From Candidatus Altimarinota bacterium (GTDB lineage: Bacteria; Patescibacteriota; Gracilibacteria; JBDHUY01): DNA of 64,000 nt. Each line of letters starts with the position of its first letter. Within the stretch, counting starts at the first letter, position 1. The stretch covers positions 132,058 through 196,057 of the forward strand of contig JBDHUY010000002.1 of the NCBI GenBank assembly GCA_039809385.1. The letters run 5' to 3'. The position numbers and the translations under genes are program-made. Positions 1-64,000 of this stretch are shown piece after piece. The notes under the pieces were generated by a model that made no database searches, was not told the DNA's origin, and saw only the letters and a program-made list of their open reading frames with translations.

Positions 1-477
1 TTCTTGCTCTGTTTGAGCACTTTCGATCTGGTTGCCGTCTACCAAGATACGAGTTGCGTTTGGATGAGCCATCACTGCCGGTGCTACGGTTGCTCCCAGG
101 AGCACTGAAGAAACAGCCGTGACGGGAATAGCCTTATTCCTGACAAATGACGTAACCGGACGTACGGCTTGTCGGGCCGAAGCGGTCAGGTCGGAAAAAT
201 AATCCTCGATCGTGCGCGCGGCTTGTGTATCTTTATCCTTAGGGCCGGTAAGATATTCAGTTGCTAAACGAAGCGTGCGGGTAACCGGATTATAGGTACT
301 CGAAATACTGTCGGGATCGTTGTATCCTGACAAGAAAGCCAGAGAAGGGAGCGGCTTATTACGAGTCTCCAACGACTCTGATCCCTGCAGATTGTCCGTA
401 CGATCTACGGGATTTAGTGTTTTGACTAATTCATTTCTGGGAAGCGCATCCTCGAAAGTGGTGTTTTCGGGCGACAT
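1..477 (-). CDS. Hypothetical protein, partial (runs off left edge)
   Basis: Manual translation from ATG at 477 (MSPENTTFEDALPRNELVKTLNPVDRTDNLQ...) shows no stop in the part read. Not in the ORF track because it is truncated. A TTGACA-17-TATTTT promoter-like motif lies upstream (558-530). Confidence 0.6.
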   Translation of the reverse strand, partial: MSPENTTFEDALPRNELVKTLNPVDRTDNLQGSESLETRNKPLPSLAFLSGYNDPDSISSTYNPVTRTLRLATEYLTGPKDKDTQAARTIEDYFSDLTASARQAVRPVTSFVRNKAIPVTAVSSVLLGATVAPAVMAHPNATRILVDGNQIESAQTEQE

Positions 478-617
478 ATTTGAAATATTTTAGAAAGATA
501 CGTACCGATTTCAAATTTCAAGATTTCTAAAAATACTATCGAGAACCTTCGATGTCAAGTCCATATTAGATTCTTTTGACAAAACGAACAAGTTTTTTTC
601 AGATATTTTGTTGAATC

Positions 618-2702
618 TTATCTATCAGCTTTTGAACGCAAGATAGGCTTTCCAGCACCGTTAAACTCCAGATAATAATCCGTATCATCTTGATTAACTT
701 CGATATCTGTAATAAGCGAGGGATCTCTGCCAGCTGATTGGCGAACTAACGGACTGTTTTTTATATTAACTGTTTTACCATTATTAACAAATTTTTCTAC
801 CTTAATTTCGTTTAATCCGGATGTGAAAGTAATATTTATATTATTGTTTGTTGAGGTAAAGATCAATTTTCCATTTTCTTCTTGTACAGAAACATCGAGA
901 AAACGAGTCCATCCCGGCAATCGCAGCGTTCCTGAGAGAACATTGTTTCGTTCCACGGCATTCTGATTTGCTTCAAAAAATTGGAGTAACGGATTTTCGT
1001 TCAGTTTATACTCAACAGAGCCAATTTTAAGAGACTGCAATTTGGTACCTTGTTTCTCTTGGCTTATTACCCGATCTAATGTATCCGCCGGTTTCTCTCT
1101 GACTCCTTTGAGTGCGGACATAAGAGCCAGAAAGTCACGCATTACTCCGCCTCGTTCTCCTTTTAAATCATTGAGGAGCGCCAGATTTCTCACGTATGAT
1201 TTCCAGTCTATTTTTTCATCTTCCGGAGGAGCATACCGACTGATTTGGATCAATTCTTTCATCGTAATCTTATCATTTCTGCCAAAACGAAAGAAGCTGC
1301 TACCACTTCCTTTGCGAATCAGATCCTCGGTATCAATTCCCAAACGCACACATAAACTGAGAACCTCGCGTTCCAAACTCGGAAGAAGCAGTTCGTTATT
1401 CTGATTAAGACTGGCATTATCCTCGCGATTCCCTTGGATAAGGTTAAAATCTCTGGTTTTTCGTATGTCCCTGGGCAATTCGGCTTTTTCATCCAAAAAG
1501 GTTTTGATCGCCTTCTCGGAAACATCATTGCGGGCTATGGCAGCTTGCGTCAAGAGAGTACGGATTTCGGTATAGCGTTCTTGATTGACATCTTTATACC
1601 TACTCAAAAATTCTTGCTGTAACCGATAGGCCGTAACCGGTTCAACAATCAAATCGTTCAATCGCTTTACCACATCGTAGGGCTTGGGGTCTTTTTCGCC
1701 TTTTCCCTTATTTAACTCTTTTTCAAATTCCGTTAGCTGCAGAATATCCTGAGTAGCCTTTTTTCCAACTTCGCTTTTTATTTTCTCTAAAGCCTTTAGT
1801 ACAAAAGCTTGTTTGTCTTTATCCTCTACTTTTACTGTTTGTGTCTCGGTCAGAGCGCTTATTATAGTATTGATAAGGAGATTCTCTCCTTTCTCATTCT
1901 TTTTTATTTCACCGATAAGATAGTCTATGTATTTCTGAAAATCGCCGGCTTTGCGGTAGTCAAAACTATCGCGGCCTTCGTAGGATCGCAAAAAACCGGC
2001 CAGAGTGGTATAGATCGCTCGCAAATTATCGTTGGAAAGAGCCGGCTGTTCAAGATTCGGAGGAATAGGAATAGGTGTAATAACAACCTTCCCCCTATCA
2101 ATGGTTATGTCTTGAGGAGAGGTTTGTAGTTCTAACTGTTTACTGCGGTTAACAGTGAGCTCCCTACTTTTGGTCTGAGATATTTTCTTAAGCACCACGC
2201 GGTAGGAGCCATACTTGTCGGCTTTGGCCGGGTCACCGATAGTCCAAGTATAATAACCGTTTTCAGGGTCGGATGGATTGTTTATTTTGGTAAGTGCCAC
2301 GGGACTTCCGCTAAGCAATATTCCTTTGAAATTCGAAATATATTGCTTGAGGCGGCTGTCACGATCTTTTTTGAGTTTACGACTGTTCCAGTCACTGCTT
2401 TTTTCTTCCGGATCGTTCAGGTAGCTCCATTCGGGACTTGCGGGATCCTTTCGAAAACTCTGCCACTCCCGGCCAAAGAAGTCATAGACCTGAAGATCGA
2501 CCTGCGTGATATCATTTGACTTTAAAAGATCCGGGCCGAAGGATTGCTCAATTTTTTCGGTCGTTTCGTTTTTCAGATCGATCGGCTGACTTTCAGTGGT
2601 ACTTTCAGGATCACTTCCATTTTGGTTTGCGAAAGAATTGATTTTTCTGTGCCAGATCTGAGGACCGCAGCCAAGTGTATGTATTTCAAAGAAAACGGAC
2701 AT
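618..2702 (-). CDS. Large hypothetical protein (694 aa), charged and helical
   Basis: Long ORF, AT-richer than the housekeeping genes; no recognisable motif. Confidence 0.75.
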   Translation of the reverse strand: MSVFFEIHTLGCGPQIWHRKINSFANQNGSDPESTTESQPIDLKNETTEKIEQSFGPDLLKSNDITQVDLQVYDFFGREWQSFRKDPASPEWSYLNDPEEKSSDWNSRKLKKDRDSRLKQYISNFKGILLSGSPVALTKINNPSDPENGYYTWTIGDPAKADKYGSYRVVLKKISQTKSRELTVNRSKQLELQTSPQDITIDRGKVVITPIPIPPNLEQPALSNDNLRAIYTTLAGFLRSYEGRDSFDYRKAGDFQKYIDYLIGEIKKNEKGENLLINTIISALTETQTVKVEDKDKQAFVLKALEKIKSEVGKKATQDILQLTEFEKELNKGKGEKDPKPYDVVKRLNDLIVEPVTAYRLQQEFLSRYKDVNQERYTEIRTLLTQAAIARNDVSEKAIKTFLDEKAELPRDIRKTRDFNLIQGNREDNASLNQNNELLLPSLEREVLSLCVRLGIDTEDLIRKGSGSSFFRFGRNDKITMKELIQISRYAPPEDEKIDWKSYVRNLALLNDLKGERGGVMRDFLALMSALKGVREKPADTLDRVISQEKQGTKLQSLKIGSVEYKLNENPLLQFFEANQNAVERNNVLSGTLRLPGWTRFLDVSVQEENGKLIFTSTNNNINITFTSGLNEIKVEKFVNNGKTVNIKNSPLVRQSAGRDPSLITDIEVNQDDTDYYLEFNGAGKPILRSKADR

Positions 2703-2806
2703 TTTGTTTTATTCCAAAATAGAGAATATCGTATTATGATATCACACTTCTTTCTTTTACAGCAACCTGAAAATAAGCAATCTTTCAGAAGGATTTATTG
2801 AAATGA

Positions 2807-4009
2807 CTAATCATTTTTGGGCTTAACTTTTGTACCATCAACCGTAATGGTAATTTTGGGCTTATTGGAGGGAATCGGCGTGGAGTTTGGAAGAGGAGTA
2901 GGTCGAGGAGTCGCTGCCGGCCTGCCGCCAGTGGCCGTACCTGGTCTGGCCCCGGGAGGAGAGGAACTTCTGATACGTGCAGGATCATTACCGGTAAGTC
3001 GCTTATACTCAAGATCGAGCAAATCCCGCGCGTCTTCGTGGGTATTAAAGATAACTAAACTTATTCCCTCAAATTGGTTCTTCTCGTTGACACGACCATA
3101 TCGTACTTGTTCAATCACAACTCCACAAAATCCTTTGTTTCCTCCGCTCGTTACAAATACCGGTCCGCCTGATATACCTCTAAGATCATAATTGGGATCT
3201 ATCTTGAGGCAAAAACGATTTGTCAGGGGACGATCGAGGCTCGATTGGTTATTACTACGATTTTGCGTCTGCGGTTGAGATTTTTTGATAATATACGCTA
3301 ATTCATCTACTTCATTGACCGTATATAAGCATTTTCCGGTTATCGTCATAAATCCCTCATCTCGAAAATAGCCGGATATCTTGGCTTGCTGCCCATTTAC
3401 ATCAGGGATGTCACGGAGGGAAGCTGTCGGATCATACTGAAGCGCTGAAGCTAAATTAAGTTGATAGTCCGGATTATTTTTATAGCAAACACAACTCATC
3501 AGGGCCATATCCCTGGCGCCGGCCACCGTGGTATAACGATCCGGCATATTATCGGCCACATGTTCGGCGGTGAGTATATAGAGGTTATTGGCAATATTTA
3601 CAAAACTGCCATTACCGCTACCGCCATTTGGCCCTAGTAATTGTATATTTGGAAGATTGTTTGCCTCTGCTCGAGTTATTTTTGGAAAATTCACCTGGGC
3701 CATCGGTAATTTCTCATAATTTTCCAACCAACGTCTTAACCTTGCCGATAAAACTGCTTCTTGCGCCAATGCTTGTTCCGGGGTTAAGCCCAGCAGAGTC
3801 AGGAATGCTACGACTCCGGGCACATCCCGGGTCAGAAAGTTTCTTCGCAAAGGGTCAAAGTTGGCAGGTCCTATACTCTGCAAAATCCACTTCATGATGT
3901 TTTCAAAAGGCGCCCTCAAATCCGTTAACAACCCGGAACTTATTCCTTCTTTATCAAGAAGACTTTTCGGTGGAGAGACTTCTTTACAAGTGCCCGTACT
4001 TTCCGACAT
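2807..4009 (-). CDS. Trypsin-like serine protease with twin-arginine-like leader and Pro/Thr-rich tail
   Basis: Triad motifs LTAEHV, RDMAL and GISGGP. RRNFL...hydrophobic...ALAQ segment. Start placed at ATG 4009 because TTGACA(4086-4081)-16-TAAAAT lies between it and the ORF-track start at 4099. Confidence 0.7.
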   Translation of the reverse strand: MSESTGTCKEVSPPKSLLDKEGISSGLLTDLRAPFENIMKWILQSIGPANFDPLRRNFLTRDVPGVVAFLTLLGLTPEQALAQEAVLSARLRRWLENYEKLPMAQVNFPKITRAEANNLPNIQLLGPNGGSGNGSFVNIANNLYILTAEHVADNMPDRYTTVAGARDMALMSCVCYKNNPDYQLNLASALQYDPTASLRDIPDVNGQQAKISGYFRDEGFMTITGKCLYTVNEVDELAYIIKKSQPQTQNRSNNQSSLDRPLTNRFCLKIDPNYDLRGISGGPVFVTSGGNKGFCGVVIEQVRYGRVNEKNQFEGISLVIFNTHEDARDLLDLEYKRLTGNDPARIRSSSPPGARPGTATGGRPAATPRPTPLPNSTPIPSNKPKITITVDGTKVKPKND

Positions 4010-4144
4010 ATCAGTATGTTCAACAAGAGGTAAAACTTTATTTTCCGAATTTGTCTTAATTTTAGGACAACAGTGACTTGTGTCAAGCCAACATGACATA
4101 ACCTGTAACCGTTCAGACCTTGAGGCATACCTCCAGCGGTTTCA

Positions 4145-4174
4145 TTGACAAAAAGTGTACACTCTCCGTATAAT
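4145..4174 (+). promoter_or_regulatory. Sigma70-type promoter with palindromic operator in the spacer
   Basis: TTGACA (4145-4150), 18-nt spacer containing the palindrome AGTGTACACT (4154-4163), then TATAAT (4169-4174), upstream of the antitoxin gene. Confidence 0.75.
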
Positions 4175-4209
4175 TTCGGTGTCTCTAGCTCGTTAAACAT
4201 GCAACGCCT

Positions 4210-4449
4210 ATGGAGCCACAAATCATCGGCATGAAGGCACTCAGGAACAATTTACGGAAAATTGCGGAATTAACTCAAAAGGGACATTCTTACATTGTTG
4301 TACGCAATTCAAAACCTATTTTTCGTATCAATCCGCTCATCCCAAGTCCGTCAAAAAAGTACACCCTGGCAGACTTCAAACGGCTACGATTCAAGAACAG
4401 CGACAAAAACCTGAGCAAGAACGTTGATTTGTATTTATATGGTTCCTGA
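4210..4449 (+). CDS. Phd/YefM-family type II antitoxin (no adjacent toxin)
   Basis: N-terminus IIGMKALRNNL...GHSYIVVRNSKPIFRI is the Phd/YefM pattern; C-terminus LSKNVDLYLYG. Confidence 0.75.
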   Translation: MEPQIIGMKALRNNLRKIAELTQKGHSYIVVRNSKPIFRINPLIPSPSKKYTLADFKRLRFKNSDKNLSKNVDLYLYGS

Positions 4450-4467
4450 CCATCCAGCCTCTGGGCA

Positions 4468-4792
4468 GGGCAGACACGTGGGTCTGCCCCAACCAGGGGC
4501 CCGGATCGGCCCCAACGGGAAACGGAGGTACTCCCCCACGGAGGGCTAGATTCCAACAGTCGTATAGCCAGCTCCCCTGGCCCCACCTAGCTCCTAACGC
4601 CCAACCCCAAACTCCCTTCTCCTTTCCCCTGCTTCTGCTGTAAACTGTTAGCTGTCAGCCCTTCCCTTCCCCAACTCCTAACTCCGTTCTCCCCTTCCCA
4701 ATAATTCAGGCAGACACACAGGTCTCCTCTAAGGGGGGCTGCCCTACATCAACCCAACACTCCCCTCTCCTAACTCCGCTCTCCCTACTTCC
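4468..4792. repeat. Mosaic of REP-like palindromes and 7-bp-period tracts
   Basis: GGGCAGAC-ACGTGG-GTCTGCCC at 4468-4489; a second interrupted copy at 4709-4747; CTCCTAA/CTCCCAA-type heptamer runs. Confidence 0.6.
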
Positions 4793-6820
4793 ATGTCCAC
4801 CTCCCACATTCGCAATTTCTGTATCATAGCCCATATCGATCACGGCAAATCCACACTGGCCGACCGTTTTTTGGAAGTCACCGGCACCATTTCCAAACGC
4901 GAAATGAAGCACGAACAAATGCTCGATACCATGGAGCTCGAGCAGGAACGCGGCATTACGATCAAGCTGCAACCGGTACGGATGAGCTGGAAACATAGCG
5001 GTCAGGGAGAAGGAGCTAGGGATCAGAAGCTAGAAGCTAGGGATTTCAAATCCCCTCTAGAGAGGGGTGGCCCGGAGGGCCGGGGTGTGTACCTCGAAGG
5101 CACGAACACACAAGTAACTAGCGGTCAGCGGTCAGCGATCAGCGGTCAGTTGGGACAAGAGGCCGACAGCCGACAGCTGACAGCTGGCAGCAGTGCCCCC
5201 TCCCCTAACTCACAACTCCTAACTCCCAGCTCCTACCAGTTGAATCTCATCGACACTCCCGGTCACGTCGATTTTCAATACGAAGTATCCCGGTCGCTAG
5301 CCGCTTGCGAAGGAGCGATTCTGGTGGTGGATGCCACCCAGGGCATCGAAGCCCAAACCTTGTCCAACACCTACCTGGCGCTCGAGCACAACCTCACCAT
5401 TATTCCAGTGATTAATAAGATCGATCTGCCAGCGGCTGATGTGGAAAAAGTAACCAAAGAACTGGTCGAAGTGCTGGGCATCAAACCTGAAGAAGTTATT
5501 CCGATATCGGCCAAAGAAGGCACCAATGTCGATAAGGTGCTCGACCGGATCGTCGAACTTGTCCCGCCCCCCTCATTGCATAAAGACGCCCAAGAAGTAA
5601 AAGCGCTGATCTTTGACTCGGTGTATGACAATTACAAGGGAGTCGTGACGTATATGAAAGTGGTTTCAGGTTCGATAAAAAGAGGAGACACCATGTATCT
5701 GCTTTCCAACCACCAAAAAATGGAGGTGCTCGAAGTCGGCTATTTCAGCCCGAAGTATAAAGCATGCGATACCTTAGGCGAAGGCGAGATCGGGTATATC
5801 GTGACGGGACTCAAGAGCGTGCGGGATGCGAAAGTCGGCGATACGATCTGGAAAGGCGCCGACCTGAACACCGCGGTTGCTCTGCCGGGGTACAAAAAGG
5901 TGGTGCCACTGGTGTTCGCTTCGGTATTTCCGATTGACGGCGAAGAGTACCCGGCGTTGCGTGATTCGATGGAAAAACTGAGTCTCAATGACAGCTCGTT
6001 TACGTTTGAACCCGACAACTCCCCTGCCCTGGGGCATGGTTTCCGTTGCGGTTTTTTGGGACTCTTGCATATGGAGATCGTGCAGGAGCGGCTGGAACGC
6101 GAGTATGATCTGAACCTGATCGTCACCGCACCGAGTGTTTCGTACAAAATCATTACGATCAAAGACGAGGAAGTCACCATCAGCAACCCGTCCGAGCTCC
6201 CCGACCGGTCGGTGTATCAGACGATTCTGGAACCGTATACCAAAGTTGAGATCATTACGCCGACCAAGTATCTGGGCGGGATTCTGGAACTGATCAAGGA
6301 TAAACGCGGAATTTATAAAAACACTTCCTATCTGGATACCGACCGGGTGTTGCTGACGAACGAGATTCCGCTGGCCGAGATCATTATCGACTTTTTCGAT
6401 TCGCTCAAAAGTATTTCTTCGGGATATGCCTCGATGAGCTACGAGCTGCTGGACTACCGGGCTGACGATCTGGTAAAGCTGGACGTGTTGGTGGCGGGCG
6501 ATAAGGTGGAGGCTTTAAGTAATATCGTGCATGAGAAAAAGGCGGTTTCGGTAGGAATCGATATTACCAAACGGCTGAAAGACTTGATTCCGCGGGCGCA
6601 GTTTCCGATTCCGCTGCAGGCCGGTATCGGCGCGCGGATTATTGCCCGCGAAACCATTCCTGCCTACCGCAAGGACGTGACCGGCTACCTCTACGGCGGC
6701 GACGTGTCGCGGAAAAAGAAGCTGCTCGAAAAGCAGAAAAAGGGGAAAAAGCGCATGAAGCAGATCGGCAAGATCGCTATTTCCCAAGAAGCCTTTTTGG
6801 CAGTGTTGAAGCGGGGGTAA
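4793..6820 (+). CDS. lepA: Translation factor EF-4 (LepA) with an ~75-aa in-frame insertion
   Basis: IRNFCIIAHIDHGKSTLADR, LIDTPGHVDF, GFRCGFLGLLHMEI and the C-terminal RKDV...GGDVSRKKKLLEKQKKGKKRMK. Confidence 0.98.
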   Translation: MSTSHIRNFCIIAHIDHGKSTLADRFLEVTGTISKREMKHEQMLDTMELEQERGITIKLQPVRMSWKHSGQGEGARDQKLEARDFKSPLERGGPEGRGVYLEGTNTQVTSGQRSAISGQLGQEADSRQLTAGSSAPSPNSQLLTPSSYQLNLIDTPGHVDFQYEVSRSLAACEGAILVVDATQGIEAQTLSNTYLALEHNLTIIPVINKIDLPAADVEKVTKELVEVLGIKPEEVIPISAKEGTNVDKVLDRIVELVPPPSLHKDAQEVKALIFDSVYDNYKGVVTYMKVVSGSIKRGDTMYLLSNHQKMEVLEVGYFSPKYKACDTLGEGEIGYIVTGLKSVRDAKVGDTIWKGADLNTAVALPGYKKVVPLVFASVFPIDGEEYPALRDSMEKLSLNDSSFTFEPDNSPALGHGFRCGFLGLLHMEIVQERLEREYDLNLIVTAPSVSYKIITIKDEEVTISNPSELPDRSVYQTILEPYTKVEIITPTKYLGGILELIKDKRGIYKNTSYLDTDRVLLTNEIPLAEIIIDFFDSLKSISSGYASMSYELLDYRADDLVKLDVLVAGDKVEALSNIVHEKKAVSVGIDITKRLKDLIPRAQFPIPLQAGIGARIIARETIPAYRKDVTGYLYGGDVSRKKKLLEKQKKGKKRMKQIGKIAISQEAFLAVLKRG

Positions 6821-6892
6821 GTATTATTTTTAAAAGTATCAATGGTGTATAACGCTTCATGTACAAACTAGTTATCTAAAATAAGAATTTTT

Positions 6893-7300
6893 ATGGATAT
6901 CAACTTAATTACAATCTTATTACCAATACTAGGTATTATAATTGGTGCGCTTTTACAATCGTTGCTTTCTCGTAAAAACACAAGCTATGAAAGTTTTTCA
7001 AATTTAAGATATGAAGCTTACAAAGATTATATAAATGCTGTAGCAATACTTGCGAGGTCTCAATCAGAAGCTGAAATGGCTACTGTTAATAGTAAATTAG
7101 CCGATGCCAAAGCAAGAATTGTAATATTTGGTTCAAAAGAAGTAATCCAGAATATTGCTGAACTAGAACGAGTAGGCAATGTTTTGATAAAATCAAAAGC
7201 ACTTCTAATTTTTGAAAAGATTGTAAAAGAGATGAGAGCTTCAAAAGTCAAAGTTCCAGATAAAGACATGCGAATGCTCTTATTTGGTGACCATAAATAA
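6893..7300 (+). CDS. Hypothetical protein with N-terminal TM helix
   Basis: 135-aa ORF, very AT-rich, with a hydrophobic N-terminus. Confidence 0.7.
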   Translation: MDINLITILLPILGIIIGALLQSLLSRKNTSYESFSNLRYEAYKDYINAVAILARSQSEAEMATVNSKLADAKARIVIFGSKEVIQNIAELERVGNVLIKSKALLIFEKIVKEMRASKVKVPDKDMRMLLFGDHK

Positions 7301-7519
7301 AAAAACTCCCTCTTTTGCGGTAACAGGTTCCTGAAAGAACCTCTGTCGCAGGAGCAAGAGATCCAATAAGAATCGCAAATTCAATACATTAACGAAGGAA
7401 ATAGAGACATTTGAAAGTTTTGTTTATAGACCGAAACAGGTCAGGAGACCTGTTCCTGCGAATGAAGAACGCGAGTCACATAAAAAAGGACTATAAAATA
7501 GCTCTTCGCCATAGCACCC

Positions 7520-7890
7520 CTTCTGGTTCCAAGTTGTACTTGGAACCCCACTGTCCCGTACATTACCATCGTTTGCGTGCCCAAACACCGGAGTTCTATG
7601 CACAACACATGATTGTCCAGAACGTTGCCTTTCTGGTTCCAGGTTGTACCTGGAACCTCCATGTTCCGCGCATAAACTATGTTTGAGTGCCAAAACATTG
7701 AAGCCCGCTTCTGGTTCCAAGTTGCACTTGGAACCTCAATGTTACACACCGCACCATCGTTTGGGTGCCCAAACATAGGAGTTCCATGTACAACATGGAA
7801 CTAGAAAACAAAAGAGAAACCAGAAAATACCAAAACTAAAATTTTCATAACTTTTCCCATGAGAATCTGGTTCCAGCTTGCAGCTGGAAC
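7520..7890. repeat. REP palindrome cluster upstream of the RAYT gene
   Basis: GGTTCCAAG-TTGTA-CTTGGAACC (7525), GGTTCCAGG-TTGTA-CCTGGAACC (7635), GGTTCCAAG-TTGCA-CTTGGAACC (7713), inverted AGTTCCATG-TACAA-CATGGAACT (7780) and GTTCCAGC-TTGCA-GCTGGAAC (7870). Confidence 0.9.
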
Positions 7891-7933
7891 ATTTTTGTCT
7901 TACGCTCAGAACAAATTCTTCTATATTTCCACT

Positions 7934-8509
7934 ATGCCTTCACCGCGCATCAGCACATCTTTTCCAAATGACATCTACTTTCTCACCTGCACTGTCATCG
8001 AATGGATCGATATTTTTACCAAACCCGAGTATTTTCGTGTGCTAACGGATAGCCTAACATTCTGCCAGAAACAGAAGGGACTGATTGTTTATGCATACGT
8101 CTTTATGACCAACCATATCCATTTTATCGCTCAATCAAATCAAAGCCCTTTGCATGCAATCATACGAGATTTCAAAAGACATACCACAAAAGAGATCAAG
8201 AAGCTTCTGCTAACAGACAATCGCCACTATATTAATACACTCCTCTCTCATTCCTACGCCAGAAAACATGGTTCGGATTTTCAGATCTGGCAGCGCGAAA
8301 ACTTTGCCGAACACATTCAGAGCGAAGCCATGATGCTTTCCAAAGTAGAATATATTCATCAAAATCCGGTCAAGAAGAACTATGTTATACAACCGGAAAA
8401 CTGGTTCTATTCATCGGCACGATTCTATACGATGAATAACGAAGATCTGGTGAAATTGCATCGTTTGAGTGGTGAAAACATAGTAGTTCCAGGTACAACC
8501 TGGAACTAG
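7934..8509 (+). mobile_element. REP-associated tyrosine transposase (RAYT, Y1/HUH, IS200-like)
   Basis: IYFLTCTV, YVFMTNHIH (HUH), DFKRHT, IWQR and YIHQNPVK (catalytic Tyr), WFYSSA; flanked by palindromes. Confidence 0.92.
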
Positions 8510-8696
8510 AAAATACGCCAGTCCCTGCCGGCAGCTTTTCACAAAAAACGACTTCAAAATTCCACGTACACAAAAACACCGACATATTGTCAAAAAAATA
8601 TCCCTCTCTGGTTCCAAGTTGCACTTGGAACCCCACTGTCCCGCACATTACAATCGTTCGAGTGCCCAAACACCGGAGTTCTATGTACAACACATG
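8484..8696. repeat. REP palindromes downstream of RAYT, including an ~90-bp near-copy of 7520-7610
   Basis: TAGTTCCAGG-TACAA-CCTGGAACTA at 8484-8508; GGTTCCAAG-TTGCA-CTTGGAACCCCACTGTCCCG...CAACACATG at 8610-8696. Confidence 0.9.
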
Positions 8697-8798
8697 GCGG
8701 GTTCAGGTTTCTTGATTGTATCGAACCAAGTTTTCGAATTATCAAGATACTCAGTTGTAAAAGATTGAATGCTAACTTAGAATGCTTCACTATAGAAA

Positions 8799-9692
8799 GT
8801 GAGATTTTTTAACACCTCTTCTTTAATGAAGCACCGAAACTCCCCCACTCAGCTCCCGGTTACGTTGATGGAACAACGAAACATACTCGAAACCGACGCA
8901 CAACGGAAGCTACCGGACGAAAAACAGTATGTTCATTATCCAGACCTCGGTTTGCTCAAAAGCCTTCTGGAAAGCTGCAAACTCCCGACCGAGATTTTTG
9001 ACCAAACCTATGCAGACACATTGCACATTCGCGAAATCCTGGATGATCCCGAGTTGAAAGTACTTGGTCGTGTCGAGCAAACCTTGCAGGCTTCTCAACA
9101 ACTGATTGATCAGCTGGTTTCAATCATTCTGGAGCATCCCTCAAAATATAAGGATCACCTTGATATACTCTACCAATACTTAAGCGAAGAGGACGACTTG
9201 GAAGAGGTAGACGTCATCCTGGTATGCGGATGGAAACACCTGGATCGGGCCCAAAAAGCGATTGAACTCTACCGGCAAGGCGTCAGTCCGATACTGCTCT
9301 TTAGCGGCGGACATCCGAGATACGACCCTCGACCGGCCGAAGCGCTGATCTATCGAGATTATGCACTACAAAACGGCATTGCGGCAACCGCTATTCTTAC
9401 CGAAGAAAAATCGATTTCGCTCCCCGGGAATATCATTGCTTCGTTGAACCTTTTGGAAGACCGTCAAATACCTGTAAAAAGGATCAGGCTGGTCTGTTCT
9501 CCTTTTGCCCAAAGGCGGGCCTGGTCCCATCTCAAAAAGTTTACTCCGGACAATCTACGGATTGTTCGGATGAACGCTACTTCCCTACCAGAAATGACCC
9601 AGGAGACTTGGCTTCAGACAGAAAGTTCATTAAAACGCATCCTCAACGAATTTTTCAAAATGTTGGCGGCCATGATGTTCAATACCGCTTAA
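8799..9692 (+). CDS. YdcF/DUF218-family protein
   Basis: DVILVCG...RAQKAIELYRQG..LLFSGG...EA...ILTEEKS...N...LVCSPFAQRRA. Start uncertain. Confidence 0.8.
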   Translation: MRFFNTSSLMKHRNSPTQLPVTLMEQRNILETDAQRKLPDEKQYVHYPDLGLLKSLLESCKLPTEIFDQTYADTLHIREILDDPELKVLGRVEQTLQASQQLIDQLVSIILEHPSKYKDHLDILYQYLSEEDDLEEVDVILVCGWKHLDRAQKAIELYRQGVSPILLFSGGHPRYDPRPAEALIYRDYALQNGIAATAILTEEKSISLPGNIIASLNLLEDRQIPVKRIRLVCSPFAQRRAWSHLKKFTPDNLRIVRMNATSLPEMTQETWLQTESSLKRILNEFFKMLAAMMFNTA

Positions 9693-9862
9693 CATACAAG
9701 CAGTTCTGAACCTTTTATAGTTAACATTGCCAACTGGTCTTGTGCTCTTTGATATTTAAACATCGTTATACGCTATGTCGCATTTGACCTGAAAGAGAAC
9801 GCGGCGTTGTTTTTTCGGACAAGTTCTGGTATGATAATGGGATATATCTTTCCTTCAAAGCG

Positions 9863-12547
9863 GTGAAAAACATTTTACATTGCCATATCTATCGCGACTT
9901 TGGACGGTCTGGGAATGTTGTCTATGACAGAGATAGCCCTCAAAGCCAAGAAGTCCAGCAGCCATCTACCGAAATAGAGAAGCAGCAAAATAATTTTGCG
10001 GCAGATATTGAACGATACAAGACGTACGGATATGCATTGGTATTCAAGCCGGAACCAGGGAATGCCGATAAAGGTAAATTTGAGTTTCAAACGACCAATA
10101 CAGCCGAAAAAACGTATAAGGATGAGGCTAAAAAATTCCTGCAACGAATAAACGATCAGAAAGATCTGTATATTCCGCTTTTTAAATCAATTCAAGCTGA
10201 GAATGCACGAATACTTGCGGAAAGAGAGAAAACCGAAAAAGATACAAAAAAACGATTGAAAGAACATGGAGAAAACATTGAAAACGAAGAAGCGACGAGA
10301 GTACGCACATTTTTATTAGAGAAAGCCCAAGAGAAAAAGGATGCCACAATCGATGAGAAAATCGACTTTTATAAAGAGCTTACCGATAAATGGGAAAAAA
10401 GCATATGGGCTCATTATCTTGTAAAGGAGCACATCTTTCTGGAAGGACAGTACATCGCTTTTGACGAGCAGGGAAACATGTCAGTTGAACCAAACGCTAG
10501 CGAGGATGACAGGAAGTTGCTGAACGCTATCAGCCGAAATGACATTTTGCTGACATTGATGCCCAATAGAGATATAAATTACACAAAAACAACGCCCGAG
10601 AAATTCAGGAAGGACATCGATAACGCTTTGAAAGATTTGGGAATCGAAACGGTAGTCAATGGGAAACGTGCCGATATAGAGGCCATAATTGCTAAGATCG
10701 AAGCAAAGGTCTCGGCAGAAACGACTCCTGAGAAAAAAAGCAAGATATTGGCTTTGCGTTCCCTGTACGAAAGTATGTATAAGGCCGAAGAAGGTTCCGG
10801 GATCATCCTGGATCAGGCCATCAAGAGTAAAGCCGAAACCGATTTGGAAGGTTTTAAGAAACTAAATCAGGCGAAAATTAATACAAATACGATTGAAAAT
10901 GCCGAAGTACGAAAAATAGTGGACGCACAGTTTAAAAATGCCAGCGAGTATTTCAAGGTAAATCCGGATGGTTCGATTACGCCAAAACTTAACGGAGAAG
11001 CTTCCGGAAACCAGCCAGATAAAAAAGTAACGGTCGATTCTTTTCTCAACGATCCCATCGGCGCTTTGGTTGATCAATTTGCCCAGATGCACCCTCTGGC
11101 AAAAATGGCCGTTTTGGCCGGAATTTTGTATGGATTATTCAACGACAAAGCCCGTCCACGGATTATTGGGAGCGTCGCAGCTCTAGGATTTTTGGGAACG
11201 GATTTTGGCAAGAAGCTGACCGGTGAAACTATCGATCAGACAAAAAGAATTACAAATACCGTCGAAAATGTTGGAGTTGGCCTAAAGGAAAAATTAAAAA
11301 TGAGTGATACGTATAAAAAAACATTAAATTACTTAAAATCAACTTTTCCTTGGTTATATAGCACTGTGATTGAACCCATAGCAAATACTGTAGAGGAAGT
11401 TCCTTCTATCTATGCACTTGGTATATTATCTAACAAAAATCCAACCGGAAGAGACGTAGCCGAGATGTACCGAAACGGAGATACCCAGGATTCTTCTAAA
11501 TTAACATTTAAAAAGCTATGTGATGAACAAGCCGGTGAATTTAAACTCGATAATCAAACCTACAAAGATGCAGTTGATAAGTATATCAAGAAGAAGATCA
11601 ACGATGATAATACCTGGCTCACCAAACTGGAAGGAGACCCCTATGGCGGGAAAACTTTTACGGAAATACTAACTACGCTGTATCCGAAAGAAACGACGAG
11701 TACACCATCATCAACACCACCAGTTGTTCCGACTATTCCAACACCTGAGAACATAGAAGATACAGATAAAGAAAAGGCCAGTTATAAATTTCTGGAACGA
11801 GTTGCAGCAGTACTACCAAATGACAGCTCTCCTGCTTACATAAAATCCAACGGCTACTATAATTTGTGCTTCACCATAGCTGGCAAACACTTCAAAGCGC
11901 CGATATCCATAGATAATCCGGTTAATAACGAAGAGTTCGGCATTTTTGAACTAAGTCAAGCCGGCAATGTAGCCAGTACGAAAGCACAAGGCCAAGGTTT
12001 ACAGAAAGCATACAAGACAATCGAAAATTTTAAAAATAATGTTGTGAATGATGTAACGACAGCTTCAGTGACACCCCCGCCTGCCCCGACAGCAGCAGCT
12101 CCCAAGCCTAGCCCTGAACAAGCCATTGCGAGCGGGATAGCTGCCGTAGAACGATATAATTCAGGGTGGTCGGACAAGACCTTAAATTCAGGTCAGATCA
12201 ACAACATTCAAGTCGATCGTTTCTTGGGGACGTCAAGCGCCGGAGCCGATTATTACATCGTAAAATCAGAAGGAAAAGATTGTCTCTTAAGAGTCTATAG
12301 TTCGGGAAACGATGAAATATCGATTTGTGAAATCAATAACGGCTCTGTCAAAGATGATGATTGGGCAGCATATATTAGCGGACTAGAAGCAGAAAGAAAG
12401 TTCCAGGACATAGAGATTGATGGTAGTGGCTGGGCATGGGGAACATATGTCCCCTGGTTTGATGACGATTTGACAACGGAAGATCTAAAAGATCCCCGAT
12501 TCCGTAACCTGGCGACAGCATTGGCTGCTAAAAAAAGCGGAAAATAG
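9863..12547 (+). CDS. Large hypothetical protein (894 aa) with a central TM hairpin and Pro/Thr linkers
   Basis: Long ORF; hydrophobic segments LAKMAVLAGILYGLF and IIGSVAALGFLG; PT-rich linkers. Confidence 0.8.
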   Translation: MKNILHCHIYRDFGRSGNVVYDRDSPQSQEVQQPSTEIEKQQNNFAADIERYKTYGYALVFKPEPGNADKGKFEFQTTNTAEKTYKDEAKKFLQRINDQKDLYIPLFKSIQAENARILAEREKTEKDTKKRLKEHGENIENEEATRVRTFLLEKAQEKKDATIDEKIDFYKELTDKWEKSIWAHYLVKEHIFLEGQYIAFDEQGNMSVEPNASEDDRKLLNAISRNDILLTLMPNRDINYTKTTPEKFRKDIDNALKDLGIETVVNGKRADIEAIIAKIEAKVSAETTPEKKSKILALRSLYESMYKAEEGSGIILDQAIKSKAETDLEGFKKLNQAKINTNTIENAEVRKIVDAQFKNASEYFKVNPDGSITPKLNGEASGNQPDKKVTVDSFLNDPIGALVDQFAQMHPLAKMAVLAGILYGLFNDKARPRIIGSVAALGFLGTDFGKKLTGETIDQTKRITNTVENVGVGLKEKLKMSDTYKKTLNYLKSTFPWLYSTVIEPIANTVEEVPSIYALGILSNKNPTGRDVAEMYRNGDTQDSSKLTFKKLCDEQAGEFKLDNQTYKDAVDKYIKKKINDDNTWLTKLEGDPYGGKTFTEILTTLYPKETTSTPSSTPPVVPTIPTPENIEDTDKEKASYKFLERVAAVLPNDSSPAYIKSNGYYNLCFTIAGKHFKAPISIDNPVNNEEFGIFELSQAGNVASTKAQGQGLQKAYKTIENFKNNVVNDVTTASVTPPPAPTAAAPKPSPEQAIASGIAAVERYNSGWSDKTLNSGQINNIQVDRFLGTSSAGADYYIVKSEGKDCLLRVYSSGNDEISICEINNGSVKDDDWAAYISGLEAERKFQDIEIDGSGWAWGTYVPWFDDDLTTEDLKDPRFRNLATALAAKKSGK

Positions 12548-12556
12548 TTTCACTAT

Positions 12557-12745
12557 ACAGGACCAGGCCTCCGACTTGGTATTTTCATTGTACAAAACAT
12601 ACTCTTTGGCCCAATCAATGAGTTAGTATCCGTAACCATTTTTTAAAGCTCCACCTATAATCTCCATCGGAAAAGTATAACACCCGATCCTACCTGACCG
12701 TTATGTAAAAGAATAAGGATCAAATCAGGAGATTTGATCCTGCGG
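12557..12745. repeat. Second REP-like family, inverted pair between converging genes
   Basis: AGGATCAAATC-AGGA-GATTTGATCCT(GCG) at ~12716-12744 and a degenerate ACCAGGCCTCCGACTTGGT near 12562. Related to AACAGGTC-AGGA-GACCTGTT(CCTGCG) at ~7435. Confidence 0.5.
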
Positions 12746-12791
12746 AAGTTCTTGGTCATGAGTTAGCAGCCAAAAAGAATCAGTAGATCCT

Positions 12792-14384
12792 TTATTCCAC
12801 CACCTCGCCCCCAAACAGCTCGGCCACGTCTTCAGGCGTCATCGATTTTTTCGGCATAGGATCAGTTTCGACCAAAGCCGGAGTCGGTTGAACAGAAAAA
12901 GGTTGAACGTTAGCCGCCGGATCAGGCAGAAGCGTTTCTATCTTTTGCAAAACAGGTCGAATCTGGAACATTTGAGAAAAGCTCTCCTGCAATACTTTCT
13001 CCACCTCGGCGAGCGCGGCCGGAGCTTCCAACACCTCCAGATACATTTGACTCGAAACCTGAAGGGTCAATTTATCCCCTTCCAAAGTCACCGGGGAGGC
13101 ATTTTTAAAAGCATGCCGTACCTTCGGTCCCATTTTACCGGCCAAACTCCCCCACTTTTCGCGTAACATGTCGACGGACACTGTTCCAGAAAATGCCGTT
13201 TCTTCTTTCTCTTCTCGGGAGGGAGGAACATTCGCCTGAACATTCGGTGCGGAAACGGCCACTTGGGGTTCAACAACAGAACTCGCCTGGCTCTTTCTTG
13301 AAGCAAGCAACTCTTTGGAAGAGATTTTCTTTTCTGCTCCGTCTTCGCCGGAGAGTTCCTGTCGTTCTCCGGCAATCTTCACCACTGCAATTTCCAGTGG
13401 CAACTGCGGAATCATCGCGGTCTTTATATCCTGGCTGGTATTTTCTAAGATCTCGATCCAGCGTACCAGTTCCCCGGTATATTCGGGATCTTTATCCTGC
13501 ACGCTCAATAAAAACTGGTCCCGCACATATTCGATAAAATCTTTAAGGAATTGCGTCAGACTCGCTCCCCCTTCATACAGATCGTTTATTTTGGTCAATG
13601 CGTTGTCTACTCTTCCCGCATACAGATCGTCAAACAGTCCTTCGATCACATGGGCAGACGTAACTCCCACATGACTGACCACATCTTCATACGTTATTTT
13701 GCCGTCCAAAACAACTTTTTCGAAAAGTCCGAGCGCATCCCGCAAGCCCCCTTCCGCCACTTTGGCAATCAGGTTCAGCGCTTTGACATCCGCCTGGACG
13801 CCCTCCTGCTCAGCCACAAATTTAAGCCGGTAGACAATATCCTTTATTTCGAAGCGCTTGAAATCAAAACGCTGGCAGCGCGAGATGATCGTATCGGGTA
13901 CTTTGTGTGATTCGGTCGTAGCCAGGATAAAATGCACATGCTCGGGCGGCTCTTCCAAAGTTTTTAGCAACGCGTTAAAGGCCGATTTTGAGAGCATATG
14001 CACTTCGTCGACGATATAGACTTTTTTTTGGGCTTCATTCGGCATAAAGCGGGCTTTATCAATCAGGTCGCGCACATCGTCCACGCTGGTGTGACTGGCC
14101 GCGTCTATTTCGATAATATCGACCAGGCGGCCTTCGGTGATCGCTTCGCATATCCGGCACGCATTACACGGGTTCCCGTCCTCTTTGAGCGCCGTACAAT
14201 TGATTGCCTTGGCTACAATACGGGCGGAAGATGTTTTTCCGGTTCCGCGCGGTCCGGTAAACAAATACGCATGCGACAATTTCCGTTCCCGAGACGCATT
14301 CTTCAAAATAACCCGGGTGATTTCCTGGCCGACCAGGCTGTCAAAGTCCTGCGGACGGTATTTGAGGTAGAGAGTTTGAGGCAT
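12792..14384 (-). CDS. dnaX: DNA polymerase III subunit gamma/tau
   Basis: LYLKYRPQDF, GPRGTGKT, IIEIDAAS, DEVHMLS, AFNALLKTLEEPP and SRCQRF. Confidence 0.97.
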   Translation of the reverse strand: MPQTLYLKYRPQDFDSLVGQEITRVILKNASRERKLSHAYLFTGPRGTGKTSSARIVAKAINCTALKEDGNPCNACRICEAITEGRLVDIIEIDAASHTSVDDVRDLIDKARFMPNEAQKKVYIVDEVHMLSKSAFNALLKTLEEPPEHVHFILATTESHKVPDTIISRCQRFDFKRFEIKDIVYRLKFVAEQEGVQADVKALNLIAKVAEGGLRDALGLFEKVVLDGKITYEDVVSHVGVTSAHVIEGLFDDLYAGRVDNALTKINDLYEGGASLTQFLKDFIEYVRDQFLLSVQDKDPEYTGELVRWIEILENTSQDIKTAMIPQLPLEIAVVKIAGERQELSGEDGAEKKISSKELLASRKSQASSVVEPQVAVSAPNVQANVPPSREEKEETAFSGTVSVDMLREKWGSLAGKMGPKVRHAFKNASPVTLEGDKLTLQVSSQMYLEVLEAPAALAEVEKVLQESFSQMFQIRPVLQKIETLLPDPAANVQPFSVQPTPALVETDPMPKKSMTPEDVAELFGGEVVE

Positions 14385-14596
14385 GGAGGGATCACGTATT
14401 TAGTATGAAGTATGGGCACATATTACCGATTGCTCGTCTTTATCCAGAGTGGTTATTACTAACCCCCTTTCATTAGGCGGAACGAAACATTACCCGCCGG
14501 ATGCCACGCAGGGGCTCCTTTAGGAGTATAACTGCGATGACTAACCGCTCACCGCTAATTGCCTTTTCATTTTAAACAGTTCTGGGCGATTTGCAA

Positions 14597-15529
14597 TCAT
14601 CCGAAATGCAATTCTTTTCCATGCATTCCCCGCAGGAAATCTTCAAAGGAAACCGGGGTCTTTCCTTCAAGCTGTACCGTTTGCGCAACAAGTATACCGT
14701 CAACGGTTTGAATTCCCTCATTGTCAATGATTTTTCCAGGCAGTTGTTCTACTTTTTTGTTCAATACCGCAGCTTGAAGTATTTTGAAACGCTTCTCTTC
14801 CAAAAAAGTGTATACACCCGGCCAGGGAGTAAAAGCTTTGATTTTGCGCACGATCTGAACGGCCGACTCGGTCTGCCAATCGATTTTCCCCATTTCTTTC
14901 TCCAACAAGCGGGAATAAGTAGCCAGGGCAGAATCTTGAGGAACAGGCCTAATCGTGCCTTCGACAAATCCTGCAATGGTATCGCCCAGCTTCTTAGAGC
15001 CCAGGGTAAACAGTTCCGGCAAGAGAGTCTGACTCGTCGCATCCGGATCAACTCGAATCTTGGTTTGCCACAACATATCGCCTTCATCCATGCCCGCGCT
15101 CATTTGCATAATAGTCACTCCCGTTATTTCGTCGCCGAAGAGAAAGGTATAGGGCACCGGGGTCGCCCCGCGATGACGCGGCAGCAACGACGGGTGAATA
15201 TTGATAAAACCAAACCGGGGAATATCCAGAATATTTTGAGGAATGATCTTTCCGTAACTTGCCACGACACAGATATCGGGGTGCAGGTTCTTCAGCCAGG
15301 CCTCAAAGTCGGCAGTTCTGATTTTTTCAGGCGTAACAACTGGTAGTACTAATTCTTCCGCACGTAACGTAACCGGCGACTTGCCGACTGCGAGTCCCCG
15401 ACCTTGGGGTTTACCTGACTGGCTTACCACAGCTACAAGTTCAAAGCGTTTATCTCGAAAAAGTGCTTCCACAACAGACAGAACAAAATCCGATGTCCCG
15501 AAAAAAACAGTACGTAAGGGGTCTTTCAT
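14597..15529 (-). CDS. fmt: Methionyl-tRNA formyltransferase
   Basis: FFGTSDF, VVASYGKII, NIHPSLLPRHRGATP, MDEGD and AFTPWPG. Confidence 0.96.
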   Translation of the reverse strand: MKDPLRTVFFGTSDFVLSVVEALFRDKRFELVAVVSQSGKPQGRGLAVGKSPVTLRAEELVLPVVTPEKIRTADFEAWLKNLHPDICVVASYGKIIPQNILDIPRFGFINIHPSLLPRHRGATPVPYTFLFGDEITGVTIMQMSAGMDEGDMLWQTKIRVDPDATSQTLLPELFTLGSKKLGDTIAGFVEGTIRPVPQDSALATYSRLLEKEMGKIDWQTESAVQIVRKIKAFTPWPGVYTFLEEKRFKILQAAVLNKKVEQLPGKIIDNEGIQTVDGILVAQTVQLEGKTPVSFEDFLRGMHGKELHFG

Positions 15530-15692
15530 AAAAAACGATTGTGAGAACAGGATACTTTGTTAGAATAAGCAAGTAAATGCAAAATTCGGGGCAAGCGATC
15601 AGCTCCTTCCTCACTCCGATCTCCCAACTCCTAACTCCCATCCCCATGCCTTATACTTCATACTTTACACCTAATACTAGATACTTGCCTCT

Positions 15693-16079
15693 ATGTCCCA
15701 TCGTATCGATAAAATAAACAGTCTGATCAAAGAGCAGGTAGCAGACATCCTTTTGACCTCGATTGACCGCGAGCATTTTCAACTTGTAACGGTAACACGC
15801 GTAATTACGGCCCGCGATCTTTCTACTGCTAAAGTCTATGTTTCGCTCCCCAACAATTCGTTCAAAAATTTTTATGAATGGTCGAAAGGAAATTTATACG
15901 ACATTCAAAAAGAGCTGAATCATCGTTTAAATCTGCACCATGTTCCCCGGATCAGTTTCGTGGAAGACACGACTGGCGAATACGTTAGCCATATCGAAGA
16001 TCTGTTTGCCAAGATACGCAAAGATGAAGAGAAAGGAAATCAGGTTAGTCCAGGGACAAATTCAACCGGCAGATCTTGA
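15693..16079 (+). CDS. rbfA: Ribosome-binding factor A
   Basis: RIDKINSLIKEQVA, VTVTRV...DLSTAKVYVS and VPRISFVED. Confidence 0.92.
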   Translation: MSHRIDKINSLIKEQVADILLTSIDREHFQLVTVTRVITARDLSTAKVYVSLPNNSFKNFYEWSKGNLYDIQKELNHRLNLHHVPRISFVEDTTGEYVSHIEDLFAKIRKDEEKGNQVSPGTNSTGRS

Positions 16080-16425
16080 TCTGTTGACGAGGATTTTTGT
16101 GATACGGTTATTGTCTTTCCGTACACAATTGTTAACAAATTGATCCTGGCGTACCGTTCAAAACCTTTTCTGCGGTTTTTCCGTTTAGGGCCAACCAGAC
16201 TAGGTCTTTTTGGAGTACCCATAGAGACACCGTTTTTGATACTCATTTAAAACAAGAGCTATAAAATATTTTTAAAACACAGCAAGATATTTAACATAAC
16301 CAGCTTGCACTGCATGTTCGGTTTGTTATAGTTATTAACTCTTTCCATATCACAAAATAAACAAAAATCTATGAGAGTTTCGATAAAAATACAATCTATC
16401 TCGATCGTTATCCTTCTTACTATCA

Positions 16426-17391
16426 ATGGTTCAAGATATCTACACTCCCGAAGAGGTCGTAGCCGCGGGTCGCAAGATCAAAGCAGCGCGACGTATCGCC
16501 GTAATTTCTCCCAAAAACCTGGACGGCGACAGTCTGGGCTCAACCTGCGCACTCAATCTTGTGTTTAAACAGTTGGGAAAAGAGTCCCAGCTGATCTGTC
16601 TCGAGGATATTCCCGACAATATGAAGTTTATCCCCTCGATTCACGAATTTATCAAAGAACTCGACACAAACGCCTACGACCTTTTCATCATCACCGATTG
16701 CGGCGAACCAAAACTGACAGGATTCGAGCAAACCCATCCCGAGATGTTTGACGGGACAAAAGAATTTATCAACATCGACCACCACATTTCCAATACCAAA
16801 TTCGGCACACTCAATATCGTCAAACCAGGCACAGCGGCAGCATGCATGGTTGTTTACCGTCTTTTGAAGTACTGGAATGTGAAAATCACACCCGATATAG
16901 CCACGGCGTTGATGGTGGGAATATATACGGATACGGGCAGTTTTATGCACAGCAACACAACCGAGGAAGTCTATCGAGTGGCCGGAGAACTATTGTCCCG
17001 GGGCGCCAGCGTCCGCAAAATATCGAAACATATCTTTAAGAACACGCCGCTTTCGACGATGAAACTGTGGGGACGAGTCATGGAACGTGCCCACAAAACG
17101 GAACAAAAAATTACCATTTCGTATGTATTGGAGAGCGACTTTATCGAGCTGGGTGCCAAGCCCGACGATCTGTCGGGAGTCGTGGATTACATCAATGCGG
17201 TACCCGATAGCACTTTTTCGGCTCTGATCACCGAATTCGGCGGAAAAATAAAAGCGTCCCTGAGGACGCTGCGCGAGGATATAAATGTTTCGGCAATCGC
17301 CAAGCTCTTTGGCGGCGGAGGTCATACCAAAGCGGCCGGTTTCACGATTCCGGGACGGCTGGGTATAGCTCAGATCGCTGGAGATATCTAA
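16426..17391 (+). CDS. DHH/DHHA1 phosphoesterase (NrnA-like)
   Basis: DGDSLGS, NIDHH, GIYTDTGSF, SLR and GGGGHTKAAG. Confidence 0.92.
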   Translation: MVQDIYTPEEVVAAGRKIKAARRIAVISPKNLDGDSLGSTCALNLVFKQLGKESQLICLEDIPDNMKFIPSIHEFIKELDTNAYDLFIITDCGEPKLTGFEQTHPEMFDGTKEFINIDHHISNTKFGTLNIVKPGTAAACMVVYRLLKYWNVKITPDIATALMVGIYTDTGSFMHSNTTEEVYRVAGELLSRGASVRKISKHIFKNTPLSTMKLWGRVMERAHKTEQKITISYVLESDFIELGAKPDDLSGVVDYINAVPDSTFSALITEFGGKIKASLRTLREDINVSAIAKLFGGGGHTKAAGFTIPGRLGIAQIAGDI

Positions 17392-17454
17392 AAGGACAGG
17401 AATGTTCATCACACTGACAAAAGCTGCGGGCGCGAATTGCAACATGACATAGAT

Positions 17455-17700
17455 AGGAAATATCAAAGCTCAAATGTCGAATATCAAACGTAGAAGATAT
17501 ACACCATACTTGCTTATCATCGGTTCTTTGAACTTTGATATTTGGCATTTTTTTGTTCGCCGTGACGAATGAACTTTGTGATTTCAGCTTTTAACCCTAT
17601 ACCAACGAATCTTACTATCATCTAGACTATTATTAGATTAGCAAAGACACGTTTTTTATTTTGATTTTTGAGATTTGAGCTTTGACATTTGAGTTTTTTT
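17455..17700. repeat. Inverted 7-bp-period tracts (TCAAA../TTTGA..)
   Basis: TATCAAAGCTCAAATGTCGAATATCAAA faces TTTGAACTTTGATATTTGGCATT and TTTGAGATTTGAGCTTTGACATTTGAG. Confidence 0.7.
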
Positions 17701-17740
17701 CAAAAATCAGTATGCTGATATTTGTTGATCGCTTTTAGAT

Positions 17741-17788
17741 GCGCCCGTAGCTTTCGCTGGATAGTCCGCCGCGGCGGATCGACCCAGG
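17741..17788 (+). pseudogene. Degenerate 5' copy of tRNA-Arg carrying a 14-bp palindrome
   Basis: GCGCCCGTAGCTTTCGCTGGATAG-TCCGCCGCGGCGGA-TCGACCCAGG versus the tRNA sequence GCGCCCGTAGCTCAGCTGGATAG-AGCACCTGGCT-TCGAACCAGG. Confidence 0.75.
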
Positions 17789-17847
17789 TAAAGACTTTAG
17801 AAAGTTACCTGAAAAATACTCATCAAAAAAATACCTCTGCGTACTAT

Positions 17848-17924
17848 GCGCCCGTAGCTCAGCTGGATAGAGCACCTGGCTTCGAACCAGGGGGTCGTGG
17901 GTTCGACTCCTGCCGGGCGCACCA
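17848..17924 (+). tRNA. tRNA-Arg(UCG)
   Basis: Cloverleaf: acceptor GCGCCCG/CGGGCGC, anticodon arm CCTGG-CTTCGAA-CCAGG, GTTCGAC T-loop, encoded CCA. Confidence 0.97.
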
Positions 17925-18090
17925 AAGAAGGTAGTAAGTATTTTTTATTTGGTATTTGGCATGAAAAACCAAAGTCGCTTTATTTAGCCTTTTCTATTCT
18001 TAAATGCAATTCCGAGCTACTAAAATACGAAATAGATCAATATTACTTCTGTAGCTTGGATTTTTAGACGTCGTCATTAAGAATCTTCCC

Positions 18091-19391
18091 ATGCTGTTCA
18101 CGGCCGACCTGCATATCCATTCCAAATACGCGCGAGCCGTTTCGCCGCGCATGGTTTTGGCCGAGCTCGATCGTTGGGCACAAGACAAAGGAATTTTGGT
18201 CATGGGCACCGGCGATTTTACGCATCATGCCTGGATGCGGGAACTGGAAGCACAACTGGAAGAGGCGGAACCGGGACTCTACAAATTGAAAAAAGAGTAC
18301 CGACTTCCTACGATCAGCGGAAAAATTCCCAAGACCCGTTTTCTACTGAGTGTCGAAATCGCCTGCATCTACTCGCGCGGCGGCAGGGTACGAAAAATTC
18401 ACCATCTGGTATTTGTCCCTTCTTTGAAAAGAGCCAAAGAGTTCAATGCAATTCTGTCCAAACGCGGGAATCTCGCGGCAGACGGACGTCCTATCATCGG
18501 CATGGACTCGCGAGAACTGGCCGATATCGTCTACCATGTGGATCCGCAAAACGTGATTATTCCGGCACACGCCTGGACGCCCTGGTTTGGTATATTCGGC
18601 TCCAAATCGGGCTTCGACAGCCTGGAAGAATGTTTCGGTCCGTTTACTCAAACCATATTTGCAATAGAAACGGGGCTTTCGAGCGACCCGGCCATGAACT
18701 GGCGCCTGTCAATACTGGACAAGATTGCCCTTATTTCTAATTCGGACTCACATAGTCCCGAACGGATCGGGCGGGAAGTAAATATCTTTGACACAGACCT
18801 ATCCTACCAGGGCATCATGGAAGCAATTAAAAGCAACCATCCTGGCAAGTTCAAGAAAACCGTCGAGTTTTATCCCGAAGAAGGTATGTACCATATCGAC
18901 GGACACCGCGCAACATTGCTTTTATACCGGCAGAATCGAAAGCGCATAATTTTCTATGCCCGGTATGTAAGCGCCCCCTGACGATCGGGGTCATGAACCG
19001 GATCGAGCAATTGGCCGACCGGCCTGAGATTCCGCCAGCCGGAGACCGGGTTCCGTTCACGCATATGATTCCCTTGGATGAGATTATCAGTGAATCTTTA
19101 CAGGTAGGTAAAGCCAGTAAAAAGGTGAAGGTACTCTATGACATTTTGATCAAAGCTTTTGAACAAGAATTAAAGATATTGCTCGACCTGCCACTTACAG
19201 AGATTGCATCAGTAGATACTCGCGTAGCCGAAGGAATCGGCAAAGTACGAAAAGGAGAGCTACAGATTTCTCCCGGGTTTGACGGTCAGTATGGGCAGGT
19301 GCATATTTTCAAAAATGTAGCAGAATTCCCACTTGCCATACAAAAGGAGCAGAGAACAAGCTCTGAGAGTTCGCAGCCAGGTTTATTTTAG
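18091..19391 (+). pseudogene. PHP-domain (endonuclease Q / UvrD-associated) gene split by a frameshift near 18910
   Basis: ADLHIHSKY, GTGDFTH, IPAHAWTPW, SNSDSHS and YHIDGHR. The shifted frame continues NIAFIPAESKAHNFLCPVCKRPLTIGVMNRIEQLADR to PGFDGQYG. Confidence 0.85.
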
Positions 19392-19533
19392 AGGGCCTTT
19401 GACATTCGCAGATCTTTGGACCTTGCCCGCCTACCTCTGGACGTAGCGAGTCCGGTGTGGTTCATACAATGATGAACGAACTTGGTGTTCGCTGTTATGA
19501 AAGCCTCACACATCCTCAAGAGACGATTCGGCG

Positions 19534-19562
19534 TTGACATTCCCGGATCTAAAGGCTAGAAA
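19534..19562 (+). promoter_or_regulatory. Putative sigma70 promoter
   Basis: TTGACA-17 nt-TAGAAA upstream of the dGTPase gene. Confidence 0.45.
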
Positions 19563-19589
19563 AGAGACAGTATGTAAAAATAATGTTTT

Positions 19590-20780
19590 ATGCGCCCAAC
19601 TGTCAAAAATCAGATAGAAACTGACCAGGACTTAATCCTGGCCGTTTATGCCTGCCGCAACAAAAACGGATCAGAACGAGTCCATCCAGAGGAAGCCGAT
19701 AAATTCCGGACCGATTTTCAACGCGACCGCGACCGGGTCTTGCATAGCCGTAGTTTTCGAAGACTGCAGGGAAAAACCCAGGTATTTCGCGTCGGCGAGG
19801 GCGACCATTATCGCAACCGCATGACGCATAGTCTGGAAGTACAGCAGATCGCCCGGGATCTGGGGCGATCATTAAAACTCAATGAGGACTTGATCGAAAC
19901 GATCGCGCTATGTCACGATCTGGGACATCCGCCTTTTGCGCATGCCGGACAGGATAGTCTGGAACATATCATGAAAACTTTCGGAGAAACGTTCGAACAT
20001 AATCAGCAAAGCCGTCGTATCGTCGAGCTGCTGGAGCATCCCTATCCGCAATTTTCTGGATTAAATCTGACCAAAGCATCGCTGGACGGTTTGTTAAAAC
20101 ACCTCCCACTATTCGGCCACGATAAAAAAGTCCAAAAACTGAATACGTTGGAATCGCAGGTGGTAGATATCGCCGACGAGATTGCTTACTACCATCACGA
20201 TCTGGACGACGGATTCCGTTCCAAGATTTTGGATATGACGCATATGCTGAAAAATGTCTATTTGATCCGCGAGGCCTATGATTATTTAGAACACGCGTAC
20301 AAAATGAAACTGGACGGAGTTTTTTTGCGTTCCAGACTGTTGAAACGGGTTGTAGACCGTTTGGTCCGCGATGTGTGGGAGGCCAGCCTCCAACGGATCG
20401 GTCAAAAGAAGATCAAAACCTTCGACGATCTGCAGAAAATTTCCGATCCGCTGATCGGTTTTTCGGCCGAGATGGCACCGCAGGTAAAGACCTTGAGACG
20501 CTATCTTTACGATAATTTTTATTTCTCTTCTTATATAAAACAACAAGCAAAAGAAGCCGATACGGTTATTACGACGCTGTTCGAGTATTTTCAAAAACAC
20601 CCCCGAACTCTTCCCGATGAAGAACAGGCCCGGATCAAACAGGGCGATACGGTACCGATTGTCATAAAAGACTACATTGCGGGCATGACCGACCGGTTTG
20701 CGCTCACTATCTATCAGGAAGTGAATCCGAAGCGAAAACTTTCGGCCACGCAGTTGAGTCTGCTGGAGAAGCAGGAATAA
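19590..20780 (+). CDS. dgt: dGTP triphosphohydrolase-like HD protein
   Basis: RTDFQRDRDRVLHSRSFRRLQGKTQVF, RMTHSLEV, HDLGHPPFAHAG, ADEIAY..HDLDD and DYIAGMTD. Confidence 0.95.
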   Translation: MRPTVKNQIETDQDLILAVYACRNKNGSERVHPEEADKFRTDFQRDRDRVLHSRSFRRLQGKTQVFRVGEGDHYRNRMTHSLEVQQIARDLGRSLKLNEDLIETIALCHDLGHPPFAHAGQDSLEHIMKTFGETFEHNQQSRRIVELLEHPYPQFSGLNLTKASLDGLLKHLPLFGHDKKVQKLNTLESQVVDIADEIAYYHHDLDDGFRSKILDMTHMLKNVYLIREAYDYLEHAYKMKLDGVFLRSRLLKRVVDRLVRDVWEASLQRIGQKKIKTFDDLQKISDPLIGFSAEMAPQVKTLRRYLYDNFYFSSYIKQQAKEADTVITTLFEYFQKHPRTLPDEEQARIKQGDTVPIVIKDYIAGMTDRFALTIYQEVNPKRKLSATQLSLLEKQE

Positions 20781-20863
20781 GCATCAGGATACCTGTCACT
20801 TTGAGTGAGAGCGAAGAGTCTCGTACTAGCTTTTAGCACGAAATTACTGGCTGCCTTGCTACC

Positions 20864-21502
20864 CTATTGTTCCCCTCGCACCTCGATAATGCGGGTAATG
20901 ATTTTGGCGGTCTGTTCGCGGGTAACGGGGTCGTTGACGCCAAAACGGTTCACATCGTAGCCGATCATGATCGCGTAGCTGTTCATCGTGGTAATAAATT
21001 CGCGGGCCCAAGAAGCCTGTTCGATATCCTGAAAAAATATTTCCGGTTCCGTCCGGGGAGCCAAAGCAGATGCACCGGCAAAAGCCTTAGCGGCCTGGGC
21101 CCGAGTCACAGTATCGGCGACACCGAATACGCCGGTCAGATTACCGTTTGTATCTTTGTAACCGGTCATGAGGTTATATTTGGCGGCAGTAGCGACATAG
21201 GTATAAGCCCAATGTTCGGGTGTAATATCTTTAAATTTGGGTGCGTCGGTCGTATCGTAATCGTTGATCAAACCAGTATAGAGAGCCATCTTGCAGACCA
21301 GTTTGGCCAGCTCGGCCCGGTTAAGATTGCGGGTGGGATAAAAAACCGGCTTGTTGTCAAAAAAGCCTTTTTCCACGGCTGTCTGTACATAGCTGTACGA
21401 CCAGGCACCGGGAGGTACATCACTAAAAGCGGCGGCCTTTATTACGGGAAAAAGTCCCAGGATGAGAGCAAGGATAAAAAAACGAAAAATGGGAGATTTC
21501 AT
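20864..21502 (-). CDS. Secreted S-layer homology (SLH) domain protein
   Basis: Signal peptide then three SLH repeats (FSDV...NRAE, FKDI...TRAQ, FQDI...TREQ). Confidence 0.9.
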   Translation of the reverse strand: MKSPIFRFFILALILGLFPVIKAAAFSDVPPGAWSYSYVQTAVEKGFFDNKPVFYPTRNLNRAELAKLVCKMALYTGLINDYDTTDAPKFKDITPEHWAYTYVATAAKYNLMTGYKDTNGNLTGVFGVADTVTRAQAAKAFAGASALAPRTEPEIFFQDIEQASWAREFITTMNSYAIMIGYDVNRFGVNDPVTREQTAKIITRIIEVRGEQ

Positions 21503-21649
21503 GAAAAATATGTTACAGAACTTAGCTCTAGTTGTAACAGACCGATCTCCACTTTGCAACTGGCAAGCAAGATTTCCGAAGAAACAGAAACCATCCGCGG
21601 ACAATACCAGCTCCCGGACATTACTGCCACAATACCGGTCTTGTCTTTT

Positions 21650-22114
21650 TTACTTTTTGTGTTTCCTTCGGGCAACCTTTAACTGTGCCAAAGCACGTTC
21701 CAGCATCGCCGCGGCACCGGCGAATTCCTGATCAGAGAGGGTAACTTTATGCTGCTGGTAATCACGTAATAATTGTTCGGCTTTGTTTTTGGCTTCCATG
21801 GCTTTTTGTTCGTCAATCGAGTCGATGCGCAAAGCGCTGTCGGCAATAATATTTACCACGCTGCCGGGTTTGACCTCCATGAAACCGCCCGAAATAGCGA
21901 CATAGATGATATCTGGGGCGTAAATTCCTTCTCCTTCGTTGACTTTAAGCTTTACTTCTCCGGCTTTGAGCTGGGTGATCAATGGCAAATGATTAGGCAA
22001 TACCGTTATTTGTCCCAAAGCGGTGGGCGCGCTGACCGCCCGTACCCGGCCCTTGAAAAGCGGATTATCCAGCGTCACAATGTCCAAAGTTAAAAAATCG
22101 CTATTTTCGCTCAT
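21650..22114 (-). CDS. atpC: ATP synthase F1 epsilon subunit (outside the atp operon)
   Basis: LDIVT..., GQITVLPNHLPLIT, AISGGFMEV, IDEQKAMEAKNKAE and LERALAQLKVAR. Confidence 0.93.
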   Translation of the reverse strand: MSENSDFLTLDIVTLDNPLFKGRVRAVSAPTALGQITVLPNHLPLITQLKAGEVKLKVNEGEGIYAPDIIYVAISGGFMEVKPGSVVNIIADSALRIDSIDEQKAMEAKNKAEQLLRDYQQHKVTLSDQEFAGAAAMLERALAQLKVARRKHKK

Positions 22115-22227
22115 ATACCAGATGTAAAAAAACAAAATCGGCCATCGCGAGAAAAACGTAAGAAAGTATACCACGGTACGAGACGGGAGCTCAAGACCTT
22201 ATTTGAGAGCAGTAGCAAACAATCGGG

Positions 22228-22827
22228 TCAGGTCGAAACCGAAAGCAGGATACTGATTTTTTCAGCCACCCAGTAGATCACTGTCCCGATAATCGAGATA
22301 TGTGTCACGTATTCAAACAGAAGAATCGTTAAGAGGATGTAAGGCCCTACTCGAAAATACTCGTCCATCTGCTCATCGAATTTATGCGGAACGAAATAGC
22401 GAAAAACTTTGGCGCCATCCAGCGGATGAATCGGAAAAAGATTGAAAATGAACAGTAACAGATTCACGCCATACATACTTGAGAGATAAGGATAGAGTGG
22501 CGAGAGGTACGAGACGTACTTAAGGGGTATCGCCACAAGAAGGGCCAGGAGAAAGTTGGATACAGGTCCACTCAAAGAAATCAGAAAAGACCCCAAACGG
22601 GGATTTTTCAGATAGTACGGATTGAACGGTACGGGTTTGCCCCAGCCGAAATGGACAAGTAACAACATAATCGTCCCGACAGGATCGAGATGTACCAGCG
22701 GATTAAGAGACAGGCGTCCCTCGTATTTTGCCGTGGGATCGCCGAGATAATTGGCTACCCAGGCGTGGCAGAATTCGTGAATCGTAATGGCTATGACAAG
22801 GGCAACAATGTTGGGTATAAAATCCAT
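22228..22827 (-). CDS. Site-2 protease family (M50) membrane metalloprotease
   Basis: HEFCH, GDPTA..GRLSLNPLVHLDP, GWGKPVP and FNLFPIHPLDG. Confidence 0.93.
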   Translation of the reverse strand: MDFIPNIVALVIAITIHEFCHAWVANYLGDPTAKYEGRLSLNPLVHLDPVGTIMLLLVHFGWGKPVPFNPYYLKNPRLGSFLISLSGPVSNFLLALLVAIPLKYVSYLSPLYPYLSSMYGVNLLLFIFNLFPIHPLDGAKVFRYFVPHKFDEQMDEYFRVGPYILLTILLFEYVTHISIIGTVIYWVAEKISILLSVST

Positions 22828-22916
22828 TTTGGCTTGCTTTTTAATGATTCTCCGCGTACGATAGTCACCGTACAATTTTCATAGTAAACGTACATTTACC
22901 TTTTTTCAACCTAAAT

Positions 22917-23102
22917 ATGGCTGCTCGCTGTGAAATGTGCGGCAAAGAACCCAGTTCGGGACACAACGTATCGCACTCCAACCGTAAAACCAAACGCCGT
23001 TTCATGCCCAATCTGGTGCAAAAACAGATCTTCGACTCGGCGCATAGTGTCATGGTGCGAACCAAGATCTGTACCCGCTGTTTAAAGACACTCGGAAAAT
23101 AA
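22917..23102 (+). CDS. rpmB: 50S ribosomal protein L28 (Zn-ribbon form)
   Basis: CEMCGK...GHNVSHSNRKTKRRFMPNL...CTRCLK. Confidence 0.96.
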   Translation: MAARCEMCGKEPSSGHNVSHSNRKTKRRFMPNLVQKQIFDSAHSVMVRTKICTRCLKTLGK

Positions 23103-23121
23103 GAATTGTATTCCATACGAC

Positions 23122-23160
23122 AAAAAAAGAGAAGTCAGGAAATGGCTTCTCTTTTTTTTT
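23122..23160. terminator. Bidirectional intrinsic terminator
   Basis: AAAAAAAGAGAAGTCA-GGAAA-TGGCTTCTCTTTTTTTTT between converging genes. Confidence 0.8.
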
Positions 23161-23224
23161 GTAGATTCCCAGTATGGTTTCATATTGGTTTTGGCCATCG
23201 TTATCTATGGCCGTCTTCAAAAAA

Positions 23225-23884
23225 TTACCCCTTCATCGTCAGCGGATTCTTTTTGAGCAAGTGGGCATAATAGAGAGTATTGCGCGCCAGGTTTTTAGCC
23301 ATATGCTGGGTTGCCTTGTTTTCGCGACGTCGTTTGGTACTGTCAAAGATACCGACTTCACCGACCCAATAAGCAGCACATTCTGGAGGCAACGTAAATC
23401 CCAGCCAGGCTAATACCATCATAATCGAGCCCATAACGTGGAGCGCCCCGTCTTCGCTGCCGGTAATTACCAGTCCTGCTACTTTGTTATATAAAGCGCT
23501 GCGGCCATTGGCAATATACTCTTCATCCAGGGCATCCATCCGCTCGATTACCCGCTGCATGAGACTCGAGCGCTCTCCCCACCAGATAGGCGTGGCAAAC
23601 AAAATAATATCCGCGGCTTTGATCTTGGTAACGACATCCGGCCACTGATCCCGCTCGTTTTCCCGAAACTCCAGTCCCACCGGAACCTCCAGATCAGACA
23701 TGCGTACGATTTCTGTTTTTACATCCGCATCGATCTCTTTCATAGTATCCAGTACCAGCTGAGCCAGTTCTCCGGTATTAGAAAATTCGGGCTCATGCTT
23801 AAGTGAGCAATTCAAGACCAAAACGTTTAGACTTTCCCCGCAGTGGTGCATATTGCAATCCAGCGTCGGTTTAGGTTTGTACAT
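23225..23884 (-). CDS. Flavodoxin-like NAD(P)H-dependent FMN reductase family protein
   Basis: LNCSLK...SNT, ADIILFATPIWWG, VIERMD and NKVAGLVITGSEDGA. Confidence 0.88.
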   Translation of the reverse strand: MYKPKPTLDCNMHHCGESLNVLVLNCSLKHEPEFSNTGELAQLVLDTMKEIDADVKTEIVRMSDLEVPVGLEFRENERDQWPDVVTKIKAADIILFATPIWWGERSSLMQRVIERMDALDEEYIANGRSALYNKVAGLVITGSEDGALHVMGSIMMVLAWLGFTLPPECAAYWVGEVGIFDSTKRRRENKATQHMAKNLARNTLYYAHLLKKNPLTMKG

Positions 23885-23964
23885 AAACAGAGATAAAAAT
23901 ATAAAATAACCTGTACGCCAGTATACCATCAAAAAATACAGAATCGAGAATTTGAAATGATTTT

Positions 23965-25518
23965 TTATTTTACTCCTGCTTTTTCAGATTTTTCATCATC
24001 CTGTCTTCGCATGAGCATCTGTATCTGTTCTTTGCGAATAGCTTTGGTCAAAATCAGCAGTATGACGTAGATCAATCCGCCGAACAACATCAAAAGGACA
24101 ATACCTTTATTCTGAAAAGCAGCGATTACCGGATTCTTGGAAAAATATACCGCCAATCCCATACCTATGCCGGCAATACTTATCTTTAAAATACTGGCCC
24201 AGTCGATCGAGAAACGTAAATAGCGGCGGCTGACCCAAAAAGTCCAGAACAACACAAATACCTCGGACACGACCGTAATCACCGCCGAAGCCTGAAAGCC
24301 CCAGAAGGGAATAGTACAGGCGTTCAGCAAAATATTCAGTAACACGGCACCGCTGTTGATCAACAACAGCTTTTTCTGCTGGTCTACCGAGACGAGCAGA
24401 TAAATAAACAAGTTATTGATAAACGAAACGAACAGCGCGCCCGACAACACCTTTAAAGCCCAGTCGGAACCAATAAAACCAAGCGCATAATCGGTCAGAT
24501 ATTCGGGAGAAGAGATCAAGTAAATAATTTGATACGACATAACGGCAAGTCCGATAAAGATCGGCAGCCCGAGCGCAAATAAAAAAGAGAAAGAATACCG
24601 TAGCAATTCCCTGATTTTTTCGTTTTTATCTTCCAGATAGCGGGTCATCACCGGCAGGACCGTACTCATAAACAGGATCGGCAAGACATTGATCACTTCG
24701 ATCACCTTGGTCGCAGTACTGTAGAGGCCGACTTGGGCACTAGCTTTTTCGCCCAGCAGCAGTGAGAGCATCAGACCGTCGACACGAATATAAATAGTCC
24801 CCAGGATAAGGGCTATACCGTAGGGTAAAGATTCTTTCATTAAGCGCTTCCACACATCGAGATTGAACTTATACGTAATCGTGACAATCCGCTTGGAATA
24901 GAAAAGTGTCACTAGCACCATCGAAATACTGCTGACAATACCAACCAGGATCGTCAGATAAAATCCGTAATCGGCCAAAATGGGATTGGATACGAACTGC
25001 TCTTTGGGCAACAGGCCAAAAGCAATCACGGCCAAGCCGAGCACGCTGACGACTTTGCCGACAATCAAACTCAGCGTGGCATACTGCATTTTCAGATATG
25101 TTTGAAAGACACTTACCAACACACCGTTGATCAAAGCAATCACCGTTCCTATTCCAGAGATCAATATTCCCAGCGGAATAACCGTATTTTGATACTGCGG
25201 GATGAAAAATGCGGCAAAACAAGCTCCGCCGATGCTGAGTGTCGCCAGCAGTGTGCGGATGCTGAGAATATTACCGATAATCAACGGAACTTTCTCTTCG
25301 TTTTTGGCCATTTCCCGTACCGCGATCGTATAGATACCCAAGTCGGCGATAATGCTGAAAAACGCCAGATAGATATAGACGGTGTTATATTCCCCGTACG
25401 TCTCGGGGCTTAGATAATTCGTCAGGATTTTAACCGCGAAAATGCTGAAAACCGCGATAACAACTTTGCCGAGAATCTGAACAACGGTATTTGAAAAAAT
25501 TTTACGGGCGGTAGACAT
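23965..25518 (-). CDS. Polysaccharide flippase (Wzx-like, MOP family)
   Basis: ~14 TM segments; NTVVQILGK, ADLGI, IYIRVD and VGLYS. Confidence 0.9.
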   Translation of the reverse strand: MSTARKIFSNTVVQILGKVVIAVFSIFAVKILTNYLSPETYGEYNTVYIYLAFFSIIADLGIYTIAVREMAKNEEKVPLIIGNILSIRTLLATLSIGGACFAAFFIPQYQNTVIPLGILISGIGTVIALINGVLVSVFQTYLKMQYATLSLIVGKVVSVLGLAVIAFGLLPKEQFVSNPILADYGFYLTILVGIVSSISMVLVTLFYSKRIVTITYKFNLDVWKRLMKESLPYGIALILGTIYIRVDGLMLSLLLGEKASAQVGLYSTATKVIEVINVLPILFMSTVLPVMTRYLEDKNEKIRELLRYSFSFLFALGLPIFIGLAVMSYQIIYLISSPEYLTDYALGFIGSDWALKVLSGALFVSFINNLFIYLLVSVDQQKKLLLINSGAVLLNILLNACTIPFWGFQASAVITVVSEVFVLFWTFWVSRRYLRFSIDWASILKISIAGIGMGLAVYFSKNPVIAAFQNKGIVLLMLFGGLIYVILLILTKAIRKEQIQMLMRRQDDEKSEKAGVK

Positions 25519-25764
25519 GGGAGCAGGGTAAACGTATTACGGAGTATCTATGAAGTATGGGCTACCAGAGATTGGCGGCCAGCAGCCAGTTAAAAAACCA
25601 AAATTTTGTACCAATTTCCGCAAATCCCGATCAATTTCTCGAATACCGCGTAACTCTAGCATGAAAGCTGGAAACAAGACAAATATTTATCCTTAATCCC
25701 GAGAGGGTATTTTTATCTGTCTATTGATTTTCGTTGCTTGTCGTGATACAAGTTATATGTTTTT

Positions 25765-26022
25765 ATGAAAACAAACGACAAGAACAGCTCGGCTTCTGGA
25801 CAGATTTCTTCCCTGCGTTCTTCAAAAGGTTTGGCAGGTGTCGCACTCGAATTTGCTCTGCTGATAGCTCTGCCGCCTGTTATATTAGTCTTTCCGGCAG
25901 TATATCTGGATCTGCAATTCAGAACACAACCGATTTTAATACTGCTAAGCTTTGCTTTGTCAGGCTTTGCCTCGATAGTACTGGTAGCCCGAAAAATAAA
26001 ACAATACCAACGTAGTTTGTAA
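25765..26022 (+). CDS. AtpZ/AtpI-like small membrane protein
   Basis: Two TM helices around YLDLQFRTQP; first gene of the atp operon. Confidence 0.7.
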   Translation: MKTNDKNSSASGQISSLRSSKGLAGVALEFALLIALPPVILVFPAVYLDLQFRTQPILILLSFALSGFASIVLVARKIKQYQRSL

Positions 26023-26028
26023 ATTTAC

Positions 26029-26931
26029 ATGGAAATCTCTCTCAAAGCCGAAAAAATAACACAAATAGGTCCTTTCGATATAACCAACACGATGATTTCC
26101 TCGATAATCATCGTGGTTTTTTTTGTAATCCTGGCTTTTTTGATAAAAAGAACACGCTATGATCTAAAAAATACGCTATACCATCTTGTAGAAGTATTTG
26201 TAGAATGGTTTTATGGCATAGTGTCACAAATGCTGGGAAAAGGCAAAACCGCATTATATGTATTTCCACTGGTAGCAACTTTTTTTCTGTTTATTATTAC
26301 GAACAACTGGTTCGGACTTTTTCCGGGTGTAAATTCGGTCGGGATCTACGAACCGAAACATCATCAAGAAATTTCCCATGTTGAACCTGATCAACGGGAT
26401 ATAATTTCCCCGGGAGAAAAAGCTGCCGGAATCCTCGGAGAAGCCGTCCATACTTCAGAGACATCTACGGCAGATGAAGTATCTGCCGACAAAGAGGAGT
26501 TAGTCTTTGTTCCCCTTCTGCGTTCTGCAAACAGCGACATAAACATGACGCTCGCGATTGCACTAATTTCAATTGTCTTTGTTCAGATGATGGGCTTCAG
26601 ACAACTGGGTGTCAGAGACTATGCCGGCAAATTTTTCAATTTTAGCAATCCGATCAATTTTTTTATCGGGATTCTTGAGCTGATCAGCGAAACCATTAAA
26701 ATATTTTCATTTGCGTTTCGCCTGTTTGGCAATACGTTTGCCGGAGACGTTCTTTTGCTTGTGGTTTTCGGTCTTGTGCCGTATCTTATTCCGGCACCTT
26801 TCATTGCTTTCGAGCTGCTCGCCGGGTTTATCCAGGCTCTGGTTTTTTCAATGCTGACACTGGCATTTATCAAAACCGCAATTACCTCGCACCACCCGCC
26901 CCACGAGCAGCATGCCGTAACGGCACATTGA
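26029..26931 (+). CDS. atpB: ATP synthase Fo subunit a
   Basis: FIITNNWFGLFPG, SFAFRLFGNTFAG and FIQALVFSMLT. Confidence 0.96.
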   Translation: MEISLKAEKITQIGPFDITNTMISSIIIVVFFVILAFLIKRTRYDLKNTLYHLVEVFVEWFYGIVSQMLGKGKTALYVFPLVATFFLFIITNNWFGLFPGVNSVGIYEPKHHQEISHVEPDQRDIISPGEKAAGILGEAVHTSETSTADEVSADKEELVFVPLLRSANSDINMTLAIALISIVFVQMMGFRQLGVRDYAGKFFNFSNPINFFIGILELISETIKIFSFAFRLFGNTFAGDVLLLVVFGLVPYLIPAPFIAFELLAGFIQALVFSMLTLAFIKTAITSHHPPHEQHAVTAH

Positions 26932-27035
26932 CGAAGGCTTAGAATATGTTTAGTTAGCCCCTGACAAGACCCATGCAGAGCATTCCGACTTTATAAATTA
27001 CCATTTATTTTATTTCTTATTTTATTCTTATCTGT

Positions 27036-27254
27036 ATGACCAAAGAGTTTGCGATTGCATTTATGATGATGGCCGCTTCAATCGGTCCGGCCATTGCTAT
27101 CGGCTGGATGGCTTCTGCAGCATTCAATGCCGTAAGCCGTAATCCAGAAGCAGCCGACAAAATCATGGGAAACTTTTTGCTCCCTCTGGCCTTGGCCGAA
27201 GCGATTGCCATTTATTCGCTGGTAGTGGCTTTGGTGTTGAAATTCGTTGCCTAG
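27036..27254 (+). CDS. atpE: ATP synthase Fo subunit c
   Basis: Two TM helices, RNPEA loop, ion-binding Glu in LAEAIAIY. Confidence 0.95.
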   Translation: MTKEFAIAFMMMAASIGPAIAIGWMASAAFNAVSRNPEAADKIMGNFLLPLALAEAIAIYSLVVALVLKFVA

Positions 27255-27494
27255 ATTTTTGCCTTACCGGTCTGGTTGGATGTTGATCTTTCCCGCCGCG
27301 AGCAGCTACTGCTTTGCCGGGGGGATTGATGAGCAGCCAAAGACAATGCAAAGTGGAAAATGCAAAGTTTTATCGAATAAATCACAAATAATTTGTTAAC
27401 CTTCAGATCGTCACAAAACATAAGGTTTCTCATTTTTGCTTCTATTATGATATAAAAAGGAATTTTTGAACTTTTCACTTTGCATTTTTCACTT

Positions 27495-27995
27495 ATGAAT
27501 GAACTTCTCAACCAATTCGGCATTCAGGCGCATGTACTGATCGGACAAATACTCTTGTTTTTTATCGTTTTTTTCGTTTTGAAACGATATGTATTCGGTC
27601 CTGTACTACAACGACTGGAGGCACGACGCGGTACGATCGAGAAAAGTCTGGAACAGGCCAAAGAATTGGAAAACAAAACCCGTAATCTTCAACAGCAAAT
27701 AGACCAGCAGCTCGCCGAAGCAAAACTACAAGCAGATCGGATCATTCAGGATGCCAAGCAGATCGGGGAACAAGCACGCAACGAAATCCTGATCCGTACG
27801 AATAAGGAAATCACCGCGATGCTCGAAAAAGGGCGATTGGATATTGCCCGGGAAAAAGAAACGATGATGCAGGATATCAAAAAATATATTACCCAGACCA
27901 GTGTGGAAATAGTCAAAAAGATTTTGGCAGAGAAGCTGGACGAAGATACCAGTCAGAAACTGATCACAGAATCACTCGAAGAACTGCATCGTTAA
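27495..27995 (+). CDS. atpF: ATP synthase Fo subunit b
   Basis: N-terminal TM then coiled coil (LEARRGTIEKSLEQA); operon position. Confidence 0.93.
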   Translation: MNELLNQFGIQAHVLIGQILLFFIVFFVLKRYVFGPVLQRLEARRGTIEKSLEQAKELENKTRNLQQQIDQQLAEAKLQADRIIQDAKQIGEQARNEILIRTNKEITAMLEKGRLDIAREKETMMQDIKKYITQTSVEIVKKILAEKLDEDTSQKLITESLEELHR

Positions 27996-28017
27996 ATCCT
28001 CTCACTCTACGTTACAA

Positions 28018-28554
28018 ATGACCACGGCAAAAAACTATGCACTGGCTCTATGGGACATATGGCAGCCTGAAAAGCTTAATCGCGTGAACTATCATATCGA
28101 CGTTTTGCAAATTTTAGAGAGATTATACCGCAAATCGCGTGATTTCAGAACTCTGCTGGATACGCCGACACTATCGCAGCGACAAAAAGAAGACCGTTTA
28201 TCCCATGCGTTCCGAGAAGTCGATTCTGTGAAAGTAATGAAGTTGTTATTCCTCCTCATCGAAAAAAAAGAGATGCGTTTACTGGAAAGAATAATCCATG
28301 AACTGAAGCTCCTCAGAAACACCGGTTTTTCGTATCTCCCTCTCGAAGTAACAACACTTCGATCCTTGCAGCAAGATGAAATAGATACCATAGAAGTTAG
28401 TTTGAAAGAAATTTTTCACGTGGAGCACGTCTCAATAAAACAGAAACTTTCCGAAAAAATTCTGGGTGGGATGGTATTCGAATTCGAAGGCCATAAACTG
28501 GATACCAGCCTGAAAGCGAAATTACACAAAATCGAGACGAAATTACTTCCCTGA
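28018..28554 (+). CDS. atpH: ATP synthase F1 delta subunit
   Basis: AKNYALAL and ILGGMV...LDTSLKAKL; operon position. Confidence 0.9.
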   Translation: MTTAKNYALALWDIWQPEKLNRVNYHIDVLQILERLYRKSRDFRTLLDTPTLSQRQKEDRLSHAFREVDSVKVMKLLFLLIEKKEMRLLERIIHELKLLRNTGFSYLPLEVTTLRSLQQDEIDTIEVSLKEIFHVEHVSIKQKLSEKILGGMVFEFEGHKLDTSLKAKLHKIETKLLP

Positions 28555-28600
28555 CAGAACCAATCGCCCCTTCTTTTATTCTTAAAGCCCCCAGTCTCTT

Positions 28601-30106
28601 ATGAATCATACCGCCAAAGAGAAACTCGGAATTTTGGTAGAAAACATCAAAACGCAGCTCAACGAAGTGGACTTGTCGTCGCATATTGAAGAAGTCGGGT
28701 ATGTCCTGGAAGCCGGTGACGGCGTTGCACGTATCTATGGCCTTAGAAATGCGAAAATGTCAGAGATGCTCGTTTTTGGAGATAGTGGGGTGTATGGGCT
28801 GGCGCTCAATCTGGATGAAGACCTGATCGGTGCGGTAGTATTAGGCGAATTCGAAAAGATCCACGAGGGCATGGAAGTTCGACTTACTGGAAAAATTCTT
28901 CAGGTCCCGGTCGGCGAGGCATTGATCGGACGCGTAGTAAATGCGATCGGCGAACCGCTGGACGGCAAAGGTCCGATCAAGACCAAAACTTTTTACCCGG
29001 TAGAGCGGATCGCTTCGGGAGTCATTACGCGTCAATCGGTCGATACGCCTCTACAAACCGGCATAAAAGCCATCGATAGCATGATCCCCATCGGGCGTGG
29101 TCAACGCGAATTGATCATCGGAGACCGGCAGACCGGCAAGACGGCAATTGCGATCGATACGATTCTCAACCAGAAAGAATCCGGGGTTATCTCGATCTAT
29201 GTCTGTATCGGTCAGCGCGAATCCAAGATCCGGCGTATCGTCTACGAACTCGAGCAATCGGGAGCGCTCGATCATGCGATCATCGTCGTAGCATCGGCGG
29301 CAGATCCGGCGCCGCTCAACTATATTGCGCCGTATGCCGGCTGCGCGATGGGAGAATATTTCATGGATAACGGCAAAGACGCGCTCATCGTCTACGACGA
29401 TCTGAGCAAGCATGCGGTCGCCTACCGCGAAATGTCTTTATTATTGCGTCGTCCGCCCGGGCGCGAAGCGTATCCGGGAGACGTATTCTATCTCCACAGT
29501 CGTCTATTGGAACGTGCTGCCAAGCTGGGACCTAAATACGGCGGAGGGACGCTCACCGCCTTACCGATTATCGAAACGCAGGCCGGAGACGTTTCGGCCT
29601 ATATTCCGACCAACGTTATTTCGATCACCGACGGACAGATATTTTTGGAAAGCGATCTGTTTTACAAAGGTATCCGTCCTGCCATCAACGCCGGAATTTC
29701 GGTTTCCCGGGTCGGATCGGCCGCTCAGACGAAAGCCATGAAAAAAGTTGCGGGGAAATTGCGGCTGGAAATTGCCCAGTTTCGTGAATTGGAAGCGTTT
29801 GCCCAATTTGGTTCGGATCTGGACGAAGCGACCCGCAAAAAGATCGAACGAGGACGGCGTTTGGTCGAAATTTTAAAGCAAAAACAATATCATCCTCTCC
29901 CTTTTGAGAAACAGGTTTGTCTGATCTATGCGGCTGTAAACGGTTTTTTGGATACGGTCAATACCTCAGGAATCGACGAATACGAAACCAAACTGTATGA
30001 ACGACTGGATACGCTGCATCAAAACCTGTTGGAACAATTGCGTCAGGAAAAACAGATTACCCCGGAGATCGAAGAAAAGTTGCAGGGAGTTTTGCAAGAT
30101 ATGTAA
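28601..30106 (+). CDS. atpA: ATP synthase F1 alpha subunit
   Basis: [23 protein letters not shown] and [20 protein letters not shown]. Confidence 0.99.
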
Positions 30107-30141
30107 GAAGTGATCAATTCTATTTTTTTTAGGCTCTTGTC

Positions 30142-31101
30142 ATGGCTACCGGACTCGATATACGACGTCGCATCAAATCGGTCAAAAATACCCGTTCGAT
30201 TACCCGGGCGATGCAGATGGTCGCTGCCAGTAAAATGCGCAAAGCTCAGGAGCAAGCTTTGAAAAGCCGGTCTTTTGCTGAAAAAGCCCTCGAGATGCTT
30301 TCGACGTTGTCAGAAAGTATTCCTAAAAATTATACGCATTATTTGCTGGAAAAGTCGCCCGGAAAGAAATATCTGGTGCTGATGATTACTTCCAACAAAG
30401 GCTTGTGCGGCTCTCTGAATGCCAATGTCATTCGTAAAGCCCTCGATTTTATGGAAAGTGCGAATCACATTGTCATTTCGGAAAAGACCGAGCAAAAGCT
30501 GGAAGCACAGCTGGAAGAAGAAATCTTTCATTTTTCTACCCTGGGCAAGAAAGGAAGAGACAACCTGTTACGGCTGGGGCACGTTTTGAGAGCGGATTTT
30601 TCCGATATTGGAGATCGCATGAACTCGCTCGATATCGCGCCGCTAACGAAACATTTGCTGGATGAGTATAAAAACCACGAGTACGACGCGGTTTATATTG
30701 TTTATACGCATTTTGTATCCGTTCTGGTTCAAAAACCGGTCGTGAAACGTATTGTGCCACTGGGGAAAGATATTTTGGATTCGATTCAGGAGATTCTCAA
30801 AGGACAAGTAAAAACCGCACCGGCATCCTCAAAAAAAACCGAATACATATTTGAACCAGCCGCCAAAACCGTCCTGGACGAACTTTTGCCGAAATTTGTC
30901 GAGATCCAAATCTATCAGGCAATTCTGGAAGCTAATGCATCCGAACACAGCGCCCGGATGGTTGCTATGAAAAGCGCTACCGAAGCTGCCAAAGACCTCA
31001 TCGACGACCTGACTCTTACCTACAATAAAGCTCGTCAATCAGGGATAACGCAGGAGATTTCCGAGATCGTCGGAGGGGTAGAAGCATTAAAAATCAAATA
31101 A
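30142..31101 (+). CDS. atpG: ATP synthase F1 gamma subunit
   Basis: ITRAMQMVAASK, KGLCG, SEHSARMVAM and RQSGITQEISEI. Confidence 0.98.
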   Translation: MATGLDIRRRIKSVKNTRSITRAMQMVAASKMRKAQEQALKSRSFAEKALEMLSTLSESIPKNYTHYLLEKSPGKKYLVLMITSNKGLCGSLNANVIRKALDFMESANHIVISEKTEQKLEAQLEEEIFHFSTLGKKGRDNLLRLGHVLRADFSDIGDRMNSLDIAPLTKHLLDEYKNHEYDAVYIVYTHFVSVLVQKPVVKRIVPLGKDILDSIQEILKGQVKTAPASSKKTEYIFEPAAKTVLDELLPKFVEIQIYQAILEANASEHSARMVAMKSATEAAKDLIDDLTLTYNKARQSGITQEISEIVGGVEALKIK

Positions 31102-31171
31102 ATAAGTGTAAAATGCAACCTTTGGACTGCCCATAGATTCGAGTCTTTTATCGATACGTATACATATTTAA

Positions 31172-32650
<1,479 letters not shown>

Positions 32651-32983
32651 GGATAGCTAAAACGTTACGCGCACTGCAATTTTTTAGCTTTTTAAGCATA
32701 AATTAAAAGCTCTTTCGTTCATTTCGAGTACGAGCCCGGCCCTGTGCTCTAAAACGCAGTGATGAATCCCGTCGCGTTCGCTTTCGTACGCTTGCTGTAC
32801 GAAAAGATCTTTATTCGTACAATATCTCAGGCGCAACATAAAAAACTTCCCCCACGGATTGTTCGCGGAGCTGATTAGAAATGACTTCCGTCCATAAATT
32901 CTTCTATTTTTTTGAAAAGTCAGGCATATTCCGTTGACTACTTATTCCTAATGTCGTAAAGTTGCTGCCTTACACATCTACGT

Positions 32984-34961
32984 ATGAAACAGCCAAACGC
33001 AAGCACTCCCAGTAACGAGAGACCAGCTTCAGAACCGCCAGAATACCCTGCCTTAAGCCAAATGATCTACAGAGCGTCGCAAGCGTTAAAAGAAGCGGCT
33101 CAGAAAGCCGATCCCGGCTTTGGGTTAAAGTATCCAGAACTATTACGCATAGGGATTGAGCTGGTACAAATGGACATTCGTAACGATGTTGAAGAACCTG
33201 CAGAATTGAAAAATCTGATGACGGAATTATGGAATTATAAAGAAGCTATCCTGACAGAACAGAAAACTTTGGAACAAGGAGATTTTGAAGGAGAAGATTC
33301 TGAACAAAAACGTGCCAAGAAAAAATTGAATCAAGGACTAAAGCAAAAACCTAAGAATCAAAAACAATACCTGGCCATTTTTTTTAGGACGGCTGGTACA
33401 AGTAGAAAAGGATGCGACAAGCAGAATACGGAAAGAACAGGCCAAAAAGGGTGCCAGTCGTTTGGAATCGTATCTGGCAGTCGAAGCGTACATTTATCAA
33501 AAATCCTGGCGGCAAAAATATATCCGATCGCTGTATGTATTGTTAGGTCTGGCCGAGGCAAGCATCATCGGAGACTGGAAAGTTAACCGAGATCATGAAG
33601 TTGGCGACATGCTCGGTACGATTCCTCTCCCAGAAGTACTCAAGCTCGTATTATGTTTTTATCTGGAAAGCGGGCTGCTAAAAGATACCAATCCGATCCA
33701 GGACGGAAAGCTAGTCTATTTTGACGGCGGCTGCGGGAACGGAGCTCTCATCGAGTGGCTGCGCCGTAATACCGACACAAAGCCGTTTGATCAAGAAAAT
33801 TTACGCTTGATCGATTTTTATGGTCATATCGGATTCGCCGACAGGATTTTGTACGATCTCAAAGAATTGCTACGCTCTTTGATCAACCCTCATCTGACAG
33901 AAGGGGAACGAAAGGCCGTAGATGAGTTTATCGAAATCGTCTGTACGCTGGTTCTCCAGCACGCCTTTTTTTATAAGCAATCCGGAAACATAGCGCCTAA
34001 AGCGATTGGGAAGCTGGCGAAGGATCCGAATCAGATCAAGACAATTTTCAAGGATTTGACGAAATTTATACCAAAAATTCTCAATCTGGATAGTATCAGA
34101 GCCGACGGAGAATTCATCGGAGACCGCCAGTTTACTGTTTCTCATGAGTGTCGTACGCTGCTGGAAACATATTTTTACCCAAAAGGTCAGCAAGACGGTA
34201 CAGATTTCATGAAGCGGTATTTCGTGCCTGATTTTGAAACAATAAACCTCGCCGAAAAGATTCCCATTAACTTTCATAATGTCATCTTGGGACGATTCGA
34301 GACCATAGATAACCAAATTCCGATCGAACCGCTCTGGAATATTGCCTCTTTCTGCCGTGCGACGTCGCATTTACCAAACGAAGAATATGCGAAGTTTATG
34401 GAAAAGGCATGCAGGTATTCAAAACCGGGAGGACTGATCATCGATGACGGTATTGTGGAATCCCAGACACGGTATTTACGTTTGCAGGAAATACTCGATA
34501 TCCAAGCAACGCTGGGAACTGAGTTTGCCTTCTGGATTATAAAAGATAAAACCAGTCATCGGATTTCTCTCCTCATACAGCGAGGATTGCAAAATAGCCA
34601 AAAACCCGGTGACTATCGTTTCTTCGATACGAAATATCTAAATCAGTTGATTGCCAAAAGATCCCAAATTTTTGATATTCAATCATTCGCACTAGGACAA
34701 ACTCCTACGAATCGTGTTATAGCGCACGTCATTCATAAGTTGAAAGAACTCTTTACTACCACTCCCTTTAACGGAATTTATTTGAGATCGACCGGATTTC
34801 AGGATCTGCATCCTCTGATTTTTGATACGGTAAAAAGGCATCTTCCCCACGGAGAACTTGATAAAACGAAAACCGAAGCTACTGCCTGTAACGTTGTAAA
34901 CGAAATCAGTTTACTCATCCCGGAAATTCGGAAAAAAATAGTACAAAGTCTCTCCATTTAG
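32984..34961 (+). pseudogene. Class I SAM-methyltransferase-like protein, frameshifted at a T8 run (33378-33385)
   Basis: Removing one T fuses ORF 32984 with ORF 33462 (...YLAIFLGRLVQVEKDATSR...LESYLAVE). Motifs YFDGGCGNG and SKPGGLII. Confidence 0.65.
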
Positions 34962-36568
34962 ATGCACTTCCCCAGAACCATTTCAATAATTTTGGCATAA
35001 CGCTGGATAAAATCGTTGTCGAATATCTCGAGTTTCTTCTCTGGCGAAACGTATAAGCCCAGGCTTCCCACCAATTTCCCTTTCCATTGCAGCGGTATAA
35101 CCATCAGCGATGACAGATTATTCTGCCGGGCCAGATGCGGCGTCTGATAGTAGGGATCTTTCGTAACATCGATGATTCTAAGTACGGTTTGTTTCTGGTA
35201 GGCTTTTTGTACGAGACTCTTTTCGTATTTTATAGTCGATTTGCCATACCACTCGTTGCCTACGCCAAAACACGAAACCATTTCCAGCGTATTCTTTTTC
35301 TCGTTATAAATTCGCAAAATACACGCATCCACATGACTAAGCATGACGATCGAGCTTACGATAAAATCAGCCAGAGCTTTTTTATCCAGCGAACGGGCAG
35401 CATCCAGCAGGTCAAAAATATAATCCATCTGACGCCGCATGATGCCGAACTGATTATAGGCCTCTTTCATCTTTTGATAGCGCATGGCCAGCTCTTCCTC
35501 GAACCGGCTTTCCTTACTGATATCCCGACCGATCAGAAGAAAATGGGTGATCGTCATCCGGTCTTCGGCAAAAATAGGCGTAATGGTCGTTGCTATGGCA
35601 AATGAATCTTTATTTTTGTGCTGACCTTCAAATTTATCCGTATAGGTACGACCGATACTGCTCTCATGATATTCTTCTATCTGTAAAGTCGGCAAAAGCC
35701 GGTCGATTCCCATGCCGACGATCTCTTCCTGGCGGTAGCCGAAAATAACTTTGGCGCCCTTGTTCCACGAAAGAATTTTGCCGGCTTTGTCGAGAAAAAT
35801 AATCGCATCCGAGGCGTATCGAATAGCGCTGTGGAGCATTTTTTCAGTTTCCTGACGTTGCTTGAGCTCCGTGATATCGGTCAAAATAGCCATAGTACCT
35901 CCGTCGGGCATAGGCGTACCGTTCGCCAGAACCGGGATTTTGCGACCGGATTTGCTCAAGAGATTACCCTCGTAGGAAGAGGTTATTCCTTTTTTACGAT
36001 GATGTACGTTGATATATTTGACACGTTTGGCGCTTTCTTCGTCCCAGAACTGGTACGAAGGGATACCGATTATGTCGTTCAAATCATATTCAAGCATCGC
36101 ACAGAAACGCGGATTGGCATAAACAGTGCATTCGCGCGCATCGCCCATCCACAATGCCTCGCTCATATTGTCGACGATCTGTTTGTACTGCGAATCTTTT
36201 TTCTTTATCTCGCGCAGATCGGTCATCATGCCGATTGTATTGCCATTGGGCAGCGCCGCTCCGTGGACGAGTACCGGAATACCATCTCCTAGTTTGGGAA
36301 CCAAGACTGCTTGATAGGTTGAATTTAATCCTTTTTTACGGAAGTTTTCATTGTTATACTTTACCTTTTTGATGCTTTCGTCATCCCACAAAAAATACGC
36401 CTCTTTGCCTATTATTTCATCGGATGTATATCCGAGCATCGAGCAAAATTTCGGATTGGCATAGAGGGTTCGTTCGTTCGGATCTGCCATCCAGACCGCC
36501 TCGTTCATATTTTCCACAAGTGTCTGATAGAGCAGCTCTGAACCGGTATTGTCTTTTTTGGATGTCAT
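34958..36568 (-). CDS. PAS-PAS-PAS-GAF sensor protein without an output domain
   Basis: Three PAS repeats (VENMNEAVW..YANPKFCSMLGY; VDNMSEALW..YANPRFCAMLEY; SDAII..SWNKGAKVIFGY), then a coiled coil and a C-terminal GAF (SLMVIPLQWKGKLVGSL). Confidence 0.88.
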   Translation of the reverse strand: MTSKKDNTGSELLYQTLVENMNEAVWMADPNERTLYANPKFCSMLGYTSDEIIGKEAYFLWDDESIKKVKYNNENFRKKGLNSTYQAVLVPKLGDGIPVLVHGAALPNGNTIGMMTDLREIKKKDSQYKQIVDNMSEALWMGDARECTVYANPRFCAMLEYDLNDIIGIPSYQFWDEESAKRVKYINVHHRKKGITSSYEGNLLSKSGRKIPVLANGTPMPDGGTMAILTDITELKQRQETEKMLHSAIRYASDAIIFLDKAGKILSWNKGAKVIFGYRQEEIVGMGIDRLLPTLQIEEYHESSIGRTYTDKFEGQHKNKDSFAIATTITPIFAEDRMTITHFLLIGRDISKESRFEEELAMRYQKMKEAYNQFGIMRRQMDYIFDLLDAARSLDKKALADFIVSSIVMLSHVDACILRIYNEKKNTLEMVSCFGVGNEWYGKSTIKYEKSLVQKAYQKQTVLRIIDVTKDPYYQTPHLARQNNLSSLMVIPLQWKGKLVGSLGLYVSPEKKLEIFDNDFIQRYAKIIEMVLGKCI

Positions 36569-37662
36569 ATCGAAGAATTCAAGGAAATCAGTATTTTTTT
36601 ATGCGTCTCGCGATTGATCCGGTATGCCAACCAGCGTCTGGAAACTTGTTTTTGAGAAGATCCTAAAACCGTAACCTCATCGCCATTCCTGAGCCGGTAT
36701 GACAGGCGCCGACTCATACCGTTTACGATCGCACCGGTAACGCAATCGCCCAGATCGGTGTGAATCATGTAAGCCAGATCCAGAACTGTAACATCAGGGT
36801 CAAGAATAATGATATCACCTTTAGGAGACAGACAGTAGATTTTACGGTTTTTTTGGTTGAATGCGCTAACTGTCGGCGTGGGCAATAGCGATTTTTTGTG
36901 TCGCGCATAAACCCAGTGCACCGCGCCACCGTGTTCGGCATATTGATCCATTGAATATGTACGGATTTGAATTTCGACCGCTAGAGTCAAATTAGGAATA
37001 ATATCTTTCAACCCGGTATGCAGGCTACGGTATCCGTTGATTTTGGGAATACTGATATAGTCTTTAAAAAGATGTGGTAGCGGTGTAAAGCGATCATGAA
37101 GCAGGTTCATGATTTCGAAACAATCTTCGCTGCGTTCGTGAGAAAGAATGATTCGGCACGCGAAGATATCGTTGAGGTCAAAAATATCAATTTTCCGTTT
37201 TTCCCGCATCTTTTTAAAAATACTGTAAATATTTTTATATCTGCCGATAATCAGGACAGGATAGCGGGGTACTATGAGATCACGCAGCTGCTTCAAAATC
37301 CGGTTGATGAGATGACGGGATGTTTGTTTAAAGGCTCGCAGAGCAAGGTCGAGTCTTTGATAATCTTGCGGGTACGCGACTCGAAAGCAGTACCGGTCCA
37401 GAAGCGCTCGCTGTTGAATAAATCCGAAGCGTTCGGCCAAAGGAGAGAGTACTCCAAGGTAGGCGGAAGCTAGTTTCTGCTTCTCATCGTTTCTTTTGAG
37501 CCGGGCCAGATGGATATGAAAATAGCTTAAAAAAGCACCGAACACACTGACATCGTTGGCTACGCCGTCCAAAATATACTGAAGCAGCCGGTCGCGATTA
37601 CGGGGATGCTCGTTGGCTTCTTGCAGAAAATAGATCCAACGTGCCGAAAGTAAATCATTCAT
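36565..37662 (-). CDS. RelA/SpoT-family synthetase + TGS protein lacking an intact HD hydrolase and the C-terminal ZFD/ACT domains
   Basis: GRYKNIYSIFKKM, DIFACRII, KDYISIPKINGYRSLHT, EIQIRT and AEHGGAVHW; TGS SPKGD...LDLAYMIHTDLG...VNG. Confidence 0.9.
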   Translation of the reverse strand: MNDLLSARWIYFLQEANEHPRNRDRLLQYILDGVANDVSVFGAFLSYFHIHLARLKRNDEKQKLASAYLGVLSPLAERFGFIQQRALLDRYCFRVAYPQDYQRLDLALRAFKQTSRHLINRILKQLRDLIVPRYPVLIIGRYKNIYSIFKKMREKRKIDIFDLNDIFACRIILSHERSEDCFEIMNLLHDRFTPLPHLFKDYISIPKINGYRSLHTGLKDIIPNLTLAVEIQIRTYSMDQYAEHGGAVHWVYARHKKSLLPTPTVSAFNQKNRKIYCLSPKGDIIILDPDVTVLDLAYMIHTDLGDCVTGAIVNGMSRRLSYRLRNGDEVTVLGSSQKQVSRRWLAYRINRETHKKILISLNSSI

Positions 37663-37978
37663 CGATGGGTATCCTGAAATTGACTACTTGTCACCAGTCT
37701 ATCCGAGAAAACTACTTTGTAAAGCACAAAACACACTATTGTCAATATTATTTGTTGGCTTATTGTAACAAATAATGACATTGCGTTTTTTTTTCATATA
37801 TTGCTTAGGAATTAGGCATATTGCATTTGACTCCCAGACATCTTCTATAGCGCCAGAAAGACTCGTCGGGAAGGGAATCACTCTTGACTTTGAAATACAT
37901 TTTTGTATTATCAACTCCTTGCCAGGGATACAAACACAATCAAAAACCAAAGCGTTTCTTTCTTCTGATTTTTTTCAC

Positions 37979-38947
37979 ATGAAGCGCTTCTTAACGTTTG
38001 TATTCTTGCTTGCCTTAACCGGAGAATTTGTCTTTCTGGCTGTTGTCCGGGAAGTCAATCAGACCGAACAAAAGATACGTCTGACCAGATTGTCCGATAT
38101 TTCAGCGGTACCGCCGCCATCGGAAAAGATATTACCGGACCAAAAGAATGGATCACCGGATATACGTTCAGTCGCATTTGAAACGGATTCCCTCAAAACC
38201 AGCGATTCTTATCCGAAAATCCGTTCTGCCGCGCCGGTAGTCGTACCTTCCGTGCTTCGGGGCGCCAAAAGAACGTTCACCAATCGCGATTTTGCCCGTA
38301 ACTTCGACCGGATGGTACGCGAGAGCACTGTTGTAAGCGGCGCCGAAAAGAAAGAGGAAAGTGACCGTGTCAAAACCCTTCTATACAAGACAAGTCAGCA
38401 ACTTCCGCCATCACACCAAAAAGCTCTCCAGTATTTCATGTTACATCTGGATTATAACGAGACCCGCGGGCTGGCCGGACAGAATACGATGATCCTGCAT
38501 ACCGGGACGCTTCCCGACCGGGAAATTGAGGCGGTATATATTCACGAAATGGGACATGTGGTCGATACCGGACTGTTTTTAGGCAGCAACGACGCTTTTC
38601 CCAGCAATTTCAGCGACGGGAAAACACAAGTCTTTTCCAACGATCCGAGCGTCAGTTTTTACAGCATTTCCTGGAAATCCAATCAGGAACAACATCAAGG
38701 AAGCACGAAGCGGGATTTCGTATCGGGATATGCCATGAGCGATCCGTTCGAGGATTTTGCCGAAAGTTATGTTTTTTATGTATTGTCGGGAAGAACATTC
38801 CGGACTATGCTCCCCAGCAGTCCAAAACTTGAGCAGAAATATAAATTTTTACAAGAGATTGTCTTTCAGGGGCGGGAGTTTGACACAGGTGTCCCAGCCA
38901 GCGATACCGAGACACGTGTTTACGATGCCACTAAAATAACTTCGTAA
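37979..38947 (+). CDS. Membrane-anchored/secreted zinc metallopeptidase
   Basis: N-terminal hydrophobic helix; HEMGH and FVSGYAMSDPFEDFAES. Confidence 0.82.
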   Translation: MKRFLTFVFLLALTGEFVFLAVVREVNQTEQKIRLTRLSDISAVPPPSEKILPDQKNGSPDIRSVAFETDSLKTSDSYPKIRSAAPVVVPSVLRGAKRTFTNRDFARNFDRMVRESTVVSGAEKKEESDRVKTLLYKTSQQLPPSHQKALQYFMLHLDYNETRGLAGQNTMILHTGTLPDREIEAVYIHEMGHVVDTGLFLGSNDAFPSNFSDGKTQVFSNDPSVSFYSISWKSNQEQHQGSTKRDFVSGYAMSDPFEDFAESYVFYVLSGRTFRTMLPSSPKLEQKYKFLQEIVFQGREFDTGVPASDTETRVYDATKITS

Positions 38948-38989
38948 AAACAGTCTTGTCTTCCCGGCTAAGAGTATTTCGCATTTCCC

Positions 38990-39018
38990 TTGAATGTGCT
39001 GATAGGCTTCGCTATACT
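38990..39018 (+). promoter_or_regulatory. Putative promoter of tRNA-His
   Basis: TTGAAT-17 nt-TATACT. Confidence 0.55.
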
Positions 39019-39069
39019 CAATCTCGTTTTGGCGAGAAACGTTTTACGGTTTCTTGCAATGAATAACAT

Positions 39070-39145
39070 GGCGGACGTAGCTCAGTGGTAGAGCATCTGG
39101 TTGTGGCCCAGGGGGTCGCGGGTTCGAGCCCCGTCGTTCGCCCCA
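39070..39145 (+). tRNA. tRNA-His(GUG)
   Basis: G-1 with C73, acceptor GCGGACG/CGTTCGC, anticodon loop TTGTGGC, GTTCGAG T-loop, encoded CCA. Confidence 0.97.
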
Positions 39146-39209
39146 GTATTGTTCAATCTCCAACAGTCACACACGAAAAAAGCAGATTCATAGGAGAATC
39201 TTCTGTTTT

Positions 39210-39280
39210 GTGGTAGAAATATCTCTGGTTGTGGTCCGCCGCGGCAGATCTCGGGTTCGAGCCCCATCGTTCGCTCTAGT
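39210..39280 (+). pseudogene. Degenerate 3' copy of tRNA-His carrying the same 14-bp palindrome
   Basis: GTGGTAGAAATATCTCTGGTTGTGG-TCCGCCGCGGCAGA-TCTCGGGTTCGAGCCCCATCGTTCGC versus the tRNA sequence GTGGTAGAGCATCTGGTTGTGG-CCCAGGGGG-TCGCGGGTTCGAGCCCCGTCGTTCGC. Confidence 0.85.
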
Positions 39281-39667
39281 TTTTCATTACTCTCGAATAC
39301 ATGGCAAAGACTTATTCGTTATTCGTATTTTCCGCATATAAGCTTTTGGCACCTCCAAAAACTGTCTCTTTATTCAGAGGCAGGTTCGGTAAAGCTATAT
39401 ACAATCTTTCAAATACACTCAACAGACTTTAGAGCTTGCTTGAAAAGTATATATAGATTGTTTCTTGTTCGCTGTCATGCAGGATTGCCCAGCATCCGGG
39501 GATACACGAAATATATAAATAAGACGTAGTGACGATGAACTCTATTAGATGCATGCTGCAGGTAGTTCAGTGAACGCCACTCTCTTTCAATCTGTACTTC
39601 CCAGACCCGGATTCCGGTCAAGCCGGAGTGACAGATACTAGACTTTGAAGACTTTTCAGATACCCTG

Positions 39668-40129
39668 TTAGATTTCCAGTTCGCGCAGCACCTTATTGAC
39701 TATGTCGAACGAAAAACCGCGATTACCCAAAAAAGCGGCCAGTTTTTGTCGTTGCTTTTCTTTTGGATGACGGGTAAGGCTCTTCTCTTTTTTACTCGCT
39801 ATTTTGAAGGCGTCTGCAAATTCATCGACTTCTGAGAGGGACGTACTGATAAAGCGGGCTTCCACTCCCCTTTTCTGTAATTCCTGCCGCATAAAGAACC
39901 GGCTCTTGCCTTTTTTTCGCAGCGACCGCACCAAAAGCTCAGCGAATCGTTCGTCGTCTAAGTAATGAAGCTCTAGCAACTTCTTCAACACTTGTTCGAC
40001 CTGCTCCGAATCCTCAAATCGCTTCAACAGTTTGGAACGGAGTTCATAGATCGAATGATCGCGCAGCGAGAGGATTTTGAGAGCGCGGTTAAAGATATCA
40101 GTGAAGGAGACCGGAATCGATGGTTTCAT
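39668..40129 (-). CDS. recX: Regulatory protein RecX
   Basis: ALKILSLRDHSIYELRSKL, YLDDERFA, ELQKRGV and FLGNRGF; downstream of recA. Confidence 0.92.
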   Translation of the reverse strand: MKPSIPVSFTDIFNRALKILSLRDHSIYELRSKLLKRFEDSEQVEQVLKKLLELHYLDDERFAELLVRSLRKKGKSRFFMRQELQKRGVEARFISTSLSEVDEFADAFKIASKKEKSLTRHPKEKQRQKLAAFLGNRGFSFDIVNKVLRELEI

Positions 40130-40330
40130 ATAAAAATACTTTTTCCCCCCTCATCGTCTGCATTTCTATCGTCTTTGGAAAAGATACGGCCACAAGGCAC
40201 GTTACTCCTTATTGGCCATAATAACTTTTCCCTCGCAGCTTTCAAGATAATCATAACCATAATATTGACGTTGTATGATTCGACGAAATAGTATGAAACT
40301 GGTTTCCTGACAATAGAGAAAGGTTGGCAT

Positions 40331-40362
40331 AAAAAGCCTCGTGCATTTTCGCGAGGCTTTTT
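40331..40362 (-). terminator. Intrinsic terminator after recA
   Basis: AAAAAGCCTCGTG-CATTTT-CGCGAGGCTTTTT hairpin. Confidence 0.75.
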
Positions 40363-40372
40363 GTATACAATT

Positions 40373-41431
40373 TTATTCTTCCTCTTCTTCCGGCATCTCT
40401 TCTTCCTCTTCGGCTTTGACCGCAGTGACGGGTGCTTCCTGCTTTAATACATCACGCAATTTCTGCTCAAGCGATTGCAACAATTTCGGGTCGTTTTTGA
40501 GTGAATCTTTCGACTGATCGCGACCGACACCCAGCTTCTTATCGCCAAGAGAATACGTATTTCCGGTCTTTTTCACCAGACTGAAGCGAATACCACTATC
40601 TAGCACATCAGCTACGTGATCAACCCCGACGGCATAGATAAAGTCATATTCGGCGGTTTTAAATGGAGGAAACACTTTATTCTTGACCACTTTGATCTTG
40701 ACCCGGTTTCCGATAATCTCTTTGGCATCACCGGTACCCGATTCGATTTTGTCCCCTTTTCGGATATCCACGCGCACTGAAGCATAAAATTTCAAAGCAT
40801 TCCCGCCCGTAGTGGTTTCGGGGTTACCGAACATCACGCCGATCTTCATGCGGATCTGATTCAGAAAGATTACCGTCGTGTTCGTCTTACCAATAGTCGC
40901 CGTCAATTTTCGTAAAGCCTGACTCATTAGACGAGCTTGCAGCCCCATATGTGAATCGCCCATATCACCCTCGATTTCGGCCCGAGGTGTCAGCGCGGCC
41001 ACCGAGTCGATCACGATAATATCGACTCCCCCGGAACGTACCAGCGTTTCGGTAATCTCCAAGGCCTGCTCGCCGTCGTCGGGTTGAGACAAAAGCAGGT
41101 TATCGATATCTACGCCGATCTTTTTGGCATACTCGGGATCAAGCGCATGCTCGGCATCGATAAAAGCAGCTTGTCCGCCCTGTTTTTGAATATTGGCAAT
41201 GACGTTAAGGGCCAACGTCGTTTTTCCCGAAGATTCGGGGCCGAAGATCTCGATGATCCGTCCGCGCGGCATGCCGCCACCCAGAGCTAAATCCAAAGAG
41301 ATAGAACCGGTCGGAATCATGTCGACGTTGAGGCGCTTGGTTTCGCCGAGCTTCATGATCGATCCTTTGCCAAATTGTTTTTCGATCATCGAAATGGCGT
41401 TCTTGACGGCCTCGTTTTTGGGATTGGGCAT
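40373..41431 (-). CDS. recA: Recombinase A
   Basis: [37 protein letters not shown] and GGNALKFY; no intein. Confidence 0.99.
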
Positions 41432-41439
41432 GGGGAAGA

Positions 41440-41621
41440 AGTATTAAGTATAAAGTATTACGTATTCGGTATAAAGAAGAACAATCTCAAAGTTCAAATA
41501 CAAAATTTCAAAATAAGTTCAAAACTCGAATATCGAAATATAGTCATGAATTTATTTGGATTTTGGGCTTGGAGATTCTTTTGTCATTTGGTCCGCCGCG
41601 GCGGATTGAAATTTGATATTT
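41440..41621. repeat. Heptamer tracts, with the TCCGCCGCGGCGGA palindrome at 41592-41605
   Basis: AAGTATT-type run abutting the recA start, and TCAAA/TTTGG inverted tracts. Confidence 0.7.
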
Positions 41622-41666
41622 ACGAGATCATTTCATCGTTCAGAGAAACGGTTCATCCTTTCTTCT

Positions 41667-41909
41667 CTATAACCTGTAATAAGACCGTATGCTTTGTTCC
41701 GTCCCGAAAGCGATATCGCTGCCTTTGCAATCCGGGCAGGCATACGTATATTTTTTGCCTTTTCGTAGGGCTTCGACTAATTTTTTGCAGGCCTTGCAGT
41801 AAAAAACAATGGGACCGCGCTGCAAAACGACCGCCTCTGCCAGAGGAGTCTCCACAACGTCGGGTATGGCTTGTTCAGCTACGATAGGCGTTTGATCGGC
41901 TTGATCCAT
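41667..41909 (-). CDS. Small zinc-ribbon protein
   Basis: FYCKACKK...YACPDCKG. Confidence 0.7.
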   Translation of the reverse strand: MDQADQTPIVAEQAIPDVVETPLAEAVVLQRGPIVFYCKACKKLVEALRKGKKYTYACPDCKGSDIAFGTEQSIRSYYRL

Positions 41910-42015
41910 GGGGAAAAATCAAAAATACAAACCCAGTCTATCCGACTGGGCCGGAAAAGCAAGACGAGGTAGCTTCCAAACATCAAAAAACGCTAAATTA
42001 TGAACAAAATAAGCC

Positions 42016-42855
42016 TTAGAAGGCTGCATGCTGCCGTGCATAAGCTTCTACAGTATTGGAAAGCAGCATGGCGACAGTCATAGGACCGACACCCCCGGGC
42101 ACAGGGGTATAAAAGCTGGCCCGCTGTCCGATTCCGGCTGGGTCTACATCACCATATACCTGCTTTTCTTCAAAGGTATTGCCCACATCGATTACCACGG
42201 CGCCTGTTTGAATCATATCTGCACGAATGAGATGCTTGACCCCGGCGGCTACGACCAGAATTTCGGCTGTACGGGTAATCTCTTCCAATCGGTAGGTTTT
42301 ACTGTTACAAACGGTGACGGTAGCACCGGCATTGATCATCATGAGCGCCAGAGGTTTCCCGACTAAATTGCTGCGTCCGACAATCACTACTTTCTTTCCG
42401 GCAATATCGATGTCATAGGCATTCAGCAGCGCCATGATCCCCAGAGGCGTCGCCGGAGCCAGAGTCGGCCGTTGTAAAAAAAGGTTTCCAACATTCAAAG
42501 GATGAAATCCGTCCACATCTTTATCCGGACGGATCGCTTCGATGATCGTAGTTTTATCGAACTGGACTGGCAAAGGCAATTGAACGATCAAGCCCGAAAA
42601 CGATTCGTTGGCATTGACGCGTCGGATCGTTTCCAAGACTTCGGCCTGTGTAACATTTTGAGAGAACTGGAGTAATTCAAAACCGATACCGATTTTTTCA
42701 CAGCTTTTACGCTTCAAACCGATATAACTGAGCGAAGCGAGATTATCTCCTACCAGGATCACCCCCAGTTTAGGCGGTGAGGAAAAAGCGGCCACGCGTT
42801 CGGCCAGTTTTTCCAAAATAGCAGTAGAAACACGCCGTCCATCTAATAAAATCAT
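42016..42855 (-). CDS. folD: Methylenetetrahydrofolate dehydrogenase/cyclohydrolase
   Basis: VQLPLP, KDVDGFHP, GRSNLVGKP and TPVPGGVGPMT. Confidence 0.97.
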   Translation of the reverse strand: MILLDGRRVSTAILEKLAERVAAFSSPPKLGVILVGDNLASLSYIGLKRKSCEKIGIGFELLQFSQNVTQAEVLETIRRVNANESFSGLIVQLPLPVQFDKTTIIEAIRPDKDVDGFHPLNVGNLFLQRPTLAPATPLGIMALLNAYDIDIAGKKVVIVGRSNLVGKPLALMMINAGATVTVCNSKTYRLEEITRTAEILVVAAGVKHLIRADMIQTGAVVIDVGNTFEEKQVYGDVDPAGIGQRASFYTPVPGGVGPMTVAMLLSNTVEAYARQHAAF

Positions 42856-42904
42856 GTATACTATAGTAAAGAGATCAAAATTCCGAAAAACGACGAGTGT
42901 CTCG

Positions 42905-43327
42905 TTAAGCTTTTTTCTGGTTCTTAGGACTGTTTAAACAATCTACTATCTCCCGAAACAATAGAACCGGAGATGAAGACAAACCTCTACCTCCTTTCAA
43001 AACTTGCAAATCGGTCAATTTTTGTTCTTTGCAGGATATAATAATGTCTTCGTCCGTACTGTAGGCCACAAGGAGTATTCTCAAGTTTTTAATACAATCT
43101 CGAACGGCAGATAGTCTTTCCCAAAAATAAGATCCAGCACTGTCGGTTACGACAACCGCTTTGCAGTTAGCAAAATGGTTTTGCAGCAGATTTCGTCCGT
43201 TGGCAGGCGAAAGGACGGTAAAGGAAGATTGATGAGATCGATTGAATGCTTTCCAAAAGGCGGGATCTTCATCTCCGACAAGACATACTGGCAGGTATTC
43301 CGTTTCTTGATTTGCATCGCCTTCCAT
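42905..43327 (-). CDS. Hypothetical protein, possibly a degenerate receiver-like fold
   Basis: Alternating beta/alpha pattern (VCLVGDED...AVVVTD...LLVAYS). Start re-placed at ATG 43327. Confidence 0.5.
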   Translation of the reverse strand: MEGDANQETEYLPVCLVGDEDPAFWKAFNRSHQSSFTVLSPANGRNLLQNHFANCKAVVVTDSAGSYFWERLSAVRDCIKNLRILLVAYSTDEDIIISCKEQKLTDLQVLKGGRGLSSSPVLLFREIVDCLNSPKNQKKA

Positions 43328-43439
43328 AGCGATAGTATAAAATTGCGGTAGGAAAACAATAAAATATTGAAGCGGGAAAAAAAATATCCTGAAAAATAAA
43401 GGCAGCGATGAAATTGTGTCTTCTAAAAAACAATGATGA

Positions 43440-44156
43440 TCAAGGGTATTGCGGCGTTTCGAGAAAATGGAACGGCCATACCACAAACCAGGTTTTTCCG
43501 ATAATCTGGTCGAGGGTAATAAACGGTGTAGCACCCGGAAGACGACAACTGTTAAAACAGGCGCGCGCATCGGTACTATTGTTGCGATTGTCTCCCATGA
43601 CAAAATAGGAACCATCCGGAACCGTAAATTCCTTTTGCGGCAACCTCGTATAATCGCAGGTATTGATTTTTTGCCCGTCCTGAATCTGATTGCACTTGAG
43701 ATAAGACTCATCGAGCACCAACCCCTCGGGATGTTCTTTATTGGTAATCACTACCTGATTTTGTTCGAAACGGATGGTGTCACCGGGAAGACCGATAACG
43801 CGTTTGATGTAGTATGTGTCGCGGTCGATCGGCGGTTTCAGAACGACTATATCGCCGCGCTGAGGTACTCCGAAATGAAAACCGAGCAGTCCGTGGTACG
43901 ACCATTTGTCGACCATAATAAATTGCTTATCCAACAAGGTGTTGGTCATGGAGGAACCGCTGACCTGAAAAGGCGACAAGATATATGTACGCACAAACCA
44001 GACCAGCAGAAAGATCAGTACCAGATCCAGAAAAAAGTCGAGATACCCCAACAGACGCTGTTTCCAGGTTTTCTCTGGTCTTATCGGTTGAGGCGTCAAT
44101 TCGGGGATAAGGGGTGATCCGTTTTCGCCAGAAGCGGCAGAGGTCTCCATACTCAT
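43440..44156 (-). CDS. lepB: Signal peptidase I
   Basis: FQVSGSSMTNTL, RGDIVV, YIKRVIGLPGD and YFVMGDNRNNSTD. Confidence 0.95.
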   Translation of the reverse strand: MSMETSAASGENGSPLIPELTPQPIRPEKTWKQRLLGYLDFFLDLVLIFLLVWFVRTYILSPFQVSGSSMTNTLLDKQFIMVDKWSYHGLLGFHFGVPQRGDIVVLKPPIDRDTYYIKRVIGLPGDTIRFEQNQVVITNKEHPEGLVLDESYLKCNQIQDGQKINTCDYTRLPQKEFTVPDGSYFVMGDNRNNSTDARACFNSCRLPGATPFITLDQIIGKTWFVVWPFHFLETPQYP

Positions 44157-44327
44157 TACGGGGGTAAGACAGTAAAACATCAATCTCTTTCACATACTAC
44201 GTCCCAAGAGAACATAGTATTGCAATTATAATTGGCTTTGGGATGAGGTGCAAATTTTAAAAGACGCGGTACCCCGCTTTTTTGATTTTTTGGAGCGCAT
44301 TTGTTATACTGTAAAGAAATATTCGCC

Positions 44328-45641
44328 ATGCCCGTAAACCAAAATCAACCCCAAACCATTACCGCCGATCAAAAAAACGCGGCCGCCTTATCCTATGTAT
44401 GGATCATGAGCATCCTTATCTGGACGGCCCGCCGGGATGATCCTTTTGTGCGATTTCACGCCAGACAAGCGATAGCCTTGTTCCTGATCTCTCTCGTAGC
44501 CTGGTTTATCCCGCTTCTCAACCAGGGACTGGAACTGTTTCTGGCTGTTTTCATGATTATGGGTTTTGTACAGGCAGCTCAGGGACATTATGCACGTCTG
44601 CCTCTGATTTATTCATTGGTACATACCCAAAATCCGGTAAAGAGCAACACGGTTCAACTTGGAAAGATCATAACGTATATTTTTCTTTTTGTACGCGGCA
44701 CCATCAGCAAAGATAGTCAGATAGGGCTGAAACTGGCAGCGTTGCGCCGCGAAATAGTCAATCCGGAAACTATGGCAATTCCACCTTCGCCTGCAGGAGA
44801 GGAACCCCGTACCGAATCGGAACGACATTTAGCCGCCCTGAGTTATGTATGGATACTGAGCGTGGTAATCGCGGCCGGCAAGAACCGTTCGGAGTTTACG
44901 CTGTTCCATGCCCGGCAGGGAGTAGTTTTGTTTACTCTGTCGGTATTTTTCTGGATGCTGGGAAGTCTGGGATTTTATCTGAACATCCTGGTTTTGTTTG
45001 CAATGCTGGCTGGCTTCATCATGGCTCTCAACGGAGAAATGCCGCGTCTGCCGCTCGTCGCATCTTTGGTGAATCGATTCCCTACCCTGGAACATCTTTA
45101 CCTGATGGTAAAAGCCCATGCGATATACGCAGGATCTTTCTTCACAGGTGTCGAGAAGAACACCCCGCCCCGCGGCCAAGCCCGGAGTGAAATCGAACGG
45201 GGTGTCTTTGAAGCGTTCCAGAAAAAAAAAGCGCTTCTTCCCAGTATACCGGGCGACGATCCGGACATAGCCGCCGTTTCGTATGTAGGACTTGCCCCGC
45301 TGATATGGCTCATTCACGGGAAAAAAACTTTTATCGCGTTTCATGCCAGACAGGCCTCGCTCCTGTTGGTGCTGGGAGCTATGTTTCTGCTCTTTGAACC
45401 AATGCGGACCATGACCTGGCTCGTTGTCGGGTTATTACTTCTTGGCTTTCTCAAAGCGCTCAAAGGCGAGTGGTATACGATCGCGTTTATCTATGATGTT
45501 TCCACTTCCCGCGTCACCATCCGCGACATCCTGCGTGGGCTTTCAATCATTCTGAAAAACGGATTTACCTTTATCGGTCGCATCCTAAAACCTTCCTCAA
45601 AAACCGACAACAAAACGCCCGATTCCTCCCTACCTTCCTAA
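44328..45641 (+). CDS. Membrane protein with three tandem DUF4870-like repeats
   Basis: Three copies of AAxSYV...FHARQ...G...(LP). Confidence 0.8.
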   Translation: MPVNQNQPQTITADQKNAAALSYVWIMSILIWTARRDDPFVRFHARQAIALFLISLVAWFIPLLNQGLELFLAVFMIMGFVQAAQGHYARLPLIYSLVHTQNPVKSNTVQLGKIITYIFLFVRGTISKDSQIGLKLAALRREIVNPETMAIPPSPAGEEPRTESERHLAALSYVWILSVVIAAGKNRSEFTLFHARQGVVLFTLSVFFWMLGSLGFYLNILVLFAMLAGFIMALNGEMPRLPLVASLVNRFPTLEHLYLMVKAHAIYAGSFFTGVEKNTPPRGQARSEIERGVFEAFQKKKALLPSIPGDDPDIAAVSYVGLAPLIWLIHGKKTFIAFHARQASLLLVLGAMFLLFEPMRTMTWLVVGLLLLGFLKALKGEWYTIAFIYDVSTSRVTIRDILRGLSIILKNGFTFIGRILKPSSKTDNKTPDSSLPS

Positions 45642-45652
45642 ATATTACGTGT

Positions 45653-46186
45653 ATGGACCGTCATATGCTGAACCTCGCCCAGGAACAAACCGATGCCGAC
45701 GATACCGCCTCTTTGCGCGGAGCTTATAATAGCGCCGGACTCGAACTGTCCGCGGTCACCAATAAAATAAAGCTCGGATTTTCACAGTTCGTAAAACTGA
45801 TGGGGGGCAAAGATATCGATAAAATTCTTCGCAACAAAGAGCCGAAAAGCAAAGAAGAGGAGATCATCGTGAGCGGAAAACTTCTGACAGAGATCACGAC
45901 TGCGCCGTTAAGCGCCCAGCGGAAAAGCCGTAACCTCTTAAGCGGCGTATTTATCATCGGCGTGCTATTGGGTGGCTGCTGCAGCGTCTTTTTCCTGCTA
46001 TTATTACAAAAAGGTCAGATCGAAATCACCCCGACCCTTCTATCCTATATGGGAATCGGTTTTTTCAGTGCGCTGGTTTTGATGGTCGGTGTCCCCTTGT
46101 TTCTGGCGGCACTGGAGCCGTATCTGAAAAAAATTCAGGAGAAACACCACGACTTCGTAGAACGCCTGATGACCCTCTTCCAATGA
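45653..46186 (+). CDS. Hypothetical membrane protein (2 TM)
   Basis: 177-aa ORF in operon context with two hydrophobic helices. Confidence 0.7.
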   Translation: MDRHMLNLAQEQTDADDTASLRGAYNSAGLELSAVTNKIKLGFSQFVKLMGGKDIDKILRNKEPKSKEEEIIVSGKLLTEITTAPLSAQRKSRNLLSGVFIIGVLLGGCCSVFFLLLLQKGQIEITPTLLSYMGIGFFSALVLMVGVPLFLAALEPYLKKIQEKHHDFVERLMTLFQ

Positions 46187-46283
46187 AAAACATATAAACC
46201 GTCTTTAAAATATGCTATAATTTTGACGAAGAGCATAAAAACGTCCAAGGAAAAAAATAAATATAAATACCCAATACTCTCTT

Positions 46284-46689
46284 ATGAATACAAAAGGATT
46301 TACGCTGGTAGAATTAATTGTCGTGATAGGTATCGTAGGCATCCTGGTCATCGGGCTGGTCGCTTTTTTGAGCGGCAATACAAAAAACGCCCAGAATCAA
46401 GCAGTCGAAAATCAGATGGATATTCTGGAACAGCAGGTGAAAGCTTTTAAAAACGTTCACGGTACCTACCCGCATAACATTCAGGTCGGAAACAGCAACC
46501 TCAATGGGTAACGGATTACAAGCGTTGTATCGTAACATTCAAGTTCGGGGCCCATATAATTCTGGTGAGAAATCGAAATTGTATCCTCCACGTCGTGTTC
46601 TGAAACAAAGATTCGGAAAGTCTTTCACACTCATGAAACATTTAGGAAGTCGAATCCTACCAGTATTAGAAAGCATTTACACCGTTTAA
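46284..46689 (+). pseudogene. Type IV pilin-like gene, probably frameshifted near 46500
   Basis: KGFTLVEL prepilin motif and GTYP; stops at 46511, but the +1 frame stays open to 46689, 13 nt before the next pilin. Confidence 0.6.
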
Positions 46690-46702
46690 TCTGGCAAGTC
46701 GT

Positions 46703-47521
46703 ATGTATCGCTCTCCGAAAAATATAAAAACGAAAGCCGGTTTTACGCTCATAGAACTGGTGGTAGTGATAAGTCTGATCGCCATCTTGACGGTTATTTC
46801 GTCACTCTCGTTCTCCTTTAATCCGGCTTCTGCGGCAAAAACTTACGCTTCCCGACTTATAACGGATATGTATACGCTGAAAAAAGAAAGTCTGTTGATT
46901 TCTTCTTTTCCCCCCGGAGTTTTCACGATCTATAACAACGATCTTGGTTATTCGATGAGCGGCAGCGATACCGCGCATATCCGAATGGTACAGCAGACCC
47001 CTGTCAGCGGTTCTTCGCAGCAGGAGAGAGTATTTACATACAAATTGCAGCAACCGGGAACAAACGGATTTGTCGATTATCCCTACAATCCAGATACGGA
47101 TCCCTTGCGGATACAGTACCGAAACCCTGCCGGAACGATCATCACGCCGGCTTTGCAGAATAGCGGAAGTACATTGACAATCGATATTCCTCAGCCGACT
47201 CTGACCCGGACTATGACATTTTATCTGCAAGATCCGCAGAAAATTCAAGAAAAAACGCTGGAAACCACCTATACGTTTCTGGACAGCTCGAACTATAATA
47301 CCGACGAAGACGACAATATTGCCCTCGGTCTGCGCGACGTCAATCAACAACCGATCGAAGGGATACATATTTCCTTCGATTCGCTGGGACATATCGTTAT
47401 GACCGATGTGATAAATACAGCGAAAAGCTACGACAAAGTAGAAATTCAGTTTATCCTCAAAGAAACCGGAACCGTTCTTACGACCTTACAACTCCCGAAT
47501 GACCTCGCCAAGAACCCGTAA
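46703..47521 (+). CDS. Prepilin-type N-terminal cleavage/methylation protein
   Basis: KAGFTLIELVVVISLIAIL. Confidence 0.85.
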   Translation: MYRSPKNIKTKAGFTLIELVVVISLIAILTVISSLSFSFNPASAAKTYASRLITDMYTLKKESLLISSFPPGVFTIYNNDLGYSMSGSDTAHIRMVQQTPVSGSSQQERVFTYKLQQPGTNGFVDYPYNPDTDPLRIQYRNPAGTIITPALQNSGSTLTIDIPQPTLTRTMTFYLQDPQKIQEKTLETTYTFLDSSNYNTDEDDNIALGLRDVNQQPIEGIHISFDSLGHIVMTDVINTAKSYDKVEIQFILKETGTVLTTLQLPNDLAKNP

Positions 47522-48341
47522 AGCGTTTACGCTATTGGAAACAATTATCGCCAGTTTTATATTCCTGATCGTATTGGTCGCTTCGTTTGCCATGTACCAG
47601 TATCTTTTCCGTATAGGCGCCGAAAGCCGCTACCTGTCGGACGTGAACAATGTGGAACAATCGGCATTTGAGGTTATTGAAAGTATCGTGCGACTGGATG
47701 GTTGGGAAAACTTCTATAACAATTTCGTTCTGGGACATGAGAACGAAGAGTTCGCACTTTCTCTGGTCGACGGAAAATACAAACTGGTAGCCGCGGATAA
47801 CAACGGCAACAACCAGGTTCCCTATACCGATCAGGGACGGGTTCTGTCGTGGAAGTTCGAGTTCAAAAACGACGATACGCACCTGGGGCCCTATTTAAAA
47901 AAGATAAAAAACGACCCGGCCGGGACGTACACATTTGAATTTTCGCAGCCTATCACCACGACCGCTGCAAGCGGGCAATTGGACGAAATCTTGCCGGTCA
48001 CGACGAATCCGGCGCACAGCTGGACACCGGAAAGCGCGTATATTACCGGTTCAAACGAATCCATTCCTCCCTTTACGCAAACACAATCGGTCACAATTAA
48101 GGCCAGCAACGCCACTACCGTTGTACCCGGCGACCGGATTAACCCTTCAACCGATATCTTTTTTACCAATAGCGATGGAGGCAGACTGAGTGATATTACC
48201 TATGCAAAAGGGGTTTTGATCCCGCAGGCACAAGGGATATCTACAGGATATCCGCAGGCTTTTCGGGTCTGCGTAACAACCGCCGTACAGGAAACCGACG
48301 TAGATCGGCGTACCTGTCAATATATACGTTATCAGGAATAG
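47499..48341 (+). CDS. Prepilin-type protein (minor pilin-like)
   Basis: RKAFTLLETIIASFIF. Confidence 0.82.
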   Translation: MTSPRTRKAFTLLETIIASFIFLIVLVASFAMYQYLFRIGAESRYLSDVNNVEQSAFEVIESIVRLDGWENFYNNFVLGHENEEFALSLVDGKYKLVAADNNGNNQVPYTDQGRVLSWKFEFKNDDTHLGPYLKKIKNDPAGTYTFEFSQPITTTAASGQLDEILPVTTNPAHSWTPESAYITGSNESIPPFTQTQSVTIKASNATTVVPGDRINPSTDIFFTNSDGGRLSDITYAKGVLIPQAQGISTGYPQAFRVCVTTAVQETDVDRRTCQYIRYQE

Positions 48342-48465
48342 ATTTCAAATCACAAATATCAAATGACAAAAAAATACCAAATATCAAAGTTCAAAACGAT
48401 CAATTGCTTTTTATCATTTGATATTTGAACTTATTTTGTATTTGTGATTTGAACTTTGGCATTAT
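48342..48465. repeat. Inverted heptamer-tract element
   Basis: TTCAAATCACAAATA (48344-48358) and TATTTGTGATTTGAA (48439-48453) form a perfect inverted repeat amid 7-bp-period units. Confidence 0.8.
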
Positions 48466-48540
48466 GTAGATCTATACATGTTGCGGCAATATAACCCACT
48501 ATTGTAAACAAATTTATATCACTCTGAAATGTGAAATGGT

Positions 48541-49494
48541 ATGAGAAGTATCTCTCTTCACAAAGGTTTTACGCTCATCGAAGTTCTGGTAACGGTCGCT
48601 GTGAGCAGCGTGCTCTTTTTGACCATTGCCAACCTGATGACGACCATGGTAACGACCAATACATCGATCAAAGACAATATCGGTATAAACGACGAAAAAG
48701 AGACAGTCTTCTTGACGTTAAAAAATCATCTCGACGAGGCTGAACAAGTTGTCTATCCGACAAGTCTTACCGAAAACGCGGAAAATTTTTTCATTGTCCA
48801 GAATAGTGTCGAAAGCGACTTGCTCCCCTTTACGGCCTTTGTAACGTCCCAGGACAATGTAAATGCGGCGAGGAACCTCAAAGTCTATAACTTCGGTTTC
48901 TCAACCCAGACACAGCAACCTGTCAGCTCGATTGCTTCCCCAAACGAAGGCGGCTATTGTCTCGATTTTTATAACAATCGAGTACTGAAAAGCGGTTCGT
49001 GTGTGAAGACCGATACCTTATGCCAGGACGGGAACAGTACCGAGTGTGTGATTGCAGGCGGCTCAGATGAAAATTTACAGTTTGGATTGCGGGCCTTCGC
49101 TCCGTATATCCGGATCCAAAAACCGACCGATCTGAGAATTTCCGGCAATATTCTGTATATTCTGTCTCCCTACGAGCAGCGCGAATACCAGATCCAGCTG
49201 GATACGCTCCAGGTCTCCGCTATATCACTAAGCAACGACGGATTTTATTATCGCTATAACGGAACGACTCCAACCAAGGCCGATTTTTCGGTTCTCCCCA
49301 ATTTCACAGGGATAACTCCGCTCGAATCGCGTTATAGTTTAACACGACTGTCGTTGCTGAGAAACGTCTACGCATCGACTTCGCCCTATTACCAGCTCGA
49401 TCAGATCATTTATACTCTTGCCAAACCGGAGAACGATAACGTAAATAGTGAAAATGGTACCAGCTTCTTTTTATTCAAGTTGTTTCGGAGATAG
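48541..49494 (+). CDS. Prepilin-type protein (minor pilin-like)
   Basis: HKGFTLIEVLVTVAVSSVL. Confidence 0.85.
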   Translation: MRSISLHKGFTLIEVLVTVAVSSVLFLTIANLMTTMVTTNTSIKDNIGINDEKETVFLTLKNHLDEAEQVVYPTSLTENAENFFIVQNSVESDLLPFTAFVTSQDNVNAARNLKVYNFGFSTQTQQPVSSIASPNEGGYCLDFYNNRVLKSGSCVKTDTLCQDGNSTECVIAGGSDENLQFGLRAFAPYIRIQKPTDLRISGNILYILSPYEQREYQIQLDTLQVSAISLSNDGFYYRYNGTTPTKADFSVLPNFTGITPLESRYSLTRLSLLRNVYASTSPYYQLDQIIYTLAKPENDNVNSENGTSFFLFKLFRR

Positions 49495-49714
49495 TTGGGC
49501 AAAAAAGGAAGGGATTGGATTGAAGATGTGACCAAAATCTTTGGAAATGGTTATTACCCCCTTTCCGATAGCTAGATTTTCCGATCCTTATTTATAAATC
49601 TGTTTGCAATTTGATATTGGGATTTCCTGTGTCATCATTGTTTTGAGAAACTCCAATATCCGGATTTCGCAGCATAGGAAGAAATAAATATATCACTGAA
49701 ATTACTATTTAGAT

Positions 49715-52588
49715 TTATTTCTCCAGCATCTTCTTGAGCCACTGACCGGTATAGCTCTTTTTCTGCTTGGCCACTTCTTCGGGAGTACCCTGGGCGATAA
49801 CCTGTCCTCCCCCGTCCCCGCCTTCAGGTCCCAGATCGACGATATAATCAACCGACTTGATCACATCGAGATTATGTTCGATCACCAACACCGTATTCCC
49901 TTTATCAACAAGTCTTTGCAAAACATGGATGAGCCGTTTCACGTCGTCGAAATGAAGACCCGTGGTTGGCTCGTCCAGCACGTAGAGAGTTTTTCCGGTA
50001 GCTTTGCGAGCCAGCTCGGTCGACAGTTTCAGCCGCTGAGCCTCTCCGCCGGAAAGCGTCGTAGCTGATTGTCCGAGTTTTATATATCCCAGGCCGACTT
50101 CGCGAATTGTATGCAGTTTATTTTCGACGTTTGGAACCGCTTTGAAAAATTCGTAGGCTTCATCTACGGTCATATCCAGAACTTCGGCAATATTTTTCCC
50201 GCGGTACGTGATCTGCAGCGTTTCGGTATTGTACCGTTTGCCTTTACACACTTCGCAGTTGACATAGACATCGGGCAAAAAGTGCATTTCGATCTTCTTT
50301 ACACCGTCTCCCTGGCAGGTCTCGCAGCGTCCGCCTTTGACGTTGAAACTGAACCGTCCCCCTTTATACCCACGCAAACGGGCTTCCTGTGTCAGGGCAA
50401 ACAGTTCGCGGATATCGGTAAAAACATTGCTGTACGTGGCCGGGTTACTCCTTGGCGTACGGCCTATCGGCGATTGGTCGATATCGATAATTTTATCCAG
50501 ATACTCAATTCCCTCGACGTCCTTGTGTTTGCCGGGAGAAGTTTGGGCATGATTGAGTCGCGCGGCAAGTACTTCGACCAGTATATTGTTGACCAAGGTC
50601 GATTTTCCGGATCCCGATACGCCGGTCACCGAGATAAACGTTCCCAGGGGGAAAGAAACAGTGACCTCTTTGAGATTATGCTCTGCAGCTTCCTTCACCT
50701 GCAAGAAAAGACCGTTGCCGGAACGGCGTTTCTCCGGAATGTCGATACGTTCGGTCCCGGCAAGATATTTGCCAGTCAGCGATTTGACGTTCTTCTTGAT
50801 CTGATCTGGAGTTCCGGTAGCAATGACATACCCGCCGTGCCGTCCGGCACCGGGGCCGATATCGATGACATGGTCGGCAGTATTGATCGTATCTTCGTCG
50901 TGTTCGACCACAATCACGGTATTGCCGATATCGCGCAAGTGCTTCAGAGTTTGGATCAAGCGGTCATTGTCGCGCTGGTGAAGCCCGATCGAAGGTTCGT
51001 CCAGGACATATAAGACGCCGGTCAGCTTCGAACCGATCTGAGTAGCCAGACGGATACGCTGGGCCTCCCCGCCCGAGAGCGTGGCGGCAGAGCGATGCAA
51101 TGTCAGATAATTCAATCCTACGTCGATCAGAAATTGAGAACGTTCTTTGATCTGTTTCAGGATGGGTATTGCAATGATTTTCTGACTTTCGGTTAAAACT
51201 ATCCGGTTGAAAAAATCCAGGAAGTCGGCAACCGATAACTCGGTGGCGTCGATAATCGATTTTTGCATGATCGTCACCGCCAACATCTCTTTTTTTAAAC
51301 GTTTCCCGCCGCAGGAAGGACACGAAGACAGCCGCATGAATCGCTCGATTTTTTTCATGGCGTAATCCGAGTCGGTTTCCCGGTAGCGACGTTCCAGATT
51401 GGCAATGACGCCCTCGAAACGAGTCTGGTAGGTCCCGCTAAAGGCCGAACCGTCGATATCGATGGTATAGCTCTGATCCTTTGTTCCAAACAGAATCAAA
51501 TCGCGCTCCGATTGGCTCAATTTCGACCAGGGAATATCGAGCGAAAATTTATGCTTCGAAGCTACAGCCTCGAGTATTTTGCTAAACCAGCTGAGCTGCG
51601 TACTGCTAGTCGCCCAGGGCAAAATAGCGCCTTCGTTGATACTCAGTTCGGGGTTCGGCACTACCAGTTCGGCACTGATCTCCAGTTTGGTTCCCAGACC
51701 GTGACACTCGGGACAGGCACCGTGGGGGGAATTAAACGAAAAACTGCGCGGTTCTATTTCGGGAATATTGATATTGCAGTGCGGACAGGAAAAAAGTTCG
51801 CTGAAGAGTTCTTCGGTATTTGCATCGGGATCATAGATAATAACGATTCCGTTACCGTGTTTCAAAGACAATTCCAACGAGTCGGCCAGACGGGTACGAT
51901 CGGGATTGGCTACCTCGATCTGCTGATTGCTGGTCTCCTCGAATTTGCGGGCAAAATCTTTGACCACGAGACGATCTACCACAATTTCTATCGTATGCTT
52001 TTTGTTCGCATCCAGGGTTAACTCTTCGGTGGCGGTATAGACCTGTCCGTCGACACGATAGCGAACAAAGCCGTCTTTTCTGATCTTTTCCAATACTTGA
52101 ACATGTTCGCCTTTTTTATCGCGGATAATCGGGGCAAGCAGCATGATTTTTTTCCCCTGCGGATAGGTCGCGATGTGATCGATCATCTGGTCGACGCTCT
52201 GACGGGTGATTTTCCGGCCGCAATTGGGACAGTGCGGTTCGCCGATACGGGCGTACAGGAGACGCAAATAATCGTAGATTTCGGTTACGGTTCCAACCGT
52301 CGAGCGCGGGTTGTGCGACGCGGTTTTCTGGTCAATCGAAATAGCCGGAGAAAGGCCGTCGATACTTTCGACGTCGGGCTTCTCGGCGATATCCAGAAAC
52401 TGACGCGCATAGGTGGAAAGACTGTCCACATAGCGCCGCTGCCCTTCGGCATAGAGCGTGTCGAAAGCAAGCGAAGATTTTCCCGACCCCGAAAGACCGG
52501 TAATCACAGTCAATCTATCTCGCGGAATGACGACATCTATATTTTTGAGATTGTGGGTTTTGGCACCTTTGATCGTAATTTGATCCAT
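49715..52588 (-). CDS. uvrA: Excinuclease ABC subunit A
   Basis: [14 protein letters not shown], two LSGGEAQR motifs, zinc fingers and GVSGSGKS. Confidence 0.99.
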
Positions 52589-52774
52589 AGATTTCTGGAA
52601 GAATAAAAACCGTATTGTTTAGTATAACGGTTTCTCGACAGAATTCAAGGCGGGGATTTTATTATTGAAATAAACATTTTTTTAGTTATTGTGATAAAGT
52701 CGTCCGTAAAATGAAAATTTATAGATTTTGAAAGACTTTCGACTCGAGACTTTATAGACTTTTGACTCCTCTCC

Positions 52775-53377
52775 ATGCTTCCCCGCTCCATCCAAATCCT
52801 TATCGACGAACTGCACAAATTACCCGGCATCGGGCCGAAATCGGCCGAACGGCTGGTCTTTCATCTGCTGCGTCAATCCGATCGCGAAGTAGAAGCCCTG
52901 GCAGGAGCTGTGAAAGGATTGAAAGACGGGGTGAACCTGTGTCCCCAATGTTTCCAGTTTGCCAACAGCGACCTGTGCAGCATCTGCGCCGACGCTACTC
53001 GTGACAGAAATGAAATATGCGTCGTCGAAACGATTCTGGATCTGATGGCGCTGGAGCGCACGAACGAGTACCGCGGACTATACCACGTATTGCACGGCAG
53101 AATCGACCCGCTCCATGGGATCGGGCCGGAACAGATCAAGCTGCGCGAGCTGAAACAACGACTTCAAAAAGACGGACAAATCCGGGAAATCATCCTGGCT
53201 ACCGACCCCGACATTGAAGGCGAGGCAACCGCCATGTATATCGCCGACCTGCTCAAAGACCTCCCGGTGCGAATATCGAGACTGGCCCGAGGACTCCCCT
53301 CGGGCGGTAATATCGAATTTGCGGACGATATGACGTTGCGCAGCGCTTTCCGCGGCAGAACCAGCTTTAGCGCGTAG
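52775..53377 (+). CDS. recR: Recombination mediator RecR
   Basis: LPGIGPKSAERL, CPQC...CSIC, ICVVE, YHVLHG, EGEATA and RLARGLP. Confidence 0.97.
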   Translation: MLPRSIQILIDELHKLPGIGPKSAERLVFHLLRQSDREVEALAGAVKGLKDGVNLCPQCFQFANSDLCSICADATRDRNEICVVETILDLMALERTNEYRGLYHVLHGRIDPLHGIGPEQIKLRELKQRLQKDGQIREIILATDPDIEGEATAMYIADLLKDLPVRISRLARGLPSGGNIEFADDMTLRSAFRGRTSFSA

Positions 53378-53879
53378 CCGCGGCGGTGTTCTCATTGCCG
53401 CCCTCTCCGGAGTTGGTGAGGTTCAGCATATTGTCAGGAGGATTCCACTGATTGTCGGTCAGCACTTCGATATCATTGCCGACCTGTACGGCAATCGCGG
53501 CCTGTCCCGAGCCGGTTTCTTTGGGTACTACCCGCAAACCTTCCCGGTCGACCAGGTTTTTGAATTCTTCGGCCGAGAGATGTTCCAGCGGACTGGGACT
53601 TCCGGCAGCGGTTTTGAGTTGGTTATGCTTGATAAGTTCGAGCAGCTCGGGTTCTTTTTTGGCGGTAATCAGTTTGTCAGCGGTCTTTTGAATGCGGGCG
53701 GCGTCATCTTGCAGGTTTTGCAAAGAGAACTGCGCGCCGAACAGGTTGGCATTCAGATTCACGCCTAAAATGAGCGAGGTCATGATGATCAGCGTCAGAC
53801 AAATCATGGCCGTCAGGATAACCGTACGATCGTGGAGCAGTTCGCTCAAACTATTTTTTGTATTTTTGGGTTTTGGCAT
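53367..53879 (-). CDS. Hypothetical protein with one TM helix
   Basis: ORF with hydrophobic segment VILTAMICLTLIIMTSLILGV. Confidence 0.65.
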   Translation of the reverse strand: MPKPKNTKNSLSELLHDRTVILTAMICLTLIIMTSLILGVNLNANLFGAQFSLQNLQDDAARIQKTADKLITAKKEPELLELIKHNQLKTAAGSPSPLEHLSAEEFKNLVDREGLRVVPKETGSGQAAIAVQVGNDIEVLTDNQWNPPDNMLNLTNSGEGGNENTAAATR

Positions 53880-54044
53880 AAAGCAGATTCGATGATCCAT
53901 CTTTTATTTTACTACAAAATCGCTATTTTTGCAAAAATGCCGCATACATACTACATGCTACATCATACTTTAATACTCGCCCATTGTCTCCTGTTCCCCT
54001 TCGTGTATACTGAACGACAGTTTACTTCTTTTATTCCTACAGTT

Positions 54045-54440
54045 ATGAACTCAAAAGGACGTGTTGTTCATTTTGAGATCCATGCCGACGATCCGGCTCG
54101 TGCCGCAGTATTTTACAGCGCCGTTTTTGGGTGGGAAATCAATAAATGGGACGGCCCGCAGGATTATTGGCTGATTATGACCGGAGATAAGAGTAAAGCT
54201 GGTATCGACGGCGGTATTGTGAAACGCATGGGTCCCGCGCCGGGCCAAATGAACCCGGTATCGGCCTATGTCTGTACAATCGATGTAACAAATCTGGACG
54301 AAATGATGGTAGCGGTCAAAGACAATGGCGGCAGTATGGCTCTGGAAAAAATGGAAGTGCCGGGTGTCGGATGGCTGGCTTACTGCAAAGACAGCGAAGG
54401 GAATATCTTCGGGATGATGCAACCTCTTCCACAAGTATAA
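54045..54440 (+). CDS. VOC/glyoxalase family protein
   Basis: VVHFEI.ADD..RA..FY..VFGW, GIDGG and DSEGNIFG. Confidence 0.92.
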   Translation: MNSKGRVVHFEIHADDPARAAVFYSAVFGWEINKWDGPQDYWLIMTGDKSKAGIDGGIVKRMGPAPGQMNPVSAYVCTIDVTNLDEMMVAVKDNGGSMALEKMEVPGVGWLAYCKDSEGNIFGMMQPLPQV

Positions 54441-54443
54441 ACT

Positions 54444-54872
54444 ATGATGAGTGTGACTACAGCCGGCTATTCGGAAAAACCGTTAGGTCAGAAACTCGGC
54501 ATCAAAGCAGGCGCAGTGGTCGAAGTGATCGATCCGCCTCTTCATTATCGGAAGCTTTTGGAACCGATTCCTTACAATGTTTACTTTTATACGGGAATCG
54601 AAAAAGCAGACTCGCCCGATATCATTCATCTTTTCTGTACCAAACGCGCAGCACTGGAAACATTTTTTGAGGATATTGTGAAACGTGATCTTCCGAAGAC
54701 GAGTGTGTGGATTTCATGGCCGAAAAAAAGCGCAAAGATACCAGGCGAGCTTGATGAAAATATCATTCGTGAAGTAGGGCTGTCCCACCATTGGGTCGAT
54801 GTAAAAGTCTGCGCTATCGATGCAGTATGGTCGCGACTGAAGTTTGTGCAAAGAAAATTGAAAGTATCCTGA
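54444..54872 (+). CDS. DUF3052-like protein
   Basis: GYS.KPL.QKLGIK, WISWPKK and WVDVKVCAID..WS.LK. Confidence 0.8.
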   Translation: MMSVTTAGYSEKPLGQKLGIKAGAVVEVIDPPLHYRKLLEPIPYNVYFYTGIEKADSPDIIHLFCTKRAALETFFEDIVKRDLPKTSVWISWPKKSAKIPGELDENIIREVGLSHHWVDVKVCAIDAVWSRLKFVQRKLKVS

Positions 54873-55134
54873 TCCATCCCGTATTTTTTCAACGTAGTTA
54901 TACATAATATTATTCTTATTCGAAACTTTAACGATTTGTCGCAGCGGGGAATCAGCAGGGAAGATCCTTACGCCCTGCCTGTCTGAGAAGCACGATTTCG
55001 GCTTTATACTCTGGGATACTGTATTATTGCAATGTAAGATTTTTTTGAAACAGAATAGCGCCAAAAAACGTTTTAAATTGATACGATACAATACCCGATT
55101 GTTTGTTTAACATTTTACTGTATTACTTTTTCTC

Positions 55135-55581
55135 ATGCAGTACAAACGTTATCCCGACCGTCTTTGGCGGCATCTATTATCAGGACCGTTCATCTATATG
55201 ATGATCATCCCGCTGGTCGTAGTGGATGTGTTTGTCTTTTTCTACCAGCACATCTGTTTTCGACTGTATGGAATACCTCTGGTAGAGCGAAAAAAGTACA
55301 TCCGGATCGACCGGCACAAGTTATCCTATCTTTCCGGCTGGGAAAAGATCAACTGCATGTACTGCGGTTACGCGAACGGCTTAATGCACTATGCCTCGGT
55401 CATTGCCGGAGAAACGGAAAAATACTGGTGTAGTATCAAGCACAAAGCCGGAAATGAATTTATTCCTCCCGCCCATCACCGGGATTTTCTGGAATACGGG
55501 GATCAAGCCAGTTACGAAGCGCTAGAACCTTCTCATAAACACATCGAAGCAGATGACTCAAATTATGCAAAAGGTTCGTAA
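55135..55581 (+). CDS. Conserved-looking hypothetical membrane protein with Cys/His motif
   Basis: YQHICFRLYGIP, DRHKL.YL...EKINCMYCGYANG and EKYWCSIKH. Confidence 0.75.
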   Translation: MQYKRYPDRLWRHLLSGPFIYMMIIPLVVVDVFVFFYQHICFRLYGIPLVERKKYIRIDRHKLSYLSGWEKINCMYCGYANGLMHYASVIAGETEKYWCSIKHKAGNEFIPPAHHRDFLEYGDQASYEALEPSHKHIEADDSNYAKGS

Positions 55582-55840
55582 AGACTTAGAATGTATTCCG
55601 GGAGTCGGAAAATCGATTGCCCTTGATTTGATCGACTTGGGAGTAATCCGTGTGGAGGATCTGGCAAACAAAGATCCGCAAAAACTTTACGAAGATTTGT
55701 GCGCACTGCGAGGAACACATATCGACCGTTGTATGCTGTATGTCTTTCGCTGCGCGGTCTATTTCGCTTCGCGCAAGAAGCACGATCCCAAGTTACTCTT
55801 GTGGTGGAACTGGAAGGACGAAAAAAAACGCGAATTATGA
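55553..55840 (+). CDS. Helix-hairpin-helix Cdd1/'pathogenicity locus' family protein
   Basis: IPGVGKSIA.DL..LG, DP..LY..LC, DRCMLYVFRCAVY and WWNWKD. Confidence 0.82.
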   Translation: MTQIMQKVRKDLECIPGVGKSIALDLIDLGVIRVEDLANKDPQKLYEDLCALRGTHIDRCMLYVFRCAVYFASRKKHDPKLLLWWNWKDEKKREL

Positions 55841-55850
55841 AGCATGACGT

Positions 55851-56369
55851 ATGAATAAAATCAGCCAAGAAAGACCGAAACTCCTTGAGTATCCGGGAAT
55901 TGCAGGGGAAATTGGTATAATGCATCGGGAAGATCAAACGATGCGCAAAAATTGGAGGCTTGACCCGAAGACCCATCCTTGGGATGAAGAGATCGATCGC
56001 AGGAATACTGTCCGTATGAAAGAAATTGTGAACGAAATGGGGGTACTGACCGTGTCAAAAGTAGGTCAAAAAGGGTCTTTTCAAGCATGGATACTGGTTC
56101 AGCATGCCGATCACGATATTGATTTTCAGGAACAGTATCTCGGCCTTATGGAAAAAGAATCCGAAGCAGAAATCGACCGAAGAAATATAGCGTACTTACA
56201 AGATCGGGTAGCAGTAAACAGAAATCAACCGCAACTATTTGGCACACAATTTTTCCGGGATACAGATGGCAATATGAAACCACGTCCGATTGCGGATCCC
56301 GAAAATTTGGAAAAGCGGCGCAAAGAGATGGGACTTGAGCCGTTTGAAGCGTGGGGTTCCAGGCGGTAA
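55851..56369 (+). CDS. DUF6624-like protein
   Basis: DQ..R, AWILVQHAD, AYLQDRV...PQLFGTQF and RRKEMGLEP. Confidence 0.78.
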   Translation: MNKISQERPKLLEYPGIAGEIGIMHREDQTMRKNWRLDPKTHPWDEEIDRRNTVRMKEIVNEMGVLTVSKVGQKGSFQAWILVQHADHDIDFQEQYLGLMEKESEAEIDRRNIAYLQDRVAVNRNQPQLFGTQFFRDTDGNMKPRPIADPENLEKRRKEMGLEPFEAWGSRR

Positions 56370-56676
56370 GCGCGAATCTGACCCCTCTAGCCCCCTTATC
56401 AGGGGGGTACAGACAACAGGAAGCACTTCAATTACGCTCATCGCAGGCCTTATTAGCTAGAACGAGACAAAGCCTGCGCTTCGAATACGCTTGAACGGGA
56501 CAGAAGTTCACTTCGCTCAGTGCATGTATTGATCAAGGAGGCACGGGAGACGCGGGTCTATACGGATTATCTGTCTACGACTCCGAATTGCTCACCCCCG
56601 TGCCCTGCTGATCGCTGACTGCTGTCAGCTGTAAGCCTGCTCCCTGCCCCCACTCCGATCTCCCGTCTCCCTACTC

Positions 56677-58176
56677 CTAACTGGCTTTCCGAGGGACAAA
56701 ACGCCAGAAAAAAATGGTCCCTGCAATAGCCGAGAAAATAAGCAACAGCCCCAGAGCTACAAATATTAAGGGTAAGGGGACGAACTGAAACAATAACCCG
56801 CCTACCAGTCCCCCCAGGATCTGTCCCAGATTGATAATGATCGAAATGATACCCGCGCTTTCGGCTTCGTCGTCGTTGGTGGAGTTTTCGGCACTCTGAA
56901 CCGCCCCCGGTATGGGTGAGTTTTCAACTGGGCGGGAAATAATTTTTTTATATTCCTCGCCGATAATTCCGACCGTAGAAGGATAGATGATCGAGAAACC
57001 GCAGCTGATCACAAGAAACAGTATGAACAACAGTAAGCCGGTTTCTACTCCGGCAAGGCATAGCAACGCAATCCCGGTAATAAATGTTCCCAAAATCATC
57101 ATCTTACTTTTTCCCCAGCGGTCGGCCAGTTTGGCGATAGGCAGAGAGAGCAGAAAAGTCGGAATGATTAGGGCTACCACGAACATTGCGCTTTCGAAAA
57201 AATAACGCGGTACGTTATCGATGATAAAACCGTACCCTTGCGTAAAGATCTCTTTGACGAACACAGGTTCGAAATAGTTGATCAGCTCGAACCAGAAATA
57301 GGTCAACACCAGGAAGGCCATACTGATCAAAAGCATCGGTGCGGGAATTTTGAAGCGAAATAAATCGTAGAGTCGAAAAAAGGTTGTCTGGAACTTTTCG
57401 CTTAATTCTTTCCAAGAAAAAGGCGGCGGATGTATTTCGTTTTCGTTGGCAAGAGGAACAGCATTCTTGCCCGGCTGTACAAGTTGATCGCCGATAGACA
57501 CGGCAGTTTGCATCAGTTGCTTCGGGTACTTTAAGTCGAAGATATGCTTTTCGAGAGCGGTATAGTGCTTGCGATCGAGGAATTCGTAAATAAACACGAT
57601 GGTGAGAATAACAAAAAATGCCAGGACTCCGCCCGCCAAAGCGTTTTGAGCGCCGACAAAGCGATCGGCCATGAAGAGCAGGCCTCCCAGAGTCAGACCG
57701 ATGATATCGCCGGTGTTGTCGGCCATATCGCCCTGGGCAATATTTTGGGCATAATCTTCCTTACTCGAGAGTCGCAAAAGATACGTAGTAATGCTGATGA
57801 AATAGATTTCCATACTCAACTGGTAGAGAAATACGGCTACAAATGCCAGCCATACCCCCAATGTCGCAAAGAGAAAGATCAGGTTACTGATAAGCAGAAA
57901 AAAAGCTGCTAGCAAGAGCACAAAGCGCATGCGGACATATTTTTGAAAAATGCTGAGCGGAATGTCCAGAAAAATGAATAAAAAGTTCGAGATCGCCAGC
58001 ATGGCCCCGATGATCAAATATTCTTCGCCGATAGAACCTTTTAGAAAGCGGATCAGTGAAAACTGAAACAGCGAAAAACAAAGCCGATAGAAAATAATGA
58101 CGATATATACCATCAAAATGGCTTTGGTACGAATCGTCGTGTGTTTTTTCAAGAACCGCAGAATACCGTCAAGCAT
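56677..58176 (-). CDS. MFS transporter
   Basis: ~12 TM segments; MFS motif AKLADRWGK. Confidence 0.85.
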   Translation of the reverse strand: MLDGILRFLKKHTTIRTKAILMVYIVIIFYRLCFSLFQFSLIRFLKGSIGEEYLIIGAMLAISNFLFIFLDIPLSIFQKYVRMRFVLLLAAFFLLISNLIFLFATLGVWLAFVAVFLYQLSMEIYFISITTYLLRLSSKEDYAQNIAQGDMADNTGDIIGLTLGGLLFMADRFVGAQNALAGGVLAFFVILTIVFIYEFLDRKHYTALEKHIFDLKYPKQLMQTAVSIGDQLVQPGKNAVPLANENEIHPPPFSWKELSEKFQTTFFRLYDLFRFKIPAPMLLISMAFLVLTYFWFELINYFEPVFVKEIFTQGYGFIIDNVPRYFFESAMFVVALIIPTFLLSLPIAKLADRWGKSKMMILGTFITGIALLCLAGVETGLLLFILFLVISCGFSIIYPSTVGIIGEEYKKIISRPVENSPIPGAVQSAENSTNDDEAESAGIISIIINLGQILGGLVGGLLFQFVPLPLIFVALGLLLIFSAIAGTIFFWRFVPRKAS

Positions 58177-58267
58177 AGAGAAGAGGTATCAATCAGGATG
58201 CGTATGGCAGGATAGCATTACCAGCTCAATAAGATCTTATAGATATACAGTTTCTACTCGAACAAAA

Positions 58268-58400
58268 CTAATGCCTAAATTCAAAATTCCAATCACAAAT
58301 GAAGTTCAAAGCCCAACATCCAAATATAAACTTTGTGATTTGAACTTTCTTTCCTCATACCGTTATTTTTGATCATATGCGGATTTGGAATTGGTATTAG
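58268..58400. repeat. Inverted heptamer-tract element
   Basis: TTCAAAATTCCAATCACAAATGAAGTTCAAAG faces TTTGTGATTTGAACTTT and GGATTTGGAATTGG. Confidence 0.6.
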
Positions 58401-58531
58401 ATCGATCAAAAGCATCTGTCACGCTTTTCAAAACAAGCCTTGCTCGTTTCCGGAAAGACTTGTTTTGAGGCAACTTCTCGCCTGGACATCTTGGTTTTTC
58501 GACATTATTTTGACGGTTAGATGAGTCCCGC

Positions 58532-59026
58532 CTATTTGCCTTTTACTTGTTTTTTGATTTTAGAAAACTCTTTTTGAAGGGCTCCGGCAGCCTTTTGTAA
58601 ATTTTTGCTGCCTTCTTTCATCAGAGTAGATCCTTTTTCTTTGGCCATCTCTTCCATTTCGTGAGCTTTTTGGGAAAAATCTTTGGAAAATTCTTCAAAT
58701 TTTTTCTTGAGCTGCATCTGTACTTCCTGCCCTTTGGATTTGGCCATGTCGGTAAGATCGTCGATACGCATTTTGCTCTCTTTCATAAATTTTTGGAAAC
58801 TGTCGGATTCGATCAATTCTTTGACGGCTTCCACTGACTCTTTACCGGTCATTTGGAGTTCCTTGGCGATGACTTGATAGACTTTTTTACCTTTGGCATG
58901 AGCTTCACCGAGCTCTTTTCTGAGCTGCGAGCCTTTTTTTTGCGCAAACAGCATACTGTACGCTCCTCCCAACACTGTTCCCAAGAGTATCCCGCTCAGG
59001 AAATGATTGTTCTTTTTTTGATGCAT
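58532..59026 (-). CDS. YtxH domain-containing protein
   Basis: FLSGILLGTVLGG...LFAQKKGSQLRKEL followed by a Lys/Glu coiled coil. Confidence 0.85.
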   Translation of the reverse strand: MHQKKNNHFLSGILLGTVLGGAYSMLFAQKKGSQLRKELGEAHAKGKKVYQVIAKELQMTGKESVEAVKELIESDSFQKFMKESKMRIDDLTDMAKSKGQEVQMQLKKKFEEFSKDFSQKAHEMEEMAKEKGSTLMKEGSKNLQKAAGALQKEFSKIKKQVKGK

Positions 59027-59094
59027 ATGATAGAAATAAAAGATATATATGCTAAGCGTAGTCAAAAACGTAGAGACTGTCTAGAGTATATCAC

Positions 59095-59132
59095 AAAAAA
59101 GGAATCCTGGGGTATTGCGAAATTCCTTTTTT
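59095..59132. terminator. Putative terminator
   Basis: AAAAAAGGAAT...ATTCCTTTTTT inverted repeat downstream of the giant gene. Confidence 0.5.
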
Positions 59133-59184
59133 GTTTTTTGAAAACAAATGAGCGAGAAAGCAGAAGTTCTGGACATGTTGTCGA

Positions 59185-62100
59185 TTATTTCTGCACCCGT
59201 TTTTGATCGTCGCCGTTAAAGTTCATAGTCTTTTCCCACATCTGAAGATAATAACGGCCATTGCGACCGTGCTGGAGTATTGCCCTGGCCAAGATGCTGG
59301 TGACGTCGTCGCGCCGCAGATTTTCCTGAGGATGGAACGTATCATCCTCGTAGCCTCGGACGATTCCGAACAATCGGGCATAGGCCAGATACGGACGATA
59401 GAAAGCATCGGACGGTACATCGTCGAAAACTGCCGAACCGTCGTCATAATACTGATAGGGAAAATTACCAGAGAGTACCATGATCTTGACCGCATCGGCG
59501 CGTGTCACGCAAACACCCGGGTGGAAATATTCTTGAGCGGTGCTCAATACGGCAGTATTAACAGCCCGTACCACATAGGTAGTAAACCAGGCTCCTACCG
59601 GCGTATCCTTGAACGGCTCGAAGGCATAACCGGGAGACGGAATATCGAACGATCCAACTGCCATTTTCACCAGCTCTGAGCGCAATACGCACTGCTCAGG
59701 CCCGTACCATCCGGGTTTGGCAGCATATCCAGATACGATATTAGAACTACTCAGATTGTAAATGTTCCGATTGATTGGATTTTCATAATTTTCGATCACG
59801 TCGTTGTAGCGTCGCAGGTTGCGATTTATTCCCACGTAATATGTATCCGGCGTGTGAGTAATACCTTTTAGCTGACGCGTTTCCGGGTTGTAAATAGTCG
59901 GAACAGCGATCATCTGCCCTTCGACGATCCGATAGAAGACCACGTCGTAGAATAACGTATCGGGAACACTCTCCGGCATAGGCATATACAGGTCTACGGG
60001 GCGGAAGAATGAACGTACGGCCCGGTCCGCAGAATTCATTACCGTAAAACTGTAAGCATAGGGAGTGATCGGAACAAAGGGCGTAGAACTAGTTCTGACA
60101 CTCTCAGGGGTAGGCTCTTTAAGGTACGATTCATTCTCAATCCGCATTACTTCAACTTTGAACAGCGGATTATTTTGTTTGTCGGGACGATTTAAAATGG
60201 TACCATCCGGAAAGCCCATCGAGAATTTTCCAAAATTCATAATCACGTAGTGGACTTCCTTGGAAAAGTCGGAAACGGCCATATCCTGTTCTTTCAGGAC
60301 GTTGTACTGTTTTTCGGCCAGCAATGTATCGCCGGCTTCCTGCACATCGCCATCCCGATCGATACTAAACATAAGGCTGTTACCGTCTTTACTCTTGAGC
60401 AGAGCGATCTGGTTGTTATTTACAGGGTCGATCAGCGTCCCTACGGCAGCATTGAAATCGGTCTCGTATCCGCCTTGGGCAATATCGCTATAATGACCGG
60501 GCAAGGAAGTCGAATTACCGTTACCGCCGGGAGAGGAAGAATTAGTTTCTTCGGAAGACGATCCGGAACCGTTGCTGCCTAGAATAATACTTGATCCACC
60601 TCCTCCACCTCCGCCAGAACTGGGAGCAGTCACTACAATCCGGATGACTCCCTGACTGCTGTTTACCTGGCCGTCATTTACTACATAGGTAAAGGTATCT
60701 TCTCCCAAGAAATTAGGAGCGGGGGTATAGACGACATTTTGCCCGCTGCCGGTTAGAGTACCATGAGCAGGCTGTGTAACTACATTCCAAGTTAGAGGAT
60801 CGCTATCGGGATCGGAGCCCCCCAGTACGATCGGCAGGCTTCTGTTTTTGAGCGTAGCCAGAATTTGGGAGGAAGCTTGTGGTGCGGTATTGCCGTTTTG
60901 TACGGTAATCCTGACCGTAGCCGAAGCGCCCCCCCCGTGACCATCGGAAGTAGTATATTCGAATTGATCGGTTCCGCTAAAGTCGGGGTTAGGGGTATAC
61001 GTAAACGAACCGTCCGAATTTAGCTGAAGAGTTCCATGCTGCGGTTGGGTTTCAATCGTTACGGAGAGCACATCTCCGTCGTCATCTTGGTCGTTGTGCA
61101 AAACTCCCAGCGTACTGTCTACTGTCAATTGTCCGTTTTCTTCCACGGTATACGAATCGTCTAATACCAGCGGAGTATCGTTGAGACTCGCGATGGTTAT
61201 CGAAACTGAAGCGGTGGCAGTACCGCCATGACCGTCAGTAATAGTATAGGTAAAACTATCCGCACCGCTGTAATTGGGATCCGGGATATACGTCAGTGTA
61301 CCGTCTCCATTCTCAAACAGAGTACCATGCCCAGGAAGAGTCAAGGTAGTCACGTCCAGAGTATCCTGATCCGGATCAGTATCATTTCCCAGCAAGTCCG
61401 TGGGAGAAAACGTCAGAGGCGTATCTTCGTTGACATTCAGACTATCGTCATTAGCTACCGGAGTATCATTGAGCGGATGAACGGTGACAGTAACCTGCGC
61501 AGGCGGTGTTAAACAACTGCTTTGCGCATGGGCGGTTTCGATCAGCCCCAGGGAAGCAAACGGACTGGTATACGGAAGCGAAGTCTGAGGACCAGGGTCT
61601 TGTTCGAAACAGTAGGTAAACGTGTCCATACCAGCAAAATCGGCATCAGGCGTATAGGTTAGCGAGCCGTCATTATTCACACTCAGCGTTCCGTGCGCAG
61701 GCTGGGTATCAATATGTACCGCGAGACTCAATCCATCCGGATTTTCGTCATTGCCTAGGATTCCCGGGGCGGCTACGCTCAATATGCCGTCTTCGTCGAC
61801 TTCAAAATCGTCGTCGTTGGCAACCGGATCGTCCGTGACGCTTGAGACGTTAAGAATAACTGTTGCATCGCTGCTAACGGTACTTCCGTCGCTGATATGA
61901 TAGGTAAACATATCGGTACCATTGAAGTTTGCATCAGGTGTATAGGTAAACGAACCGTCGCTGTTCAATACTAATGTTCCGTGCGTGACATCATCCACGA
62001 GTACCGCAGTGATACTGTCACCATCGGGATCGGTATCGTTGGTCAAAACTCCGGCGGCAGATTCGTCCAATGTTCCGTCTTCATCTAAACTATAGCTATC

Positions 62101-64000
62101 GTTATTAGCGATCGGAACATCGTTAATCGAGTTTACCGTAATGGTTACGAGCACGATATTGCTCAGAGCTCCACCGGAATACCCCACTTCCGGATCTTGG
62201 GCCTGATAGCTGAAAGTATCGATACCATGAAAATCGACATCGGGGGAATAACTGAACGAACCATCGTTATTGAGCACGAGCGTTCCGTGCGTGACATCGT
62301 CCACGAGTACCGCGGTGATATTGTCTCCGTCGGCATCAGTATCGTTGGTCAAAACTCCGGCGGCAGCTTCATCCAGTGCTCCGTCTTCATCCACAATGTA
62401 ACTATCAGTATTGGCAATGGGAGCATCGTTAATGTTATTGACGGTAATAAAAACCGTTGCGGTATCGGTTCCACCGTTGCCGTCTGAAATACTATAGGTA
62501 AATGAATCGGAGCCGGAATAGTTAGTATCGGGTGTATATTCGATGAAGTCGTCACTCGAAAAGAGCGGAGTTCCGTTATTGTTAATCGTTGCCGTGCCAT
62601 GAGTAGGTGGCATGAGAATATCGACCAGGATTAAGGTATCGCTGTCTGGATCGGTATCGCTTCCCAGAACGTCAATCGTATTGGATATGCTATCCTCATC
62701 AACCGTGACAGTATCGTCGTTCGCCTCCGGATCATCGTTGACCTCAGTAATATTGAGGGTAACAGTTACCACATTACTATCATCATTACCATCATTGGCT
62801 TGGTAGGTGAAACTGTCCGTCCCGTTAAAGTTCGCATCCGGTACATACGTAAAGCTGCCATCAGAGTTCAACGTCAGCGTTCCATTCGTTACATCTGTGA
62901 TCAGGATTGCACTTAATGTGTCACCTTCCGTATCCGTATCGTTGGTTAATACTCCAACCGCCGGTTCACTCAATGTTCCGTCCTCATCCAAAGTATACGT
63001 ATCGTCGGTTCCAAAAGGTGCATCGTTCACCGCACTTACGTTCAACGTTACCGTTACCACATTACTATCATCGTTACCATCGTTTGCTTGGTAGGTGAAA
63101 CTGTCCGTCCCGTTAAAGTTCGCATCCGGTACATACGTAAAACTGCCATCCGAATTTAACGTAAGCGTTCCGTGCGTTACATCTGTGATCAGGGCTGCAC
63201 TTAATGTGTCACCTTCCGTATCCGTGTCGTTGGTTAATACTCCAGTCGCCGGTTCACTCAATGTTCCGTCCTCATCCAAAGTATACGTATCGTCGGTTCC
63301 AAAAGGTGCATCGTTCACTGCGGTTACGTTCAACGTTACTGTCACCACATTCCCGTTATCCGTTCCGTCATTAGGATAATATGTGAAACTGTCACTTCCG
63401 TTAAAGTTCGCATCCGGTACATACGTGAAACTGCCATCTGAGTTCAAAGTAAGCGTTCCGTTCGTTACATCTGTGATCAGGACTGCACTTAATGTGTCAC
63501 CTTCCGTATCCGTGTCGTTGGTTAATACTCCAGCCGCCGGTTCACTCAATGTTCCATCCTCGTTTAACGTATACGTATCGTCAATTCCAAAAGGTGCATC
63601 GTTCACCGCACTTACATTTAATGTCACCGTCACCACATTACTATCATCGTTACCATCGTTTGCTTGGTAGGTGAAACTGTCCGTCCCGTTAAAGTTCGCA
63701 TCCGGTACATACGTGAAACTGCCATCTGAGTTCAAAGTCAAAGTACCATTCGTTACATCTGTGATCAGGATTGCACTTAATGTGTCACCTTCCGTATCCG
63801 TGTCGTTGGTTAATACGCCAGCCGCCGGTTCGTTCAATGTTCCATCCTCGTTTAACGTATATGTATCGTCAGTTCCAAAAGGTGCATCGTTTACAGAACT
63901 AACCGTAATCGTCACGCTTCCGGTTGCCGTCTCTCCCAATTCGTTCTGGATCACATAGCTAAACGTATCCGTTCCGTTAAAGTTACTGTCAGGTGTATAC
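59185..64000 (-). CDS. Giant surface protein: tandem ~96-aa Ig/cadherin-like (tandem-95) repeats plus C-terminal SLH domains; 5' end beyond the window
   Basis: Repeats VNDAP...DD.Y...ED...GVL.NDTD..GD.L...GTL.LNSDGSFTY.PD.NFNGTDSFTY; Gly/Ser linker; SLH-like FKDT..TRAD and FDDV..GYEDDTFHP..RRDD. The frame is open to the window edge. Confidence 0.93.
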   Translation of the reverse strand, partial: YTPDSNFNGTDTFSYVIQNELGETATGSVTITVSSVNDAPFGTDDTYTLNEDGTLNEPAAGVLTNDTDTEGDTLSAILITDVTNGTLTLNSDGSFTYVPDANFNGTDSFTYQANDGNDDSNVVTVTLNVSAVNDAPFGIDDTYTLNEDGTLSEPAAGVLTNDTDTEGDTLSAVLITDVTNGTLTLNSDGSFTYVPDANFNGSDSFTYYPNDGTDNGNVVTVTLNVTAVNDAPFGTDDTYTLDEDGTLSEPATGVLTNDTDTEGDTLSAALITDVTHGTLTLNSDGSFTYVPDANFNGTDSFTYQANDGNDDSNVVTVTLNVSAVNDAPFGTDDTYTLDEDGTLSEPAVGVLTNDTDTEGDTLSAILITDVTNGTLTLNSDGSFTYVPDANFNGTDSFTYQANDGNDDSNVVTVTLNITEVNDDPEANDDTVTVDEDSISNTIDVLGSDTDPDSDTLILVDILMPPTHGTATINNNGTPLFSSDDFIEYTPDTNYSGSDSFTYSISDGNGGTDTATVFITVNNINDAPIANTDSYIVDEDGALDEAAAGVLTNDTDADGDNITAVLVDDVTHGTLVLNNDGSFSYSPDVDFHGIDTFSYQAQDPEVGYSGGALSNIVLVTITVNSINDVPIANNDSYSLDEDGTLDESAAGVLTNDTDPDGDSITAVLVDDVTHGTLVLNSDGSFTYTPDANFNGTDMFTYHISDGSTVSSDATVILNVSSVTDDPVANDDDFEVDEDGILSVAAPGILGNDENPDGLSLAVHIDTQPAHGTLSVNNDGSLTYTPDADFAGMDTFTYCFEQDPGPQTSLPYTSPFASLGLIETAHAQSSCLTPPAQVTVTVHPLNDTPVANDDSLNVNEDTPLTFSPTDLLGNDTDPDQDTLDVTTLTLPGHGTLFENGDGTLTYIPDPNYSGADSFTYTITDGHGGTATASVSITIASLNDTPLVLDDSYTVEENGQLTVDSTLGVLHNDQDDDGDVLSVTIETQPQHGTLQLNSDGSFTYTPNPDFSGTDQFEYTTSDGHGGGASATVRITVQNGNTAPQASSQILATLKNRSLPIVLGGSDPDSDPLTWNVVTQPAHGTLTGSGQNVVYTPAPNFLGEDTFTYVVNDGQVNSSQGVIRIVVTAPSSGGGGGGGSSIILGSNGSGSSSEETNSSSPGGNGNSTSLPGHYSDIAQGGYETDFNAAVGTLIDPVNNNQIALLKSKDGNSLMFSIDRDGDVQEAGDTLLAEKQYNVLKEQDMAVSDFSKEVHYVIMNFGKFSMGFPDGTILNRPDKQNNPLFKVEVMRIENESYLKEPTPESVRTSSTPFVPITPYAYSFTVMNSADRAVRSFFRPVDLYMPMPESVPDTLFYDVVFYRIVEGQMIAVPTIYNPETRQLKGITHTPDTYYVGINRNLRRYNDVIENYENPINRNIYNLSSSNIVSGYAAKPGWYGPEQCVLRSELVKMAVGSFDIPSPGYAFEPFKDTPVGAWFTTYVVRAVNTAVLSTAQEYFHPGVCVTRADAVKIMVLSGNFPYQYYDDGSAVFDDVPSDAFYRPYLAYARLFGIVRGYEDDTFHPQENLRRDDVTSILARAILQHGRNGRYYLQMWEKTMNFNGDDQKRVQK
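62760..63900. repeat. Four near-identical 288-bp coding tandem repeats
   Basis: Shadow ORFs start at 62807, 63095, 63383 and 63671, an exact 288-bp period; the units are nearly identical at DNA level. Confidence 0.93.

Follow-up and report, generated by a model that had tools for sequence, protein, structure and literature searches.

What process could leave, next to an intact tRNA gene, a partial copy of that gene in which one arm is overwritten by a short palindrome? This question is raised by the tRNA-Arg(TCG) locus in the 64,000-nucleotide stretch of Candidatus Altimarinota bacterium DNA analyzed here (the window, numbered from its first letter). The intact gene (17848..17924, + strand), recognized by ARAGORN and, at 66.6 bits, by the Rfam tRNA model, is preceded on the same strand by a truncated copy, or shadow, that starts exactly at tRNA base 1. 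The 5' segment of the shadow (17741..17764, + strand) aligns with tRNA-Arg bases 1-23 and covers the acceptor 5' strand and the D arm, differing from the gene by one indel and two mismatches within the D loop. It is followed by an exact palindrome (17765..17778), the hairpin TCCGCCGCGGCGGA, referred to below as PAL, which on direct reading takes the place of gene bases 24-34 (AGCACCTGGCT). The next 11 bases, TCGACCCAGGT (17779..17789, + strand), match tRNA-Arg bases 35-45 (the anticodon and the 3' strand of the anticodon stem) at 9 of 11 positions, so that the shadow resumes exactly at the anticodon. The local alignment score of the shadow with tRNA-Arg was reached by none of 500 shuffles. The 58-base spacer between the shadow and the gene (17790..17847, + strand) contains no ORF in its translated frames and does not resemble the sequence that precedes the shadow; no flank duplication was seen in the local alignment, in which 198 of 500 shuffles matched the flank score. 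A promoter and terminator scan of positions 17450-18050 found nothing on the + strand.

The second such locus in the window is a mirror case. Downstream of the intact tRNA-His(GTG) gene (39071..39145, + strand; ARAGORN, and 63.8 bits with the Rfam tRNA model) and a 78-base spacer without an ORF in its translated frames (39146..39223, + strand) lies a copy of the 3' part of this gene (39224-39278 overall). It consists of tRNA-His bases 26-36, i.e., the 5' strand of the anticodon stem and the loop (39224..39234, + strand), a PAL variant with one mismatch, TCCGCCGCGGCAGA (39235..39248), and, with a few mismatches, the T arm and the acceptor 3' strand (bases 49-71 and beyond; 39249..39278, + strand). 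The palindrome and the next three bases displace the 3' strand of the anticodon stem and the variable loop. Here, too, the alignment score was reached in 0 of 500 shuffles, and no flank duplication was found (451 of 500 shuffles matched the flank score). The absence of a target duplication, which the earlier note had reported, is confirmed at both loci. Its statement that the tRNA-Arg arrangement recurs at tRNA-His is correct as to the presence of a copy and a palindrome, but not as to sameness: the tRNA-His copy is downstream, represents the 3' part, and carries a palindrome with one mismatch.

The copies could be assembly artefacts or chance similarities, given that the genome is a metagenome-type assembly of 26 contigs and that several arrays of shadows are located at contig ends. 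However, public contigs from 4 runs of 2 studies (one run possibly being the source sample) contain the tRNA-Arg shadow with 0 differences, and one of them spans 17666-18050; the alignment scores exceed those of all 500 shuffles; and an identical layout is found in a single-cell genome (L107). The likelihood of such an origin is therefore negligible, and the description in the earlier note of an upstream copy of the 5' half of tRNA-Arg with a 14-bp palindrome in place of a tRNA segment holds, both against the shuffles and in independent assemblies. Loose ends of public contigs at 17847 were considered as potential empty alleles and rejected, as they proved to be flanks of other organisms; contigs from these runs stop inside the tRNA because other organisms have the same tRNA words.

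The palindrome is itself a repeat. The window holds three occurrences of PAL with at most one mismatch, compared with 0 in 100 shuffles; the third (41592..41605) lies outside any tRNA copy and forms the core of an AT-rich intergenic repeat. The 1.87-Mb genome contains 14 exact copies and 63 sites with up to two mismatches, 39 of the 63 outside long open frames, and the backwards control of the same sequence does not occur in it. Such a count had been proposed in the earlier note as a check. As to association with tRNA genes, 6 sites are found within 150 bp of a tRNA, against 2.55 expected under a null restricted to non-coding DNA (P=0.045), so that nearness by itself is only weakly above expectation. 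Accordingly, the case rests on the presence of PAL inside tRNA-derived sequence and on the evidence from other genomes.

Each tRNA was also compared with its own surroundings, as suggested in the earlier note. An exact 10-mer of the same tRNA was found on the same strand within 400 bp in 15 of 47 tRNAs, compared with 105 of 2162 non-cognate pairs. Reading of the loci identified partial cognate copies next to the genes for tRNA-Ser(TGA), tRNA-Arg(TCG), tRNA-His, tRNA-Lys(CTT), tRNA-Gln(CTG), two tRNAs-Met, and tRNA-Asp, and further ones for tRNA-Phe, tRNA-Leu(GAG), tRNA-Leu(CAA), tRNA-Ile, tRNA-Pro(GGG), and tRNA-Pro(CGG). A search of the whole genome with nhmmer and a tRNA profile returned only 13 extra matches and missed most of the short shadows, so this catalogue rests on seed matches and reading. 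Six of the tRNA-derived copies contain PAL, which replaces bases 24-34 in the tRNA-Arg copy, bases 37-48 in the tRNA-His copy, the D loop in the tRNA-Gln(CTG) copy, the D arm in the tRNA-Phe copy, and bases 11-45 and 39-46 in the tRNA-Met copies on contigs 4 and 25, respectively.

PAL is one of two hairpin types that overwrite a tRNA arm in the partial copies of this genome. The second, TCCCGACG-N4-CGTCGGG, occupies 13 distinct sites and at all 13 replaces exactly bases 27-43 of a tRNA-Pro, tRNA-Ile, or tRNA-Leu copy. Its loop is found in either orientation, which points to an event in DNA. By eye, this hairpin is possibly derived from the anticodon arm of tRNA-Pro(CGG); a search of 300 other genomes of the class did not find it. 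Hairpin-bearing copies of tRNA-Pro and tRNA-Leu also form tandem arrays with periods of 147 and about 160 bases that reach contig ends (positions 1-700 of contig 25 with the end of contig 20, the end of contig 18 with the start of contig 17, and the end of contig 26 with the start of contig 20). These arrays probably caused the assembly breaks, so that their copy numbers in the assembly may not be the true ones.

About 30 of the 63 PAL copies belong to an AT-rich intergenic repeat unrelated to tRNAs, so PAL may have a separate way of spreading. This repeat, seen at 41592-41605 in the window and at about 30 sites genome-wide, reads ..aaagttcaa PAL caaatgacaaaagaat..caaatatcaaaa.., and in it PAL is often placed between direct repeats of 8-10 bases. 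About 7 further PAL copies resemble two-way terminators (aaaaaga PAL tcttttt). In a separate repeat family, with members at 75955 and 173864 of contig 1, 65954 of contig 7, and 15504 of contig 18, PAL is located between ..gtacccgga and tgacaaa..ttttcagata...

Some of the copies elsewhere in the genome are separated from the intact tRNA by a gene. In the cases of tRNA-Met (contig 25) and tRNA-Pro(CGG) (contig 20), this gene is an ORF of 80-88 aa, and the 3' copy beyond it bears a hairpin. The three small ORFs that were tested match the GIY-YIG family (PF01541) with E values from 1.6e-16 to 2.9e-13, and the Y, Y, G, R, H, and E columns are invariant across 9 GIY-YIG sequences. The GIY-YIG domain spans nearly the whole length of these 79-88 aa proteins, in which no separate DNA-binding domain was detected; the NCBIfam model grpIintron_endo matches only their first 30-40 residues, below its cut-off, and a PHROGs search gave only weak endonuclease matches. 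The genome has 9 such loci, 6 of them immediately after a tRNA or tmRNA gene. On the contig of the window there is no GIY-YIG match, and a search of 36 frames from 12 spacers between shadows and tRNAs found no GIY-YIG relics (best E value, 0.45; best frame of the tRNA-Arg spacer, 0.72); an ORF may never have been present in them. A string read by hand in the tRNA-Arg spacer, GKDFRKL, was considered as the C terminus of such an ORF and is not supported by the profile. In another family of the same class, a genome (G023) with 16 copies of the palindrome shows the layouts tRNA-Met, GIY-YIG gene, PAL, 3' copy and tRNA-Gln, GIY-YIG gene, copy whose anticodon arm is replaced by TCCCGCCTTGGCGGGA, as well as upstream shadows. 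In both genomes, a small GIY-YIG ORF also comes after the tmRNA gene (contig 8, 28413-29154, L043; L039 in G023).

Relatives of these ORFs are widespread. Taking one genome per species, 486 were found, and the best 80 were kept on protein similarity only; they are the top-scoring relatives of one GIY-YIG subfamily, not a random sample, and the following counts refer to these best 80 of 486. They come from about 20 phyla. Of the 80 loci, 72 have a flanking tRNA-like match on the same strand: a full-length match ends within 150 bp upstream of the ORF in 54, a match starts within 120 bp downstream in 42, and both sides are occupied in 24. A perfect TCC...GGA hairpin is present within 150 bp at 60 of the 80 loci; among the perfect hairpins near the ORFs, 69 of 206 start with TCC, with 3.0 per kb compared with 0.29 per kb farther away. 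The stems come in variants (TCCGCC, 37; TCCGGC, 10; TCCCGA, 8; TCCCGC, 5; also TCCGTC and others), and this variation by paired changes indicates selection on structure. The exact PAL 14-mer is found next to GIY-YIG ORFs at 8 of the 80 loci from other phyla, including Ignavibacteriota, Falkowbacteria, a Victivallis, and a deltaproteobacterium.

All of the first 7 loci read in detail comprise a tRNA, the ORF, and a partial cognate copy with a GC hairpin, which is of the TCC...GGA type in 6; at the remaining locus (L085), the T loop contains two hairpins that are not of this type. At L076 and L112, the shadow lies upstream, as at the tRNA-Arg locus of the window, and the ORF is still present. 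The closest counterpart comes from Acidobacteriota (L116), where a near-identical tRNA-Arg(TCG) and a GIY-YIG gene are followed by GCTGGATAGAG plus TCCGCCGCAGGCGGA plus the remaining tRNA; the tRNA is the same as in the window, the hairpin is of the same family, and the two junctions differ by no more than 2-3 bases. Similar arrangements are found at other Arg tRNAs (L118, L057, and L095). Arrays occur in the single-cell genome L107 and at L079, L110, and L087, and the hairpin is present on both sides of the ORF at L056, L080, L116, and L127. ARAGORN reports some hairpin-bearing copies as tRNA genes (L079, L050, L057, and others), with such false calls as three extra tRNAs-Met, an 85-base tRNA-Val, and a "stop" tRNA.

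With tRNAs predicted by ARAGORN under its linear option, the most common tRNA neighbor among the best 80 of 486 relatives is tRNA-Asn (28 of 80), and its cassettes are found in at least 13 phyla. On the protein tree of the same 80 sequences, the label of the tRNA type changes 21 times, compared with a minimum of 30 in 300 shuffles (68 labelled rows, the 12 without an adjacent tRNA being left out). For phyla, with 66 labelled rows, 29 label changes are counted, where no shuffle gave fewer than 33. Both tests are inflated by relatedness. The picture suggested by these sequence comparisons is that cassette lineages would pass between phyla without changing their tRNA target.

The tRNA-Arg and tRNA-His shadows are, therefore, probably ORF-less relics, or products in trans, of a tRNA-resident GIY-YIG/hairpin cassette. 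In the best reading of the data, a hairpin-disrupted tRNA copy is the signature of a family of free-standing GIY-YIG proteins of ~80 aa encoded at tRNA and tmRNA genes. In an intact cassette, the order is tRNA, GIY-YIG gene, disrupted copy or disrupted copy, GIY-YIG gene, tRNA; in the disrupted copy, a stretch of the D loop or of the anticodon arm is replaced by a conserved GC hairpin that starts with TCC(C)G and ends with C(G)GGA. Because one tRNA copy remains intact, there is no loss to the host. What is directly observed is that this layout exists, recurs, is spread over phyla, and tracks the tRNA type. The mechanism can be proposed by analogy with SegB of phages T4 and T6: the GIY-YIG nuclease would break DNA at a tRNA gene, recombinational repair using the conserved tRNA as homology would copy the cassette in, and repair could also produce local segmental duplications and arrays. 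The hairpin would serve as a cis element of the cassette that also disables the spare tRNA copy; it might be where binding or cutting takes place, might prevent recombination events that would delete the cassette, or might simply inactivate that copy. At tRNA-Arg and tRNA-His, the GIY-YIG gene may since have been deleted, or the copies may have been made in trans by other GIY-YIG genes of the genome. No pair of empty and occupied alleles of a cassette was found among the loci studied; homing into a cassette-free allele would be consistent with the many copies per genome, the arrays, the spread across phyla, and the tracking of tRNA type, all of which bear on it indirectly.

Other origins of the copies have to be weighed against this cassette. 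The copies could instead be functional, as tRNA-like RNAs, processing signals, or decoys for tRNA-targeting enzymes or integrases. Eight hairpin-disrupted copies do score as tRNAs, at 31-47.5 bits (at L050, L077, L079, and L087, where the other 18 tRNA hits score 51-72 bits), and could thus be cut by tRNA-processing enzymes; the paired changes in the hairpin stem also fit a function. However, the two copies in the window lack half of the cloverleaf and carry mismatches, give no match to the Rfam tRNA model even at E<=10 (17741-17800 and 39215-39285), and fold no better than shuffles (z of -0.64 and +0.43); no promoter-like site precedes the tRNA-Arg copy on its strand, and the hairpin is found in both orientations. 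Function is accordingly improbable, and the suggestion in the earlier note of a tRNA-like RNA is not supported by the Rfam and folding results. A comparably low probability attaches to the view that the shadows are attachment-site scars of integrases whose element has been deleted, with the palindrome landing in them later by chance. Partial tRNA genes are indeed a known by-product of element integration, according to the available part of one report (PMC9897764); about 2.5 PAL sites would be expected by chance within 150 bp of tRNAs in non-coding DNA; and tRNA-Lys(CTT) and tRNA-Asp have plain 3'-end copies with no PAL. Yet the tRNA-Arg copy is an upstream 5' part, which is unusual for integrase scars, PAL lies inside tRNA-derived sequence in six copies, and in other phyla the hairpin occurs at homologous positions of the same tRNA types next to GIY-YIG genes. 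The only two Phage_integrase (PF00589) matches of the genome are far off (contig 2, 96439-96969; contig 3, 179020-179577), neither of them in the window, and the spacers of 58 and 78 bases have no ORF; on this point the earlier note, which had discounted an att scar, was right.

The enzyme named in that note, an HUH/RAYT transposase, would have moved the palindrome into spare tRNA copies. With 63 sites at up to two mismatches, PAL resembles REPs in being GC-rich and dispersed, and a genuine RAYT gene is located about 9 kb upstream of the tRNA-Arg shadow (7859-8509, + strand; 101 bits with the NCBIfam equivalog model REP_Tyr_transpos, against a cut-off of 80). This gene, the single PF01797 match in the genome, is flanked by another palindrome, GGTTCCA-N9-TGGAAC, 5 of whose 13 genomic copies surround it (7525, 7635, 7713, 7869, and 8610); no PAL flanks the RAYT gene. 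The RAYT thus has a REP of its own, and its link to PAL is not supported. PAL-type hairpins go with GIY-YIG ORFs in other phyla, and movement by the RAYT is very unlikely, even less likely than a function of the copies or an att origin. Another palindrome associated with the RAYT gene is at 8488. The interpretation given in the earlier note is, overall, half right: a recurrent process that couples partial duplication of tRNA genes with replacement of a segment by a short GC hairpin is real, but the enzyme was named wrong, since a small GIY-YIG nuclease accompanies the hairpin-bearing copies. Its further claim that the process is undescribed may still hold, as full-text searches found no description.

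Among characterized systems, the GIY-YIG/hairpin cassette is most readily compared with SegB. In the portions available of two reports (PMC2330249 and PMC13096335), SegB recognizes a motif of the tRNA T loop and prefers the tRNA-Asn gene (PMC2330249), and it drives segmental amplification of tRNA loci, segB being enriched near tRNAs (PMC13096335). Like SegB of T4 and T6, the cassette proteins have a GIY-YIG domain and are encoded by free-standing genes among tRNA genes; their presumed target is likewise a tRNA gene, with tRNA-Asn, the preferred target of SegB, as the most common neighbor; and segments with tRNAs are amplified in tandem. Unlike SegB as presented in these texts, the cassette proteins have only 80-88 aa with no separate DNA-binding domain, are chromosomal, and are spread over about 20 bacterial phyla; their cleavage activity, unlike that of SegB, is putative. 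The extra tRNA copy with an arm overwritten by a TCC...GGA hairpin has no counterpart in the parts of the SegB papers at hand. A 2006 survey of the GIY-YIG superfamily assigned stand-alone prokaryotic domains to a Slx1-like group, and its available passages make no mention of tRNA genes as neighbors (PMC1564403).

With integrase att remnants, as treated in the available part of PMC9897764, the cassette shares a partial tRNA copy beside an intact gene that can be miscalled as a tRNA; it differs from them in having no integrase, in having both 5' and 3' copies, in the replacement of an internal tRNA segment by a hairpin, and in a cargo limited to a single 80-aa nuclease gene or nothing. REP/REPIN sequences and RAYTs, judging from the excerpts available (PMC3337134 and PMC3116915), resemble it in the dispersed short GC-rich palindrome that also flanks a small nuclease gene, whereas the cassette protein is a GIY-YIG protein and not an HUH/Y1 transposase, is specific for tRNA genes, and has hairpins distinct from the REP of the real RAYT of this genome. 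Terminal inverted repeats with a target-site duplication, typical of MITEs and insertion sequences, were not found at the shadows, where PAL replaces 11-12 bases with no duplication. At the gathering score, Rfam models matched only tRNAs in the window and in 18 cassette loci. A GIY-YIG restriction enzyme, Cfr42I, cuts CCGC/GG (PMC2241918), and CCGCGG is also the center of PAL at 17765-17778; most hairpin variants do not contain CCGCGG, so that this likeness is probably a coincidence.

A broader interpretation can be offered tentatively and has somewhat less than an even chance of being correct: an 80-aa GIY-YIG gene and a TCC...GGA hairpin would constitute a widespread minimal selfish element that uses the tRNA as a universal landing pad in about 20 phyla, duplicates the gene, overwrites one arm of the spare copy, builds arrays, and seeds REP-like hairpins, the shadows in the window being its fossils. 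The cassette system appears to be widespread and, as far as found, undescribed: searches of openly accessible full texts turned up no account of small GIY-YIG genes accompanied by tRNA copies that a hairpin disrupts. If correct, this interpretation would establish the smallest nuclease genes known as mobile elements of bacterial chromosomes; it would explain concretely where many of the puzzling partial or aberrant tRNA genes in genome annotation come from and provide an example of conserved tRNA sequence enabling an element to cross phyla. It would also connect with the amplification of tRNA loci recently found for phage SegB, and a short hairpin recognized by a minimal nuclease would be a tractable biochemical system.

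Several other elements were seen next to tRNA genes. A GC-rich element of ~90 bases, present in only two copies that are 93% alike (contig 3, 67118-67217, L007; contig 9, 7750-7857, L008), is located downstream of tRNA-Lys(CTT) and tRNA-Asp and ends in the last 17-20 bases of the respective tRNA; it lacks PAL and represents another kind of tRNA-end duplication. A similar 3'-end copy follows a tRNA-Arg in G023 (L034, about 617-636). A conserved element of ~105 bases, with copies 77-82% alike, is found directly after the CCA end of tRNA-Tyr, tRNA-Val(GAC), tRNA-Glu(CTC), and tRNA-Lys(TTT) (L042 on contig 4; L046 on contig 11; contig 3, 45154-45223). At tRNA-Tyr and tRNA-Val(GAC), it is followed by a GIY-YIG ORF, which is frameshifted at the latter.

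Follow-up and report, generated by a model that had tools for sequence, protein, structure and literature searches.

A conserved gene pair of candidate-phyla bacteria encodes a hydrolase-less RSH synthetase and an output-less PAS-GAF sensor predicted to bind it

The RSH-family gene described here and the sensor gene that follows it are a conserved unit in small-genome candidate-phyla bacteria. In the host, whose genome is of 1.87 Mb, the locus lies on the minus strand of the window, by which we mean the whole 64-kb stretch of DNA that was analysed. The RSH gene (36565..37662, minus strand) encodes 365 amino acids, arranged as an HD remnant with central helices, a SYNTH domain, a TGS domain and a short helical tail according to the ORF list, Pfam, AF2 and Foldseek; the sensor gene (34958..36568, minus strand) encodes 536 amino acids arranged as PAS-PAS-PAS, a signalling helix and a GAF domain (ORF list, Pfam, AF2 and Atlas). 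The pair is conserved, the RSH is complete in its synthetase motifs, the sensor is output-less and the two proteins are predicted to bind; the locus is therefore best read as one whose synthetase is regulated in trans, as the original prediction proposed, although its product and the sign of its control are things that we infer. We put at about even the chance that Peregrinibacteria-like CPR bacteria have in this pair a dedicated signalling unit of two proteins, in which the sensor gates access to the acceptor site of the synthetase. Such a pair suggests a new coupling of stress-alarm synthesis to a sensed signal.

Pfam matches the RSH protein to RelA_SpoT at residues 140-256 (E 2.3e-30) and to TGS at residues 278-333 (E 1.6e-14). 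The catalytic and acceptor-site residues of the SYNTH domain (residues 136-256; 36895..37257, minus strand) are all conserved: R141, K143, D165, R170, Y211, H215, E230 and Q232 of the synthetase motifs are invariant in 50 family members, 50 positions are conserved in both the family and the long RSHs, and every synthetase and G-loop residue common to long RSHs is kept. The G-loop, described as the acceptor site of synthetases (PMC11782079), occupies residues 199-211 (FKDYISIPKINGY; 37030..37068, minus strand) and is the core of the predicted sensor interface. In the TGS domain (residues 275-334; 36661..36840, minus strand) D295 and H301, the 'IHT' histidine, are invariant among the 50 members, and G282, D295, F296, A297, H301 and N314 are common to the family and the long RSHs. 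The original prediction of complete synthetase motifs and of a TGS domain with its histidine is thus upheld.

A Pfam scan of the 365-aa protein did not find HD_4. The TIGR00691 alignment begins only at model position 126 and that of the family profile with B. subtilis Rel (6yxa) at Rel residue 133; therefore the first ~105-130 residues of the HD domain are missing, a stretch that in Rel structures includes the metal ligands. Opposite the Rel motif LADRLHN the profile alignment has 'fyefleflk' for the family and FLSYFHIH for the window sequence, in keeping with the truncated and degenerate HD region first reported. Residues 1-130 (37273..37662, minus strand) form seven helices, which profile alignment and BLASTP match to two parts of long RSHs, the C-terminal portion of the HD domain and the central helix bundle; in BLASTP, residues 59-347 align with residues 155-458 of the genome's own Rel at 36% identity. 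The ZFD and ACT domains are lacking, as had been claimed, because the protein stops ~30 residues past TGS. The AF2 monomer is confident (pLDDT 90.9, pTM 0.84) and compact; over its whole fold it is closest to SpoT in the closed, full-length chains of 7qpr (TMq 0.70-0.74). Foldseek places it with B. subtilis Rel 6yxa (E 1.3e-23), and with the small alarmone synthetases (SASs) RelQ and RelP at E 3e-7 to 4e-6, and the profile scores are 218 bits for TIGR00691 versus 38 bits for YjbM. Of 18 conserved positions specific to the family, 11 lie at residues 9-115 and a twelfth is the start Met.

Both families are sharply bounded. At 90% identity the RSH family has ~96 clusters and the sensor family ~65. 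All 96 RSH rows (296-421 aa) have RelA_SpoT, 95 also have TGS and none has HD_4; their scores fall from 826 to 202 bits, and HD_4-bearing proteins begin at 177 bits. The 65 sensor clusters score 269-667 bits, after which the next score drops to 80 bits. A tree of 75 rows, 47 of them sampled long RSHs, splits the RSH family and two divergent members from all 47 on a branch of 1.48 (SH-aLRT 100), a length that could conceal a change of substrate.

The original prediction depends on the conservation of the gene pair, and the pair is conserved: in 20 of 20 loci the sensor gene lies directly 3' of the RSH gene and shares its strand, with a gap of -119 to +29 nt when counted from the longest ORF. 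The minus strand of the window reads ...TCG ATA TGA CAT... at the junction, so that the ATGA at 36568-36565 (36565..36568, minus strand) holds both the stop TGA of the RSH gene and the start ATG of the sensor gene, the overlap originally described. Members of the RSH family occur in 14 of 401 genomes of the class, patchily spread over 8 GTDB families, and in all 14 a top-tier sensor adjoins on the same contig. Pairwise distances in the two families are correlated (r 0.84; 0 of 2000 permutations as high), and mean identity is 47% for the sensor, which ranges from 296 to 886 aa, versus 41% for the RSH. The sensor is found without the RSH in G156, G227 and three mid-tier loci, a methyltransferase-like gene adjoining it in all of them, and the divergent RSH-clade member G081 (462 aa) lacks a sensor; each of the two genes can therefore occur without the other.

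The sensor has three PAS stretches in Pfam (PAS_9, E 1.8e-34), a GAF match (PF01590) at 23.0 bits against a cut-off of 22.4, and a GAF_2 match of 24 bits that falls under its cut-off of 28.6. In the AF2 model (pLDDT 89) PAS domains span residues 8-117, 119-231 and 233-349, followed by the 41-residue signalling helix (residues 351-391; 35396..35518, minus strand) and a GAF-like alpha/beta domain (residues 396-535; 34964..35383, minus strand); Atlas features of residues 351-536 also point to GAF clusters, at 0.93. This is the composition given in the original prediction, whose coiled coil corresponds to the helix. The helix is the most conserved part of the sensor family, with K366, R379 and Y383 invariant. 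As claimed, an output domain is absent, both from the window protein and from all 65 family clusters. Foldseek matches to PpsR (4hh2, E 7.6e-18) and the NifL-NifA complex (9qq6, E 1e-12) are due to the PAS fold rather than to any specific relationship.

Prediction of the RSH-sensor complex gave ipSAE values of 0.61, 0.66 and 0.67, whereas the best of three controls gave 0.00. The ipSAE is a measure of model confidence; among solved complexes 116 of 157 attain the mark applied to it, and among mismatched pairs 2 of 215, counts that are only a rough calibration because our own alignments were used. The runs had at least 65% of contacts in common, with a partner pLDDT of at least 81. On the RSH the contacts involve residues 196, 199-202, 204-208 and 210 together with 182, 185-186 and 189 of a helix; on the sensor they involve residues 364-386, in the C-terminal half of the signalling helix, and the first GAF helix, residues 402-410. 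The two sensor helices are thus predicted to sit on the G-loop of the synthetase, its acceptor site. Conservation of the RSH interface is uninformative on binding because most of its residues are kept in every RSH for catalysis. Two of the 18 family-specific positions lie in the interface, versus ~0.7 expected; these are F182 and N186, present in 88% of the family where long RSHs have 100% Y and 100% G. Interface positions of the sensor are conserved at 0.83, versus 0.64 for the rest of residues 351-536, and in a comparison of 5 and 6 related sequences Y364, N372, F374, F402, S406 and M409 are retained by the sensors linked to an RSH but not by the unlinked paralogues. Because the sensor was folded as a monomer, its helix, which in the cell probably pairs into a dimeric coiled coil, lay open and might draw in the partner as an artefact; mere stickiness is made less likely by the three controls at 0.00. 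The prediction (0.66 versus 0.00) speaks for direct binding, as far as a model can.

These observations can be accommodated in a simple scheme. An RSH of a distinct clade, which no longer has the hydrolase active site or the ribosome-binding C-terminal domains and keeps a complete (p)ppGpp-type synthetase and TGS, would be produced along with an output-less sensor of the PAS(n)-helix-GAF type, from overlapping or abutting genes, and form a complex with it. With the C-terminal half of the helix and the first GAF helix seated on the G-loop, where the acceptor nucleotide is received, the sensor would restrain the synthetase at rest. A ligand or redox change at PAS and/or GAF may then shift the helix and free or re-orient the enzyme, which would make (p)ppGpp from ATP and GDP or GTP. 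Occlusion of the acceptor site by Tis1-type domains is described as silencing nucleotide-producing SAS enzymes (PMC11782079). We infer the product, be it (p)ppGpp, (pp)pApp or modified tRNA, as we do the ligand, the sign of regulation, its inhibitory default and an input from uncharged tRNA through TGS. Breakdown would fall to separate hydrolases. The genome has eight HD_4 matches, including a SpoT-like hydrolase and, on contig C6, another, full-length Rel of the kind that the original prediction had raised; its HD-only proteins number five, and at least one HD_4-bearing long RSH was present in 10 of 10 other module genomes tested. The synthetase is not, then, the unopposed enzyme first supposed.

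Beyond the sensor lies a convergent gene for a 499-aa methyltransferase-like protein (33462..34961, plus strand; Atlas and consensus motifs), whose stop overlaps that of the sensor gene. The original prediction omitted this gene, which is often tail-to-tail with the sensor. Its product has no Pfam match. We read the consensus motifs GxGNG and PGGxxxxDG as possible methyltransferase motifs, and the Atlas places the protein near class-I methyltransferase clusters (0.90-0.92); longer members carry a fused C-terminal amidotransferase (GATase) of the GMP-synthase type. An iterated HMM places homologues beside the sensor at 16 of the 25 top- and mid-tier loci, 5 of 5 without the RSH among them, and at least seven loci (L035, L037, L040, L041, L042, L162 and L163) have RSH and sensor without it in the DNA available for them.

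On the other side of the pair, the perfect 10-nt inverted repeat ATTATTTGTT/AACAAATAAT (37747-37756 and 37767-37776) adjoins a TTGACA (37745-37740; together 37740..37776, minus strand), 85-114 nt upstream of the RSH start. The repeat is real and its position confirmed, but it is not conserved: no comparable motif is shared upstream of the RSH gene in the 19 other loci. It is only mildly unusual: when the 316-nt intergenic region was shuffled by dinucleotides, such a repeat arose in 13 of 2000 cases, but the window has 20. A promoter scan called 8 sites, versus 6.5 +/- 2.3 in shuffles, and did not call the TTGACA hexamer a promoter. An operator or a hairpin is possible.

The predicted binding fits equally well a control of opposite sign, which we consider unlikely: the sensor would be an activator or scaffold, needed in its ligand-bound form, whose helix, once docked on the G-loop, puts the acceptor site in order or else opens a compact enzyme that inhibits itself, much in the way that Rel is stimulated by DarB or by starved ribosomes. 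The resemblance of the compact RSH model to closed SpoT 7qpr does suggest a self-inhibited resting state that a partner could open, and the known trans regulators of long RSHs include activators, DarB among them; however, the contacts cover G-loop residues 199-210, and occlusion is the easier fit. Decay of a long Rel to the present fragment, beside neighbours that are there by chance, would explain the absence of the HD and C-terminal domains, but we give this next to no credence, given ~96 clusters of one architecture with invariant catalytic residues, a separate clade, linkage in 20 of 20 loci and a confident AF2 model (pLDDT 90.9). These findings contradict a decayed fragment and speak for a selected, motif-complete enzyme.

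We regard as decidedly improbable a toxin-antitoxin or abortive-infection-like pair, in which a toxic SAS-like RSH makes (pp)pApp or, aided by TGS, pyrophosphorylates tRNA CCA ends and the sensor serves as a cognate antitoxin that a trigger sets free. TGS domains bind the 3' ends of tRNA, the pair is patchily scattered over 14 of 401 genomes in 8 families, PADLOC gives a weak match of the RSH to PDC-S33 (59 bits), and both the overlapping bicistronic layout, like that described for toxSAS loci (PMC7229694), and the predicted plug of the acceptor site, like Tis1-type neutralisation (PMC11782079), are consistent with it. Yet the acceptor-site residues common to (p)ppGpp-making long RSHs are all kept, long RSHs are closest in sequence and fold (218 versus 38 bits; Foldseek 1e-23 versus 3e-7), and the 'antitoxin' is a multi-domain sensor of 296-886 aa, more conserved than the enzyme (47% versus 41%) and without a PADLOC match. 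The pair co-diverges as a vertically kept unit, and its window neighbours are housekeeping genes (ATP synthase, recA, recX and folD in the ORF list), so the defence role once suggested finds no support. Very improbable, too, is co-transcription without direct control, the sensor's client being the methyltransferase-like/amidotransferase protein and the RSH being ruled by uncharged tRNA through TGS. In its favour, 16 of 25 loci have the methyltransferase-like gene beside the sensor, among them every one of the 5 without the RSH, and the TGS residues common to long RSHs are conserved; against this, the complex prediction passes its controls, at least seven loci have the pair without that gene, and several interface residues are lost in sensors that do not adjoin an RSH.

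Among known systems, the long RSHs (Rel/RelA/SpoT) share with the RSH the order of central helices, SYNTH and TGS, with 36% identity to the host's own Rel; the RSH differs in missing the HD active-site half and the helical, ZFD and ACT domains, in its long-branch split and in its dedicated partner gene. RshC, described as [HS], has the same C-terminal truncation, ending inside the helical domain with TGS kept and CC and ACT lost (Atkinson et al. 2011, PMC3153485), but it keeps its hydrolase domain and, in the parts of that account used here, no sensor partner is described; it is by this description that we set the two apart. RelQ and RelP are likewise synthetases without a hydrolase (Foldseek E 3e-7 to 4e-6), although the YjbM sequence score of the RSH (38 bits) is much weaker than that for TIGR00691, and SASs lack TGS and the central bundle and oligomerise via a C-terminal helix bundle (PMC11782079). 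The toxSAS and Tas1-Tis1 systems resemble the pair in their overlapping operon and in joining a hydrolase-less synthetase to a binder, here a predicted one (PMC7229694, PMC11782079); here, however, the partner is a large PAS-GAF sensor and not a small antitoxin, pZFD, Tis1 or SAH, the enzyme is nearest to long RSHs, and the context is neither mobile nor defence-related. Described trans regulators of long RSHs include DarB/CbpB, EIIA-Ntr/HPr, ACP, YtfK and NirD (PMC13376610), and in alpha-proteobacteria the glutamine-binding GAF of EI-Ntr gives upstream input to (p)ppGpp (PMC6606846). Like the DarB-type regulators, the sensor is a separate ligand-sensing protein that would bind an RSH and set its activity, but their targets are full-length and bifunctional, whereas ours is one half of a dedicated, co-inherited pair. 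To our knowledge none of the trans regulators of long RSHs is encoded in an operon with its enzyme, and none is a PAS-GAF protein. PpsR and NifL, the latter with NifA, are like the sensor in having several PAS domains and long connecting helices and in signalling by protein-protein contacts; their partners are transcription regulators, whereas that of the sensor would be an alarmone synthetase.

The gene at 36565..37662 (minus strand) encodes a 365-amino-acid RelA/SpoT homologue (RSH), and its stop codon overlaps, in an ATGA at 36568-36565 (minus-strand reading ...TCG ATA TGA CAT...), the start codon of the gene for a 536-amino-acid PAS-GAF protein, the sensor (34958..36568, minus strand). The original prediction gave this same overlap and described an enzyme with a truncated HD region that has lost LADRLHN, a full set of synthetase motifs, a TGS domain and neither ZFD nor ACT; it was correct in every point that could be checked. 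Pfam finds RelA_SpoT (PF04607) at residues 140-256 (E 2.3e-30) and TGS (PF02824) at residues 278-333 (E 1.6e-14). With its last residue at 365, the protein extends only some 30 residues beyond TGS, so that the helical, ZFD/CC and ACT/RRM domains of a long RSH are missing. The alignment of the family profile to B. subtilis Rel begins at Rel residue 133, with 'fyefleflk' of the family facing 'LADRLHN', and residues 59-347 of the enzyme align with residues 155-458 of the genome's own Rel at 36% identity (BLASTP). Because the alignments start at these points, we conclude that the first ~105-130 residues of HD are missing, among them what we take, from Rel structures, to be the metal-binding His/Asp residues, and that the last part of HD and the central helices are retained. 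In the AF2 model (50 family members; pLDDT 90.9, pTM 0.84), seven helices (residues 3-130) lead into the synthetase fold (136-256); a disordered linker at 248-269 connects this to TGS (275-334), and two short helices follow. The best Foldseek matches of the model are long RSHs (B. subtilis Rel, 6yxa, E 1.3e-23; the closed full-length SpoT, 7qpr, TMq 0.70-0.74), and SAS structures reach about 1e-7 to 1e-6 at best. The long-RSH model TIGR00691 (NCBIfam) scores 218.5 bits against a cut-off of 499.2 in an alignment that begins at model position 126; the SAS model YjbM reaches 38.3 bits, its cut-off being 320. The enzyme shares with long RSHs a SYNTH domain with its catalytic and G-loop motifs and a TGS domain after it. 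It has neither the N-terminal HD nor the full-length pseudo-HD of that group, and Pfam finds no HD_4 (PF13328). An SAS has a single SYNTH domain without HD or the C-terminal domains of long RSHs; here HD is absent, yet TGS and the central helices are present. By the defining architectures of the two groups, the enzyme is neither a long RSH nor an SAS.

Proteins of this kind form a well-bounded family. In a search of 5.8 billion proteins the first 96 clusters (296-421 amino acids; 826 down to 202 bits) all contain RelA_SpoT, 95 contain TGS and none contains HD_4; RSHs that bear HD_4 first appear at rank 97, with 177 bits. Among the source names are Candidatus Peregrinibacteria and Candidatus Altimarinota, together with single MAGs labelled 'Bdellovibrionota' and 'Pseudomonadota bacterium'. 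Among 50 aligned members R141, K143, D165, R170, Y211, H215, E230 and Q232 are invariant, as are D295 and H301 in TGS. Comparison with 47 long RSHs gave 50 positions, the entire G-loop among them, that are conserved in both groups, and 18 that are conserved in this family alone: the start Met, 11 in the N-terminal helices (residues 9-115) and six in the synthetase domain. In an unrooted tree of 75 rows (IQ-TREE 'quick', no SAS outgroup, with duplicate loci and the weak or partial rows L006 and L031 left out), a branch of length 1.48 with SH-aLRT 100 places 26 family rows and the sequences from the related genomes G081 and G265 on one side and the 47 long RSHs, with both of the genome's own and those from its class among them, on the other; such a tree supports separateness, not origin. 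The size of the family, its invariant catalytic residues and its distinct branch rule out a decayed gene fragment, which the original prediction had named as a possible refutation. The RSH from G081 (locus L169, contig C2) is a divergent 462-residue member of the clade with a 116-residue N-terminal extension that has no HD_4 match; TGS is not reached at threshold, a sensor neighbour is absent, and it may be an intermediate or a degenerate form.

The sensor was predicted to consist of three PAS domains, a coiled coil and a GAF domain without an output domain, and Pfam, AF2 and the wider family bear this out. Pfam recognises three stretches (PAS_9, PAS and PAS_8; TIGR00229, E 8e-51), and neither Pfam nor NCBIfam finds an output domain (kinase, GGDEF, EAL, HTH and the like) in the protein. 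GAF is marginal by profile (PF01590, 23.0 bits against a cut-off of 22.4; GAF_2 under its cut-off), many family members are annotated PF01590 or PF13185, and residues 351-536 retrieve GAF clusters by atlas features (0.93, with 181-196 features in common). The AF2 model (pLDDT 89, pTM 0.50) contains PAS domains at residues 8-117, 119-231 and 233-349, a single 41-residue helix at 351-391 and an alpha/beta domain at 396-535 whose secondary structure is GAF-like, and Foldseek matches it to the multi-PAS proteins DosP, PpsR, FixL and NifL (of the NifL-NifA complex). With residues 236-536 as the query we obtained 65 clusters at 269-667 bits, the next matches being ordinary histidine kinases at 80 bits; among these 65 clusters (365-886 amino acids) kinase, GGDEF, HTH and RelA_SpoT domains are all absent, and so are RSH-sensor fusions (PF04607). 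The number of PAS domains varies from one (296 amino acids, in L039) to four or more, and the last PAS domain, the helix and GAF are constant. The helix consensus, EEELxLKYQKxxEAYNxFGIxRRQMDYIFELL, ranks with the best-conserved parts of the sensor.

The two genes are inherited as a pair. In the window locus and 19 further loci from related genomes and the GTDB species collection, the sensor gene lies directly after the RSH gene on the same strand in 20 of 20 cases (the spacing, counted from the longest ORF, is -119 to +29 nt), and a 21st contig (L043, 3.6 kb) carries fragments of both. A sample of 401 genomes of the class contains the RSH family in 14 genomes from eight GTDB families, at 440-541 bits; ordinary long RSHs reach at most 320 bits, and the RSH of G081 is intermediate at 336. 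Half of the 14 matches cross one or two stop codons at their 3' end, which the ORFs identify as C-terminally shorter forms. In all 14 genomes the RSH adjoins a top-tier sensor (577-731 bits), and two others, G156 and G227, have a top-tier sensor and no RSH. Pairwise distances between the enzymes correlate with those between the sensor cores (r 0.84, reached by none of 2000 permutations), which is a sign of co-inheritance, not of interaction. The conservation of the gene pair on which the original prediction depended is therefore confirmed in 20/20 loci and 14/14 genomes. Complete pairs also occur in L041 (JAXLVP010000002.1, a 1.87-Mb contig labelled Bdellovibrionota) and L042 (JACRJW010000013.1, Candidatus Uhrbacteria); either the module reaches past Peregrinibacteria-like lineages or the MAG labels are off. 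In-frame TGA occurs in some relatives' genomes; taken with the source names, it would put the organism among Peregrinibacteria-like bacteria, in the CPR class to which the Gracilibacteria also belong. A strongly diverged set in one of the TGA-recoded relatives (L148, on G265:C9, code 25) comprises an RSH of 342 amino acids, a sensor of 425 amino acids and a convergent 1122-amino-acid methyltransferase-like/glutamine amidotransferase (GATase) gene; the module is thus present under both genetic codes of the class.

A third gene, ORF499 (33462-34961, plus strand), converges on the sensor gene and their stops overlap, so that it sets the sensor's end. Pfam and NCBIfam give no match for it, and a near-length search returned two proteins, itself and an unnamed 636-amino-acid relative at 70% identity that has no Pfam domain. 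Its homologues, found with an HMM iterated over the fetched loci, adjoin the sensor in 11 of the 20 RSH-bearing loci and in all five top- or mid-tier loci that lack an RSH (L146, L147, L149, L150 and L151), mostly tail-to-tail with overlapping ends; RSH and sensor stand alone in at least seven loci. Six low-tier sensor paralogues have neither neighbour. Four of them (L152-L155, in G201, G276, G140 and G249; 340-367 bits), mostly from one GTDB family, lie between pheT and the gene for a class A penicillin-binding protein and no longer have several of the residues predicted to contact the RSH. The consensus of the third gene's family, GxGNG with LxPGGxxxxDG, reads to us as class I methyltransferase-like, and the atlas features resemble those of a methyltransferase at 0.90-0.92, a value to be taken as a lead only. 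Longer members carry a C-terminal GMP-synthase-type GATase (PF00117, E 4.9e-9 in L036), and the match of the family profile to the PDB (E 3.6e-9) is confined to that part. The family ranges from 436 to 1554 amino acids, with members at 33462-34961 (plus strand) in the window, L034:7002-9941, L036:5773-8508, L146:5292-7958, L147:698-4015 and L158:7702-11532, among others. Since the third gene stands beside the sensor with or without an RSH, the sensor resembles a hub that serves two clients, in turn or at the same time.

The prediction that the two proteins interact gains support from modelling of the complex. The whole RSH with sensor residues 123-536 gave ipSAE values of 0.61, 0.66 and 0.67, and three controls all gave 0.00; in calibration, 116 of 157 solved complexes attain the mark used, as against 2 of 215 mismatched pairs, counts that hold only roughly here because the model was given our own alignments. 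Between runs, at least 65% of the contacts recur, and the partner pLDDT is 81 or higher. We know of no solved complex of an RSH with a PAS-GAF partner, so in our judgement a memorised structure is an unlikely source of the score. The confident contacts join enzyme residues 182, 185-186, 189, 196, 199-202, 204-208 and 210 to sensor residues 364-386 and 402-410: the enzyme would contribute the G-loop stretch FKDYISIPKINGY and the preceding helix, and the sensor the C-terminal half of its signalling helix and the first GAF helix. The sensor was modelled as a monomer, although signalling helices of this type are usually dimeric coiled coils, and on the enzyme side the interface consists mostly of catalytic-site residues that all RSHs conserve. 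At positions 182 and 186, both in the predicted interface, every one of the 47 long RSHs has Y and G, whereas F182 and N186 occur in 88% of the family; two of the 18 family-specific positions thus fall in the interface, against about 0.7 expected. On the sensor side, conservation is 0.83 at interface positions against 0.64 in the remainder of residues 351-536. Y364, N372, F374, F402, S406 and M409 are lost in the six sensor paralogues away from an RSH; the groups compared are small and related. These checks lend the interface modest support. The predicted interface names residues to mutate, which makes a direct test possible in E. coli and in vitro.

The original prediction treated the synthetase as unopposed and proposed roles in dormancy or defence. 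A full-length Rel, one of the checks it had proposed, is encoded on contig C6 of the same genome (L002/L007), with HD and SYNTH motifs that appear intact by eye, and it also has TGS as well as Cys-rich and C-terminal regions. RelA_SpoT matches the 1.87-Mb genome at five places, at four above the cut-off, and HD_4 matches it at eight, and with that the synthetase can no longer be called unopposed. By eye, a 644-amino-acid RelA-like RSH (L001, G000:C2:370-2304) combines an intact synthetase with 'LLHN' at the site of the HD dyad, and in a SpoT-like RSH in a 1130-amino-acid open frame (G000:C3) the HD motifs are intact, the synthetase is degenerate ('FVQILS' replacing EIQIRT) and the tail is hydrophobic; five further ORFs of 257-342 amino acids (L009-L013) are HD-only. 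Ten other module genomes were searched, and each has one to seven HD_4 matches, at least one of them in a long RSH; the search covered module genomes only. An alarmone toolkit of this size is unusually large for a genome of the CPR type. Nor does what surrounds the module support a defence role: its neighbours are ATP synthase genes, a tRNA, recX, recA and folD, and the locus is not visibly a defence island. PADLOC returns a weak PDC-S33 match for the RSH (59 bits) and nothing for its three neighbours, the sensor included.

The inverted repeat reported upstream of the RSH is confirmed; it is not conserved, however, and not strongly non-random. It was rejected as a conserved operator, there being no common motif upstream of the RSH in the 19 other loci; GC-rich repeats in L158 and L037 resemble terminators of the upstream gene, and the sole close relative (protein match P0002, 86% identity) lies on a contig of 1538 nt. 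A promoter scan gave 8 sites against 6.5 +/- 2.3 in shuffled sequence, and so no evidence for a promoter. By eye, good matches to a TTGACA-N17-TATAAT pattern stand no more than ~100 nt before the RSH start in L161, L163, L042 and L035, and the window's own -10 is poor; the pattern suggests that the pair may have its own sigma-70-type promoter. The divergent neighbour at 37775-38947 (plus strand; ORF390) has a weak zinc-metallopeptidase match (Peptidase_Mx, E 1.1e-5, below the cut-off) and, by eye, an 'HEMGH' motif; its internal hydrophobic stretch, beginning MKRFLTFVFLLAL, suggests that the true start may lie ~68 codons downstream of the first ATG. Homologues of ORF390 and of ORF200 (32984-33586) were not found in the related loci. 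The locus is present in 12 sequencing runs from five studies (activated sludge, wastewater), none of them on record as RNA.

How might such a sensor act on the enzyme? The G-loop forms the acceptor-nucleotide site, and a 2024 study describes Tis1-type domains that silence nucleotide-producing toxic SASs by occluding that site, tRNA-modifying toxSASs being blocked instead at the ATP donor site (PMC11782079). Since the predicted contacts fall on the G-loop, and given the Tis1 precedent, we read the sensor as a putative gate on the acceptor site of the RSH that would be inhibitory at rest; binding of a signal by PAS, GAF or both would then release or re-set the enzyme. Its likeliest product would be (p)ppGpp, because the acceptor-site residues are conserved in common with long RSHs. 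The main rival accepts the same complex and has the sensor activate the enzyme, with which the compact, SpoT-like AF2 conformation of the RSH would fit; the occlusion precedent is what inclines us to inhibition, and the direction of regulation, like the product and the ligand, is inferred. Uncharged tRNA may still be sensed through the conserved TGS histidine, as it is in RelA/Rel.

A bolder version, which we consider improbable, makes the sensor a ligand-gated hub: in one state its signalling helix and first GAF helix would plug the acceptor site of the RSH, and in the other it would engage the convergently encoded methyltransferase-like/glutamine amidotransferase protein, so that one metabolite or redox cue, possibly nitrogen or purine status, would decide whether a CPR episymbiont enters alarmone-driven quiescence or follows a different enzymatic programme. 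If true, it would be the first PAS/GAF-controlled RSH, with a partner-switching design that is undescribed for alarmone signalling.

The known inputs of RSHs are the ribosome with uncharged tRNA, allosteric nucleotides and a handful of binding proteins. A conserved operon of a synthetase derived from long RSHs and a multi-PAS/GAF sensor would bring direct sensory input to alarmone synthesis. The hosts are CPR bacteria with reduced genomes whose growth control is poorly understood, and the genome studied here spends at least nine genes on alarmone metabolism. To our knowledge, the hydrolase-less synthetases with a dedicated partner described so far are all toxins with antitoxins. The present pair shares with toxSAS systems a conserved, overlapping bicistronic arrangement (the ATGA, and 20 of 20 loci); as to their subfamilies (FaRel, FaRel2, PhRel, PhRel2 and CapRel) and antitoxin types (pZFD, Tis1, SAH and Panacea), PADLOC offers the enzyme only the weak PDC-S33 match and the sensor none, and PAS and GAF are the sensor's only Pfam domains. 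The literature within reach of our search contained no description of an RSH of SYNTH-TGS form with a PAS-GAF partner, nor of alarmone enzymes from Peregrinibacteria. The RSH censuses of 2011 (PMC3153485) and 2020 (PMC7229694) drew on completed or RefSeq genomes, and neither 'Peregrinibacteria' nor 'Gracilibacteria' occurs among the supplementary entries examined from the latter; the clade therefore probably lies outside both. The closest truncation described is RshC (Atkinson 2011, PMC3153485), which, unlike the RSH here, keeps its hydrolase domain. We rate as new the RSH clade and the type of its dedicated partner, whereas the logic of a partner-controlled synthetase, possibly with gating of the acceptor site, has precedents.

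Follow-up and report, generated by a model that had tools for sequence, protein, structure and literature searches.

A partial tRNA-His copy interrupted by a GC-rich palindrome, probably a junction left by a small tRNA-targeting cassette

Where does the incomplete second copy of a tRNA-His gene come from that follows the intact gene at a short distance and is interrupted by a GC-rich palindrome? This copy is located in a 64,000-nucleotide stretch of DNA, subsequently called the window, of a Candidatus Altimarinota bacterium. The host genome (G000) comprises 1.87 Mb in 26 contigs with 45.7% GC and 47 tRNA genes, and its RecA is nearest to those of MAGs from Patescibacteria, Saccharibacteria, and Peribacteria (62 to 67% identity). 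The organism is present in activated sludge. Its genome was compared with those of 200 other members of the class, with genome sizes of 0.6 to 2 Mb. tRNA genes are the classic landing sites for large integrase-borne islands. The copy is nevertheless probably of another kind, namely, a junction copy without function and with slight signs of decay that a small mobile cassette directed at tRNA genes left behind; such cassettes would be rampant in this class.

Alignment and an ARAGORN search confirmed the partial second copy, from the D-loop to the acceptor, that an earlier note on this DNA had placed 125 bp downstream of the gene. This number is the register offset from gene to pseudo-copy, and the gap after tRNA-His is 64 nt. 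The pseudo-copy occupies positions 39210 to 39278 (Table 1) and begins with the bases GTGGTAG of the D-loop. It keeps TCTGGTTGTGG, which contains the 5' strand of the anticodon stem and the loop with the GTG anticodon. The gene's CCCAGGGGG, the 3' strand of the anticodon stem plus most of the variable loop, is swapped for TCCGCCGCGGCAGA, 14 nt in place of the 9 nt around tRNA positions 39 to 46. From the TC onward, 27 of the 30 positions in the T arm, the acceptor 3' strand, and the 3' tail are identical with those of the gene, and a 23-nt block of this right part matched the gene with 96% identity (E = 2e-4) in a genome-wide blastn-short search. Decay of the copy is limited to these 3 mismatches in 30 nt plus one in the palindrome.

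Table 1. Features of the window around the tRNA-His and tRNA-Arg genes, with positions counted from the first letter of the window.
Feature	Position	Strand	Evidence or remark
Single RAYT of the host genome	7859-8509		NF047646, 101 bits
Mirror case upstream of tRNA-Arg(tcg)	17741-17788	+	Sequence comparison
Functional tRNA-Arg (TCG)	17848-17924	+	ARAGORN
Promoter-like site TTGAAT-17-TATACT, 5' of tRNA-His	38990-39018	+	Consensus scan, 9/12 positions; pattern match only
Functional tRNA-His (GTG)	39071-39145	+	ARAGORN; Rfam tRNA model, 63.8 bits, E = 1.1e-12
64-nt spacer with AT-rich hairpin (about 39181-39204), then TTTT (39205-39208)	39146-39209	+	RNA fold
Left part of pseudo-copy: remnant of the D-loop, GTGGTAGA, followed by TCTGG TTGTGG	39210-39234	+	Alignments
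PAL variant TCCGCCGCGGCAGA	39235-39248	+	Differs from the exact 14-mer at one base
Right part of pseudo-copy: variable-loop end, T arm, 3' strand of the acceptor, degenerate CCA (CTA)	39249-39278	+	
Third PAL copy, exact, not tRNA-related	41592-41605	.	T/G-rich repeat between recA and a gene for an 80-aa zinc-ribbon-like protein

The repeat ends with the tRNA. No homology was found past the 3' end of tRNA-His, where an alignment of the two flanks scored 7 compared to a mean of 8.5 for shuffled sequences, and an extension of the His homology into the 3' flank was rejected as not significant. The flank after the copy is unlike the flank after the gene, and the locus is therefore no simple tandem repeat. 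The direct repeat thus spans the D-loop through the 3' end of the tRNA and goes no further, as an att duplication does; the block of identity is broken by the 14-nt palindrome, as an uninterrupted att repeat is not. A partial copy beside its cognate gene with a GC-rich hairpin at the boundary of a cloverleaf arm is the arrangement of the hairpin-substituted copies described below.

The spacer between gene and copy folds with -16.9 kcal/mol (z = -2.59, equalled by 3 of 200 shuffles), and its hairpin followed by TTTT is likely the terminator of tRNA-His. It has no other match anywhere in the genome. A second terminator-like pattern at positions 39258 to 39273 overlaps the T-arm remnant of the copy and the T-run following it. 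Gene, spacer, and copy showed 0 differences between the contigs of two independent studies (X1, 38925 to 39421; X6, 39031 to 39295), so that an assembly artefact can be dismissed. In the contigs of four runs, all of low depth, neither a presence/absence variant nor a joint was found at the His locus. Scans of metagenomes with the promoter plus tRNA-His pattern gave 0 matches, and those with the junction of His and palindrome gave 9, all of them in GC-rich coding sequence without a tRNA. The neighbors of the locus are a RelA/SpoT-like gene, a peptidase-like gene, recX, and recA, and 0 of 4 window neighbors were present at the tRNA-His loci of 11 relatives.

As a tRNA, the copy was called neither by ARAGORN nor by the Rfam tRNA model at E values up to 1; the real tRNA-His gene was the sole match between positions 38000 and 42500 in this Rfam scan. 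Its 5' acceptor strand is absent from the alignment, and without it no acceptor helix is possible. The fold of positions 39205 to 39282 (z = +0.70) was not better than that of shuffled sequence. Identity as a functional tRNA gene was rejected on the grounds of the missing model detection and the missing 5' acceptor strand.

The only other tRNA gene of the window behaves similarly. ARAGORN found exactly two, Arg(tcg) and His(gtg), and both display the pattern in mirrored form, as had been noticed before: the palindrome precedes the anticodon in the copy upstream of tRNA-Arg and follows it in the copy downstream of tRNA-His. In the Arg copy, the 5' strand of the acceptor and the D arm (17741 to 17764, 24 nt) are followed by the exact palindrome TCCGCCGCGGCGGA (17765 to 17778) and by TCGACCCAGG (17779 to 17788), which is the anticodon and 3' stem of tRNA-Arg with one change. 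The His copy's TCCGCCGCGGCAGA deviates from TCCGCCGCGGCGGA at 17765 to 17778 by the one mismatch that had been reported, and this mismatch breaks the stem of the palindrome. Three PAL-like sites with two or fewer mismatches exist in the window compared to 0.36 expected, and 0 of 100 shuffles reached 3.

In the complete genome, the palindrome TCCGCC-GC-GGCGGA, designated PAL, was present in 14 exact copies and 63 copies within two mismatches. Six of these 63 PAL-like sites are located in tRNA pseudo-copies, those upstream of Arg-tcg, Gln-ctg, Met, and Phe and downstream of His and Met. By rough arithmetic, with pseudo-copies making up about 1.6 kb of about 266 kb of crudely defined non-coding DNA, about 0.4 would have been expected. 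All six (6/6) are positioned at the boundary of a cloverleaf arm, although at different ones: PAL replaces the D arm in the Phe copy, the D and anticodon arms together in one Met copy (contig C4), the 3' strand of the D stem plus the 5' strand of the anticodon stem in the Arg copy, and the 3' strand of the anticodon stem plus the variable loop in the His copy and the other Met copy (C25). The remaining 57 sites are not related to tRNAs, which indicates that PAL has a life beyond tRNA copies. Their contexts include a terminator-like AAAAAGA-PAL-TCTTTTT arrangement, a T/G-rich dispersed repeat, a conserved 4-copy element, and some chance matches in coding sequence. No Rfam family matched the pseudo-copies, the 4-copy element 'gtca-PAL-tccgggtac', or a 3-copy PAL element of genome G023. 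The pairing of palindrome and tRNA proposed in the earlier note is consequently non-random, with 6 of 63 sites in pseudo-copies, but it is not specific for the anticodon, with PAL at the D arm elsewhere and at 57 other sites.

Pseudo-copies with a hairpin recur throughout this genome and the class. The analysis of tRNA flanks suggested by the earlier note yielded about 27 pseudo-copy loci beside 14 of the 47 tRNA genes, 6 of them with PAL; this count is composed of 24 loci from a blastn-short comparison of all tRNAs with the genome, outside of annotated genes, and of weaker Arg, Gln, and Met copies identified by eye. Eleven pseudo-copies, which belong to tRNA-Leu(gag), Pro(ggg), Pro(cgg), and Ile, carry a second hairpin, GTCCCGAC-N6-GTCGGG, that replaces exactly positions 27 to 43, the anticodon arm. 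Its loops occur in both orientations, GGTAGC and GCTACC. The exact pattern was found in 1 of 201 genomes, that of the host itself, and is therefore lineage-specific.

Other members of the class use the same frame. The complete genome G032 (1,215,430 bp) contains 48 pseudo-copy loci by the same protocol compared to 38 tRNAs, among them tandem 3' copies, four for tRNA-His, and an AT-rich hairpin fills the frame at four tRNAs and TCCGCCGATTAGGCGGA at tRNA-Arg. At tRNA-His, genome G035 has a 20-nt 3' copy followed by a GIY-YIG open reading frame (ORF), and G026 has a second His copy with an insertion in the D-loop. In the host and in G052, which are members of different families, a tRNA-Phe copy has PAL in place of its D arm, and a PAL-like hairpin is located in the D-loop of tRNA-Pro copies in G095. 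The type of hairpin tracks the type of tRNA across families, with TCCCGA(C/T)... hairpins at tRNA-Pro and TCCCGCC...GGCGGGA at tRNA-Gln in four genomes. Pseudo-copies elsewhere are cut off at varied points and tandemly amplified.

Polymorphism for presence or absence among relatives was seen at tRNA-Pro loci of the genus g17, and these loci reveal what has been inserted. Genome G043 possesses an uninterrupted tRNA-Pro(tgg) gene with an upstream flank homologous to that of G105. In G105, an insert directly after tRNA position 26 contains the hairpin TCCCGATGGGCATCGGGA, AGACCGGAGGT, a GIY-YIG ORF, and a second copy of positions 1 to 26. The comparison demonstrates that the hairpin at this locus lies within the insert and directly adjoins a 26-nt direct repeat of the tRNA. 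At the tRNA-Pro(cgg) locus beside a shared upstream gene, the site is empty in G055, occupied in G016 by a pseudo-copy without a GIY-YIG gene but with the hairpin of the G105 type and a different small hairpin in the D-loop, and occupied in G095 by two pseudo-copies, each with a PAL-like D-loop hairpin, plus a GIY-YIG gene. These three states indicate that hairpin-bearing copies without a GIY-YIG gene are a natural state. Since G016 and G095 differ in their D-loop hairpins at one and the same locus, secondary acquisition of a hairpin is also possible.

Small genes for proteins with a GIY-YIG domain are frequent companions of these copies. A search of the host genome with PF01541 gave 12 matches, one in a UvrC-like frame of 632 aa and 11 in 10 small loci. 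Five of the 10 small loci share their strand with a tRNA or tmRNA gene 120 nt or less away, and a sixth adjoins a pseudo-copy. On contig C25, the ORF begins 9 nt past tRNA-Met and ends with a stop codon inside the Met pseudo-copy's anticodon loop; an exact PAL starts from the next base. The proteins are about 80 to 95 aa long and consist of the GIY-YIG domain only (Pfam GIY-YIG, 50 to 61 bits); no separate DNA-binding domain was detected in them. The bacterial protein YhbQ is presumably a member of UPF0213. The small proteins found here resemble the UPF0213 structures 1ywl and 1zg2 (PDB), and the available part of one source places the stand-alone bacterial GIY-YIG proteins YhbQ and YazA into the Slx1 family (PMC7017083).

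Within the class, 86 of 121 genomes possess a small GIY-YIG gene. In 25 of 29 loci from other genomes, a same-strand tRNA is present within 350 nt of this gene, in 19 of 29 within 100 nt; L047, L061, L066, and L070 are without a nearby same-strand tRNA, and the gene of L047 resides inside a 16S rRNA insertion. The usual layout starts with a 5' pseudo-tRNA that extends up to the T-loop and has a perfect GC hairpin in place of one arm; the GIY-YIG ORF and the real tRNA follow. The mirror layout with a 3' pseudo-copy after the ORF also occurs, as do tandem copies without the gene. In 19 of 30 loci, an automatic screen flagged a perfect GC hairpin with tRNA-identical segments on both sides, a few of these hairpins being natural arms of duplicated tRNAs. 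The 30 loci were picked by presence of the GIY-YIG gene and are subject to this ascertainment bias. The left flank typically ends at positions 25 to 27 and the right flank begins at 43 to 45. In L054 and L069 the hairpin is located 3' of the anticodon as in the His copy, and members without a GIY-YIG gene are represented by G016, L048, and L069.

The tree of the GIY-YIG proteins clusters by the type of the adjacent tRNA, with 11 label changes compared to a mean of 17.4 and a minimum of 14 after shuffling (0 of 1,000 shuffles at 11 or fewer), a test that overstates independence because kin share labels. The GIY-YIG protein may drive the insertion. On the other hand, no such gene stands beside 14 of the 17 hairpin-bearing copies in the host genome or beside most pseudo-copies of G032, so the predicted nuclease may be a passenger rather than a driver. 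At the His locus itself, on contig C2 near 171 kb, a tblastn search with seven GIY-YIG queries found neither an ORF nor a remnant, and the numbers of exact PAL sites and of GIY-YIG genes across the genomes displayed no correlation by eye.

Other mobilizers were considered and rejected. Insertion elements of the IS200/IS605 type are an improbable source, with TnpB (PF07282) absent from 5 of 5 genomes and no Y1 transposase in G032 and G023. The sole RAYT of the host genome is flanked by a different REP, GGTTCCARGTTGTACYTGGAACC, and the nearest PAL is 9 kb off. The GIY-YIG restriction enzymes Eco29kI and Cfr42I cut CCGCGG. Restriction-site avoidance was dismissed, since CCGCGG is not depleted in the genome (427 copies).

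How well, then, do conventional explanations account for the His copy? It could be a classical att remnant, with a tyrosine-integrase island at tRNA-His deleted down to 64 nt and a REP-like palindrome that landed later. As att duplications do according to the accessible part of PMC9897764, the repeat starts within the tRNA and ends at its 3' end; PAL is dispersed, with its 57 non-tRNA copies, and secondary acquisition of hairpins is real, as the different D-loop hairpins of two species at one locus attest. Integrases, however, are too few to explain the pseudo-copies. Only two tyrosine recombinases (PF00589) are encoded in the host genome compared to about 27 pseudo-copies, neither of them near tRNA-His, and G032 has 1 compared to 48 pseudo-copy loci; G075, G095, and G052 also possess 1 each and G023 possesses 2. 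A later landing of PAL would also have to explain its position at arm boundaries in 6 copies, in the same arm of tRNA-Phe copies in two families, its 6 sites in pseudo-copies instead of about 0.4, and the hairpin within the inserted DNA at the documented insertion. An att remnant is therefore unlikely. The earlier note's doubt about an ordinary integrase island was justified; a mobile element still offers the best reading of the junction, but this element would be a small cassette with a hairpin-bearing pseudo-tRNA and not one of the integrase att type.

Two further explanations were weighed. The copy might be a functional tRNA-like element, transcribed as a processing signal, terminator, decoy, or regulator of how tRNA-His matures, with the hairpin designed to stand in for the anticodon arm. 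The identity of the locus in the contigs of two studies, the conservation of hairpin types with tRNA type across families, and the terminator-like pattern over the T-arm remnant would agree with such a function, which is nevertheless very improbable: neither ARAGORN nor Rfam detects the copy, its fold is like that of shuffled sequence, the mismatch in its PAL breaks the stem, a probable terminator separates it from the gene, and other pseudo-copies are variably truncated and tandemly amplified. A local tandem duplication through slipped replication of a strongly transcribed tRNA gene, with template switching as the source of the palindrome, could be invoked for the tandem arrays of identical units of spacer plus tRNA part on C25 and C18 of the host and in G032 (four for His, four for Lys, three for Glu). 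For the His copy it deserves hardly any credence, because the flanks after copy and gene are non-homologous, template switching copies local sequence and not one 14-mer beside six unrelated tRNAs, and the empty-site comparison revealed inserted foreign DNA.

Insertion of a cassette has instead probably generated the His copy. Such a cassette would carry its own segment of a pseudo-tRNA with a perfect, GC-rich hairpin in place of one cloverleaf arm, here PAL and elsewhere of the type TCCCG...CGGGA, and many cassettes would in addition hold a gene for a stand-alone GIY-YIG protein of the UPF0213 kind with about 90 aa, a predicted nuclease. It would recombine with a chromosomal tRNA gene where the two are homologous, to one side of the hairpin, which should regenerate an intact tRNA gene and leave the hairpin-bearing partial copy beside it, the hairpin marking the point where homology ends. 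The nuclease gene may later drop out of a cassette or be absent from the beginning, and tandem amplification would be possible. The His locus would then represent a 3' type without the GIY-YIG gene, composed of the gene, the terminator-like spacer, and the copy spanning the D-loop through the 3' end, in which PAL is placed directly 3' of the anticodon loop. Candidate roles of the hairpin could be a stop of homology that prevents deletion, avoidance of a second anticodon, or a handle for the nuclease.

A more far-reaching proposal can be put forward tentatively, as possible rather than probable: the hairpin-substituted pseudo-tRNAs may be the targeting or attachment module of undescribed selfish cassettes that colonize tRNA genes across CPR bacteria. 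The pseudo-tRNA would pair with the chromosomal gene via the universally conserved segments of the D-loop and T-loop, and a GIY-YIG nuclease of the UPF0213 kind, minimal and perhaps selective for structure, would introduce the break or nick. The GC hairpin (TCCCG...CGGGA or TCCGCC..GGCGGA) that replaces the anticodon or D arm may halt branch migration, block a loss by recombination between the repeats, and exclude a second anticodon-bearing tRNA, and it may possibly be the binding handle of the nuclease. The PAL copies outside of tRNAs could be solo derivatives of the same module.

The nearest known parallel may be a homing endonuclease. According to the accessible part of PMC2330249, SegB of phage T4 is a free-standing GIY-YIG homing endonuclease in a tRNA gene region, where, as in the cassettes, a GIY-YIG gene lies among or beside tRNA genes and the gene plus its flanks acts as a selfish unit. 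Clustering of the GIY-YIG proteins by adjacent tRNA also is what target-specific homing lineages would produce. In contrast to SegB, the cassette proteins contain about 80 to 95 aa of catalytic domain only, are UPF0213-like with a predicted cleavage activity, and are encoded in chromosomes of CPR bacteria; furthermore, the insertion of a cassette would duplicate part of the tRNA and bring in a hairpin-substituted pseudo-tRNA.

Sublocation classes for att sites in tRNA genes were reportedly defined by Williams in 2002. Integrated elements of 9 to 23 kb leave partial tRNA genes, and the part of PMC9897764 available describes a complete copy and a partial one in direct orientation with regeneration of the gene, which resembles the situation here. 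The junctions in the D-loop, anticodon region, or T-loop are also alike. Unlike att sites, the copies discussed here are separated by 64 to 400 nt and not by kilobases, no integrase is present, the repeat is broken by a heterologous GC hairpin, and upstream 5' copies are as common as downstream 3' copies, with tandem arrays in addition.

PAL itself is short, perfect, and extragenic with tens of copies, some in terminator-like settings, and resembles in this respect the REP/REPIN sequences mobilized by RAYT proteins. It differs from them in that the RAYT of the host is accompanied by another REP and that PAL-rich G023 and pseudo-copy-rich G032 gave no match for a Y1 transposase. A comparison can also be made with the mobile, GC-rich palindromic clusters in organelle genomes of high AT content and with the palindromic elements of Rickettsia (PMC4524435, PMC7218506). 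Both are short GC-rich hairpin modules that, like the present hairpins, are placed inside the RNA genes, the spacers, and the repeats of a genome richer in AT. An exchange of a resident hairpin for another one, comparable to TCCGCCGATTAGGCGGA at tRNA-Arg of G032, is a further likeness. The hairpins described here are, however, tied to tRNA pseudo-copies and GIY-YIG cassettes, and there is no evidence for a common mechanism. A literature search that covered few subscription journals found no report of hairpin-substituted tRNA pseudo-copies or of tRNA-tied GIY-YIG genes in CPR bacteria, and the available part of the Peribacteria genome paper (PMC4736985) mentions neither tRNA fragments nor GIY-YIG genes.

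In this lineage of 1- to 2-Mb genomes with almost no integrases, pseudo-copies range in number from about half that of the tRNA genes to more than these. They are stereotyped, with one arm exchanged for a GC hairpin and frequently a minimal GIY-YIG gene. Should the cassettes prove autonomous, they would rank with the smallest self-targeting mobile elements known and would provide a function for part of the widespread UPF0213 family. They would also account for spurious tRNA calls and for contig breaks in CPR assemblies, in the present one those of C17, C18, C20, and C25: tandem arrays of pseudo-copies terminate C25 and C17 at the start and C20 and C18 at the end.

The 14-nt GC-rich palindrome PAL, which is present with one mismatch inside the partial, hairpin-carrying copy (pseudo-copy) of tRNA-His, also served as an internal hairpin of longer multicopy elements. 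The four copies of such an element in G000, the genome holding the window, were organized as GTCTGAAAAGTCTTC ... GTCA-PAL-TCCGGGTAC ... GAGAGTAGTGTTC. No match to this element was found in Rfam, and it may be a structured RNA or a leader of a new kind. A three-copy element of G023, another genome of the same class, contained the exact PAL as internal hairpin in the arrangement GGGGG.TTGGGG..AAAACTGGTCTCTCGGATGATATAGGGTACA.GG.ATGCGA-PAL-TTT.CCCC (loci L026 and L032), again with no match in Rfam.

Around the RAYT gene of the window, the palindromic REP GGTTCCARGTTGTACYTGGAACC, which differs from PAL, was present in at least five flanking copies. This region, positions 7440 to 8760 of the window, is a textbook RAYT/REP cluster and has no relation to PAL.

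Features and their positions in the window or in contigs (C) of G000
Feature	Position	Context or match
Conserved ~150-nt PAL element, four copies (loci L073 to L076)	C1:75955, C1:173864, C7:65954, C18:15504	
REP-associated tyrosine transposase (RAYT) gene	window 7859-8509	NF047646, 101 bits
Region of a GC-rich element of ~100 nt, common to two sites	C3:67060-67220, C9:7690-7860	after tRNA-Lys(ctt) and after tRNA-Asp
Region of tRNA-Phe and the islet of ~1 kb that follows it	C11:23100-24520	tRNA-Phe segment copies at its bounds
Motif of ~28 nt	window, around 39605-39633	within about 39474-39666, between His pseudo-copy and recX end
Small GIY-YIG ORF	C8:28374-28688	same strand as tmRNA gene, 88 nt downstream of it
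Small GIY-YIG ORF	C4:122788-122991	downstream of tRNA-Tyr
Small GIY-YIG ORF, frameshifted	C11	between tRNA-Val and tRNA-Ala

Directly after the GC-rich element common to two tRNA genes of G000, the last 17 to 20 nt of the respective tRNA were copied. Analogous shared units of “scaffold plus tRNA 3′ end” occurred at Ser, Gln, Lys, Val, Ala, and Gly genes of the complete genome G032, one of them with TCCGCCGATTAGGCGGA in place of the AT-rich hairpin. The islet after tRNA-Phe contained on the opposite strand an ORF of 298 aa, and visual inspection suggested a product of the BRO/DinD type. The motif near tRNA-His had at least eight other sites in the genome, with about 92% identity.

In 5′-type cassettes, which are composed of a 5′ pseudo-tRNA, a small GIY-YIG ORF, and the real tRNA, the G-rich 5′ strand of the pseudo-tRNA T-stem (GGAGG or GGGGG) was located 8 to 12 nt upstream of the GIY start codon (loci L045, L049, and L044; other genomes), a placement like that of a Shine-Dalgarno site. 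The stop codon of several GIY ORFs was reached only after read-through into the downstream real tRNA gene. A 16S rRNA gene (L047, G028:C19) carried in its 5′ region an insertion that also contained a small GIY-YIG ORF. The stem that closes this insertion, TCCCGCCCATTC / GAATGGGCGGGA, is similar to the tRNA-linked hairpins.
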